From: Squalus acanthias
Taxonomy: Eukaryota
Length of the DNA stretch: 64,000 nt
Assembly: GCA_030390025.1 (NCBI GenBank)
Contig: CM059432.1
Location: forward strand, 48,300,001 to 48,364,000
Direction of reading: 5' to 3'
The notes under the pieces were generated by a model. The model saw only the letters and a program-made list of their open reading frames with translations, did no database searches and had not been told where the DNA came from. Below, in pieces: positions 1 to 64,000 of the stretch. Each line of letters starts with the position of its first letter. The stretch's first letter is position 1. The position numbers were made by a program, and so were the translations under genes.

Positions 1-1695
1 GTTGTCGGGGCCCATAGCCTTTGTTGTATCCAGTGCGCTCAACCGTTTCCTGATATCACGTGGTGTGAATCGAATTGGCTGAAGACTAGCTTCTGTGATG
101 GTGAGAACCTCAGGAGGAGGCCGATATGGATCATCCACTCGGCACTTCTGGCTGAAGCTGGTTGCAAACGCTTCAGCCTTGTCTTTTGCACTCGTGTGCT
201 GGACTCCGCCATCATTGAGGATGGGGATATTCATGGAGCCTCCTCCTCCCGTTAGTTGTGTAATTGTCCACCACCATTGACGACTGGATGTGGCAGGACT
301 GCAGAGCTTTGATCTGGTCCGTTGATTATGGGATCGCTTAGCCCTGTCTATAGCATGCTGCTTCCACTGTTTAGCATGCACGTAGTCCTGTGTTGCAGCT
401 TCCCCAGGTTGGCACCTGATTTTTAGGTACGCCTGGTGCTGCTCCTGGCATGATCTTCTGCACTCATTGAACCAGGGTTGGTCCTCTGGCTTGATGGTAA
501 TGGTAGAGTGAGGGATATGCTGGGTGATGAGGTTATAGATTGTGGTGGAATACAATTCTGCTGCTGCTGATGGCCCACAGCACCTCATGGATGCCCAGTT
601 TTGAGCTGCTAGATCTGTTCTGAATCTATTCCATTTAGTATGGTGGTAGTGCCACACAACACAATGGAGGGCGTCCTCAGTGTGAAGACGGGACTTCGTC
701 TCCACAAGGACTGTGCAGTGGTCACTGCTACCAATGCTTTCATGGACAGATGCATATGTACCAGGTAGATTGGTGAAGACAAAGTAAGTTTTTCCCTTGT
801 GTTGGTTCTCTCACCACCTGCCCCAGGCCCAGTCTGGCAGCTATGTCCTTCAGGACTCGGCCAGCTCAGTCAGTAGTGGTGCTACCAAGCCACTCTTGGT
901 GATGGACATTGCAGTCCCCCACCCAGAGTACATTTTGTGCCCTTGCTACCCTCAGTGCTTCTTCCAAGTGGTGTTCAACTTGGAGGAGTACTGATTCATC
1001 AGCTGAGGGAGGCGGTAATTGGTAATCAGCGGGTGGTTTCCTTGCCTATGCTTGACCTTCATGAGTTCCGGAGTCAATGCTGAGGACTCCCAGGGCCACT
1101 CACAACTCTATACCACTGTACCGCAACCTCTGCTGGATCTGTCCTGCCGGTGGGACAAGATGGTGCTGGAGGAGTCCGGGACATTGGCTGAAAGGTATGA
1201 TTCTGAGAGTATGACTATGTCAAGCTGTTGCTTGACTAGTCAGTGGGACAGCTCTCCCAATTTTGGCACAAGTCCCCCGATGTTAGTGAGGAGGACTTTG
1301 CAGGGTTGACCGGGCTGGGTGTGCCGTGTGAAGCCAATGCTGGATGGTCTATCCGGTTTTATATTCATTATTGTTTTTTGCAGCGGTTTGTTCAGTGGCT
1401 TGCTAGGTCATTTCAGAGGGCAGTTATGAGCCAACCATATTGCTGTGGGTCTGGAGTCACATATAGGCCAGACCAGGTAAGAACGGCAGATTTCCTTCCT
1501 TAAAGGACATTAGTGAACCAGATGGGTTTTTACGACAATCCGATAGTTTCATGGCTACCATTACTGATACTAGCTTTTTATTTCAGATTTATTTAATTAA
1601 CTGAGTTTAAATTCCCCAGCTCCCGTGGTGGGATTTGAACTCAAGTCTTGGGATCATTAGTTCTGGCCTCTGGATTACTTGTCCAGTAATATGCT
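1..1695 (-). mobile_element. CR1-type LINE 5' portion: tRNA-like head and 5' body followed by degenerate APE endonuclease/ORF2 (runs off window)
   Basis: Minus strand near 1310-1160 reads QPCKVLLTNIGGLVPKLGELSH*LVKQQLDIVILSESYLS, an APE endonuclease N-terminus. The head contains a B-box-like GAGTTCAAATC near 1632-1642. Confidence 0.75.
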
Positions 1696-2777
1696 TTGTT
1701 ATTTTCTATGTTTCGAAGATCATTATGAAATAAATTGGAATTCTCTGTAATTGTTACTCTGTTCACGTATTATTTGTAAAATAAATTAACTTATTGGTTT
1801 ATGATTGGCCTGTTCTCGCTAAAAAAATCTGCCTTTTGGGAGAATCGCAGGTGTTGACATATGTAAGTTTATAGTATCTAGTTGAAATAACAAACAATGT
1901 CAATGTTTGGGCCACCCTTGCGTCACGCAATCGGATGACTAGATATTGGACAGTAAAGGTAAACTTCTAATGATAAGGGACACGGGATCTGCCTATGAGA
2001 GGGATTGGTGATGTTGGATATCCAATGAAGACTCAAAATTTGTAGCAATTGGTGGCAGCTATCTGTGATATCTCATTTACACTGGTGAGAAGGCAGCACT
2101 GTAAAACATTTAAAATTGAAGTGAACAGAAAATGATATTTAAAAATATCATCCAAATAAAAAGAGGCAGGACTTGAATTAGCCCGATTGGCTGCAGAAGA
2201 AAAAGCAAAATAAAATTTCAGCTAGATTCGGAGCAATATAGACGAGGAGTGAGAACCAGAGGACTGCACATGGGAAGATGAGTAACAAGGTGAATTTGAT
2301 GAGAAAGAGAAACAGCATGACTGGCAGAGAACTGTACATTGACAGAACAATTGGGGAGTGTAAATGAGGTTGTTGAACATGTTGCTCATGATTTTTTTAA
2401 TGGAATTTGATCCCAAATTTCAAAGAATTATGTCATTGATAGTTTTATTTTGTATTGAAAGGGTTAACTTGTCACTGTAAATTGGACAAAAATAAATGGG
2501 CCAGATGTCTTGCAACTTATCATTGGCAGTAAATAGTTATGATCTTCAGTATAGCCACCTTCTAGTTGTGGTGGAAAAGCACTTAAGCTGTCTCATGATA
2601 ATATTCAACCTAAAATGTTAAATGCCGAAGGTAGAAAGAGCAATTTCTTTCCTCCACGATACTTTTAGTACCTTAACTATTCTTCATGTGAGAGTTTAGG
2701 AAGTGGAAGTACACAATCTTGAGAGGGGGGCAACGCAACAGAGTCCAATCCTGTCCTTACTCGCTGTTCATGCATGA

Positions 2778-3165
2778 TAGTGTAGCAGTTATGTTACTGG
2801 ACTAGTAATCCAGAGGCCTGAACTAACAAGCCAGAGAATTTGATTTCAAATCCCAGTTTGAGAATTTGAATTGTGTTAAAAAAAAATAATCTGGAAATAA
2901 AAAGCTGGTATCAGCAAAAAAGTGACCATGCAGCTGACTGTCCTCTGAAGTGACGTAGCAAGCCACTCAGTTATATCAAAAAATTGCTTCAAGAAGGGCA
3001 CACCATGTTCATCTACACTAGCAGTGTCTGAACCAAAACTTCAAAGCCACTCGAGGAATTATAGTAAATTAGTCAGCCCACTATCACCTTCTCAGGTCAC
3101 CTACGATGGGCAATAAATACCAGCCTCATCAGCAACACCCACATCCAGAGAACAAATAAAAAAAT
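2778..3165 (+). mobile_element. tRNA-head SINE-like element with CR1-type tail
   Basis: Shares head and body with the 1390-1695 LINE 5' end (ttactggactagtaatccagaggcc, aaaagctggtatcag, agcaagccactcag). Ends in gatgggcaataaat...cacatcc...aaataaaaaa like the LINE tail at 15917-15978. Confidence 0.65.
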
Positions 3166-4166
3166 TAACTTTCCTGCAACAATTCCTGAATAGTGACTAT
3201 GCTGAATTTTCTTTCCCTTAGTCCAGGGCCACTCTGATGTCTTCACAGATATGGGGTCAGCTCCCACATGTATGCTGATGACACCCAGCTCTCTTTCACC
3301 ACCTCAGTGCTGTCAGACTGTTTGTTCGACACCCAGTCTTGACTGAGCTTCAATTATTTCCAGTTAAACAACTGGAAGACCAAAGCCATTGTCTTCGGTC
3401 CCAGCCACAAACGCTATGCCCTGGCCATTGACACCATCCCCCTCCCCCACAACCATTTTCTCAAACTGAACCAAGCTGTTTGCAACCTCAATGTCCTAAT
3501 GGATCTCGAGCAGGACTTCAGGCCCCATATCCTCTCCATCTAAAATACCGCCTCTGTAATATCATCCATCTCCGTCCCTGCCTCCGTCCATCTGCTACTT
3601 AAATGCTTGTGTACCTTTGCCACCTCCAGACTCAACTATTCCAATGCTCTCCTGGCTGGCCTCTCATCCTCCATGAACTTCAGCTCATCCAAAACTCTGC
3701 TGCCTGTATCTGATCTCACACCAAGCCCTATCGCCCATGTACTCGCTGACCTATATTGGCTCTTGGTCACCAACTGCTAAAATTTTAAATCCTGAGGGGT
3801 AGAAATTAGGTCGCGCCCCATTTGGGGCGCAAATATCGTCCGGACGCAAATATTAGCGCCTGGCGCTAATTATCGGCACTGACAGGAAACTTCACTTTTA
3901 CCGCCCCGGGAGGTGAGTGGAGCGCTAAATTAGGCGCTGCACACCTCTCTTAAGGCGCAAAGGCCAAGGAGTGAGGCGCTAACTCAGCGCACGAGCGCAG
4001 CGCAGCTGCTGCCAGTTAGCGAGGGAACACAGACACAATGGCGCCGGACACTTCTTAAAGCGGGGGGGGGGGGGGGGGGGGGGCCACTTGCTCCCCAGCC
4101 ACACCCTGCTCATTGCAGCCTTGAATCTCAGCCTGGAGAGACCTGTAATCCATTTTGCTGCCAAGC

Positions 4167-4403
4167 ATGGAGAGGGTGAGAGAACGCGCTCATCGCTTCA
4201 CCGAGCGGGCCTTGGATGCTCTGGTTGACGCAGTGGAGCGCAGACGATGCATGCTGTTCCCGGAGAGTGGCAGGAGGCCTTTGCCACGCGAGTTCAGAAG
4301 AGTGTGGAGGGAGGTGGCTCAGAGCGTCTACTCCAGGAGCATAGTGCCCAGGACCCATGTTCAATGCCGCAAAAAGTTCAACGACCTCACTCGGGTCGTC
4401 AGG
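4167..4403 (+). CDS. Harbinger Myb/SANT-like (trihelix) DNA-binding protein, exon 1
   Basis: MERVRERAHRFTERALDALVDAVERRRCMLF...VWREVAQSV...RTHVQCRKKFNDLTRVVR followed by a GTGAGT donor at 4404. Confidence 0.85.
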
Positions 4404-4544
4404 GTGAGTGGCTTTTTCTCAATACCTCTCCATCCCTCCATCTCAACCTCACTCTATGGCCAGAGGGTCTTAAAACCCCAATGCACAACACTCATCCAAC
4501 ACCTATGGCCCTTTCATCAAACACACACACACATTCCACACTTT

Positions 4545-4754
4545 GCATACAGTAAGGGCTATTCACCTATGGGAGGCACATCAGGCAAGACCATGGCTGC
4601 ATACAGTAAGGGCTATTCACCTATGGGAGGCACATCAGGCAAGACCATGGCTGTATATTGTAAGGGCTATTCACCTATGGGAGGCACATCAGGCAAGACC
4701 ATGGCTGTATATTGTAAGGGCTATTCACCTATGGGAGGCACATCAGGCAAGACC
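4545..4754. repeat. 54-bp tandem repeat, about 3.9 copies
   Basis: Unit gcatacagtaagggctattcacctatgggaggcacatcaggcaagaccatggct at 4545, 4599, 4653 and 4707 (last copy truncated). Units 3-4 share the variant gtatattg. Confidence 0.95.
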
Positions 4755-5249
4755 GCTACCCTCGCAAAGCCCAGAGCACGGTCACGCTGCTTGTCTGGGG
4801 TCATAGGGAAAGAGATGAAGTCTCGTCTCCTTCTGAAGAGGGCATTGGTGACCTGCCGGATGCAGCGATGCACCGCAAACTGGGAGATATTGGCGAGGTC
4901 CCCAACAGCAGCTTGGAATGAGCCAGTGGCGTAGAAGTTCAAAGCCACTGTGACCTTCACTGCCACCGACAGAGACGTCCTGGACCTCAGCTGAGGCTGC
5001 AGATCTGGCTGCAGCAGGTGGCAGAGCTCAGTGACCACCTCCTTGCTGAATCGCAGCCTTCGCAAACACAGCTCCTCGGACATATGGATGTAGGAGCTGT
5101 TCACGATATACCCTGGGAGGGTAAGCTCTCCTGTACATGCGCCTGATGGCCCTCCTCCGTCTGGCCATCATTGCCACTCTCTGTCTGCGTCTCACTATCC
5201 TCCGATTCAGCTGGAGCAGGACAACGCCCCCAATCATTGCAGCCCCCAT
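4755..5249 (-). pseudogene. Harbinger transposase N-terminal half (displaced; one frameshift near 5100)
   Basis: MGAA...YPPRVYREQ/SYIHMSEELCLRRLRFSKEVVTELCHLLQPDL...VAVKVTVALNFYATGSFQ...ALGFARVA. TATA-like CTATTTAAAG upstream near 5433-5442. Confidence 0.9.
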
Positions 5250-5468
5250 ATTCTCTTTGCCAGAAAAGTAATGAGGTACAGCAACTAAAGTAGCAACAAA
5301 GTTAGGATGAACTAGGCAAAACTACCTCACAAAGCGTTGAGTCAATGTAGAAGTCTCTCTCTCCGAATCTCTCTCTCTCAGAACGAGTGGTGCATAAATG
5401 TCGACCACAGAAAAAGACAGGAAGAGGCCCCCTTTAAATAGCGCCCCCCCCAGCCCCACACCGATTGA

Positions 5469-5911
5469 TAACATAGAAACATAGAAACATAAAAAAAACA
5501 TAGAATCTAGGAGCAGGAGTAGGCCATTCGGCCCGTCGAGCCTGCTCCGCCATTCAATACGATCATGGCTGATCATCCAAATCCAGTACCCTGTCCCTGC
5601 TTTAATCCCCACAGTACACATATCCCACCCTACCCCTGTAACCCCACGTATTTAATTCCCCCTAACATATCCCATCCTATCCCCATATATTTAATCCCCC
5701 CCTAACACTAAGGGTCAATTTATCATAGCCAAATCAACCTAACCCACACATTTTTGGACTGTGGGAGGAAACCGGAGCACCCGGAGGAAACCCACGCAGA
5801 CACGGGGAGAATGTGCAAACTCCACACAGACAGTCACCCGAGGTCAGATTCGAACCCGGGTCTCTGGCGCTGTGAGGCACCAGTGCTAACCTCTATGCCA
5901 CCGTGTTGCCC
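5469..5911 (-). mobile_element. HE1-like V-SINE (tRNA head, V-domain, CR1/HER1-type tail), full length
   Basis: Head GGGCAACACGGTGGCATAGAGGTTAGCA...GGTTCGAATC (A/B boxes), V-domain-like gggaggaaaccggagcacccggaggaaacccacgcagacac, and CR1 tail with (CTATGTTT)n. Confidence 0.85.
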
Positions 5912-6831
5912 AGTTCCAGTCTTCCAGTCGTTGGAAGCGCCAGGCGGTAAGGCAGGGGGCGCCACTCAATTTCCGCTCCGGGGCGCCCCAAGGGCGTTGC
6001 ACCAGGGGGGAAGGGGCTGATGATGGTGAAGCTCCAGAACCCAGCGGGCTGCAGCAACGCCATGGGGGGGGTAGGGAAGAACGGGGGCCTTCTCCCCAGA
6101 GGGAGAGTATGCCAGACACTCCTACTGCAATGGACGCAGAGGAGGAGCGGCTGATTGCAGAAATGAACAGCCAGGCAGTGGGCATGCACACTGAGCTCAT
6201 GGGTGCAGTGGGAAGGGTGCCCGAATGCATTGAATCACTGGCAAGGAGTGTGGAGCACTTCGCTGTAGCACAGGCGGATGCCACACTAAAGCTTAGTGCT
6301 GCAATTCAGTCACTGGCTGCCAGGAACCCATCTGAGACTGCTCTCATGCAGACTCAGATTGAGGCCACGCGAGCACTGACTGCTGCCATCCTCGATGGTT
6401 CGTGCACATGTCCCCGGGGCTGTCACCGCGCCACAGCAGGCCAGCAATCTGTTCTCCGGCAAATTGCTCCGGATGCTGAAGTGCTGCCCCGTGGGAGTGC
6501 CAGTGTGTCGGGCGAGCAGGGAGTTGCTGTCCTCTCTCACGATGACAGCATTCCTGCTGCCAACACTGTCACTTCTCCACTGCACTTGCCACCGCCTGTA
6601 GGACAGACTGCTGCCGCCCATGCAGAGTTGGTGCAGTCTGCAGCCGGGCCCTCCAGGCCCAGAACTGGTCGAGGCCGTCCTTCAGGGGCATCTGCAGTGT
6701 CAGGGTCTGACGAGCAGCAGCCTTCCACCAGCCTTGCTGCAGCCACTGAGGTCCCATTACGGAGGAGCAGTAGGGTTAGAAGGGGGGAAGTGCGCAAGGG
6801 AAGGAGATCACCCTCGAAGGGCAAAAAGTAG
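5912..6831 (+). CDS. Harbinger Myb/SANT-like gene, last exon (5'-truncated at the SINE junction)
   Basis: Frame is open from the SINE junction through ORF 6109-6831. Coiled-coil-like middle and basic tail (VPLRRSSRVRRG...KGKK) parallel the last exon of the second Harbinger (55269-56230). Confidence 0.7.
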
Positions 6832-7125
6832 GAGGTGTGCCAAAATGCTGGTCATTTTTTTATTAAAGGCCGAGGTTCATGGTCCAACTTTTGTTTAGTG
6901 TTTTGGACATTATCTCCAGGTTGTGAGAACCAGTTATGTTATTGACTGTTTTTTTGTGTTTATTTCTATGAGTTTGTCATGAGGAATTGACACACACACA
7001 GTTTGTAAAATAAATAAGTTTCTGTATTCAAAATATACATGGCTGGTGGTTGGAATTATTGGTGCCTTGGCCGGCTTAGGGGTTGCGTGCTGGGTTGATT
7101 AGTGTTTGTAGCAATGGCAGGGGCC

Positions 7126-7761
7126 CTAGAAGCGGCTTGCTATTAGTCGTTGACGGACGGCCCTTGCAGTTTGACCATTGTGGGCCGCCCTCCTGCCTTG
7201 GTGCTGCTGATGATCATCGTCCTCGTCCTCTTCCTCCTCCTCCTCTGGTGGTGCTACAAGGCCTGGTGGCATTGGCTGGGTCCTGAGGATTGCCATGTTG
7301 TGCAACATGCAGCACACGACTACGAAGTTCGAAACTTGCTCAGGCGAGTACTGCAGGGCTCCTCCGGAATGGTCCAGACAGCGGAACCGTTGTTTCAGCA
7401 CACCGATTGTGCGCTCAATAATGTTCCTGGTTGCTTGATGGCTTTCATTGTACCGCAGCTCAGCAGGGGTGTTTGGCGTACGGAGCGGTGTCATCAGCCA
7501 GGTGCTCAATGCGTACCCCTTGTCCCCCAGAAGCCAACCAACTGGCTGATGCGGTGCCTCGAAAACTTCTGCCACAGTAGTCTGGCGCAGGATGAAAGCA
7601 TCGTGGCAGCTGCCCGGATAGTGGGCATTGACAGCGAGTATCACCTGTCTGTGGTCACAGACCAACTGCACATTCAAGGAATGGAACCCCTTTCTGTTCC
7701 TGAATTCCTCTGCATTCTCTCGCGGAGCACGCAAAGCCACATGCGTGCAGTCAATGGCACC
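7126..7761 (-). pseudogene. Harbinger transposase C-terminal catalytic half
   Basis: GAIDCTHV...[15 protein letters not shown]...[11 protein letters not shown]...LLGDKGY...[18 protein letters not shown]...CCMLHN plus acidic tail. DDE residues intact and no stops. Confidence 0.92.
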
Positions 7762-9662
7762 ATGGAATGACGTCACAATCTGCGCGTGCAGGTGGTCGCA
7801 GCGGTAAGTGTTAGCGCCGCCGCACAATCTCAAGTTAAGTTCTCGAGCGGCGCAAACAGCGCTGCGCCCGGGCGTTAGCGCCTTAACGCCCCATTAGCGC
7901 CCTTTTAAGGCGCTAACGGGAGGCGCAACCAAGTGAATTTTTACCCCTTATTGTTTAAATGCCTTCATAGCCTTGCACCTGCCTATCTCTGCAACCTTCT
8001 CCAACACTGCAACCACCTCCAAACTCTTTGTTCCTCTTGACTCTGCCCTCATGTGCCCCTTCTTCACCTCACCATTGGTGGCCATGCCTTCAGCTACCAA
8101 GGCCCACACTCTGGACTTCCATCTCTAAACCCCTCTGCCTTGCTACCTCCTGCTCCTTGAAAGCCACCTCTTTATCCACATATTTGGCCACCCCTCCTAA
8201 TCTCACCTTTGGTTAAGCACCCTTTTTTTTTTTGACTTACACCTCTGAAGCTCCAGGACATTTTCCATGTTAAAGGTGCTACACAGATGCAAGTTGTTGT
8301 TTCCTGTTATTGAGGTACTCCAACTATTAAATTTACAATTTAGATTCCAGAATTGATATGGTGCTAATTTTGAAGTTGCTTCTCCAACATACTACAGCTA
8401 AGATTAATACATTAGAAATTTCTCAGATATACAGTTGCATAGATTGCATCAAAATCTATTTCAGAGATAGTCTTTGAAAGATTCCAAGGGTGAACTGCTT
8501 TCTTTTTAAATCCAAATCAAAAAGGCAGGTAATTTTACTTTTATGCACTTGTTACTTTCCAAGTACCTTTGGGTTGTCCCATGATGGTGAATTCTCAGTC
8601 CCAGACCCCCCAATTTGTAATGTTTCTTTATACTCGCATAGTTACGAGCAATAGGTCAGAGATGACAAACTTAAGAAAATGGCCCCAAATTACCTTGGGC
8701 CTAGGGTGTAATGCTGGGATAAAGCAAACACCAACAGCAAAGGAATTTTGGGGGTTCTCCTTTGGCGGAAGATTGAAGGAAACCCCAAATACACGGGGAT
8801 TCCACCGAAATTACGGCAACCAATCGGGAAAATCCCCGACCAAATTCCAACCCCCAAAGAACAGAGGGAAATTCCTACTGGAGAAGATGGAAGTTCTGTC
8901 TGTCCCATAGATGGTCTGATGCAAAAAAGGAGGTAGGACTGGTGGGATGGTATCGCATACTGGATTTCCTGCAGCTTCCACCTCTTGAGCAGCCAGCGAC
9001 CTGGACATCAGCAAGATATTGGCTAATTGAGAAATGTAAGTGGGGACCCACAGGTGCATCCAGAACAAATAAGAAAATGGAATGCTGGCACAATGCGAGA
9101 TCAGTTCTCTTATAAAAGGAGGCTAATTTTTCCTTTTGCCTGACATTACAGCCAATCTTTATAGTAATCTTGATTTAGAAACTGGAAATGGTAACATCCA
9201 CATTGCATCAATGGTGGAGCCCTGGGAATTTGCAATGTAGTAGGTAGCCTGCATAGTGTAGGCATTTGGTATTTGAAGCTGGCTAGGAGCAGCAAAAAGT
9301 AGGCCCATAGGCAAGGAACATTTTAGAGGGGAAGTCACTGTGGACTGTTCTTGCAGCTCCCTTTGGTTAGATTAACGAGGGTAGGTTCCATCATCTTAAA
9401 GGAATCAGTTAATGACCTGTGAAGATATTAAAAGCAAAAGGACAGGTTGAGGAGATTATATGAAGGTATCAGCTGTGACAAATGATCTGGATTTTACCAG
9501 GACCTGGTAAAATATTATGACAACTATAGGGCTGAAATTCCAGGATCCTGCTCCACTGCTGTTAAGTACAGCACTGCAAGAAACCAGATATGCTGGTAAC
9601 CCTTAGTTTACTATAGAGACTTGTTTTAAGAAAAAAGGACTGCAACAGCAGAGACACAACAG

Positions 9663-9668
9663 TTTAAT
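9663..9668 (-). terminator. Candidate E2F5 polyadenylation signal (ATTAAA)
   Basis: ATTAAA on the minus strand about 1.06 kb after the stop, followed by GU/U-rich sequence. No transcript evidence. Confidence 0.4.
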
Positions 9669-10729
9669 CTTTTGTGCCTTTTTTAAAAAAAAACAACTTT
9701 GGTCAATATAAAAACTGAATAGTACAAAGAACGTTCTTGCTTGTAATTCTACACTAGAGGCACTCCAAGGGACAATTTTATCCTCCGATATAAAATACAT
9801 ACTGTAAACATTTCACGAGATGTACAAGATAGTCTGGCCCAAGCAAACATTTAGACCAATTGGAATTATCCAAGTTGTGTCACAAGTCCATTTGAACGTT
9901 GAACAGTTAGAGGAGACAGGACATATTTAAAGTTATTTGCATAATTACCAATAAGCTACCAAAAACTAAACAATCCATTTCCTGTCTATTTGTTGTAATC
10001 TGCACAGTGATTAGTCACATTGGTGTGCATCCTACTCACCGGTAGCTTTTAGTACATACTGTAGATACGAAAGACATTACAGCTGGATTAAGTTAGGTCT
10101 TTTGGCCATATTCTGCTATAAGATATCCTTCCCCCAACACAACTACGCCTTCAATCTGAAAGTATGCTGGAATAGCAGAAGTACAGTGAAATTGGTCTAA
10201 AAAGACCACTTGTTTATAGAAACAAACATCTTTTGTGATCAACTAACAGCACATTAGGAGACTACTTAAATCAGTTCTAAACTGAGACAGGTTTTCCTGT
10301 ACATTACAAGACAAAAATCTCTCCTAAAGTGCGAGAACCGAAAGGCACTTAAAAAGTGTGCAGTATATAAAAATAATCAAATTTCTCTGCCACCCTATTA
10401 AAAAAGGCAGTAGAAAAGTCATTAGTGAAGTAAATACTTTTTTGTTGCAACATTAATGAGATTATTCCATGGCAGTATCACCTTCAATTATAAGAAAAAA
10501 AGATTCTATCATGTGCTACATGGCAGTGTTATGAAACAAACTGAACCATTATATAAAAAATGTCCTTGTAGGACTTAAACATGTAAAAGGACACAAGTTC
10601 AGAAACCGTGAACATTTGTCTTGACCATAATGCTGTACAGAACTTCACAAATAGGAACAAAGTAGTTTCTGAAGCCTGAACTGGTGGTCCAGAGGTAGAT
10701 ATGATATCTCGGGATGGTGATCACACTGG

Positions 10730-10845
10730 TTAAAACCGGCAATTCAAAATCTGTACATCAAAAAGATCACAGACTCCTTCATTTTCATCCAGGTTGAAAC
10801 TGTATTCATCAACTGGCGGAGGGGAAAGTCGAAGGAGAGGAAACA
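10730..10845 (-). CDS. E2F5: E2F5 exon 9 (last coding exon; pocket-protein-binding/transactivation region)
   Basis: CCTACAG acceptor; [38 protein letters not shown]. Confidence 0.95.
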
Positions 10846-11679
10846 CTGTAGGATAAACAGAGCATGTTACTGGGGAAAACCACTGGTTAAAATCAAAACA
10901 AAACTTCAGTCCCCTGCTGTAAACAGTGACTTTTTTTTTTCCTCGTCATCAATTTTTTCCCCTTCTCTTGAAGAAATGTGGTTGCTCCTCACTCGGTTAC
11001 ATTTTCTCTGTTGCAGATTCCATACAACTCCATACAATGGATTGCCCAAGTGGCTATTATTCATTTGTGAGCCTATCGGCAGGTTGCGCAATTGTAGGAG
11101 CATCACAGCTGAGCCTGATTCTGTCCTCACCCAGTCCATACATGTGCTCTACCAACAGCAACTCTCCCATTTTTTCCTCCCTAACCTAGGGGCACTGAGG
11201 CCAACTGTAGCACTTTTACCACCCCACCCCTGGTGGAGATCAGCAGGTGCAGCACTGACTGGGGATAAAATCCAGGGACGGTTGGGGGGAGGATTTTCAA
11301 GGGAATTCTCCTAATTGTCCACTGAGAGCCACAAAAATCTGGGGTTTCCATAGCTTTTCCGCCAAAGTTACAGATGTCGAGCAGGAGAAATCTATGTGTT
11401 TTTCTCAGTCTGTATAACTAAGGTACTCACTGGATGAACTCGCTGAGCACCAGTTTAAGAACAAATTGTCATTTGACCCATCAAAGCTCATCCCACTAAT
11501 ATCCTGACTCTACAATTACAGCATCCAGTTTCATTTTGAACATACTCATTTATTTGCCTTTACCACCCTATCTGGTAGATTGTTACAAGCATTTATCACA
11601 CCGAGCACAGAAGTTCTTCCTATAGTATTTGGCTCAGTTGGTTGCACCTTCGCTTCCATCGAAAGGTTGTGGGTTCACA

Positions 11680-12245
11680 GAACTGAAAAGCAGAGAAGTT
11701 ATGTTTAATTTGTAATTTATAATATGAAGACCAGAACTGTTCACAGTACTCCAAGTGTGGTCTAATCAAGGCTCAATAAAAAAGATAGAGGCACTGGAGA
11801 AGGTGCAAAAAAGATTCACAAGGATGACAGCAGAACTGAGAGGATATACTTATCAGGAAAGACGGAACAGGCTGAGGGGTGACCTGATAGAGGTCTTTAA
11901 GATTATGAAAGGGTTTGATAGGGTAGATGTAGAGAAGATGTTTCCACTTGCGGGGGAGACCAGAACTAGGGGCCATAAATATAAGATAGTTACTAATAAA
12001 ACCAATAGGGAATTCGTTACCCAGAAAGGTTAGAATATGGAACTTGCTACCACAAGGAGTAGTTAAGGCGACTAGCATAGATGCATTTAAGGGGAAGCTA
12101 GATAAACACACGAGGGAGAAAGGAATAGAAGGATATGTTGATGAGGTTAGATGAAGTAGGATAGCAGGAATGTCATCTGGAGCATAAACACCACCATGGA
12201 CCTGTTGGGCCGAATGGCCTGTTTCCGTGCTGTAAATATTATGTA
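11680..12245 (+). mobile_element. CR1 LINE 3' fragment inserted in a tRNA-SINE head
   Basis: IEALEKVQKRFTRM...LRGDLIEVFKIMKGFDRVD and CR1 tail. SINE head ttggctcagttggttgca lies immediately upstream. Confidence 0.8.
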
Positions 12246-13291
12246 AGACCCAGCCCAGGACTTTAATCTAAGCGGACACTTCACTGTGGCCATTTTGAGG
12301 GCCAGTATACAGAGAATAGAGGTAATTCACGACCTGGCACTTCCAGCAGGGAGCAGCACGTGCAAGGAATGTGTCTTATGAAATCACACGCATGCGATAA
12401 AATTAATAGTTGGAAAATCAGGGGCTGCACGCTCACAATTTTCTGAGATGTGCTGCGAGCGCTGGTCCCTAATGAGGCAGCGGATCATGGAATCACCCCC
12501 AATAGCTGGGGAGGCTGCCTGCAAGATGGTGGACTGAAGCAGTATGCATGCCTTTAATAATCAGTACAGTTTATCGTAAGCTATCAAGTGAAGACAGCAA
12601 TTTGGTGCTGTTATGTTTCAAGCTGGCCTGAAGACCTACTTTCCAGTTCATAGAATCATAGAATAGTACAGCACAGAAGGAGGCCATTTGGCCTATCAAG
12701 TCTGCACCGGCTCTGTCGAAGAGCAATCTAGTTAGCCCCACTCCCCGATCTGTCCCCATATCCCTGCAATTTTTTCTCTTCAAGTAATTTTTTTCTCCTT
12801 CAAGTTCTGTACAATTTTGTGTATCTTTTGTAGAGGTTGAACAAATGAGAAAAAATGTTAGTTTCCTTATTGTAGCTTTGGCCTTTTAAAAAAATTCAAC
12901 CAACACATACAAAGTTCCTTATCTGCTTACGTCTCATCTTTTCCTCTGACCTTGCATAGATTGAAGCTGCTTTATAATTTAGTGCTCTAGTTCATTGGGA
13001 CTCAACATTGCTTCCTCTGGTCAAGGACATTGTCCAGAATGGCTCCTTACATACAACAGAATGAGAGTCATTTAACTCTGTCAAATGAATTAAACGTTAC
13101 AGTATTTATTTATTTTTTATTTTTTTTTTTGTGTTTTAGCCTGTGGATCAATAAAAAATTCTTATATTTATGTGGAGGCTAAATTTCTTTCAAAGAATGA
13201 GAAAGGTTATACTTGCGGGAGATACATTGGTCTTTTAAAAAATAAAAACAAATTTAAGATTCACAGCAGTGATTGGTAGGATAAAACTTAC

Positions 13292-13336
13292 CATCTGATG
13301 ACATGAATTCATCCATAATGTCTGCATCAATAGTTC
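13292..13336 (-). CDS. E2F5: E2F5 exon 8
   Basis: TTTCAG acceptor and GTAAG donor; 45 nt, GTIDADIMDEFMSSD. Confidence 0.92.
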
Positions 13337-13789
13337 CTGAAATAAAAACAAATATTTTACAGGTTTAGCTAGAAAAAAAGTCAAATGCATGTAACCAGAG
13401 ATCTCCAAAAGGTCACAGAATTATCGAGCACATTGTATTTATCAAAGGATTCACTCTCTCAAAAGCTGGCAATCAGGGTCAGGGGAAATTCTGCAAGGGC
13501 AGGAATTATATCAGGTTACAGTTCACCTGCTCCTCCTCAGTCAACGTATCACAGGTAACACTCACGTAATAGTACCTCGCTAGGATTTAAGGTCTGCAGG
13601 GAGTTGAGCACTTTTGTCCAAAGAAATAGATGGCAAAGACATATTGATTACTTCAAGTAGCTGTGTTGATATATCAGACTGTCACTTGCTCGACGCTTGT
13701 TGTTGTTACTGTACTAGCATCCAAATTCCTTCAGCTCATTTGCATCTTGCTAAAAGGTAGCATTAATAGGAGAATAATTTGACCAGCTG

Positions 13790-15978
13790 TTTCAGTACAG
13801 CTACAACACTGGCATCTATCTGACAATGTGGAAAACTGCCCAGGTATGTCCTGTCCACAAAAAGCAGGACAAATCCAATCCGGCCAATTACCGCCCCATC
13901 AGTCTACTCTCAGTCATCAGCAAAGTGATGGAAGGCGTCATCGACAGTGCTATCAAGCAGCACTGACTCACCAATAACCTGCTCACTGATGCCCAGTTTG
14001 GGTTCCGCCAAGACCACTCGGCTCCCGACCTCATTACAGCCTTGGTCCAAACATGGACAAAGGAGCTGAATTCCAGAGGTGAGGTGAGGTGAGAGTGACT
14101 GCCCTTGACATCATGGCAGCATTTGACAGAGTGTGGCATCAAGGAGCCCTCGTAAAACTGAAGTCAATGGGAATCGGGGGGAAATCTCTCCACTGGCTGG
14201 AGTCATACCTAGCACAAAGGAAGATGGCTGTGGTGGTTGGAGGTCAATCATCACAGCCCCGGACATCGCTGCAGGAGTTCAAGGCAGTATCCTAGGCCCA
14301 ACCATCTTCAGCTGCTTCATCAATGACCTTCCTTCCTACATAAGGTCAGAAATGGGGATGTTCGCTGATGACTGCACAGTGTTCAGTGCCATTCACAACT
14401 CATCAGATAATGAAGCAGTCCATGCCCGCATGCAACAAGACCTGGACGACATTCAGGCTTGGGCTGATAAGTGGCAGGTAATATTTGCGTCACAGAAGTG
14501 CCAGGCAATGACTATCTCCAACAAGCGAGAGTCTAACCACCGGCCCTTGACATTCAACGGCATTACCATCGCCGAATCCCCCACCATCAGCATCCTGGGG
14601 GGTCACCATTGACCAGAAACTTAACTGGACCAGCCACACAAATACTGTGGCAACAAGAGCAGGTCAGAGGCTAGGTATTCTGCAGCGGGTGTCTCACCTC
14701 CTGACTCCCCAAAGCCTTTCCACCATCTACAAGGCACAAGTAAGGAGTGTGATGGAATATTCTCCTGGATGAGTGCAGCTCCAACAACACTCAAGAAGCT
14801 CGACACCATCCAGGACAAAGAAGCCCGCTTGATTGACACCCCATCCACCACCTTAAACATTCACTCCCTCCACCACTGGCATACTGTGGCTGCAGTGTGT
14901 ACCATCTACAAGCTGCACTGCAGCAACTCGCCAAGGCTGCTTCGGCAGCACCTCCCAAACCCGCGACCTCTACCTCTTCTTCTTAGGCAGTCCCTCGGAA
15001 CTGAGGATATCTTGCTTCCACATTAAAAATGAGTTCTCAGGTGACTGATGAGTCCAATGCGGGACCTACAGTCTCTGTCACAGGTGGGGCAAACGGTGGT
15101 TGAAGGGGTAGGTGGGTGGGGTGCTTGGGTTGACGTGCGCTGCTTGTGCTTGGCTTCCGCTTGCTCCCGGCGAAGAGACTCGAGGTATTCGGCGCCTTCC
15201 CGGATGCTTCTCCTCCACTTTGTGCGGTCTTGGGCCAGGGATTCCCAGGTGTCGATGGGAATGTTGCACTTTTTCCAAGGAGGCTTTGAGGGTGTCCTTG
15301 AAGCATTTCCTCTGCCCACCTGGGGCTCTCTTGCCGTGTCAAAGCTCTGAGTAGAGGGCTTGTTTTGGGAGTTTCGTATCGGGCATGCGGACGATGTGAC
15401 CCGTCCATCGGAGCTGATCGAGCGTGGTCAAAGCTTCGATGCTGGGGATGTTGGCCTGAGCGAGAACACTGACGTTGGTGCGCCTATCCTGCCAATGGAT
15501 TTGCAGGATCTTGCGGAGGCAGCGTTGGTGGTACCTCTCCAGTGTTTTGAGGTGTCTGCTGTACATGGTCCATGTCTGAGGCATTCAGGAGGGCGGGTAT
15601 TACTACTGCTCTGTGGACCATGAGCTTGGTGCTGGGTTTGAGGTCTTGGTCTTCAAACACTCTCTTCCTCAGGCGACCGAAGGCTGCACTGGCACACTGA
15701 AGGCGGTGTTGGACTTAGTCATCAACGAAGGACAAGGGCAGCAGGCGCATGGGAACACCACCACCTCCAAGTTCCCCTCTAAGTCACACACCATCCTGAC
15801 TTGGAAGTATATCGCCGGGTCAAAATCCTGGAACTCCTTCTCTAACAGCGCTGTGGCAGTACCTTCACCACATGGACTGCAGCGGCTCACCACCACCTTC
15901 TCAAGGGCATTTAGGGATGGGCAATAAATGAGGGCCTTGCCAGCGACGCGCACATCCCATGAACGAATAAAAAAAAAG
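13790..15978 (+). mobile_element. CR1-type LINE RT/3' portion, interrupted by an RTE element
   Basis: ALDIMAAFDRVWHQG, QGSILGPTIFSCFINDL, MFADD. Resumes at about 15726 and ends in catcccatgaacgaataaaaaaa. Confidence 0.85.
14976..15725 (-). mobile_element. RTE/BovB-like LINE 3' fragment
   Basis: LERYHQRCLRKILQIHWQDRRTNVSVLAQANIPSIE...LRWTGHIVRMPDTKLPKQALYSEL, C-terminal CPTC...HLRTH zinc finger and (AAG)n tail. Confidence 0.85.
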
Positions 15979-17380
15979 CTGATGTTATTTGTTCAAAGGG
16001 CAGAAATAATTGGGTTACAGATATTTAGTACTATGAATTATATTATAATTTGGATCCCACACCCCAAACCATTGGATATAATTGAATGTAACCTTTCTTC
16101 TCATGGCAGTAAGGAGCAGGATAGGCGAAGAGCACTTCTCATGCTCAGGTGACCAAGTTTAAAAGAACTTTAGATGTGGAGCTAACTCCTGGAGCCAGCC
16201 AGATGAACCAAAGTGGCTTTTTACATTTCTATTCAATTGGTTGCAGGACATTACCTTAACCTCGGAGGGTGGGCTGGCACTTAGTAAATTGAGAATCGAA
16301 GCAGCAGAAAATGGAACAAAGCTATGAAAAAATTTCAACTGAGGAGTAATTATTTGTACTTCGCATGCAGTGGATTGCACAAGCTTTTATAGTTAAAAAA
16401 ATGAACACAAGTGTTACATTGTACTCAAATCCTGTATTCTGCCCAACTCATCTGCAAAATAGCATACATTAGCCATTTGTTTAGCTACTGGCTACATATT
16501 GGCAAAAGGCTCTTAAAGTGATAGCCCCAAAATTAAGATAACCCAGTATAGTTTGCAGGCAGTTTTGTGTAGCACAAGTATTTCCACCATTAAGTGCGAC
16601 AAGTGGCTCACTTCCCGACTCCTCAAACCCTCTCCAACATTTAATAGGCTCAAGTCACGAGTGTAATGGAATACTCACTTGGATTGGTGCAGCCACACCA
16701 ACGCTCAAGCAGTTCAATATCATCCAGGATAGAGCAGTCTGCTTGATCAATGCACAGGCCACCGGATTCAATATTCACCCCTCCACACTGTAGCTGCAGT
16801 ATGTACTGTGTACTACAGTAACTCACCAAGCTAACATTGACAGCAGCACCCAGCCCTGTGACCTCTAACCTGAGGAGGGCAAGAGCAGCAAGTTCATAGG
16901 AACACCATCACCAAATTATTAATGTTGGTCAATATTTTATGATGATTTTGTTTTTTCAACATACACCCATCTCTCTTGAAGGCAACAACTCATACTGGGC
17001 ATTCCACAGGTGCTGCCAATTCTCTGGTATCTTGCCTAAGCAGGTACTTTTCAGGTGCAATACCAAAGTAAACAAGTAGTTAGAAGTGATGAACACCAAC
17101 AAAAGATACTGCGCTAGCCCGTGCCTCCAGAGACAGCACCACCTCTAAAGATAACATACAATCCAGACTAGAGACAGTCATGGTTATTTTTTAGCGGCTG
17201 AAAACTGACGAGCTCGCTCCAATACTAACCCTGTATAGTCTTTAAAACAAAAATAAAAATCAAGCTGAGACAAACCTGATAGGCGAGAATAAAAATGGGG
17301 ACAGACAAAAGCCCAACCCAGTTATAAATGCTATTCGTGCTACACAAGCTCCACAATGATTGCCCTAGATTTTTTCTTAC

Positions 17381-17590
17381 CACTTGATTCTTCTGTCTTT
17401 GTTTGCTCATATGACGTTGGTGGATGTTTGAGAATGCTCCCAACATCTATTGGAAGCAGTGATTGTAATCCGTTCTGTTCCCGAATGTTCTGTAGTGATT
17501 CAGTTGTCATCCCTCTGTAAATTTCTGGTGTATCTGCCATGTTTGAGTAAGGTGCACCTGGTGCAATGCCAGGCAGCTGCAGGCCACAAT
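17381..17590 (-). CDS. E2F5: E2F5 exon 7 (extra, E2F4-like exon)
   Basis: ATCAG acceptor and GTAAG donor; 210 nt, phase 1-1, open frame DCGLQLPG...QSLLPIDVGSILKHPPTSYEQTKTEESS. Confidence 0.75.
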
Positions 17591-18037
17591 CTGATTTTAA
17601 AATAGTCATAACATTTAAATCAGCACATGGGAACAGACACTGCCTTATTTTTCCTTACAAAAAAAAAGGCAACTGAAGAAAACACGAGTACTATAGCTGC
17701 AAGACAAAGCATGACCCAAGATGACTGATGTTGCAAATGTTAAGTACAAAGACTTTTGGAAGAATATTATTTGTATGCAGTGAGAAATAGTTACAATTAT
17801 TGTTGCACATTAGCGTTATTTATATATTATAAGTTTACGACCTAAAAATAAAATGATGATCCATTTTGTACTAGAGTTATGCAGCAACTCAAATTTCAAC
17901 TTGACTGCACTTCCTCCTAATTCAGTTTTATATTGTCACATACAATGACATATACCCACAGAAAAACTGTACCCAAGACTGGGCATCTTTTGTACATAAC
18001 CTGCGTTAATGCAAGTCACTAATTTTCCACCACTCAC

Positions 18038-18302
18038 CAGGAGATTGTCTGGGTAATGGAACCTGAACAAGGTACGGCTCCTTTAAGGAGGCAACTCGGT
18101 CTGACGGAAGTGGAGTCGAAGGGAATTTTTGTGGGGATGATGGTATTGCAAGATCTTGTTGTGGTTGCATTAAGTCATCTGGTGGAGGAACTGGAAACAC
18201 TACAGGCTTCGAGGAGTTGGACTCTTTATTAATAAGTAGAACGTGAATAGGTCCCGATTGACTCTTCAAATTAATCTGGTATTTCTTTTGTCCATTTGGT
18301 CC
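18038..18302 (-). CDS. E2F5: E2F5 exon 6 (marked box and following region)
   Basis: [44 protein letters not shown]...RQSP and GTGAG donor. The sequence matches E2F5 rather than E2F4. Confidence 0.95.
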
Positions 18303-18496
18303 CTTTTATTGGGAAGAGAAAACAAATTAAAAAAAATTCCTATGGTTAATACACTTATCTAAATATATAATTCCATTTTATACACATTTTTAAACACAAG
18401 ATACGAGTTGATCTCTCGTGTATCTGCTCACAGATTGTTGATGCAATTGTTGCTGCTTGTATCTCACTAATTCTTTCACTCCATGGCTCTCCCATT

Positions 18497-18928
18497 TAAA
18501 AAAAAATTCTCAGGATGTGGGCTTCGCTGGAAAGGCTGGCAGTTATTGCACATCTAGTTGACCGAAGATGATAATGACAGGCCTTTTTCTTGAACCGCTG
18601 TAGTCTGCGTGGTGAAGTTGTAGCAGTTTGATACAATTGAGTGGCAAAAAGGGCAGTTAAGAGTCAACCACATTGGAGTCACATAGAGGATAGACTGGGT
18701 AAGTATGGTATTTCTTCCCTAAAGGACTTTAGTGAACCAGTTGGGTTTTTATGACAGACAGCTTCACGGTTACTTTTACGAATACCAGATTTTTAATTTC
18801 CAGATTTATTTTTTATTTTAAAATCTTTTTTAATTCAAATTATCAAACTGCCATGATGGAATTTGCATTCTCTGGATTATTATTCCAGGCCTCTAGATTA
18901 CTAATCCAGTAACAATAACCACACTACA
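18497..18928 (-). mobile_element. tRNA-head SINE-like element with CR1-type tail (same family as 2778-3165)
   Basis: Head, body (ttccctaaaggac...agtgaaccag...gggttttt) and tail match the LINE ends at 1390-1695 and 15870-15978. Confidence 0.65.
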
Positions 18929-20362
18929 ATTTTCATTATTATGTCTATGGCCTTTCTTCCTCTTTCTATTTCAAGGTTCTCCTTCCCTCTGTCTTTCACT
19001 CTTTACGTATGCCTCATGTTCTGTCAGATAATGAGTTATTCCATATTTAGTGCTTACTCTAGATAAAGATTATTTCATATTGGCCACCTAACAGTGAATG
19101 AGTTACTCCATATTTAGCGTCACATACGAATTCATTATTGGGAGCACGATCCAAAATGAAATGAGTTTAATTCATAAATATTCAGATTAATACACAAATA
19201 CAATTTGGATGTTGTATTAAAATTTTCCTATCCTTAAGCAAATGCCACAGATATGTATTGACACATACTTCAAGGGTGCTGCCATGTGTTAGTAGCAATA
19301 AAAAAGTGCAGGACAAAATTTCTCATCATCTCGATATTACCATATGGGTATATTTAGTCAAATAAACTAATCACTGGGCTATACTACAGAAATTCTTAGT
19401 TACTAATTAATCAAAAGTGCGCTGTAGTTTCCAAACTTACTTTTTAAGAAAATATTAAAAATTTACGTAAAAACTCCATTAACATTTTGGTAATAGCTTC
19501 CAAAATGGGGCAGGGAAGTCCGATCTCTGCATAGTTAGTAGCGCAGTGTCACAATTGTACACTTCACCCTCGATTTCACATCCTCAATAGTAGTGAGGTC
19601 CAGCTGGAGTGCCATGTATCAGTGAGAAAATAGTGTGTCTCTATCATGCAGATGATATTTCTAGGTCCCACTGAATAGCTTCTCTGCCGTTTATCACAGA
19701 TCAAGGCTGGGCCTGGGAGGGAACATGAGACTCTGAGCTTTTGCATATGGAAATAGGGGGCCTAACGCTTGTTTGAGGTTCCCACTTCAAGATTGGGTTG
19801 CTCTGAGGCAACCTCCGTCAGCTACACTCACTAAAACCACACCTTGCTTACCTGAACGTGGAGTTGGGAGGAACAAGAGTGCTCCTCCTGACCCCATATT
19901 TAAAGAAAGCTCACCGCTGCCCCCAAATCCACCCCTGGCCTCCTCTCCTGACCCCTCAATCCCTTGACCCAATCTCCGATCCCAGACATCTGCCCATATC
20001 CGATCTTCGATAACGACCCCGGCGCATCCCACGCCCCTCCCCACCCCCGCAAACCGATCCCAAAATCTGACTCAATCCCAGATCCCAGACCTGACCCACT
20101 TACCTGGGGCACGCTGCAACAATATTAGCAGCCAGATCTTGCACTCCTCTTCGCCAGCTGGCTGTTGCGCCTTACTAGCACCATTATAATGAGGCCCGAG
20201 GCCCAATACTGGAAGCACCTTCGGGGTTAACCATTTAGGCTTCGGGGTTAACCATTTAGGTGCAGGGTGTGAATCCTGCACGCTCCCAAGGACACTGTAT
20301 CTTTCCCCATCCTTTCCCCCCCCCTCTTCCACCTTATAAAGGGCCTTGCTTGTCTTTGTTCA

Positions 20363-20396
20363 GTTCTGAAGAAGGTTATATACCTGAAACATTAAC
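20363..20396 (+). ncRNA. Minimal type I hammerhead ribozyme-like motif in a Penelope terminal fragment
   Basis: GTT-CTGAAGA-AGGT(TATAT)ACCT-GAAA-CA-TT-AAC. Confidence 0.55.
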
Positions 20397-21136
20397 CTGT
20401 TTTTCTCTTTACAGTTGCTGTTGGACCTGTTGTATATTTCAAGCAGTGTCTGTTTCTATTTCTGATTTCAGTTAAAAAAAAAAGTGCATATGGGTTTTTA
20501 TTTCACATTTCAGAAATGTTTCAAACCAAATACAATCATTTAATATTCAAGTACATTAGTGCTGCTGTGCTGTGTTTAAGTATTCACAGATACCTACAGG
20601 CTTACCTCAAACAGTAGATACTGGACTTTACTATAGCTATTTATAAAATCTTAAACTACACTATTCCTGAAATCTAATCACCGGGAGGGTTTACAGAAAT
20701 ATGGCCATCAGTTTCTTTGAAGCCAGATCTCAAATTAGAAGAATGCAACGTATAAACCCAAAAATATATTCTTCTGTATTCTCAGCAAAAGTGATACGGC
20801 TATCTCTACAAGACTTCACTACAATTTAAAGTGCTTAAAGTGTTTTAATGTACATTTGAAAAGTGACTTTATCAGTGACTGGAATTAGATCATTTCAGTT
20901 GTTTGCATGCAAGCAGTACCTTAGTGCTGATGTCATAATGCACCCGTACAGTAATTTTTATAAGACTTAAGGATTTATTACCCATTTTATTCCTCGAGCT
21001 GTGCCATGTTTCACCTAATTATTCCTGAATTCAACCAATCTGCATTGCACTCTTTTATAACTAACCTGCTTCCACAAGCATAGAACACAGAACAACATTT
21101 ATAGTGTCTTATCATGTCAGACTGTGATGTGATATA

Positions 21137-21490
21137 CAGGAAACTCTTTATTAACCGGCACCCAAATATCCGGAAATCTCTCTTAACCGCCAAAATTCTT
21201 GAGTAGGTAACCGGGGTTTTCCTACATCTCTCATTTAAAATTAATTTTTTTAAAAAACCGAGGAGTTTGCCTTGTATCAGAGCGTGTAGATTGGGAGGGG
21301 AATGTGCAGCCCGGGTAGGCAGCGGACACGACAGATGGTCAGCTGGCGGTCCCCGGGGAGACGGAGCTCCGAATGCAGGCGCATGTCAATGCGTACGGGG
21401 CTCTCGTACGTTGGGAGATATAACTCTCCGTTATCCGGACTTTTTGATTAACCGGCACCACGCCGGTCCCGGTTAATAAAGAGTTTCCTG
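21137..21490. mobile_element. pogo/Tigger-like (Tc1-mariner superfamily) MITE
   Basis: TIRs caggaaactcttttattaaccgg and ccggttaataaagagtttcctg with TA TSDs; near-identical to 31258-31633. Confidence 0.85.
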
Positions 21491-21519
21491 TAATGAATTA
21501 TATGAGGTGCAGTGACTTG

Positions 21520-21840
21520 TGAGCAAATGCAACAACCATTCTGCAGTAGAAACGTCCCACAAACAGTAACACGACGAATGGCTAGTTACTCTTCTAGTTT
21601 AGTGAAGAGTGTTGACCAAGAAAATTCCTTCCTGAAATAGTCTCGTGGAATCCCAACATTCACCTAATCAGGCACACAGTCCTCAGCTCAACATCTCATC
21701 AGTGGGATGGCACCTCTAACAATGCAGCAATCCCTCAATAATGCACTGGAGTGTTAGTCTATGTTGAGTTTAAACCTTGATATGGGGCTTGAACTTACAA
21801 CCTTCTGAACCAGAGTGGAGTCATACAAACTGAACCAAGG
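21520..21840 (-). mobile_element. Degenerate Deu-domain tRNA-SINE
   Basis: Diverged match to 53268-53728 (cttgaac..acaaccttctga, tgcactggagtg). Confidence 0.55.
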
Positions 21841-22165
21841 ATAGTATTTTCTAAAAGTGCAGACAAGGTTACAATTAAACGGTTATACAAATTACAGGTA
21901 TTTAGGATTATTGTATGGGCCTGACTGTTTTGAAATGGGAAGATCAACTAGGTCTAAACATGTGAAGAACAGGAAAATTAACTTTACTGGTCATTTGTTA
22001 CAAATTGTGTTACAAAGTACTCCTCACAACATAAAACTTTGTTAAAACCTGGAATGCACATGTGCCTTCACTATACATCAAAATATCAACTTAACAATGG
22101 AACGGGAACATAAGAATAACCAGTATACTGATTAGAGGGGAGTACTTGACAACAGTGAAACATAC

Positions 22166-22230
22166 CAGTTCAGGAATTGGAACTTCCAGTTGTGTACCAG
22201 AAGGGGCCTGGATGGCAAGAAGTGTATCAC
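22166..22230 (-). CDS. E2F5: E2F5 exon 5
   Basis: AACAG acceptor and GTATG donor; 65 nt, [22 protein letters not shown]. Confidence 0.95.
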
Positions 22231-23494
22231 CTGTTATGGAACCACTAATGGATTAGAACTTTGTTTCTTATGAATTCTAAGTCTCAATCAAACTTTTATC
22301 ATAGTTATATAAATGGATTAAGAATATGCACATTTTAAAAACAGTTACTTCAAAATATTGATTCTCCACAAAGAATTGGGAGATGCTTTCACCCAGACAA
22401 CAAAAACATACGACTGGTCACAGGAATTTTTAAACACTGCATTTTACATCTTAACTCCTTGTATAAATTTAAAGGAGATGTAGATAATATAAGCAAATTT
22501 AAAATTAACAAATTCTGAATTTCCCAAAAGTACAGGTGTGCCTAGAAACCAATGAAGGATTCAATTTAATATCTCTTACAAGGCCATTTTTTCTTCTTCC
22601 CTTTTTCTCTTTAGACTCTTCTATGCCATACAACAGGAACCAACCTCTACCAATACTTTTAGGAAACAGAAAAGAGCAATGCAATTTTCCACTCCTCCAG
22701 GGTAAGGAACATGACTCAATTTCCTCAGGCTGCTCCATAAAAGAGTAGAAAAACTCAGGTTAAACCTGTCCTACTACTTCCTGGTAGAACACATTATTTT
22801 ACTAGCACAGGACTGTTCAAATTGCAGCTCGACAATACAGTTCTGAAAGCCCAGGTAACTCAGTTCTATTTGTTCTTATATTTTTTACTTGCTAATTTGT
22901 CCTGTTTGAATTTTGTGGGCTTGAAAAGTTTGGAAAGGGCTGGTCTTAGCAGTTGCCTCCTTGTGGCTAAATCCTAACTTAAAACACCAAGACGTGTCAG
23001 TATCAATGAGATTTATTCAAATTAATGGAAATATGGATTTAATTTTTATATTTGATTCCCAAGCCTCCATGGTACAAACCTTTGTGGCCCACAAAGATAA
23101 AAATCTTAGAGATCACTGTACTAGCAAACTATTAAGCTATTATTAAAGAGATAACAGCTACTGAAATAAGCAGCACAGCATGTTGGTGACTCAGTTTATT
23201 CACCATCACACTGGTTCAATTCCTATCTGGTGCCATTGAGCTGCTCATCTCAGATACACAGCTATAGGGAGACGCTCAGTGGATGGGCATGTATTGCCTC
23301 ACTAGGAGTGCCGAAGAAAAGAGTTGCCCCTGGACCACTATCACCATCTCAAAGTAGCTGTCTCAGAGTGGCATTGGCACAGGCCTGGGAGCAGGTTGGA
23401 CATATGTGGATGCACAGTTTAGAGAGAAATAAGAGATTTGGCATTCTCAGAATAAACAATTAACAGTGAATGGTAAAGATGGATATTAACAAAC

Positions 23495-23538
23495 CTTGAA
23501 AGCACTTGCAGACATCTTCATGAGTTGTATAGGCCAAT
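23495..23538 (-). CDS. E2F5: E2F5 exon 4
   Basis: AC acceptor of the U12 intron and GTTTG donor; 44 nt, RLAYTTHEDVCKCFQ. Confidence 0.93.
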
Positions 23539-23919
23539 GTAAAGCAGTTAAGGAGAATGAAAAAAGCTACTGCTTAAGTAAGCTATAAATTCATTAAGCA
23601 GCACTTTTGTAGCAGGCTATTAGTTTTCCAATTTGTTTCAGATCTCAGATGTTTTGTACAATTTACGGTTTAACAACATAGTTATAGGTATTAATCTGTA
23701 TCCAATCTGAACTCCATTGCTTATGTAAAGCATATGCTCCACATGAACAAGCTTCGCAGCTCAGTGTCACTTGGATAACAGCGAGGAATATTTAAAAGTA
23801 TGCGAGTATCCTGCATTAAAAGTTACAGTATTCCATGCAAAGACACTGAACTGTTCAGTCTAAACAGAATATTGAGCTTATACTAGAGGTACAGAGTGTT
23901 GTTTCACTAGAAAGGATAT
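23539..23919 (-). other. E2F5: U12-type (minor spliceosome) AT-AC intron, 381 nt
   Basis: 5' site ATATCCTTT at 23919-23911, branch site TCCTTAAC at 23554-23547 and terminal AC at 23540-23539. The reading frame joins correctly. Confidence 0.95.
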
Positions 23920-24081
23920 CTATTATTGTGTGTGTTGTCGGTTATGTTTTCAATACTCTGCTGCAGCCACATTTTCTGTTGATCAAGTTCTTTTTCCTTT
24001 GTTTCCAGTTCTTCAATCTCTGCTTTTAGGTATCTCAATCGATCTATGATTTCCTTAGTGTTGCATCCTGGACCAACACCC
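23920..24081 (-). CDS. E2F5: E2F5 exon 3 (coiled-coil dimerization region)
   Basis: 162 nt, [53 protein letters not shown]. Confidence 0.95.
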
Positions 24082-25828
24082 CTATTAAAAAGAAAATAAT
24101 AGTTTAAGTTATACGTGGGCCAGTGTGAACTGGGTAATTGATTTTACCACTTCCATGAAATAGTCATGCCATCACTCAATATATGAATCAATCACTGCAC
24201 TCTTCTTGGATAACAAAAACAACTTTTCAAATTAAAATAATTTTTTGATAATCTAAAATTAAGACAAATGTTAGTTGCGCACAAAAAGCCTCACATGCAG
24301 GATTCGACACACATACTATTTACCCAACTAAGATAAAAACTTTACAATGTGCACATTTATAACCATGTTTAATAAACCATAAAAAATGCATCAAAATACA
24401 ATCTCCCATTAATCACACAGAGTAGATAAGATACACAAAATGTTTCAGAGATACACAAACATTTATCTATAGATACATATGTAGATATACACATATATAT
24501 GCACACATATTTTAAAAAATCTGTATATGATAGATAGAGAGATAGACATTTGGATATTTCAGGATTTCAGACTATGTTGGCACAGCAGGACCTTGGTGTT
24601 ATAGATATTAAAAATGCTACTACTGAGCTAAACTTAGTTCTCAAGAAATTAAATTCACAGGACAGCCGGGGTTGACAATATATATTTTAGTTTCAGATGG
24701 GGTGTCTGAACCAGCATCTTTGAAACAAGGAAAGATAATTTTACATTCCAGCAGATGCTCACACGCTTGCCACTTCAATAACTGTATTCATTTGATCTCA
24801 GCAGGCGTCATTGCCAAGTTAGGCTGGTGGATTCTGCTCCGGGGGTAGTCAGGTTTGACTAAAAGCTGACACTGGAGTCAAGCTTTTAAAAAGAGAGACT
24901 GGTGAAAGGGGGAGGGAGTCAGGCAGCAAAATGCCACAAGAAGGTTAAAAGGCAGGGACTGCAGGGAAAGGATGTTCTGCCCTGTACTGTCGAAAAGAAT
25001 GCACAAGTTATTCTGTTTAATTTAAGTAAGCTAACCCACTGAAATGAAGTAGTACAGCATGTTCATTGTTTCTATATTACGTGAAGATAAGTTTTACTGA
25101 TTGAATTAAGAGCATCTGATCATAACTGTTGCTCTGTACATTCACCTTATTGTGAAATAAAGCAGCTTAATGAATTGAATCAAGCCTTGCTTCACCTAAT
25201 GTTAACTCAGCACACCTTCAGAGAGATTGAAGAAATGCACGTGCAAGACACGGATATCCGATTCAGGTCACAAGGGCTGTTCAGTTTACACCTCTGGGTT
25301 CCACTATTGTACAAGTTGACGTAAAGGAGCGTGATCCAACTCCCATAAAAATAAGCTGCTGACCACTTATGGGAGTTACTGACTCCATTGAACCTGCAAA
25401 GGTATCTACGGCTGACCTGAATTAGTAACAGTAAGGTAACAATGTATTATCATTGAATGGCAGAGCAGGCTCGACGGGCCGAATGGCCTACTCCTGCTCC
25501 TATTTCTTATGTTATCAGGACTACTGATTTCTGTGATTAACAAGTGAAATTGCATTTTTATTTCAATGCATTATAGGAGTGTGAATGATATTTTCAGGTT
25601 CAAATTATGTGATTATATCTATTTTTGTAGAAATTGTAGATTAGTGGTCTTGACTTTAATTTGTTTATTTGCCTCAATTTTATGTCTTACCTTTTTTTGA
25701 AAAGCAGATGTTGTTCCAGGTTGCATAAAAGGTAGGTGGTGTGCAGCAGGAGGGTGGTGGTGGGAGAAGAGGTCTTGTGATTTGGTATTGCTGGGAGAGT
25801 GGTCCAGAAATCTGACAGCAGTGGGAGT

Positions 25829-25942
25829 CAATGTTCCCTTTAATATTTTTTTGGGCCATGTGGCCCATTCAAAAGTCTGCGCGTGTGCTGGCAAGCCGGC
25901 TGCACGGGACCTGCAGAACACTGCGTGGCCACGGGAACATTG
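25829..25942. mobile_element. hAT-type MITE
   Basis: TIRs caatgttccc and gggaacattg with a perfect 8-bp TSD gtgggagt. Confidence 0.85.
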
Positions 25943-26336
25943 GTGGGAGTGGCTGGTAATTATGGGAGGAGTGGAGGGATCAGAGTATTGTGGAAGGGTC
26001 AGTAACGGGCTAACAGTTCTTGAAACACACACCCCCACCATGAGAAAAGCACTACAACTACAATTGTGGCCAAGAGCTGACTTTAAGCTTTTTAAAGTGT
26101 TTACTGTTCCTTTACTTGGTAAAGTGGCTATAGAACCTCTCTCGCAGAGGCTGGTTGGCAGCAGGAATAAAAGCGTGGGCACTCTGTGTTGGAAGCAGCA
26201 AGAGAGCAGAAAGAGGACAAAAGTTGACTGGCGCTCGGGGGCTGAGGAGCAGGAGGAAACATCAGACAAGAGGTCCAATCTTTACAGGCCTCGGGAAGGT
26301 GGGTGCTGTGGAATACAGTGCCACAATGCCTTGGAG

Positions 26337-26640
26337 ATAGAAACATAGAATCTAGGAGCAGGAGTAGGCCATTCGGCCCGTCGAGCCTGCTCCACCATTC
26401 AATACGATCATGGCTGATCATCCAAATCCAGTACCCTGTCCCTGCTTTATTCCCCACAGTACACATATCCCACCCTACCCCCGTAACCCCACATATTTAA
26501 TTCCCCCTAACATATCCCATCCTATCCCCATAACCCCACATATTTAATCCCCCCCTAACACTAAGGGTCAATTTATCATAGCCAAATCAACCTAACCCGC
26601 ACATTTTTGGACTGTGGGAGGAAACCGGAGCACCCGGAAA
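26337..26640 (-). mobile_element. HE1-like SINE, 5'-truncated
   Basis: Nearly identical to 5495-5790. Confidence 0.85.
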
Positions 26641-26724
26641 GTTTAGGCAGGACAGACGATGTGATGGAAACGAAAAGTGATGCACTCAGACGTTTAATGT
26701 TATTACATACTAATATATAAATAA

Positions 26725-27655
26725 AATCATACAGCTCAGAAGCAGGCCATTCAGCCCATTGTGCCTGTACCAGCTCTTTGAAAGAATCATCCAATCAGTT
26801 CCATTCCCCTGCTCTTTCCCCATAGCCCGCAATTTTTTTCCTTTGAGTATTTATCCAATTCCCCTTTGAAAGTTATTATTGATTCTGCTTCCACCACCCT
26901 TTCAGGCAGTACCTTCCAGAACATCATAACTCGCTACGTAAAAAACGAATCTCCCCTCTGGTTCTTTTGCCAATTATCTTAAATCTGTGTCCTCTGGTTA
27001 CCAACCCTCTTCCCGGTAGAAACAGTTTCTCCTTATTTACTCTATCAAAACCCTTCATAATTTTGAACATCTCTATTAAATCTCCCTTTAAGCTTCTCTG
27101 TTTGAAGAACAATTTCAGCGTCTCTAGTCTCTCCACATAACTGAAGTCCCTCATCCCTGGTAACATTCTAGTAAACGACCTCTGCACCCTCTCCAAGGCT
27201 TTGATATCCTTCCTAAAGTGTGGTGCCCAGAATTGGCCACAATACTCCAGCTGAGGCCTAACAAGTGATTTATCAAGGTTTAGCATAACTTCCTTGCTTT
27301 TGTACTCTATGACTCTACTTATAAAGCCCAGAATTCCATTATTCTTTTTTTAACAGCCGTATTAACATGTCCTGCCACCTTCAAAGATATGTGTACATGA
27401 ACCCCCAGGTCTCTGTTCATGCACTCCCTTTAAAACTGTACCATTTAGTTTATATTGCCTCTCCACATTTTTCCTTCCAAAATGCATCACCATACTTATC
27501 TGCGTTAAATTTAATCTGCTGTGTCTGCCCATTTCACCAGTGTGTCTATGTTCTCCTGAAGTCTGGTCCCATCTTCCTCACTGTTTACCACATTTCTGAG
27601 TTTTGTACTGTCTGCATGCTTTGAAATTCTGCCCTCTATACCCAAGTCAAGGACA
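26725..27655 (-). mobile_element. CR1 LINE 3' fragment
   Basis: LVRPQLEYCGQFWAPHFRKDIKALERVQRSFTRM... Confidence 0.85.
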
Positions 27656-27704
27656 TCTATATATTTTGTATATACATATATGTTATTCTGTTACTTTAAC
27701 CCAC

Positions 27705-27814
27705 TTCCACTGGATGCTGTTTTTTGATTTCTTCTCGATTAAGCCAATTCCTTCTAATACATTGGTGATGTCATAGATTCTTCTTTTCTGCCTCACTGCA
27801 AGTATATCAGCAGC
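27705..27814 (-). CDS. E2F5: E2F5 exon 2 (winged-helix DNA-binding domain)
   Basis: 110 nt, [37 protein letters not shown] with AG/GT boundaries. Confidence 0.97.
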
Positions 27815-27938
27815 CTGTTGATAAATAGTAAAAGCACACAAATATAGTTAACAAAAAAGTATTCAAACTAAAGGTTCACTTAATACTGAAGTAATTTCAA
27901 CAGGAACACATTCATCAGTAAACAACATTGAACATATT

Positions 27939-30900
27939 GGCCTGGAATTTGTGGTCAGCGGCGAAGCGACAGTGATCATAGAATCATAGAAGATAGGAGC
28001 AGGAGTAGGCCATTCGGCCCCTCTAGCCTGCTCTGCCATTCAATGCGATCATGGCTGATTATCCAAATTCAGTACCCTGTCTCTGCTTTCTCCCCATATC
28101 ACTTTAGCCTTAAGAAATATATCCAACTCCTTCTTGAATCTATTTAATGAATTGGCCTCTACTGCCTTCTGTGGCAGAGAATTCCACAGGTTCACCACTC
28201 TCTGGGTGAAGAAATTCCTCCTCATTTCTGTCCTAAATGACTTACCCCTTATCCTTAGACTATGACCCCTGGTTCTGGACTCCCCGACCATCGGGAACAT
28301 CCTTCCTGCATCTAGTTTGTCCTGTCCTGTCAGAATTTTATAAGTTTCAATGAGATCCCCTCTCATTCTTCTAAACTCCAGCGAGTATAAGCCCAATCGA
28401 CCCAATCTCTCTTCATACGTCATTCCTGCCATCCCAGGTATCAGCCTTGTGAATCTTCGCTGAACTCCCTCCATGGCAAGAACATCCTTCCTCAGATAAG
28501 GCAACCAAAACTGCACACAGTACTCAAGGCGTGGTCTCACCAAGGCCCTGTACAACTGCAGCAAGACATCCTTGTTCCTGTACTCAAACCCTCTCGCTAT
28601 GAAGGCCAACATACCATTTGCCTTCTTAACCGCCTGCTGCACCTGCATGCTTACCTTCAGCAACTGGTGCACAAGGACACCCAGGTCTCGTTGCACTTCC
28701 CCTTCTCCCAATCTATTGCCATTCAGATAATAATCTGCCTTTCTGTTTTTGACACCAAAGTGGATAACCTCGCATTTATCCACGTTATATTGCATCTGCC
28801 ACGCTTCTGCCCAATCACCCAACCTGTCCAAATCATACTGGAGTTTCTCGGCATCCTCCTCGCAGCACACATGCCCACCCAGTTTTGTGTCGTCTGCAAA
28901 CTTGGAGATATTACATCTAGTTCCCTTGTCTAGATCATTAATATATATTGTGAATAGCTGGGGTCCAAGGATAGTCACTGCCTGCCACTCGGAAAAAGAC
29001 CCGTTTATTCCAACTCTTTGCTTTCTGTCTGCCAACCAGTTCTCTATCCAAGTCAATACCTTGCCCCCAATCCCATGTGCCTTAACTTTACACGCTAATC
29101 TCTTATGCGGGACCTTATCAAAAGCCTTTTGGAAGTCCAAATACACCACATGCCACTGGTTCTCCCTTATCTATTTTACCAGTTACATCCTCAAAAAATT
29201 CCAGTAGATTAGTCAAGCATGATTTACCTTTTGTAAATCCATGTTGACTTTGTCCGATCTTGTCACTGTTTTCCAAGTGCTCAGCTATTACATCTTTTAT
29301 AATGGACTCTAGCATTTTCCCCACTACCGATGTCAGGCTTACCGATCTGTAATTCCCCGTTTTCTCTCTACCACCCTTTTTGAATAGAGGGGTAACATTA
29401 GCTACCCTCCAATCCATGGGTACTGTTCCAGATTCCATCGAATGTTGGAAGATGATCAGCAATGCATCTACTATTTCTAGGGCCACTTCCTTAAGTACCC
29501 TAGGATGTAGATTAACAGGCCCATGGGATTTATCGGCCTTCAATTTCCCTAACACCATTTCCCTACAAATACTGATTTCTTTCAGTTCCTCCCTTTCATC
29601 AGACCCTATGTCCCCAACATCTCTGGGAGGTTATTTGTGTCCTCCTTTGTGAAGACAGAACCAAAATATGTATTTAATTGGTCTGACATTTCTTTGTTCC
29701 CCATTATAAGTTCCCCTGATTCTGACTGCAAGGGACCTATGCTTGATTTCACTAATCTTTTTCCCTTCACATATCTATAAAAGCTTTTACAGTCAGTTTT
29801 TATGTTCCCTGCAAGCTTACTCTCGTATTCTATTTTCCCCTTCTTAATTAATCCCTTTGTCCTCCTTTGTTGAATCTTAAACTGCTCCCAATCCTCAGGG
29901 TGACTGCTTTTTCTGGCCAATTTATATGCCCTCTCCTTGGATCTTATGCTATCCCTAATTTCCCTTGTTAGCCACGGTTGAGTCACCCTTTTTGTTTTAT
30001 TCTTATGCCAAACTGGGATGAACAAATTCTGTAGTTCGTCCATGCGGTCTTTGAATGTTTGCCATTGCCTATCCACCGTCAACCCTTTGAGTGACATTCC
30101 CCAATCTATCCTACCCAGCTCGCACCTCATACGATCGTAGTTTCCTTTATTTAAATTCAGGACCCTAGTCTGAGTCAACTACTTCACTCTCCATCCTAAT
30201 GAAGAATTCTATCATATTATGATCGCTCCGACCCAAGGGGCCTCGCACAACAAGATTGCTAATTAATCCTTTCTCATTGCATAATACCCAGTCGAAGATG
30301 GCCTGATCTCTGGTTGGTTCCTCGACATATTGGTCCAGGAAACCATCCCGTAAACACTCCAGGAATTCCTCCTCCATAGTATTGTTACTAAGCTGCCCAC
30401 AAAGATGTTGTGATCTCTATGGAAAAAACTTTAGTTTTCTTGACGTTAATCTGAGTGTAGCGCTGTCTATAGGGGATCTCGAGCGTCCAGCAGCAGTGAT
30501 GTCATCAAGCTGGCTAAGCAGCCAATGACACTGAAGAATTCTCAGAGACAGCAAAGCAGGAAATAAAAAGCAACTTTTATCATTCACTTTAAAAATTTTA
30601 GGGAGCGAAATAAATATTGGGACACGCGCACTGGGTTAACATAGAAACTGAAATATGATAAACAAACTTAAAAAAAAGTAATTTAAAAAAAAAAATCTAG
30701 TAATTTTTATTATAATGAGAAATTTGACATTACACAAAGATAAAATTAGTTTTTCAGGGCCAGAACGATTGTTCAGCAGTAGTTATTACTCAGAACACCA
30801 TTAAAAACCTAGTTACACCTCATTGAACAAGGCTTCAGTTTTATAGGGTTTTAACAGCGATATTAGAGTGGAAAAGGGGAAGTTTTCGTCAGTTCGGGTG

Positions 30901-31093
30901 ATTTCAGTGGTTGCTGGTTATGGGGAGTTCCACAGCGCAACCTGTGGTGGAGCAGGGAATGACTAACTGCAACTTCTAGATTTCCGTGTTTATCCGTGCA
31001 TGTGCTAAATCCTGAAGTTACGGTCAGTTTCAGAGGGTTAATGACAATGAACGCTGGCAGATTCGCCGCCATTACCACCGCAAAATCCGGGCC
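27939..31093. mobile_element. Harbinger-type non-autonomous element interrupted by CR1
   Basis: Ends ggcctggaatttg and caaaatccgggcc with a 3-bp TSD ATT on both sides. Confidence 0.7.
27978..30390 (-). mobile_element. CR1 LINE (ORF2 RT region, several frameshifts, 5'-truncated)
   Basis: ORFs 30165-30377, 29606-30178, 29118-29558 and 28049-29149 (YLDFQKAFDKVPH, KFADDTK) and a CR1 tail. Confidence 0.95.
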
Positions 31094-31257
31094 ATTCACT
31101 TTTACTGAAATCTTAGAAAACTTAATACAAATCAAGGTAGAAAAGAAGTACATGAAAGATAAACATCAGATTCACGTTGAGCTTCATTTGGCAAGATGCA
31201 CACAACACAACTACGTGCTGCCATAATTGTATTGTCAGTGGATAATGGAAATTGGTA

Positions 31258-31633
31258 CAGGAAACTCTCTTTTAACCGGCACCCAAATAACCGGAAATCT
31301 CTCTTAACCGGCAAAATTCTTGAGTAGGTAACCAGGGTTTTCCTTCATCTCTCTTTTAAAAATAACTTTAAAAAAAACCCCGAGGCATTTGCCTTGTATC
31401 GGAGCGTGTAGATTGGGAGGGGAATGTGCAGCCCGGGTAGGCAGCGGACACGACAGATGGTCAGCTGGCGGTCCCCGGGGAGATGGAGCTCCGAATGCAG
31501 GCGCATGTCAATGTGTACGGGGCTCTCGTACGTTGGGAGATATAACTCTCCATTATCCGGACTTTTTGACGGACTTTTTGATTAACCGGCACCACGCTGG
31601 TCCCGTCGGTGCCGGTTAATAAAGAGTTTCCTG
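31258..31633. mobile_element. pogo/Tigger-like MITE (second copy)
   Basis: Same TIRs and TA TSDs as 21137-21490; interior near-identical. Confidence 0.85.
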
Positions 31634-31835
31634 TACAGATAAAAAGTCCCCATATTTTGGTCTTACATGAATTGTACAATGACAAACTAGGCATGGGAAT
31701 AAAGGCAACACAAACAAGAAAATATTAACAGAAAATACTGGAATTACTCAGCAGGTCAGGCAGAATCTATGGAGAGCGAAACATAGTTAACGTTTCAGGT
31801 CGTTGACCTTCTGTCAGAATTGGCAATGGTTAGCA

Positions 31836-31989
31836 CAATGTTGCCTCTAACTGTTTTGCATACACGGGCCCTTTAAATTTGCTGCGCGGCCGCGCGTACA
31901 CGGTATCTCTTCCAGCGGCAGCAGCTAGTGAGCGGCCTGCGCGGGACCTTGCGATTGATGCGCGTCCAAGCACCTTAGGGAGAACATTA
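31836..31989. mobile_element. hAT-type MITE (same family as 25829-25942)
   Basis: Ends caatgttgcctctaa and ttagggagaacatta; 8-bp flanks ggttagca/ggttagag. Confidence 0.7.
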
Positions 31990-32356
31990 GGTTAGAGATG
32001 GAACAGGTTTTAAACAAGTACAGAGGCAGGAAAAGGGGGGAGGGGAGGAAAGAACAAAAGGGAAGGTCTGGGTTAGGGTGGAAGGCAGGAGCGATTAAAT
32101 GCCGAAAGGGATGATGGTGTGAGCAAAAGGGGGTGGTTGGGACAAGTAGAGAAATAAAAGATGAGTCTAGAGGAACTGTAAATGGCAACAGCAGAATCAT
32201 TATCAGCACCCGCTGTCTGGAAAAAATGGGAGTAGTGGTTATGATCTGAAATTGTTCAACTCAATGTCGAGTCCGAAAGGTTGTAAAATGCCTAATCGAA
32301 AGAGGTGCTGTTCCTTGAGCTTCTGTTGAGCTCTATTCGAACAGTGTAGAAGACTG

Positions 32357-33213
32357 CTTGTCCGACATCCCGTACTGGATGAGCAGAAATTTCCTCCAAC
32401 TATATATTGGGAAGACTGAAGCCCATTGTCTTCAGTCCCCACCACAAACTCCATTCCCTAGCCACCGACTCATCCCTCTCCCTAGTATCTGTCCGAGGCT
32501 GAACCAGACTGTTCGCAACCTTGGTGTCATATTTGACCCTGAAATGAGCTTCCGACCACATATCCGCGCCATAACTAATACCGCCTATTTCTACCTCCGT
32601 AACATCGCCCAACTCCGCCCCATCTCAGCTCATCCGCTTCTGAAACGCTCATCCATGCCTTTGTTATCTCTAGACTTGACTATTCCAACGCACTACTGGC
32701 TGGCCTCCGACGTTCTACCCTACGGAAACTTGGTCATCCAAAACTCTGCTACCCATGTCTAACTCGTTCCAGGTCCCGTTCACCCATCACCCCTGTACTT
32801 GCTGACCTACAATGGCTCCCGGTTAAGCAACGCCTCAATTTAAAAATTCTCATCCTTGTTTTCAAATCCCTCCATGGCTTCGCCCCTCCCTATCTCTAAT
32901 CTCCTCCAGCCCCACAATGCCCCAAGATATCTGCGCTCCACTAATTCTGGCCTCTTGAGCATCCCTGATTTTAATTGCTCAACCATTGGTGGCTGTGACT
33001 TCAGCTGTCAAGGCCCTAAGCTCTGGAATTCCCTCCCTAATCCTCTCCGCCTCTCTTTGCTCCTTAAAACCTACTTCTTTGACCAAGCTTTTGGTCATCT
33101 GCCATAATTTCTCCTTTCGTGGCTCGGTGTCACATTTTGTTTTATAAAGCTCCTGTGAAGCACCTTGGGACATTTTACTACATTAAAGGCACTATATAAA
33201 TACAAGTTGTTGT
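32357..33213 (+). mobile_element. L2 LINE 3' fragment nested in Penelope
   Basis: WMSRNFLQL.IGKTEA...VRNLGVIFDPEMSF and tail aaatacaagttgttgttg. Confidence 0.88.
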
Positions 33214-35725
33214 TGAAGTTCTTCCTGACTAAGGACAGAAAGGTCAGAGTGGGAGTGGGACGGAGAATTAAAATGGTAAGTAACCGTAAACTCAGGGTCA
33301 CACTTGCGGATTGAACGGAGGTGTTCCGCAAAGCGATCACCCAATCTGCGTTTGGTCTCGCCAATGTAGAGGAGACCGCGTCGTGAGCAGCGAATACAGT
33401 ATACTAAATTGAAAGAAGTACAAGTAAATCACTGTTTCACCTGGAAGGAGTGTTTGGGGCCCTGGACGGTGGAAAGGGAGGCAGTGAAAGGGCTGGTGTT
33501 GCATCTCCTGCACTTGCACGGGAAGATCCCGTGGGAAGGGGAGCGGGTATTAGGGGTGATTGAAGAGTGGACAAGGGTGTCACGGAAGGAACGGTCCCTT
33601 CAGAATACTGAAAGGAGCGGGGAAGATGCATTTGGTGGTGGCATTACGCTGGAGGTGGCGGAAATGGCGGCGGATGATCCATTGAATGCAGAGGCTGGAG
33701 GGGTAAAAGACAAGGATAAAGGGATTCTGGGAGGGAGGGGAGGGGCGAGAGTGCGAGAAATGAAACGGACACAGTTGAGGGCCCGGTTAACCACGGTGGA
33801 GAGGAATCCTCGGTTAAGGAAAAAGGAAGACATGTTGGAAGCACTGGTGTGGAAGGTGGCATTGTCAGAGCAGGTGCGACAAAGACGGAGAAACTGGGAG
33901 AATGGAGTAGAGTCCTTCCAGGAAGCGGGGTGGGAGGAAGTGTAATCAAGGTAGCTGTGGGAGTAAGCAGGCTTATAGTAGATTTTGGTTGACAACCTAG
34001 CCCTAGAAATGGAGATAGAGATGTCGAGGAAGGGAAAAGTCAGAGATTGTGTAGGTGAGGGAGGGGTGGAAATTGGAAGTAAAGTTGATGAAATTTTCCA
34101 GTTCGGGGCGAGACCAGGAAGCGACACTGATGTAGTCATCAATGTACTGGAAAGAGGTGAGGGAGGGGACCTATGTAGAACTAGAACAATAAGAACATAA
34201 GAAATAGGAGCAGGAGGCGGCCATTCGGCCCTTTGAATCTGTTCAGTCATTCAGTCAGATCATGGCTGATCTTCTACCTCAACTCCACCTTCACGCACTA
34301 TCCCCATATCCCTTGATTCCCTTAATATCCAAAAATCTATCGATTTCTGTCTTGAATATGCACAACAACTGAGCATGCACAGCCCTCTGGGATAGAGAAT
34401 TCCAAAGATTCACCACCCTTTGAGTGAAGAAATTTCTCCTCATCTCAGTCCTAAATGGCCAACCCCTTATTCTGAGACTGTGATCCCTAGTTCTAGACTC
34501 CCCAGCCAGGGGAATATCCTCCCAGCATCTACCCTGTCAAGCCCTGTAAGAATTTTATATGTTTCAATGAAATCACCTCTCATTCTTCTAAATTCGAGGG
34601 AACATAGTCCTAGTCTCCTCAATCTCTCCTCATAGGACACTCCTCTCCAACCCAGGAATCAGTCTGGTGAACCTTCGCTGCACTCCCTCTAAGGCAAGTA
34701 TATCCTTCCTTAGGTAAGGAGACCAAAACTGTACACAGTACTCCAGGTGTGGTCTCACCAAGGCCCTATATAATTGCATTAAGGATCCTTTACTCTTATA
34801 CTCCATTCCTCTTGTAATAAAGGCTAACATACCATTTGCTTTCCTAATTATTTGCTGTACCTGCATGTTAACTTTCAGTGATTCGTGTACAAGGACACCC
34901 AGGTTCCTCTGAATACCAACATATCCCAATCTCTCAGCATTTAAAAAATATTCTGCTTTATTACTGAGATATCTTCACTGCTTTCCTGCCTCAGCCTCTG
35001 TAACCGAACGACTTCTCATCCTCAGGTGATTTCAACCTCCATTTCAATTCATCATGCTCTCTTTCCTCTGAGTTCACTAGCCCCCTATCCTCCCTCCATG
35101 TAAACTCCCCAACCCATATTCACGGCCACCCCCTCGACCTTGCCATCTCTCGTGGCCTCGCTACTCCTATCATGTTAATCGCAGATAAGGCCATCTCTGA
35201 CCACTTCCTCGTATCGCTCTCCACCCATATCCCCCTTCCACCCACGCACCCCAAATTCTCCTTCCTTCTGTGTCCGCCCCCGGAAAAAAATCTCCCCCAA
35301 CTGCACTTATGAAATCCCAGCTGTCCAGCCTTTGGCCCTCCATTCACCATGACATTTCTGCAGCTACAGATCTGCTCAACCACACCCTTTGATGCCCCAG
35401 TCCCTTTTAAAACAATTAACTCTCTCTCACCCTGGCCGTTCCCCCGGTACGGCCCTCATCTTCGCGCCCTTAAGTCTAAGAGACGTAGACTTGAACAGAT
35501 ATGGCGGACAACTGGTTCAGCCATTCACCACCAGATCTGGCTGGACCACATAAAGCCTTATCGGGTCCTACTCTCCTCGGCCAAAATTGCTCACTACTCC
35601 AGAATCATTTTGGAATAAAAAGATAGACCCCGTCTTCTATTCTCCACTGCTAACCTTCTTCTTAAACCCCTCTCCCCTGTCTCCTCCACCCTCACCTCTG
35701 ACAAGAAGTGTGAGGAGCTCATGGA

Positions 35726-38700
35726 TTACATAGGATATATGGCACAGAAACAGGCCATTCCGCCCAACCAGTCCATGCCGGTGTTTATGCTCCGCACGAG
35801 CCTCCTTCCGTCTTTCCTCATCTAAATCTATCAGCAGAACCCTCTATTTCCTTTTCCCTCATATGCTTGTCTAACCTCCCCTTAAATGCATCTATACTAT
35901 TCGCTTCAACCACTCCCTGTGGTAGCGAGTTCCACATTCTCACCACTCTGGGTAAAGAAGTTTCTTCTGAATTCCCTATTGGATTTCTTGGTGACTATCT
36001 TACATTGATGGCCTCTAGTTATGTTCTTCCCCACAAGTGGAAACATTCTCTCTGTATCCACTCTATCAAAACCTTTCATAATTTTAATTAGGTCACCCCT
36101 CAGCCTTCTTTTTTCCCCTCGAGAAAAGAGACCCAGCCTGTTCATCCTTTCCTGATATGTATACCCTTGCATTTCTGGTATCATCCTTGTAAATCTTCTC
36201 TGTACCCTCTCCAGTGCCTCTATATCCTTTTTAAAATATGGTGACCAGAACTGTATGCAGTACTTTAAGTGTGGTCTAACCAAGGTTCAATACAGGTTTA
36301 GCATAACTTCCCTACTTTTCCATTCTATCCCTCTAGAAATAAACCCTAGTGCTTGGTTTGCTTTTTTTTTTATGGCCTTGCTAACCTGTGTCACAACTTT
36401 TAGTGATTTGTGTATTTGTACGCCGAGATCCCTTTGCTCCTCTACCCCACCTAGACTCGCACCCTCCAAGTGATAAGTGACCTCCCTATTCTTCCTACCA
36501 AAATGTAATACCTCACAGTTATCAGTGTTGAACTTCATTTGCCAATTATATGCCCATTCTGCAAGTTTATTAATGTCCTCCTGTAATTTGTTGCAGTCCC
36601 TTTTCGTTATTGACTATCCCCCACCCCCGCCCCCCCGCAATTTGGTGTCATCCGCAAATTTAGAAATTGTGTTTTTGATTCCCAAGTCTAAATCGTTAAT
36701 GTAAATTGTGAACAGCAATGGTCTCAGCACTGATCCTTGTGGAACACCACTACCCACCTTCTGCCACTGTGAATAGCTACCCTTTACTCCTACTCTGTTC
36801 GTTCTGTCCTGAAGCCAGCCAGTAATCCATTCTGCTACTTGTCCCGACTCCGCATTCTCTGACTTTGTTCATCAGTCTATTATGGGGTACTTTATTGAAG
36901 GCCTTTTGAAAATCCAGATAAATTACATCTACTGCATTACCATTGTCTACTCTCTCTGTTACCTCTTCAGAAAAATCAATGAGGTTGGTCAAGCAAGACT
37001 TTCCCTTTTGAAATCCACGTTGACTATTCATTATTTTATTTTTGGTTGCTAGATGTTCTTCTATTTTCTCTTTAGTAGAGATTCCATTATTTTTCCTACC
37101 ACCGATGTTAAGCTGACTGGTATATAATTCCCTGGACATGTTCTATCCCCCTTCTTAAATATCGGTATTACGTTAGCTATCCGCCAGTCCTCTGACACTA
37201 CATCTTTTCTAACAAATTATTAAATATGCGTAGTAATGCCTCTGCTATCTCTTCCCTAGATTCTTTTAAAATGCGTGGATGCAATCCATCCGGACCAGGG
37301 GTTTTATCCTCTTCGAGTTTGATTAGTTTATTTAATATATTCCCTTTTTATTTTATTTTAAATGCACTTATCTTATTACTAATCTTATCATCCAATGTCA
37401 TGTCCACCTGTTCTATCTCCCTGGTAAATACTGAAGCAAAATAATTATTTAATATTTCTGCCATCTCTCTTTCGTTACCTGTGGTATTATCCCGTCTATC
37501 CCTTAATGGCCCTATTCTCATCCCAACCTTCCTTTTTTTATTGATGTGCCTGTAAAATATTTTACTATTTTGTTTTATGTTCCTTGATAATTTAATTTCA
37601 TAGTTCCTCTTTGCCTCCTCTCCTAATCTTTCCGTATTCTACCTGATCATGCACTCCCCTGCTGTCTATGTATTTCATGTATGCCTCTTTCCTTACCCTC
37701 AATTGTTCCCTTATGGCTTTATTCATCCATGGAGTCTCATTATTGTTTAGCTTGTTCTTTCCTTTTAGCAGAATATATTTTTCCTGCACAGTGTTTAAAT
37801 GTTTCCTATTGCTGTTCTACATCGTTGTTTGCCAATATTGTTGCCCATTTTTTCCCCTCAAGGGGAGACCTTATTGAGGTGTATAAAATTATGAGGGGCA
37901 TAGATAAAGTGGCTAGAAAGGACCTATTTCCCTTCGCAGAGGGGTCAAAAACCAGGGAGCACAGATTTAAAGTAATTGGTGGAAGGTTTAGAGGGGATTT
38001 GAGGGGATATTTCTTCACCCAGAGGGTTGTGGGGGTCTGGAACTCACTGCTTAAAAGGGTGGTAGAGGCAGGAACCCTAACCACATTTAAAAAGTACTTA
38101 GATGTGCACTTGGGATGCTCTAACCTGCAGGGCTACGGACCAAGAGCTGGGAAGTTGGATTAGGCTGGATAGCTCTTTGTTGGCCGGCACGGACACGATG
38201 GGCCGAAATGGCCTCCTTCCGTGCTGTAACTTTCTATGATTCTATGAAGTTTTATTCTCAGCCCGTCAAAATCAGCTTTTCTCCAAATCTATTAACCTGG
38301 TTTTCGTCATACTTATGTCCTTCTCAATTATCATCTTAAAGCATATTATATTATGGTCACTATTGCCTCGATGTTCCCCTACCTTTACTTCTCTTATCTC
38401 CTCTGGTTCATTCCCCATTACTAGATCCAATAGCGAATCCTCCCTTGTTGGGCATTTTACATATTGGGTTAGAAAGGAGTCCTGTACACATTGTAGGAAC
38501 TCCATTTCCTTAACCCCTTTACCTACTTCTTCTGTCCAATGAATATCGAGGTAGTTGAAATCCTCCATGATTATTATTCTATGTTTTTTACTAATTTCCC
38601 TAATTTGTCTGCATATTTTTTTCCTCCATCTGCCTATTTGTGTGATTGATCCTTTATTATCTTTTATCTCTATCCATATGGATTCTATTTTTGTTTTGCT

Positions 38701-39075
38701 GATATCTGCGTCACTATTTTCTACTGCCATTATGTTATCCCTAATTAGTACAGCTACTCCACCTTTTTCCCTCCCTATCCTTTCTAAATATGTTATACCC
38801 TGTAATGTTTAATTCCCAGTCCTGATTTTTCTGTAGCCATGTCTCAGTAATCCCTACTATGTCTGGTTCCTCGCAACGCATGATTGCCTCCAGCTCCCCT
38901 GTTTTATTATGGATACTGTGTGCATTGCTGTACAGACAGTTTAACTCATTTTTAATAGGATTTCCTCTCACTTTATGTTTAACCATCTTTTTAGACTCCT
39001 GTTCTATAACTCTATTTATTCCCTTGCCATCAATGTCCTCCCTTACTTTATTCTTTCCTATGCTCTTTTCCTGTT
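35726..39075 (-). mobile_element. CR1 LINE with endonuclease and RT remnants
   Basis: CLYSNAHSIHNKTGELEA...DIVGITETW; IYLDFQKAFNKVPH; CR1 3' tail. Confidence 0.9.
37855..38247 (+). mobile_element. CR1 3' fragment (innermost element of nest)
   Basis: RGDLIEVYKIMRGIDKV...FFTQRVVGVWNSL and tail ttctatgattctatg. Confidence 0.88.
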
Positions 39076-41346
39076 TTGTTTATGGACTTCTTTGTCTCTA
39101 AGATTGCAACCATCCGTTCAGTTGCCTCTGCCACTTCCCTTCCTTCCCCTAGCCCACTGGGCCAAACTTCCTCTAAGGTTCCCCCCTGCCCTAGCCCTGA
39201 ACTCACATCTTTCTCTAGTTTCTCTCCGATCTCCCCTCATGACCTCTCCGCGCTCATCTTGTCCATGAGACCCACTTTCTGCTCCCACCAAACTGCTGAC
39301 CGCCCAACTTCCTTTTCTGGCTCCCATGTTAGCTGACATTGTTAGCGGTTCGCTCTCTTCAGGTACTGTTCCTCTTTCCCTCAAATCTGCCATCATCACC
39401 CCTCTCCTCAAAAAACCAATCCTTGACCCCTCCGCCCTTGCAAACTACCGCCCCATCTCCAAAGTCCTTGAACGTGTTGTCGCCTCTCAAATCCGTGCCC
39501 ATCTTTCCCGCAATTCCATGTTTGAATCCCTCCAATCACGTTTCCGTCCTTGCCACAGTACCGAAATGGCTCTCATCAAAGTCACAAAGCTGAACTATCC
39601 CTCTTCGTCCTTCTTGACTTGGCGCAGCCTTTGACGCGGTTGACCACTCCATCCTTCTCCAACGCCTCTCCACCGTCGTACAGCTGGGTGGGACTGCACT
39701 CGCCTGGTTCCATTCATCTATCTAATCATAGCCAGAGAATCACCTGCAACAGCTTCTCTTCCCGCTCCTGCTTCGTTACCTCTGGTGTCCCCCAAGGATC
39801 TATCCTTGGCCTCCTCCTATTTCTCATCTACATGTTTCCCCTTGGCGACATCATCCGAAAACACTGTCAGTTTCCACATGTACGCTGATGACACCCAGCT
39901 CTACCTCACCCCTCCACGGTCTCTAAATTGTCAGACTGCTTGTCAGACATCCAGTTCTGGATGAGCAGAAATTTTCTCCAATTAAACATTGGGAAGACCG
40001 AAGCCATTGTTTTCAGTCCCCGCCACAAACTCTGTTCCCTAGCCACTGACTCCATCCCTCTCCCTAACATCTGTCTGAGGCTGAACCACACTGTTCGCAA
40101 CCTTGGGGTCATATTTGACCCTGAAATGAGCTTCCGACCACATATCTGCAGCATAACTAAGACCGCCTATTTCCACCTCCGTAACACTGCCCGTCTCTGC
40201 CCTTGCCTCAGCTCATCCACTGCTGAAATCCTCATCCATGCCTTTGTTACCTCTAGACTCAACTATTCCAATGCACTCCTGGCTGGCCTCCCACATTATA
40301 CCCTACGTAAACTTGAGGTCATTCGAAACTTGGCTGCCCTTGTCCTAACTTGCATCAAGTCCCATTCACTCATCACCCCTGTGCTTGCTGACCTACATTA
40401 GCTCCCGGTTAGGCAACACCTCGATTTCAAAATTCTCATCCTTGTTTTCAAATCCCTCCATGGCCTCGGCCCTCCCTATCCCTGTAATCTCCTTCAGCCC
40501 CACAACCCCCCCCCACCCTGCCCACCCGAGATATCTGCGCTCTTCTAATTCTGCCCTCTTGAGCATCCCCGATTATAATCAGTCAACCATTGGTGGCCGT
40601 GCCTTCTGTTGCCTAGGCCCTAAGCTCTGGATTTCCCTGCCTAAACCTCTCTTTCCTACTTTAAGATACTCCTTAAAACCTACCTCTTTGACCAAGCTTT
40701 TGGTCACCTGCCCTAATTTCTCCTCATGTGGCTCGGTGTCAAATTTTCTGTCTTATCATACTCCTGTGAAGCGGCTTGGGACGTTTTACTACGTTAAAGG
40801 CGCTATATAAATACAAGTTGTTGTTGTTGCCTTTTCATTTTTCCTACCAAAGTAGACAACTTCACATTTCTCCACATTATATTCCATCTGCCATGTTCTT
40901 GCCCACTCACTTAACCTGTCTTATATCCCTTTGTAGTCTCTTTGCATCCTCCGCACAACTTACTTTCCCACCTAGCTTTGTATCATCAAAGTTAGCAAAC
41001 TTGGATACATTATACTCGGTCCCCACATCTAAGTCATTGATATGGATTGTAAATGGCTGAGGCCCAGGCACTGATGCTTGCGGTACCCCACTAGTTACGA
41101 CTGCTAACCCAAAAATGACCCATTTATTCCTACTCTCTGTTTTCTGTCCATTAACCAATCCTCAATCCATGCTAATATATTACACAAAATTAGAGCTCAT
41201 GGGATTGGGGGTAATAACCTCTTGTGTGGTACTTTATCGAATGCTTTCTGAAAATCTAAATACACTACATCCACTGGTTCCCCCTGATCTACCCTGCTAG
41301 TTACAAGCTCAAAAACTAACAGATTTGCCAAACACAATTTCCCTTT

Positions 41347-41807
41347 CAGCCGTGGCTCAGTTGGTAGCACCCTCGCCTGAGTTAGAGGGTTGTGGGTTCA
41401 AGTTCCACTCCAGAGACTTGAGCACAAGAATCTAGGCTGACACTCCAATGCAGTACTGAAGGAGTGCTGCACTGTCGGAAGTGTCGTCTTTCAGATGAGA
41501 GTTTAAATCGAGGCTCCGTCTGATCTCTCAGGTGGACGTAAAAGATCCCAAGGCATTTCAAAGAGATGGGGAGTTCTCCCCGGTGTCCTGGCCAATATTT
41601 ATCCCTCAATCAACATCATTAAAAAAAACAGATTATCTGGTCACCATCACATGGCTGTTTCTGAGAGCTTGCTGTGCACAGATTGGCTGCCACATTTCCC
41701 ACAGTACAACAGTGACTACACTTCAAAAAGTACTTCATTGGCTGCAAAGCGCTTTGGGACGTCCTGGGGTCGTGAAAGGCGCTATATAAGCGCAAGTCTT
41801 TCTTCTT
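41347..41807 (+). mobile_element. Deu-domain tRNA-SINE (SacSINE1-like) with L2-type tail
   Basis: A/B boxes (tggctcagttgg, ggttcaagtt), Deu-like ggtggacgtaaaagatccca...ggtgtcctggccaatatttatccc, and tail gaaaggcgctatataa. Confidence 0.8.
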
Positions 41808-42129
41808 TACAGGATGCTCTTCTGCAATTAGTGCTATGGGCTATTTTTTTTAAACTTTCACCTGAGCAGGTGGTTGGGGCCTTGGCTTCGGAACAGGAGT
41901 AGGCCATTCAGTTAGATCATGACTTTCTTCTTAAAAAATAAGCGAGAAAAAGCTTCTCAAGATTCGGTTACTGAGTTGTGAGGAAGAACACCTGGGCTGA
42001 GACATCTGGGTGGTGTTCACCAGTGACAGTAAAGCAGCAGCTGCGGCGAACACCTGGCCGCAGACTGATTACACGGGGGAGGGGTGTTTTTTCTGCACAT
42101 GTGCTGGCTCAGCTCCCTGCCACAGGGTC

Positions 42130-42545
42130 CTTCACTTGCCCCTCCCCTCCAGTGGTGCCCGGAGCGCAGCGCTGCGCCGCCCAGTCAGTGAGCTGACCTG
42201 TTTGAGGTCCAACACCCCGTCCTTCGCCTCCTGCAGCAGCGACACGAATCTGGTGGTGAGCAGCCCCAGGCTCTTCTCGTGCCGGCTCGCGCCCCTGCTT
42301 CCATTGCCAGCGCCGTTCAAAAGGCTCGCGTCACGGCCGGACTCGGCCATCGCAACCGGCGATTGTGACGTTGCAACAGCCAACGAAGGAACCAATCAGA
42401 CGCCGCGGGGCCGGCTGGCCACCGTTTAAAATCCAGGAAGTGACGTCTGTGGCAACACCATGGCAACCGAGGAGCACAGACTCTACCGGCGACAGTCGCT
42501 GAATGGTTAATGCACCCGCGCCCGGCCTGCGGATAGTGAGCTGCA
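42130..42545 (-). promoter_or_regulatory. CpG-island promoter of E2F5
   Basis: CpG-rich stretch over exon 1; CCAAT at 42392, CAGGAAGTGACGTC at 42434-42447 and GGCAAC half-sites at 42451 and 42462. Confidence 0.75.
42198..42350 (-). CDS. E2F5: E2F5 exon 1 coding part
   Basis: [56 protein letters not shown] donor and good Kozak context (GCGATGG). Confidence 0.95.
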
Positions 42546-42792
42546 AAAATGTTTAATTAAAATAACTCTACAAGTTGAAACGGATTTTGTTACACTATTA
42601 ATGTTTCCCAGGTTTAAAACACCTTAGTTACCCAGTCAGTTTTCACATATATCCTGCCGACGCCCAGCTCTACCTTACCACCCCCTCTCTCCACCCTCCA
42701 CTGTCTCTGAATTGTCAGACTGCTTGTCCCACATCCAGTACTGGATGAGCAGGAATTTTCTCCAACTAAATATTGGGAAAACTGAATCCATT

Positions 42793-43324
42793 GGCCCGGA
42801 TTTTCCGGGGCCTATAACCGCGTACAAGCGTACGCCATCGTTAGTGCCCTGCAAGTTCCAGGTTTCCACGTGCGCTGCAATGCGCATGTGCGAAAACCCG
42901 GAACTTGCGATGTGTCAAGTTTCAGCTTGACAGACCGTACGAATCCGCAGGAAAAGGACATTCACTGACGGAGAGTTGGGTTATTTGCCCAACTACTGCC
43001 CAGCGAATGCCCACGAAACCCTTACACCTGGTAAAAGCAGACATAAGGCCATCTTTTACCAGCGTAAGGGTTTAAATAAATATTAAAATACATTTTTTTT
43101 AAATGATTTAACCATACAAAAACCTTTAAAATTAGTTTAGGTTATTTTTGGCCCCTTGAAAAATGTTTAAACTTGTTGGAATACGTGGGCCTTTACGCAG
43201 GCGTACGCCTGCAGGCCCAGGAGCGCAAGACTTCGAAGCTCCGGAGGCACCAGATAGGTGCGGAGTTCACTTGCAGTTTGGAGGCATTCCACCGCGGGAA
43301 GCCTCCGACCACAATTTCCAGCCC
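42793..43324. mobile_element. Harbinger-type MITE inserted in an L2 fragment
   Basis: Ends ggcccggatttt and aatttccagccc; flanks ATT/ATG; L2 sequence continues on both sides. Confidence 0.7.
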
Positions 43325-43374
43325 ATGGTCTTCGGTCCCCATCACAAACTCCATTCCCTAGCCACAGACTCCCT

Positions 43375-44205
43375 GGGCTGGATTTTCAATGACCGTGGAG
43401 TCGGGTTTGGAGGCGGTGGGGGGGTTAAAGTTGCAGACTCGGGGGTCCCGACCCCATCTCGCCTCCATGCCAGTTTCTCTGGCGGCGGGTACCCGACCTG
43501 TGCTGAAACCCGACTCCCCGAGGCGGGAAAGGATTAGTGACAATTAACTGCCTGTTAATAGGTAGTTAACAGGCAGTTTTTTGCATAATCCCTATTTTAA
43601 AAAGAAAAGTGTGGGCTTCCCGACAGGTGGCAACCACGCCAAGTTATCGGGGCGGGCCGTGGGTCTGCAGGGGTTGGAGGGGTCGATATGTCCGGTGGGC
43701 AGGTGAGTGATGGGTGCATGTGTGCAGAGGTAAGTGTGTAAGGTAAGTGCTAAGTGTTGGAAAAAGTTTTACTTACCTTAACTTCCTCCTGCAGGTGTCA
43801 GCCCTTCAGTTCTCGGGAGTTAGAAATCTCACCGGCACAGAAAGCAGAAAGCCGTGGTTCTGTCAAAAACTGCAGCCTTCTGTTTTCTGTGGTGGAATGA
43901 TTTCTAACTCAGCCTGAGAGGAAGGACTGAAGTTAGAAATCATATTGTGAGTGTTTGACAGCTTCACAGAGCTGTCAAACGCTGATATTTCATCTGTCAA
44001 AAGCTCTTGACAGATGCAATGTCAGTCTGTGACGTCACCTGTTGCCGGGTGGCCCTTAATTGGCCTGCTGAGCCCACTGGGCGGGCTCAACAAGGTCAAT
44101 CAAGGGAAAATACAGTGGGTTGGCCACATCTCGATGGAGGCGGGTTCATAAGCCAGAATGTGTGATTCCTGACCCCAACCCGACCCCAGTTTCAAAATCC
44201 AGCCC
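43375..44205. mobile_element. Harbinger-type non-autonomous element inserted in the same L2 fragment
   Basis: TIRs gggctggatttt and aaaatccagccc with a 3-bp TSD CCT. Confidence 0.75.
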
Positions 44206-45364
44206 CCTATCTCTGTAACCTCCTCCAGCCCTAAAACTCTCCAAGATATCTGCGCTCCTCTAATTCTGGTCCCTTGAGCATCCCTGATTATAATCGCTCC
44301 ACCATTGGCGGCAGTAGCTTCAGCTGCCGAGGCCCTAAGCTCTGGAATTTCCTCCCTAAACCTCTCCGCCTCTCTCTCTCTCCTCCTTTAAGACGCTCCT
44401 CAAAACCTACCTCTTTGACCAAGCTTTTGGTCATCTTCCCTAATTTCTCCTTATGTGGCTTGGTGTCAAATTTTGTTTTATAACGCTCCTGTGAAGCTCC
44501 TTGGGATGTTTTACTACATTAAAGGCACTATATAAATACAAGTTGTTGTTGTTGATAGGCTCAACCAGTTGGGTCTCTAAACTTTAGAAAATAACAGACC
44601 TTCTGCGACTGGTGTGCACTGGAGGGACTGGAGTGCATAGTCAACACCAGGAACAACATTATGATTTAATTTGATAAGCGTCCTTTTGTTTTACTTATAA
44701 TTTGGAGTTTATTGTTTATGCCCCTTTTAAAAAGGGGGTACTTTTTAAATTTGATTTCGACTGATGACACCTATGTCATTCTAATTGCCATTTTATAAGA
44801 GTTAGAAAAGCATAGACTCATAGGGTGATTTGATGAGGTTTATAAAATAATTAAGGGCCTTGGTTGTGTTTATGTAGACCAGTAATTGCAACTGAATAGG
44901 CTAGGGAGGACCACAGGCCACCCTTGCATCTCTTTAACATCATCCAACCATATACCATTCAAAGTATAATTATTTAGTTTTATATTTAAAAACCAAAATA
45001 CTACCTTTCATTCAGAGACAATTCAGCCCATCGTGCCTGTACCAGCTTTTTGAAAGAGCTATCCAATTAGTCCCACTCCACTGCTCTTCCTTCATAGCCG
45101 TACAAATTTTTCCTTTTCAAGTATATATCTAATTCAATTTACTACGGAATCTGCTTCAGACAGTGCATTCCAGATTCTAACAACTTACTGCATAAAAATA
45201 TTTCTCCTCATCTCCCCTCCATTCTTTTGCCAGTTGATCTTAAATCTGTGTCCTCTGGGAGGGGGGAGGGTGTGTGGAGAATGAAATATGAAATTTTATG
45301 TGTATAATGAGTCTTATGAGCCCCATGGCAACGACCTAATGTATCCTATGCCATGTAAAATGAG

Positions 45365-46430
45365 ATAAGGGTAGCTATTCACAGTGGCAGAAGGTGGATA
45401 GTGGTGTCCCACAAGGATCAGTGCTGGGACCACTGCTGTTCACAATTTACATTAACGATTTAGACTTAGGAATCAAAAACACAATTTCTAAATTTGCGGA
45501 AGACACCAAATTTGATGGGATAGTCAATACTGAGGAGGACTGCAACAAGTTACAGGAGGACATTAATAAACTTGCAGAATGGGCATATAATTGGAAATGA
45601 AGTTCAACACAGATAAATGTGAGGTATTACATTTTGGTAGGAAGAATAGGGAGGTCACTTATCACTTGGAGGGTGCGAGTCTAGGTGGGGTAGAGGAACA
45701 AAGGGATCTAGGAGTACAAATTCACAAATCACTAAAAGTTGCGATGCAGGTTAGCAAGGCCATAAAAAAAGCAAACCAAGCACTAGGGTTTATTTCTAGA
45801 GGTATAGAATTGAAAAGTAGGGAAGTTATGCAAAACCTGTATCGAACCTTGGTTAGACCACACTTGGAGTACTGCGTACAGTTCTGGTCGCCATATTATA
45901 AAAAGGATATAGAGGCACTGGAGAGGGTGCAGAGAAGATTTACAAGTATGATACCAGAAATGCGAGGGTATACATATCAGGAAAGGATGAACAGGCTGGG
46001 TCTCTTTTCTCTTGAAAAAAGAAGGCTGAGGGGTGACCTAATAGAGGTCTTTAAAATTATGAAAGGTTTTGATAGAGTGGATAGAGAGAGAATGCTTCCA
46101 CTTGTGGGGAAGAGCATAACTAGAGGCCATCAATGTAAGATAGTCACCAAGAAATCCAATAGAGAATTCAGAAGAAACTTCTTACTCGCAAGAGTGGTGA
46201 GAATGTGGAACTCGCTTCCACAGGGGGTGGTTGAAGCGAATAGTATAGGTGCATTTAAGGGAAGGCTAGACAAGCATATGAGGGAAAAGGGAATAGAGGG
46301 TTATGCTGATAGATTTAGATGAGGGAAGATGGGAGGAGGCTCGTGTGGAGCATAAATGCCGGCATGGACTGGCTGGGCCGAATGACCTGTTTCTGTGCCC
46401 TATATCCTATGTAATGTAATCCTATGTAAT
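45365..46430 (+). mobile_element. CR1 LINE 3' portion
   Basis: [24 protein letters not shown] 45591-46322 and tail atcctatgta repeats. Confidence 0.93.
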
Positions 46431-48372
46431 AATGTAAACCTGCAGAGATATTTGCCCACTGAGGAATATCAGATCAAAATCTACATAAACTGACTCCACA
46501 CAAATACTTGGAAGGATCTAGTGTGCGAAAAAACATTAAGCAGTAGCAACTGTTACTTCACTACAACTGTTTATTAATGCATAAGCAGAAGACTCCACTA
46601 ATGGTGGAGGATGTGCCGATACTGCTGTCTGTAATGAAAGCCTTGCATGTCTCTGCAGAGAAGGTGGCTTTTAACAGAAGACAGGACATCACTACCAAAG
46701 GACTTGCTACTATCCAGGAAGCCCCCAAGTTTGAGAAAAGAGCTATAGAATTGCACCGATGGACCCTGAAAGGTAGCAGATGATGAAACAGGTGGGCAAG
46801 TACCCAGACGGTTCGTAGTTCTCTTCCGTTTACCTCCTGCCAATCCAAGTAATTCTCAGTGTAAACTCTGGTGACATTTCTTGGAAGATGAAAGTGCTGA
46901 TATATGTGGATAAGTACACCTTGAGTTCATTCTTGATTTGCTTTTATGATTGTCCTCCTGTGTCTTCCCAGGAACAACGCAGCAAGCAGACACCAGAACC
47001 TCCACATAATCTCCAGGAAGCAGCTCATCTGGTGCCCTGTCACAGTTCCAAAAATCCACTACCTCTATGCTGTCAAGCTGCTTGTTCAACATCCAATCTC
47101 AGATAAGCTGCAGTTTCATCCAACTAAACTTTGGGAAGACTGAAGCCATCATCTTCAACCCTCCCCACAAACTCCATACCCTTGCCATTGAATCCATCCC
47201 TCTTCCCTGCCAGTGTCTCAGGCTGAACCCGACTGTTCACAACCTCTGTTACCCTATTTGAACTCAAGCTGAGCTTCTGACCCCATATCCTCTGCATCAC
47301 AAAGAGTACTTACTTCCACCATCACAATGTTGCCTGCCTCCGCCTAACCTCACCCCATTTGCTGTTGAAATTCTCTTGCCAAGGCAATATTGCTATCTTA
47401 GACTTTGAATGTTTATTTTGTTAGTTATTCTGTTCAATGGTTAATAAGTTAAAAGCAGCAATCACTGTGCTATTGTATTACTTAAAATCAAGTTATTACT
47501 GTCCTTAGGATTTAGATTCTATAAATTTGTTCTACGTAAGGAACTACCATTGTATCTCATGTGGTATTGCTCACAGTAGGTCAGTAGATTCGCTATTTTA
47601 TAGGTTTATGCCATGTAGGGGATAACATCGGGCTACAGCATTAAAGTGATTAAGTCAAACTCCATTTTATATTAAAAAGTATTCTCTGATTTCTCCTGGT
47701 GCTTTGGGAATTGAATCCCAGAATTCTGTCCATTATTTTGTGAAAACTGTAATACATCAGTTAATCTCCCATGGTGTTGCACAGACTAGTGAAGACAAAG
47801 TGTAGCCTTGAGGAAATGGAATTGGAGGAAATATTTTGATCAGGGTATGTAGACTTAAGGGGCTAGAAATTCGCCTCCTTTGCGCCTCCCGTTAGCACCT
47901 CCGGGGGGCGATAACGGGGTGCTAACGACTTACCGCCCGGGCGCGGCGATAATACCGACGCCCACGAAATTCACCTGGCGGTTTGCGGCGGCGGAAACCC
48001 CTAGCACCACGCTCTCCCGCGCCCGGAGATCGTGACATCATCCGGCTGCACAGTGCCCCGGTAGCGCCCCGGACCCAAAATTTGGTTCCGCCCCCCTGCA
48101 GCATCGCCGGGCGATAACACCGACAGCTGCAGGAGGCGTCGTTCGGGAGGCCGGGCGCTTCGGGAGCGCTAATTAAAGGTAAGGCTGCTGGTCTGCAGAA
48201 AAAAATTGTTTCCATCCCTTAGGTTGCTGTTGAAAATTTTTTAACTGCCATGATTGATCAGCTCTGCACTCTGTTAGAGTGCTTGGGGCTGATCGTCACG
48301 GAGTCCGGCTGCCGTCAGCAATGAGGGACATCATTGAAATGCAAAGCCTGCAGCAATGGCCCTTCCCTTTAA

Positions 48373-48920
48373 AAATCAGAAGTCGCACAACACCAGGTTA
48401 TAGTCCAACAGATTTATTTAATTTTACAAGCTTTCGGAGCTGTTCGCTCCTTCTTCAGGTAAGGTAGCTGTGAGAGAATCTCCCAGAATTCACAATATAA
48501 ACACAGAAAAAATCTATTCAAATCTTTCCCTACATCAAAGACACACTAAGAGCACAGCCAAGACAATGAGATGTGTCCCAGGGGGTCCAACGTGTCAAAA
48601 CACCTGCTGGCTGCATATCCTCTCCATTAGTCTTTTTAAAACAAAACCTGGAAAGACCGGCCATGATGTCAAGTCACGTTCTGTATCGTGACATGAACCC
48701 GATATCGCGATTGAGGCCATCCTCATGAGTGCGGAACTTGGCTATCAGTTTCTGCTCTATGATTTTGCGCTGTCGTGTATCCCGAAGGCCGCCTTGGAGA
48801 ACGCTTACCCGCAGATCCGAGGCTGAATGCCCCTGACTGCTGAAGTGTTCCCCGACTGGGAGGCAACCCTCCTGCCTGGCGATTGTTGCGTGGTGTCCGT
48901 TCATACGTTGTCTCAGTGTC
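48373..48920 (-). mobile_element. Penelope-like 3' fragment (GIY-YIG C-terminus and terminal repeat)
   Basis: LPVGEHFSSQGHSASDLRVSVLQGGL...RKIIEQKLIAKFRTHEDGLNRDIG; 9-bp TSD tccctttaa at 48364-48372 and 48921-48929. Confidence 0.85.
48424..48462 (-). ncRNA. Minimal type I hammerhead ribozyme motif
   Basis: TTAC-CTGAAGA-A-GGAGC(GAACA)GCTCC-GAAA-GC-TT-GTAA. Confidence 0.65.
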
Positions 48921-50402
48921 TCCCTTTAAGGGAGGGAAGGAGTCTCAGATCCCGGCAGCGCTGCATGGGACATTGTGCAGCACTGCACCTCTACCGCCCC
49001 TCCTGCGTGGTTTAGCGCTCCAGAATTAAAATGGTAGCGCTTGATTTAGCGCTCCACTTCCTTCCTGGAGCGCTAACACCCAATTTAGACAACGCTGAGA
49101 ATCATTAGCCCCTGGCACTAATTTTTCCACCTTTCAAAATTTAGCGCCCCAAACGGGGCGATACCAAATTTCTCCCCCAAGATTTTTAATAAGACCCAGC
49201 AATGACAAGAAGTCTGTACTTCTTGGGTTGTCCAAAAGTTATTTCACTAATATAAAAACACTTTATAAATATATAAAGCAGTTGATAAATAGCTTATAAA
49301 ATATTGTCTGGTAGTGAACTGGGTTGTTTAGATTACTTTTAAAGCTCAGGGTTTCTCCTCTGTGTGTCATGAATGCAATTGTTTTTTTTAGAGAAATCAC
49401 ACTGACTTGGGTTAGGGAGCCTGGCTAATGGAGGCACAGTAGCAGAGACAGTGCAGAGCCAATGGTCCTCTACCCTTGATAGATGCTGTTTTGTGAGGCT
49501 CATCAAACAGCTTTGGGGCAGATGCTGACACAAAAGAGCCAGTGGTAGTTTGGGTGCGCAGAGACTGGTTGGTTAAGCGGGGAAAAAGTGTGGGTTGATG
49601 GAAATCTCCCTTAACAGTGGAATATCAGCTTGTGCACAGAAATAGTATGGGAAAGAATCTGGTGGGTTCTCAAAGCAATGCAGAGAAAGTATGGGAGATA
49701 AAGGGAGTACTTGAGGACACTTTATCAGCCACTATACTTGACCTTCTACCATGGGAAAAGGCTCATGGGAAAGCACCCGTACAGAACTGCAAGATGTTTA
49801 TTTCCTCTTTTTAAAAATTATGAATTTTACAGTTGCACGATTTTAGTTTAAAAAAGAATAAATGCTCATCATTATGCTGATTATTACTAAGTGGAGAAAA
49901 ATATGGTAGCGTGTAGCTTGAAAAATAGAAAACATTTGTTTAGCAGCACCACCCAGTGGCCAGAGCCTGCAACTGCAGAAGTCAGAGAGCAACTGCAGCA
50001 GTGAGTGTGCCAGACTGTCACAATATTGGAAAGTCCTATCAGGTTGAATTTAATAATAAAGCTGACGATCTCCTGTGGCGCAGTTCATGGGAGGTTGGAA
50101 GATGTGTCTTTTCCCCAAGTTCAGGAGGATTATATGTTACAATGTAGACTGTCTTAATTTTAGAGTGAAATACAAATTATAATAAATAAATGTGAGCAAT
50201 TGAAAACTGGCATATTATATATGGAAGATTTTATATAATGCTTTGGGGGGGAATGACAATCAAAATTAATAAATGTGAAATATATAAAACTGTAGTACTG
50301 TAAAATGTAAATGTAGAAATACATAAAATAAGACTATTTTTGTTATGTGTAAGGCATTGAGCATAAGGTTAATGTGGTAGTTTGTACATAAATCATACAA
50401 TA

Positions 50403-51847
50403 AAATTATTTCAATATTGTGTGTCAAAGAAAGGAGGGAGACAAAAAGCAGGAAACTATAGGCCAGTTAGCCTAACATCTGTCATTGGGAAAATGCTGGA
50501 ATCCATTATTAAGGAAGTAATAGCAGGATATTTAGAAAATCATAATACAATCAAGCAGAGTCAACATGGTTTTATGAAAGGGAAATCGTGTTTGACAAAT
50601 TTACTAGAGTTCTTTGAGGATGTAATGAGCAGGGTAGATACAGGGGAACCAGTAGATGTAGCGTATTTGGATTTCCAGAAGGCATTTGATAAGGTGCTGC
50701 ATAAAAGGTTACTGCACAAGATAAGAGCTCACCATGTTAGGGTAATATATTAGATTGGATAGAGGATTGGCTAACTGACAGAAAACAGAGAGTTGGAATA
50801 AATGGGTCATTTTCAGGTTGGCAAACTGTAACTAGTGGGGTGCCACAGGGATCAGTGCTGGGGCCTCAACTATTTACAATCTATATTAATGACTTGGATG
50901 AAGGGACCGTGTGTACTGTAGCCAAATTTGCTGATGATATAAAGAAAGGTGGGAAAGCAAGTTGTGAGGAGTACACAAAGAGTCTGCAAAGGGTTATAGA
51001 TAGGTTAAGTGAGTGGGCAAAAATTTGGCAGATGGAGTATAATGTGGGAAACTGTGAGGTTATCCACTTTGGTAGGAAGAATAAAAAAGCAAAATATTAT
51101 TTAAATGGAGAAAGACTACAAAATGCTGCAGTACAGAGGGATCTGGGGGTCCTTGTACATGAACCACAAAAAGTTAGCATGCAGGTACAGCAAGTAATTA
51201 GGAAGGCAAATGAATATTGGCCTTTATTGCAAGGGGGATGGCGTATAAAATTAGGGAAGTCTTGCTACAACTGTACAGGGCGTTGGTGAGACCACACCTA
51301 GAGTACTGCGTACAGTTTTGGTTTCCTTATTTAAGGAAGGATATACTTGCATTGGAGGCAGTTCAGAGAAGGTTCACTAGGTTGATTCCGGAGATGAAGG
51401 GGTTGTCTTATGAGGAAAAGTTGAGCAGGTTGGGCCTATACTCATTGGAGTTTAGAAGAATGAGAGGTGATCTTATTGAAACATATAAGATTCTGATGGG
51501 GCTTGACAGGGTAGATGCAGGGAGGATGTTTCCCCTCGTGGGGGAATCTAGAACTAGGGGACATAGTTTCAGAAAAAGGGGTCACCCATTTAAAACGGAG
51601 ATGAGGAGGAATTTCTTCTCTCAGAGTGTCGTGAATCTTTGGAATTCTATACCCGAGAGAGCTGTGGAGGCTGAGTCATTGAATATATTCAAGGCAGAGA
51701 TAGACAGATTTTTGAAAAACAGGGGAATCAAGGGTTATGGGGAACGGGCAGGAAAGTGGAGTTGAGGCCAAGATCAGATCAGCCATGATCTTATTGAATG
51801 GCTCGAGTGGCCGAATGGCCTACTGCTGCTCCTATTTCTTATGTTCT
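50403..51847 (+). mobile_element. CR1 LINE RT/3' portion
   Basis: NYRPVSLTS, YLDFQKAFDKV, PQGSVLGP, KFADD and CR1 tail. Confidence 0.95.
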
Positions 51848-53267
51848 TAATTTCTTTGCCCATTGAAATGCAAGTCTGAAGTTTGGGGATGGTTTGGGGA
51901 TGAATATTTGTGGTGGGGTGTATGAATCATTGGGGAAAGAAAGAGGATTTGGTGATGTCTGGGTGTTGAGCACAGAGAGGTTATTAGGATGAGGTCAAGT
52001 GCAAAAGAGAGAGTCTGGATAGTTATGAAGAGCATGGTGAGGGAAAATATTGGAAGGAAAGATAGAAATAATACATTATGGGGAGGAGAGTGATGAGGAT
52101 TTGTAGGAATGGGTTAAATCAGACTGTCCTGAAGTCTACTAATATTATACTACTGCTGAATTAGCAATTTAAGGTAGTGACCATTGAGCTGTTGAACCAA
52201 TGCTGACCGTACAGCAATGGTTAGTTTCAGGATTAAGTAATGAGGGACCTAAAGATGTGCCATTGCATTCTGGTTCCTAAAGTTTCAGATAACTAATCAT
52301 TTGATAACGAGTGCAGAAAAACAGTTGGTTCTGCAAAGGAAAACATCTGGGAACACATCATCCTTTTAAATTGGTGTACCAACGATACAGAAACAAAGAC
52401 TTATAATTAAAGGTTTCACTTGTTAGATTAACAATTATATATAACAAGAGCAAAGCTATTAATAAGAAAACAAAGTAAGGGAGTTATACCTATCTCGTTA
52501 GCCCAACGGAAAAGGAGCTTGTTAAGTAAGAAAATTAATTTATTAACTAAAGATATTGATAAGGGACAAGTTCAATTAAATTATCCTTTTATATGGAGTT
52601 GTATTTTAACTTTTGTAATGTCATGTAGTACAGAAATACGTGGAACGTCATCGAGAGGGGGTGAGAAAAATGTATTAAAAATGGCAGTCCGTAATGAGTA
52701 TTTTGATTCATAAAGGTCAAAGTTACTGAAATCAGAACTATAACTCATTTGAATCCCCAACCAAACCATGATCAGATGCAGTTGTAAGTACAATCTTTTA
52801 AGTGTATAAGTATTATTACATCTACTGTATGTTTAATAAATCTATGACACTTGACCTCAATGTTCAAGAACCTTATTGATTTGAGTTGATAGAGGATAGT
52901 TTTATTTATGACTAGTTGTTCCATGTGTGAATTTAAAAAAAATGGACAAAACCAGATCACAAGTAGTGGAACTGAGAAATAGAAACACGAAGTAAAAAAA
53001 AAACCCAGAGTGAGAATCTTAAAAATATACAAACACTGGGAATTAAATTTTTTTTAATTATGCTAAAGTGCCGCTACCACAACTGTGGGTCTGAAACAAA
53101 CAAGAGCCATATTTTTTTTTTAAAAGGCAACAGCAGAGTCACAGTTAAAAACACATAATGGGAGTAACAGTAAAAACAAGTACCTAACTACTGACAGTAC
53201 GACTAAAAGAAACACGTCATGAGGAGGACTTAAAGAACACAAACACCAGGAGTAAGTGTGGAAAAAA

Positions 53268-53728
53268 AAGACTTGCATTTATATAGCGCCTTTCACAACC
53301 ACTGGATGTCCCAAAGCACTTTACAGCCAAAGAAATACTTTTTGAAGTGTAGTCACTGTTGTAATGTAGTAAACGCGGCAGCCAATTTGTGCACAGCAAG
53401 GTCCCACAAACAGCAATGTAATAATGACCAGATAATCTGTTTTAGTAATGTTGATTGAGGGATAAATATTGGCCAGGACACCGGGGATCACTCCCCTGCT
53501 CTTCTTTGAAATAGTGCCATAGGATCTTTTACGTCCACCTGAGCGAGCAGACAGGGCCTTGGTATAATGTCTCATCTGAAAGACGGCACTTCTGACAGTG
53601 CAGCACTCCCTCAGCACTGCACTGGAGTATCAGCCTAGTTTTTTTGTGCTCAAGTCTCTGGAGTGGGACTTGAACCCACAACCTTCTGACTCAGAGGCAA
53701 GGGTGCTACCAACTGAGCCAAGGCTGAC
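53268..53728 (-). mobile_element. Deu-domain tRNA-SINE
   Basis: Reverse-complement match to 41347-41807. Confidence 0.85.
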
Positions 53729-53992
53729 ACACGCATGGGGAAAAAAATACAATAGTATGGGATTAAAAGTAAAACTTTGACAGCTGGAAAAATTACTGCA
53801 ACATTACAGCTCATTACTTGCCTCATGGAAAGGCTGTTGCTCACTCCATTTTGTCCACAGATTTATGTGTCAGCAGTTTGCAGGTCATTTTTGAAACCTT
53901 GGAAACCACTCTCACCACATTGTCACTCACTATCACAACATTGAGGGATTGGCACTCCGATCTCCACTTTACCTGCCATCTACTACATCAAC

Positions 53993-54975
53993 ATGGGTGC
54001 CGCTTATACTGTCTCACCTTGGTCCTCAGAATTGGACCAAGATGAGCCCCACCACCAACACCAGCAGCAGCAGTAACCACAACAGCAGTCTTCTCCTCAA
54101 CAACCTGATACTCCATAAGAGAGGGTCAACACAGGGCAGCAATGCGCTGAAGGTGATACCCCCAACACAGGGTATACAGGCAGAGGATCAGCTTCCTCAA
54201 CATAACTGAGCAGCAGTGCGTTAGGAGGCTCAGGCTATTGTGCCAGGTCGTTGCAGACATTTGTAGCTTGGTGGAACAAGACCTGCTGCCCAGAGGTTCT
54301 GGTGGACACTCCTTACCAGTGGCTGTCAAAACCACCACCGCCCTCAACTTCTTCGCCTCAGGCTCCTTCCAGGGATCTGCAGCAGACATTTGCGGGATCT
54401 TGCAGTCGGCCGCCCACAGATGCATCACCCAGGTGACCGATGCCATGTTTCACAAGTCAGTCAATTATATCAACTTTGCCACTGATGAAGCCAGTGCTAC
54501 TGAGTGGGCGCTTGGCTTTGCGGTTCTGGCTGACTTCCCATAAGTGCAGGCATCATCGACCGCACACGTGGCCATGAAGGCACCCCATCCTCACCCAGAA
54601 GTGTTTGTGAACCGCAAGGGCTTCCACTCCCTCAATGTGCAGCTCGTCTGCAACCATAAAAAGATGATAATGCATGTGTGCGCCAGATTCCCTGGCAGCT
54701 GTCATGACTCTTTTGTGCTGCGCCAGTCCACTCTCCCTCAGCTCTTCACACCTCCAACAGACTTACCGGCTGGCTGCTTGCCCGCTGCACAACATAGCGC
54801 AGCAGCGAGGATTGGAGCTGCAGGAGGAGTATGACACACAGCCTCTTCAGAGGAAGAGGACGAGCAGGTGGAAAACGAGCAGGAGGAGGTGGAGGAGGAA
54901 CCTGAGATGCAGGTGGCACCAGCAGCAGCGCACAATGCTGCCCGGGATGGCTTAATCACGGCCAGATTTACTTAG
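53993..54975 (+). pseudogene. Harbinger transposase of second element (stops, frameshifts, internal deletion)
   Basis: MGAA start; [46 protein letters not shown]. The GDKGY and IER regions are deleted. Acidic tail present. Confidence 0.9.
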
Positions 54976-55268
54976 CTTGCTCCAATGCAGCCACATGGTT
55001 GCCACTTGCTTCCTAAGATTCCCCCCCGCACTCCAACAACACCATAAATGACCAATCCATTCCTCTCAACTAAAGCCCCAATGCTCGAGGTTAAATCATG
55101 TCTCACCATTCATTCCAAGTGACAAAGCCACTTCCAAGGTTTGAGTCAAAAATGGACAAGACCCGGAAGTGGTGCAAAGAAACACATTTGTGTGTGTTAT
55201 CAAAGTAACTGATACTTAGCACTAACATTTTTTGATACACCCATGTGCATCTACTTTTGTCCCATTTT

Positions 55269-57210
55269 TCATTTGCGAGTGCTTCTACAATGTGCAACCC
55301 CTGTGGCTTCAGCAGAGGTAGTTGCAGGCTGCTCACTTACTTGCTGTGACTCGTCAGACACTTTTGGCGGACGTTCTCTGGGATTTGGAGCCTGTGATGG
55401 CCCTGTCAAACTCTGCTCCTCCTGCAACTGTGCAGGGGCAGACTCGGCCATTGGGATCCGAGGAAGCATGTGGGGCTCTGACTGAGGGGGAGGCAACGGG
55501 GGAGAAGTGGGAGTGCTTAGAGAAGAGCCCCCACTTCCATGTCCCTTCTCAGCATCATCCCTCTCATGGGCCACCCGCACTTCCCTGCTAGCAAGGAGCT
55601 GGAGAGCACCTTGCTGCACAGCAGTGGGGCGATGAATGCCCAAGTCAATGTTTACATCCCTCCTAGAGATGAGGTCTATGAGCGACTGCCATCTGCTGTC
55701 CACAGCTAACATGTGCTCATGTGAGTGGCGCATTGGCTGCTCCATGCAGGTGGCCATCCTTTCCATGGAAGAGCACATTATCGCCATTGCCTGCAACATG
55801 GTGGTGCTCATGCTGGAGATGGACTCCTCCATTCTCTGAACATTTGCAGACATCGCGGCTTCAAAAGATGCCAGAGCCTCATGCAATTGTTGCTGCCCCT
55901 CCAAGATCACCCTCTATCTCGATTGCCCCCCGAAGCTCAGCGTCTGCATGCAGCTCAGCAGAGCTTGGAGTGCCCTGCGCCCTACGGTGAGAAGTCTCCA
56001 CTGCTGTCCCTGTCAACACCACCTGCTCTTGCTCACTTGTGAATTGTGAGACACCAGGTGACAACTCTACTCTATGGCGCAAAGGACCCACTGAGGTGTG
56101 CGTATTTGTGCTGGTGCTAGCTGCGCTTGGGTCTGCTGATGGTGCAACCTCAGAGGCTGGAGTTCCTGTGAGGAGTCGTCTTTCTCCTCCGGCTGGACAG
56201 TGAGGGGGGTGGGGGGTACAGTTGATGGACCTTTGGGAGAGTAGAGATAAATTAGAAGTGTTATAATAAGAATGGATAATATTACCATTATGCACAAGAT
56301 GACATAAGAACATAAGAAATAGGAGCAGGAGCAGGCCATTCGGCCCCTCGAGCCTGTGCTGCCATTTAATGAGATCATGGCTGATCTGATGACATTTCAC
56401 TGGCTGCTGACATCAGTCACCACATGAGTGACTGTTGTATGCCATGTGACTTTATGAGACGTGATTCTGTCACCAGGTTGATGGGATGTCACCCTCTCTC
56501 CGTCTCCCACCGCCAGCAGCTCTGCAACTCCCGATATCTCAGGGGCCCCCTCCTCTGCTGCTGTAAGGTGTGTGAATACTGGAGGGCCACCTCTGGTTCT
56601 CTCCCCCTCTCTGTTGTTGTGAGCTCTTTTGTTCTGCAAGGAGGGAAAGAAGAGAACTTTGAGTGAGAGGGATGGAATGAGTGTAAGGAATGGATGGTTA
56701 CATCTGTAGAAGGTGATTATGAGGGAGTGGGGCACCAATGCCAAATGGCCTGCTTCTGTGGTGTTACTTGCTATGATTGCATTAGGATGAGGGTGAATGT
56801 GAGGGGTGGTTAGTCAGATGGGGATGCGAGTATGTACATAGAGGGATGGGTGGACCTGGAAAGTAGGTTGGTGTGAGGAATGATGCGCAGGAGTAGGCTT
56901 GGGAAGGCAGAGTGATGGGGATGTGTTGACAGGCACATCAGGATGAAGGTGAGTGTGGCATTGCACTCACCTTTCCTGACCTCATGAGATCATTGAAGCT
57001 TTTCCTGCACTGTATCCAGGTCCTCCTCACCACATCCCTGCTGCTGACCTCCTCAGTTATATCCAGCCAGGCTCTTTTTGTTTCTTGTGGAGGTCTCCTT
57101 TGCCTGTTAGCAGGGAAGAGGACCTCCCTGCCTGCTCTGACAGCCTCCACCAGAGTATGCAGCGATGAATCTGAGAAGCCTGGTGCTGCCCTCTGCCTTT
57201 GGCTATCCAT
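55269..57210 (-). pseudogene. Harbinger Myb/SANT-like gene of second element, 3 exons (57210-56971, 56633-56474, 56230-55269; frameshifted)
   Basis: MDSQRQRAAPGFSDSSLHTLVEAV...AWLDITEEVS...RTWIQCRKSFNDLMRSGK/GTGAG; exon 2 NKRAHNNREGERTRGGPP; canonical splice sites. Element right end aaaattccggc near 57505. Confidence 0.85.
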
Positions 57211-57580
57211 CCTTCCAAAGTTGTAACAGTACTGTGGCCTTTCTTTGTCACGTTCCACCCTCCTCTGGCAACCTTCAAATGAGTTGAGTGCAAGGCTGCT
57301 TTTAAATATGGGCGCTGGAAACGAGTCATCGATGATGTCATCAGACCCACACCATTTAATAGGGCCGGGAAACAAGCATGAGTCTTTCAATTGGGGCCAT
57401 TAAGTAAAAGTCATTCTTAACAACGCGCTGCTCAGAACATCGCGTTCCTGACCCGCTACGCGGCCCGCACGCTCCCAACCCGACACAAAGGTAAAAATTC
57501 CGGCTACTCTCTGAGTTTAATACACTTTCAGAAGGTTACAGAACACAGAACAAAAGCTACAACAGGTATGTAATCAGTAG

Positions 57581-58605
57581 TGTAACCGGTTTTTGCAGTG
57601 GCCAATTCCCTATGGCCCCTGCCGCAATCGCCAATTATTGTAAGTGGTTTCGCCCCGCCCGTAGCGAGCACGCAAACCCGCTTACTACAAGTTCTGGACG
57701 ATAGGGATTACTGAGGACAGATTTGAATATGGACAGTGTTTTCAGGGCTCACCCATACAGTGTTTATTAAGGTTGACAAAAACCACTCCACTCGCATACA
57801 GTACAAGCGGTGTGAACACAACAGTACAGTTTAAAACAGTACAACCCTGACTTGTCCAACAAGCCCCTGCCGTACTGACTTACCACAGCCTAAAAACACC
57901 CTCCCGTGAACTAAACTATCACAGGATCCTTCCAACGCTAAACCCCCTCTGGTTTGGTAGGAACATACAGGCACCCCCTCACACAGCTAAGTGATCTTGT
58001 GGGTGTGTAGACTTGGCAATGCTCACCTAGATTGCCCTTTGATCTTGCTTGCAGCTTCCTCCCGTATGTCTCAGCTACCTGGTTCCATACCGGCCTTGCG
58101 GCATGCGAATCCCAGTCTGAGTCGAAGTCCGTCTCGGTTGGAAGAGCAAGGCTCAGCTCCTCTTGACGTTCCGTTGTGTGGAGGGCAGGAGAGAGAGAGA
58201 GAGAGCGAGCTATCCAAACTGCTCTCTGATATACCCCTCCAATACACAGACCGCTGTCTGTGGTTTTAATGGACACATGGCCTCAGGGAAATGGTTTCCA
58301 GGCTTCCTCCCAGGTTTGGATGGTTTAGATCTCGTTTCGATCTCCCAGCCGATTAACTTAACGAGCTCATCTTCTCTAGAAACAATGAGTCGCCAGCCTT
58401 GCTATTCAAGACTTGGGAGTGGGCCTCTCGAGCCATTGTTCCCAAGGACAGTTCGTTACCATACGAATGCAACCTGGTTACGTCGGCCACCTTCAGCTTG
58501 AGTGGTTTTTCACTGCTTCCCCCCCAAACAGCCTGTCCAGTTTTTAATAAGGGTATACGTTCATAATCTAAAAAAAAATCCATGGAGTCTGCGCCGACGG
58601 CTACA
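57581..58605 (-). mobile_element. Solo LTR (Gypsy-like), 1025 bp
   Basis: TGTA...TACA ends with short inverted repeat tgtaaccg/cggctaca and 4-bp TSD GTAG. AATAAA on the minus strand near 57763 suggests the orientation. Confidence 0.8.
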
Positions 58606-58919
58606 GTAGTCTATCTTTTTTCTTTCACACAGACATAGCTCCTCTGTTTAAAAAAAGCCTGTTAAGCATTCAATATAAATGGTACCCGAAAAAAGATTTT
58701 GAAATTTATTCTCTAGCTTTTCTTCAAATCTTTTAAAAGAAACTTTTGAGCAGAAACTATTATTCAATTAAAGGCTGAATGGTACAGACGCATCTTGGGA
58801 AATTAGGTACACTTCACATGCTCAGACTGCACAAACCAAATTCAGCTCAGTCACAGCAAAAAATATCAAGTACAATCCAAGCTCAGGCTTTTGGGAGGCT
58901 GAAGCCTTCAAGTAAAAAC

Positions 58920-59300
58920 TTTACCGTGTCTGCAGTGTGTACCATCTACAAAATACACTGCAGCAGCTCGCCAAGGCTTCTTCGACAGCACCTCCCAAAC
59001 CCGCAACCTCTACCATCTCGAAGGACAAGGGCAGCAGGCGCATGGAAACACCACCACCTCCAAGTTCCCCTCCAAGTCACACACCATCCTGACCTGGAAA
59101 TATATCGCCGTTCCTTCATCGTCACTGGATTAAAATCCTGGAACTCCCTAGCTGCCTAACAGCACTGTGGGAGTACCTTCCCCACACGGACTGTAGCAGT
59201 TCAAGGCGGCGGCTCACCACCACCTTCTCAAGGGCAATTTGGGATGGGCAATAAATGTTGGCTTTGCCAGTGACGCCCACATCCCATGAATGAATAAAAT
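58920..59300 (+). mobile_element. CR1-type LINE 3' end
   Basis: Matches 14885-14975 joined to 15726-15978. Confidence 0.85.
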
Positions 59301-59476
59301 AATATATATATTATTGTGAAATATATGTAATTTAAAAATTTTTGGTTGGAGGAAAAAAATTTCACACAGCATTTTCAAAAGTTTGTGGGAACCAAGTGGC
59401 CAGTTTGTGCAATCACAAGGCGATATCCTCTCACTGTAAAATAATAACAACGGTGTGCGATATACATCTCTTCACT

Positions 59477-59513
59477 TCACCTGACGAAGGAGCAGCGCTC
59501 CGAAAGCTTGTGA
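59477..59513 (+). ncRNA. Minimal type I hammerhead ribozyme motif in a solo Penelope terminal repeat (about 59470-59600)
   Basis: TCAC-CTGACGA-A-GGAGC(AGC)GCTCC-GAAA-GC-TT-GTGA, followed by aataaa...tgttggactataacctggtgttgtgcgacttct shared with 48378-48420. Confidence 0.68.
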
Positions 59514-62082
59514 TTTCAAATAAAACTGTTGGACTATAACCTGGTGTTGTGCGACTTCTCACATTTGTCCACCCCAGTCCAACACCGGCATCTCCACATC
59601 GTGTGTGATACAGGCAGTGACAGGGAAATATGACACCTTTCGCTGTGAAAATATGCATCACTGCATCACTTATGGATTTTCAATTAAACACATGCCCCAC
59701 ATACCGAATTTTATACAGATATTACTGTAATCACTAATAAAATTTAACTGTGGTGTGGTAGATGTAATTCAATAAAATACTTGTGATAAACATCTTTGTC
59801 TCCTGTTTTACCCCGATATATTTGATCAGCTAAGAGGTATACCATACTTCAATGATCTTGTGCAGTAGTTCTGCTGCTGACAAGATTGTGGCTTAATCAA
59901 TATTAAATTGGTTTATGAAGGATAATTCAAAACATAGCAATTTAGGCATCACATTAAATTCTAGACAAAAACTTAAATCCCGATTCATTTTTCTTTTTAT
60001 TCGTTAAGTGAGGAAGGGAGGAATTTGTCTGAGAACTTCCCGCTGATGTGTTACATACTGGGACTGTTAATCCACTTTCCCAATATACTGCAAGCTGGTC
60101 AACCCATAATTAAATTTTTCTTCCATAATGTAGTGGTGTTTGGGATTTAAATTTAACATATGCCTTTCCTACAATATCTTTAAAGATGAAAACCTACACC
60201 TCAAGCAATGGATTTGTTTTTGTGCAAGTGTCTAAGGAGGGGAGCACATTATTACATTGAGCAGGAAATTGATTTGGAAACTCTATAAAGCAAGTACCTA
60301 AGAAACACAATGAAGCCCAGATGTTTGCAGGAAAGAAGACACCTTCATGTAAAAGACTTCTACAGAGTTACTTCAAAAAAGCTGTAGATATTGGAAGAGC
60401 TAACAAGAAAACTACGTTTTAGAAGCTTCACTTGATCAGTTCTTAGTTTGGCATGACAGTGAAGCAAGATACCCTAAGCTGCAGACTGCATACCCCCTCA
60501 AAGGCATCAACAGAAATACTACATATAGCTTAGCAGTAAATAGTCACATATCAAAGTGAGTTGTCCCTGAAAAAGCATTGTATAATTTGTACTAGGCCCA
60601 TGCATACACTTTAACCCTCCAAGTGTCTAATCCCTTTTGGATTTTTTTTCTGGGGGTGAAGAGGGGTAAAGGCACAGAACTCTTGTCATTAGATTTGCCA
60701 TACTTTTTCTTCACAGAATATCATGAATTAACCTACATCATAGCAACCTATATGTAGCAGTACTATCAGTAACAGGTTTAAATGTTCCAATTTTCAACCA
60801 ATCAGAAACTGGATTAATGAAATCTGACTCAATTGCATCACGACTACGAAAAGATGGATGTTTGTCCACTTTTTGGTGGATTCTGGGAATTTAAAAAGTG
60901 GAACTTGGGGGTAGAGAAGAGGAGGAGAAGGAAAGATTAATGTATAAAGTAAGGTATGCCAACGTCAGAGAATCAATAGGAAAATCTGATGATGAAATTG
61001 TGAAGAAAAACTGCAAAACATACAATAATTAAGAATAAATTTGCAAAGTCTAAACTTAAGTGACTAATTAAAGATGATGAACTTTTCATACTGCCACAAA
61101 CACTGTTGCTAAGGGAAAAGAAGGGTAATCTAGATGCAGACCTGACATGGGGCTGGGGAAGACTACATAATGGTGAAGTTGCAACAAGAGGAATATAATT
61201 TAAAAGCACACCATTTAGGTGGCAGGATGTTCATTTTACATAGAAGATCATGAAAAACTCAATATGCAATTGTAAAGCTTGTATGTCTAGAAAGTTTTAT
61301 CATTTCAAAATTGTATTATACATATGCAGAGGAAGGAACAAATAGATGATACATAAAAGTAATTAAAAAACACATTTTATTGAGATTAGTACAAAATTTT
61401 ATTTTTACACCTTTTAAATAAATAAAGCTTAACAAATTAATTAATGTGTTTACAAATACATTTATGAATGTTAAACCCATAGAAAAAATCAGATTAGTGT
61501 GTTCCCAAAACTGTAGCAACTATGTAGTATGGCACATTCATTTTATTTGAGTTTTTTATTCTGCTCCCCTCTCCTTTTAAAACTTCTCTCATCAAAACTC
61601 AAATCAATTTTCCTCCTCCCTAGGCCAGGGATGCAACCGGAAATCTTTCAGCTCTGCATGGCTTAGTATCACATTGTATGACACAGTTGCCTACTTAGCT
61701 AGCAACAGAGTGGATGGTTTAATTTTTTATACCAAAACTGAACAAAAAATCTAATTGCGTGAATGGAAAAGTTTAACTTGGATGAGAAGTTCTTTACTGC
61801 CAAATTAAGCTGTTACAAGGTATAAGAAGCTATACCTGTCAAAAGGACCATTTCATAAGTTTAAAATAAAAGTATATCCATAACACAAAGAAACTGGGAT
61901 CATGATGTAGTAAAATGCAAAAAAGACAATTAAACTATCCCATTGATTTCTGGCAATTTTACTCCCTTTCTACCCTATAGGCATCACTCATGCTGCTGTA
62001 TGGTTCCACACAGACAAATCCGCCAATACTTCACCCAAATGGCTATTATAGTGCCTGCATGCTATTCAGTTGTGGCAGGCAC

Positions 62083-62223
62083 CAAGTTCCCGTTAATTTT
62101 TTTTGGGTGCACGGTCCATTCAAAATACCGTGTATGCGCGGTTTTTCCCACTGAAAAGCTGGCAAGACGGCTGTGCGGGAGGTCCAGAGAGCTGCACGGC
62201 TGCGCGGCTTAAACGGAACATTA
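62083..62223. mobile_element. hAT-type MITE (third copy, diverged)
   Basis: Ends caagttcccgttaa and ttaaacggaacatta; 8-bp flanks gcaggcac/gtaggtac. Confidence 0.65.
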
Positions 62224-62619
62224 GTAGGTACCCCAGCCAAACCCAGTGATGTCCGTATACGAGTGCTTTCCAAGCAGGAGTCACTGTGTACAATGACCAT
62301 AAGTGGGAAGGCTTGCCCTCTAAGGACTCTTGCCCTAGAGGTTTTACCCTCTAACTTAGAGACAGTGAAGTTAACTGTGATGTCTCGATTTGGCTGAAAA
62401 TAGCTAACTCAGCACAAGTCAGGGATTGAGTTTAAGGTTCCACTAGTCTGTACCACTCAGTACCACATCACACTGGGTAACCAGCCAGAAGGAGATCTAC
62501 TATCCAGGCATTTAAACCGATAAGTTATTCATTTTCCAATCAGCAGGAATTTATTAACTTTTGGCTAATTATTCAAGGAAATGAATTAAATCTTAAGTCA
62601 GTTGATATGTAGCATGGAT

Positions 62620-62625
62620 TTTATT
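62620..62625 (-). terminator. Candidate LRRCC1 polyadenylation signal
   Basis: AATAAA about 28 nt after the stop; a second AATAAA at 62550-62555. Confidence 0.45.
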
Positions 62626-62652
62626 ATTATTGGATGTTTGTCTGTTGTAGTC

Positions 62653-62775
62653 TCACAATTCTTGTTTGATATCATTGAGGGCATTGGTCAGCTTCCGTAT
62701 CTTCTCCTCCATGTTTTTTTTGCCATTTGCTGTCTCACGGAGAAGCTGACGCATTTCTTCTTCCACTTGATAGAC
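62653..62775 (-). CDS. LRRCC1: LRRCC1 last coding exon (coiled-coil C-terminus)
   Basis: CCTTTAG acceptor; VYQVEEEMRQLLRETANGKKNMEEKIRKLTNALNDIKQEL*. Resembles the vertebrate LRRCC1 C-terminus and lies upstream of E2F5 on the same strand. Confidence 0.8.
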   Translation of the reverse strand, partial: VYQVEEEMRQLLRETANGKKNMEEKIRKLTNALNDIKQEL

Positions 62776-63294
62776 CTAAAGGATTTAAAATCTGATTACC
62801 TTTTATGTTGCAAGAGGTTGCTATAAGATTTTTTGAATTTACATGAAAAATGTGTAATACAAAGTTGCATACTAATAACGGTCCATCCAAAATGATAATA
62901 CAGCAAAAACCCTTCAACCTATAAATTATTGGGTTTAAACATTGATCATATTATTTGTTAATTTTTACACATCACATTAGCAATCTAACTATAAATGAAC
63001 AGGCAATTAATTGAGCAGTCCAAGAGATGCTTTCCTTCTCACAAGATGTGGAAAATTGTTTAAATGATCCCGTATTCTGAAAACAAATTGCATGTCACAA
63101 ACAGTTTTATTAATTCTAAAGTGCTTTCGATATTCACTATACCCTGCCTTAGTTGCACTATTCTTTGCATCAGCTATTTAAAGTTCTGCATCTTGAACCT
63201 TCATTACTTCTTCACTCTTCAACTACATAGGATTACATAGGATATACGGCACAGAAACAGGCGACTCGGCCCAATCAGTCCCCGTCGGCATTTA

Positions 63295-64000
63295 TAGAAA
63301 CATAGAAAAAAAAATAGGAGCAGGATAAGGCCATTCGGCCCTTCGAGCCTGCTCCACCATTCAATATGATCATGACTGATCCTCTATCTCGATACCATAT
63401 TCCCGTTCTCTCCCCATACCCCTTGATGCCTTTTGTGTCTAGAAATCACAGCCTTCTGTGGTAGAGAATTCCACAGGTTCACCACCCTCTGAGTGAAGAA
63501 ATTTCTCATCTCAGTCCTAAATGTCCAACCCCGTATCCTGAGACTGTGACCCCTCGTTCTAGACCCCCCAGCCAGGGGAAACATCCTCCCTGCATCCAGT
63601 CTGTCTAGCCCTGTCAGAATTTTATACGTTTCAATGAGATCCCCTCTCATTCTTCTAAACTCTACCCAATCTCTCCTCATACGACAGTCCTGCCATGCCA
63701 GGAATCAGTCTGGTGAACCTTCGCAGCACTCCCTCTATGGTAAGTATATCCTTTCTTAGGTAAGGAGACCAAAACTGCACACAGTACTCCAGGTGTGGTC
63801 TCACCAAGGCCCTGTATAACTGTAGTAAGACATCCTTGCTCCTATACTCAAATCCTCTTGCAATGAAGACCAACATACCATTTGCCTTCCTAACTGCTTG
63901 CTGCACCTGCATGTTTGCTTTCAGTGACTGGTGTACAAGGACACCCAGGTCCCTCTCTACATCAACATTTCCCAATCTATCACCATTTAAATAATACTCT
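63295..64000 (-). mobile_element. CR1 LINE 3' portion (runs off window)
   Basis: RDLGVLVHQSLKANMQVQQAVRKANGML...RMRGDLIETYKIL and CR1 tail. Confidence 0.93.

What the first reader, a model, noticed from the sequence alone, without database searches (positions are those of the whole stretch)
3796..7947. Harbinger transposon with a circularly permuted interior: transposase split and halves out of order
Seen: inside one TIR pair the order is A (left TIR and Myb exon 1), D (transposase N-half and TATA, 4755-5468, minus), SINE, B (Myb last exon), C (transposase catalytic half, 7126-7761, minus), E (right subterminus). The second Harbinger in this window gives the normal convergent layout, equivalent to A-B-C-D-E. 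D stops at ...GFARVA and C starts at GAIDCTH, so only about 6 codons are lost at the break, and no block is inverted. Myb exon 2 and part of the subterminal region are missing. Inference: B-C-D to D-B-C is a circular permutation, as expected if an internal segment circularised (D-B join, now holding the SINE), reopened inside the transposase and reinserted in place. Serial microhomology template switching is an alternative (ggcaagacc at the A/D join resembles the expected transposase sequence).
Basis: partly seen in the sequence, partly recalled or inferred. Interest (0 to 1): 0.7.

Follow-up and report, generated by a model that had tools for sequence, protein, structure and literature searches.

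The report
Harbinger transposon with swapped internal blocks
One dead copy of a jumping gene has two of its inner blocks in swapped order with almost nothing lost at two of the three joins, most likely the scar of a single DNA-repair accident guided by short sequence matches, which is a tidy example of a known kind of rearrangement and not a new system.

Summary
The swapped order is in the sequence. Inside one Harbinger TIR pair (3796-7947), the transposase N-half (D) lies 2.4 kb from its catalytic half (C), with nothing inverted. Exactly six codons are absent at the break (43 of 59 relatives).

The SINE is not at the new join: 5912-6004 is subterminal DNA that natively abuts E with zero offset. 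The true D|B join is therefore 6004/6005, and no subterminal DNA is missing.

Two joins show homology. A 5-bp pentamer is shared at C|E, and the end of A resembles the six missing codons (14 of 6,896 18-mers score as high).

Best reading (0.55): one local, copy-neutral, microhomology-guided repair event moved D about 1.8 kb upstream, replacing Myb exon 2 and the start of exon 3. A free B-C-D circle gives the same order and is not excluded (0.2). No read-level test of the joins was obtained, so misassembly and spread of the permuted form stay open. Six look-ups showed no earlier scan note of this on other DNA.

The parts
3793..3795 (+). left copy of the probable 3-bp target duplication (TGA); imperfect match to the right copy
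   Evidence: L2 paralogs show no net gain
3796..3807 (+). left terminal inverted repeat core (12 bp)
   Evidence: 11 of 12 match to the right end
3796..4754 (+). block A: left end, Myb exon 1, stub of intron 1, tandem array
4167..4403 (+). Myb-like gene exon 1 (79 codons, intact donor at 4404)
   Evidence: PF13873 E 7.8e-10; donor
4544..4754 (+). 54-bp tandem array, 3.9 copies in two unit types, cut off by join J1; not known whether native to the family intron
4736..4756 (.). join J1 (A|D, at 4754/4755); the last 18 nt of A resemble the six missing transposase codons
   Evidence: 14 of 6,896 element 18-mers reach the score; 11 of 18 identical to the matching stretch of the second Harbinger
4755..5468 (-). 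block D: transposase N-half (ATG 5249, frameshift near 5097-5100), 5' leader and TATA-like motif near 5433
5469..5911 (-). SINE inserted inside block D, not at a rearrangement join; its tRNA-head/LINE-tail anatomy is read by eye from recall
   Evidence: 95.6% identical over 298 columns to a copy at 26341-26638; MITE diagonals either side differ by 440 nt against a SINE of 443 nt (the left diagonal is weak)
5912..6004 (.). D': subterminal continuation of block D, natively contiguous with E
   Evidence: 30 of 46 identical on one ungapped diagonal to the MITE, next best 22, 456 diagonals; no Myb similarity in 4 of 4 proteins
5999..6010 (.). join J2 (D'|B, at about 6004/6005); native sequence upstream of B unknown
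6005..7125 (+). block B: 5'-truncated last Myb exon (open to stop at 6831) and the shared 3' region
   Evidence: P0137 residues 245-553, E 9e-41
7126..7761 (-). block C: transposase catalytic half, open frame
   Evidence: PF13359; 65% to P0001
7757..7762 (.). join J3 (C|E): GCACC(A), shared with the end of D' at 5999-6004
   Evidence: five or more shared bases in about 0.5% of random pairs
7762..7947 (.). block E: right subterminal region and right TIR core (7936-7947)
   Evidence: 61 of 99 on one ungapped diagonal to the MITE, next best 41
7948..7950 (+). right copy of the probable target duplication (TTA)
3727..3793 (+). left host flank, old L2-like LINE (family name from recall), colinear with the right flank
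   Evidence: aligns to 32783-32850 and 40362-40436
7951..8020 (+). right host flank, same LINE, continuing 5 nt further on in both paralogs
   Evidence: aligns to 32856-32917 and 40442-40513

Best explanation
A single, now dead, Harbinger copy underwent one local, copy-neutral repair event guided by short homologies. SHOWN: native order A-[lost part]-B-C-[18 nt]-D-E became A-D-B-C-E; nothing inverted, no block present twice; C and E meet at a pentamer shared with the end of D; the end of A resembles the 18 nt that natively preceded D. INFERRED: D (about 0.8 kb, or 1.25 kb if the SINE was already there) was skipped or released between the two GCACC pentamers, which joined C to E. The same D piece was then captured or copied 1.8 kb upstream: its left end paired with imperfect homology in Myb intron 1, and its right end joined inside Myb exon 3, deleting the rest of intron 1, exon 2, intron 2 and about 37-50 codons of exon 3. 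An equivalent single path is a nascent strand running A, then D, back to B and C, and forward to E around a looped template. Both genes are broken, so the copy is non-autonomous; both termini remain.
For: Zero offset at the D'|E break and a shared 5-6 bp motif, about 0.5% by chance for five or more bases. A-end 18-mer in the top 0.2% against a profile of the missing codons (14 of 6,896). Six missing residues (43 of 59). Independent switch points would give both near-coincidences in 3 of 3,329 same-order draws, so the breaks are coupled. D and C each retrieve P0001 as best hit in separate searches (67%, 65%). Among the hits of the search made with A, P0137 matches B best and ties with P0136 for A (92 and 91 bits). 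Flanks are one continuous LINE. Microhomology with multiple template switches is the MMBIR signature (PMC2621351, passages); 6-8 bp microhomology deletions are described in a DNA transposon (PMC3814204, passages).
Against: No family consensus: native context at J1 and J3 is inferred from proteins about 65% identical and a MITE about 65% identical, and homology at J2 could not be assessed. No read-level support for any join. A copy-neutral outcome is less typical of replication-based events, which PMC7025897 (passages) ties to copy gains. Trees of the two halves were unresolved.
Confidence: 0.55

Rival explanations
1. Free circle: B-C-D was excised, closed at the D'|B join (6004/6005, not at the SINE), was reopened or invaded at the C|D boundary and went back into the gap it came from. 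Copying one round until the polymerase meets its own primer would explain the tiny loss.
For: Two same-direction blocks in changed order is the published circle-insertion pattern (10.1101/2022.06.22.497135, passages; PMC7188851, first quarter of the text). Copy-neutral, with the 18-nt and 0-nt offsets.
Against: The pentamer at the D end is used twice (kept on D', and matching at C|E), which needs a staggered cut or a second template. GCACC occurs at only 3 places on the + strand of D, B and C, so the reopening point is constrained. The gap must stay open while a circle forms. Most published cases insert at another locus.
Confidence: 0.2
2. Stepwise history: an internal duplication or a D piece copied from another family copy, followed by separate deletions.
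For: The family looks abundant and young: 17 of 24 listed runs hold half or more of the sampled words (not junction-specific), so ectopic templates exist. Trees cannot show D and C are the same copy.
Against: Needs independent breaks to coincide within 18 nt and 0 nt: 3 of 3,329 in simulation.
Confidence: 0.1
3. The permuted form arose elsewhere and was itself transposed as a non-autonomous element, so it may be a small subfamily.
For: Both TIR cores and 186 bp of the right end are kept; non-autonomous Harbinger derivatives exist in this window (MITE).
Against: No look-alike among the scan's noted windows, a weak blank because only 153 windows of this genome carry notes. The subterminal piece D' is displaced from E.
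Confidence: 0.1
4. Assembly artefact.
For: High-copy repeat family; joins not checked against reads; the best DNA runs hold 0.78-0.84 of the words, not all.
Against: The joins share only 5-18 nt, far below assembly overlaps (inference); three joins with near-exact conservation of sequence and continuous flanks are not what repeat collapse gives.
Confidence: 0.05

Closest known systems
PIF/Harbinger two-gene DNA transposons (as described in PMC9179366; passages read); shark HARBI1-like transposases such as P0001
   Same: TIR-bounded, DDE_Tnp_4 transposase plus Myb/SANT-like gene; convergent layout as in the second element of this window
   Different: transposase split and out of order, Myb exon 2 lost, frameshift in D; a defective copy
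Circle-insertion pattern / eccDNA-mediated duplication (PMC7188851, first quarter of text; 10.1101/2022.06.22.497135, passages; cattle KIT and tilapia vasa as summarised in PMC3420103, passages)
   Same: two blocks, same direction, changed order
   Different: about 3 kb rather than tens of kb to Mb; in place, inside a transposon, no duplication of the blocks; about 100 codons plus introns lost at one edge; no evidence of a physical circle
MMBIR/FoSTeS complex rearrangements (PMC2621351, passages) and local multi-jump clusters (PMC7025897, passages)
   Same: several clustered joins with short or imperfect homology; a small tandem array beside one join
   Different: no block duplicated or inverted; break points are mutually coupled
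Microhomology-mediated internal deletion of DNA transposons (Ozma MITEs, PMC3814204) and gap-filling Pack-TIRs (PMC8277862); passages read
   Same: internal breaks joined at short homologies inside a TIR element; a filler replaces an internal deletion
   Different: the filler is the element's own block D, removed almost exactly from its native place

Membership tests
PIF/Harbinger DNA transposon | DDE transposase of the Harbinger type | tested here: met
   PF13359 E 1.2e-39; both halves match HARBI1-like proteins; present in two pieces
PIF/Harbinger DNA transposon | second gene with Myb/SANT-like domain | tested here: met
   PF13873 E 7.8e-10; B matches the C-terminal part of Myb relatives
PIF/Harbinger DNA transposon | terminal inverted repeats (25-50 bp in PMC9179366) | tested here: inconclusive
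   12-bp core, 11 of 12; little match further in; same core in the MITE
PIF/Harbinger DNA transposon | 3-bp target site duplication | tested here: inconclusive
   TGA/TTA; flanks colinear but no net 3-bp gain against two paralogs
Autonomous Harbinger element | both genes intact | tested here: not met
   transposase split, six codons absent, frameshift; about 90-110 Myb residues absent
eccDNA circle insertion | blocks in permuted order, same direction | tested here: met
eccDNA circle insertion | inserted at a recipient site apart from an intact or deleted donor site | tested here: not met
   permuted blocks lie between their own native flanks A and E, one copy each
eccDNA circle insertion | physical circular intermediate | not testable with these tools
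   sequence order alone cannot show it
MMBIR/FoSTeS-type complex rearrangement | microhomology at joins | tested here: inconclusive
   J3 5 bp and J1 imperfect 18 nt, both against inferred native context; J2 not assessable
MMBIR/FoSTeS-type complex rearrangement | copy gain or inversion among the switched segments | tested here: not met
   self-comparison shows only the 54-bp array repeated
Pack-TIR (gap-filling) | captured filler from outside the element | tested here: not met
   the filler is the element's own transposase half and subterminal DNA

The most novel reading that the evidence does not exclude
The copy is the germline footprint of a kilobase-scale circle (or looped template) that re-entered its own locus after one exact round of copying, and the permuted element, keeping both termini, was then mobilised in trans as a new non-autonomous Harbinger subfamily.
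Probability: 0.1. Interest if true: 0.55.

Novelty: new variant of a known kind. Interest (0 to 1): 0.3.

Why it matters
It is a small three-join, copy-neutral block swap whose break points can be read almost to the base, so with a family consensus it could separate circle reinsertion from homology-guided template switching, two models that block order alone cannot tell apart. It also cautions that a 'circle insertion pattern' does not prove a circle. As one dead transposon copy it has no known functional effect.

Tried and rejected
Sequencing-run search: 20 of 24 listed runs hold the stretch or part of it; no RNA holder listed; word shares do not resolve joins. No read or contig evidence on the joins was obtained. 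No near-identical intact transposase was found among the longer proteins searched (best 65-67%). The Myb exon 1 word search gave 1 protein among 164 candidates; the HMMER library search gave 66. Trees of each half (13 of 31 chosen relatives passed the motif and length filter, 18 dropped) were unresolved. The alignment of D's right end (5431-5464) to the MITE did not beat shuffles (29 against a maximum of 32), so the left anchor of the SINE-offset estimate is weak. No SINE target duplication was evident. Rejected: native family order (transposase is contiguous in relatives and in the second element); rescue of the transposase by back-splicing (no AG before C, only a weak GT after D, six codons still absent; read); SINE as cause or seat of the join (93 bp away). 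G-run motifs overlap J2 but had no control and are not used. Look-up of the 54-bp array among earlier findings was blank. Paper searches for a permuted or scrambled DNA transposon interior listed none by title or abstract start; the library lacks most subscription journals, including much older Ac/Ds and P-element work (recall), and no supplements were read, so absence from print is not shown.
Full report
WHAT IS THERE. The stretch 3796-7947 is one Harbinger-type element. The termini share a 12-bp core at 11 of 12 positions. The flanks are one old LINE: 3727-3793 and 7951-8012 align to 32783-32850 and 32856-32917 of a paralog, and likewise to a second paralog. The flanking triplets are TGA and TTA. 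Against both paralogs there is no net 3-bp gain, so the target duplication is plausible but not shown. The best protein hits are from cartilaginous fishes, so the host is probably a shark or ray (inference). No whole genome was available.

BLOCK ORDER. Myb exon 1 is 4167-4403 (PF13873). The transposase N-half runs from ATG 5249 to 4755 on the minus strand, with a frameshift near 5097-5100. The catalytic half is 7761-7126 (PF13359). Of 105 proteins found with C, 87 also match D, in N-to-C order D then C. Of 133 proteins, 59 could be scored for the gap between D's last and C's first residue, and 43 of the 59 have exactly six residues there. The second Harbinger in the window has D- and C-like DNA contiguous and its Myb gene convergent. 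The native order is therefore A-B-C-D-E and this copy reads A-D-B-C-E with no inversion. D and C each retrieve P0001 first in separate searches (67% and 65%). Trees were unresolved (13 of 31 rows used), so same-subfamily origin is compatible with the data but not proven.

CORRECTION OF THE JOINS. A Harbinger MITE at 47860-49178 supplies a native subterminal layout. The 93 bp right of the SINE (5912-6004, D') align to it (score 53, best of 300 shuffles 38). On ungapped diagonals D' matches at 30 of 46 (next best 22 among 456 diagonals) and E at 61 of 99 (next best 41); control pieces from the start of B and the end of C reach only 20 of 46 and 19 of 41. Bases 6003 and 7761 pair with the same MITE base, so D' and E abut natively with zero offset. 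Independently, Myb similarity starts at 6010-6028 in 6 of the 7 relatives that reach that part, of 67 proteins given (the seventh is a 23% extension from 5965). The frame upstream scores -18 to -26 against +14 to +56 downstream in 4 of 4 proteins. The diagonals either side of the SINE differ by 440 nt against a SINE of 443 nt, though the left anchor is weak. So the SINE is an ordinary insertion inside D, the new join is at 6004/6005, and no subterminal DNA is lost. What is lost is the rest of Myb intron 1, exon 2, intron 2 and about 37-50 codons of exon 3 (about 90-110 residues in four relatives).

JOIN ANATOMY. J3 (C|E): GCACCA ends both D' (5999-6004) and C (7757-7762). The last A probably belongs to E, since relatives mostly have Gln at that codon. 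Five or more shared bases occur in about 0.5% of random pairs. J1 (A|D): the last 18 nt of A, read on the transposase strand, were scored against a profile of the six absent codons built from 28 of 54 cartilaginous-fish relatives; 14 of 6,896 element 18-mers score as high, and they are 11 of 18 identical to the matching stretch of the second element. J1 also cuts a 54-bp array of 3.9 copies; complete units share a 7-mer with the native D'|E break, 3 bases left and 4 right. Whether the array is native is unknown. J2: native context unknown.

MECHANISM. Shown: three joins, conserved orientation, single copy of each block, offsets of 0 and 18 nt. A simulation of independent switch points gave both near-coincidences in 3 of 3,329 same-order draws out of 2,000,000, so the breaks are coupled and most likely one event. 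Inferred (0.55): D was skipped or released between the two pentamers, joining C to E, and recaptured 1.8 kb upstream by imperfect homology with intron 1; or, equivalently, one nascent strand ran A, D, B, C, E around a looped template, stopping in C where its own earlier segment was paired. A free B-C-D circle (0.2) gives the same order but must use the D-end pentamer twice and return to its own open gap. Stepwise history (0.1), a mobile permuted subfamily (0.1) and misassembly (0.05) remain. None of the joins was checked against reads.

AGE AND STATE. The C frame, B frame and exon 1 are open; D has one frameshift. 17 of 24 listed runs, from several organisms, hold half or more of the sampled 31-letter words, which would correspond to about 98% identity. 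This suggests a young, abundant family but says nothing about the joins. The copy is non-autonomous.

COMPARISON. It works like a microhomology-guided complex rearrangement (PMC2621351, passages; PMC7025897, passages) and has the geometry called a circle-insertion pattern (10.1101/2022.06.22.497135, passages; PMC7188851, first quarter of the text; PMC3420103, passages). It fails membership of eccDNA-mediated duplication (no separate recipient site, no copy gain) and of Pack-TIRs (PMC8277862, passages; the filler is its own DNA). Microhomology deletions inside DNA transposons are described (PMC3814204, passages). Nine paper searches (listings only except where named) showed no in-place permuted transposon interior; the library is incomplete. 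Six look-ups of earlier scan notes showed none either.

VERDICT. A real-looking, well-resolved structural accident in one dead transposon copy; a new variant of a known kind of rearrangement. Interest 0.3, and 0.55 if the permuted form proved to have spread or a circle could be shown.

Noticed in passing
window 47860-49178: Non-autonomous Harbinger (MITE-like, 1.3 kb) with the same 12-bp TIR core and a perfect CTT target duplication in an A-N-N-Y / R-N-N-T context; used here as the layout reference.
   Followed up: partly
window about 54000-57480: Second Harbinger in native order. Its transposase has a stop and a frameshift at the same six-codon spot where the first element is broken, plus an apparent internal deletion near 54780; no transposase-side TIR was found in 52000-54200.
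   Followed up: partly
window 5905-6006: AG sites just right of the SINE (exon starts 5914, 5920) are in frame with B and with phase-0 Myb exon 1, so a spliced Myb-like product lacking exon 2 is formally possible; no expression evidence.
   Followed up: partly
window 4544-4754: The 54-bp array has two unit types, two copies each, suggesting at least two separate slippage steps.
   Followed up: partly
window 5980-6016 and 6064-6087: G-run motifs of quadruplex type overlap and follow join J2; no control run.
   Followed up: no
protein P0008: A public shark gene model fuses a Myb domain (residues 1-82) to a Harbinger transposase on one strand; may be a mis-joined model or another rearranged copy.
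   Followed up: no
window 28049-30178: Long open frames of a CR1-like LINE (family name from recall) on the minus strand.
   Followed up: no
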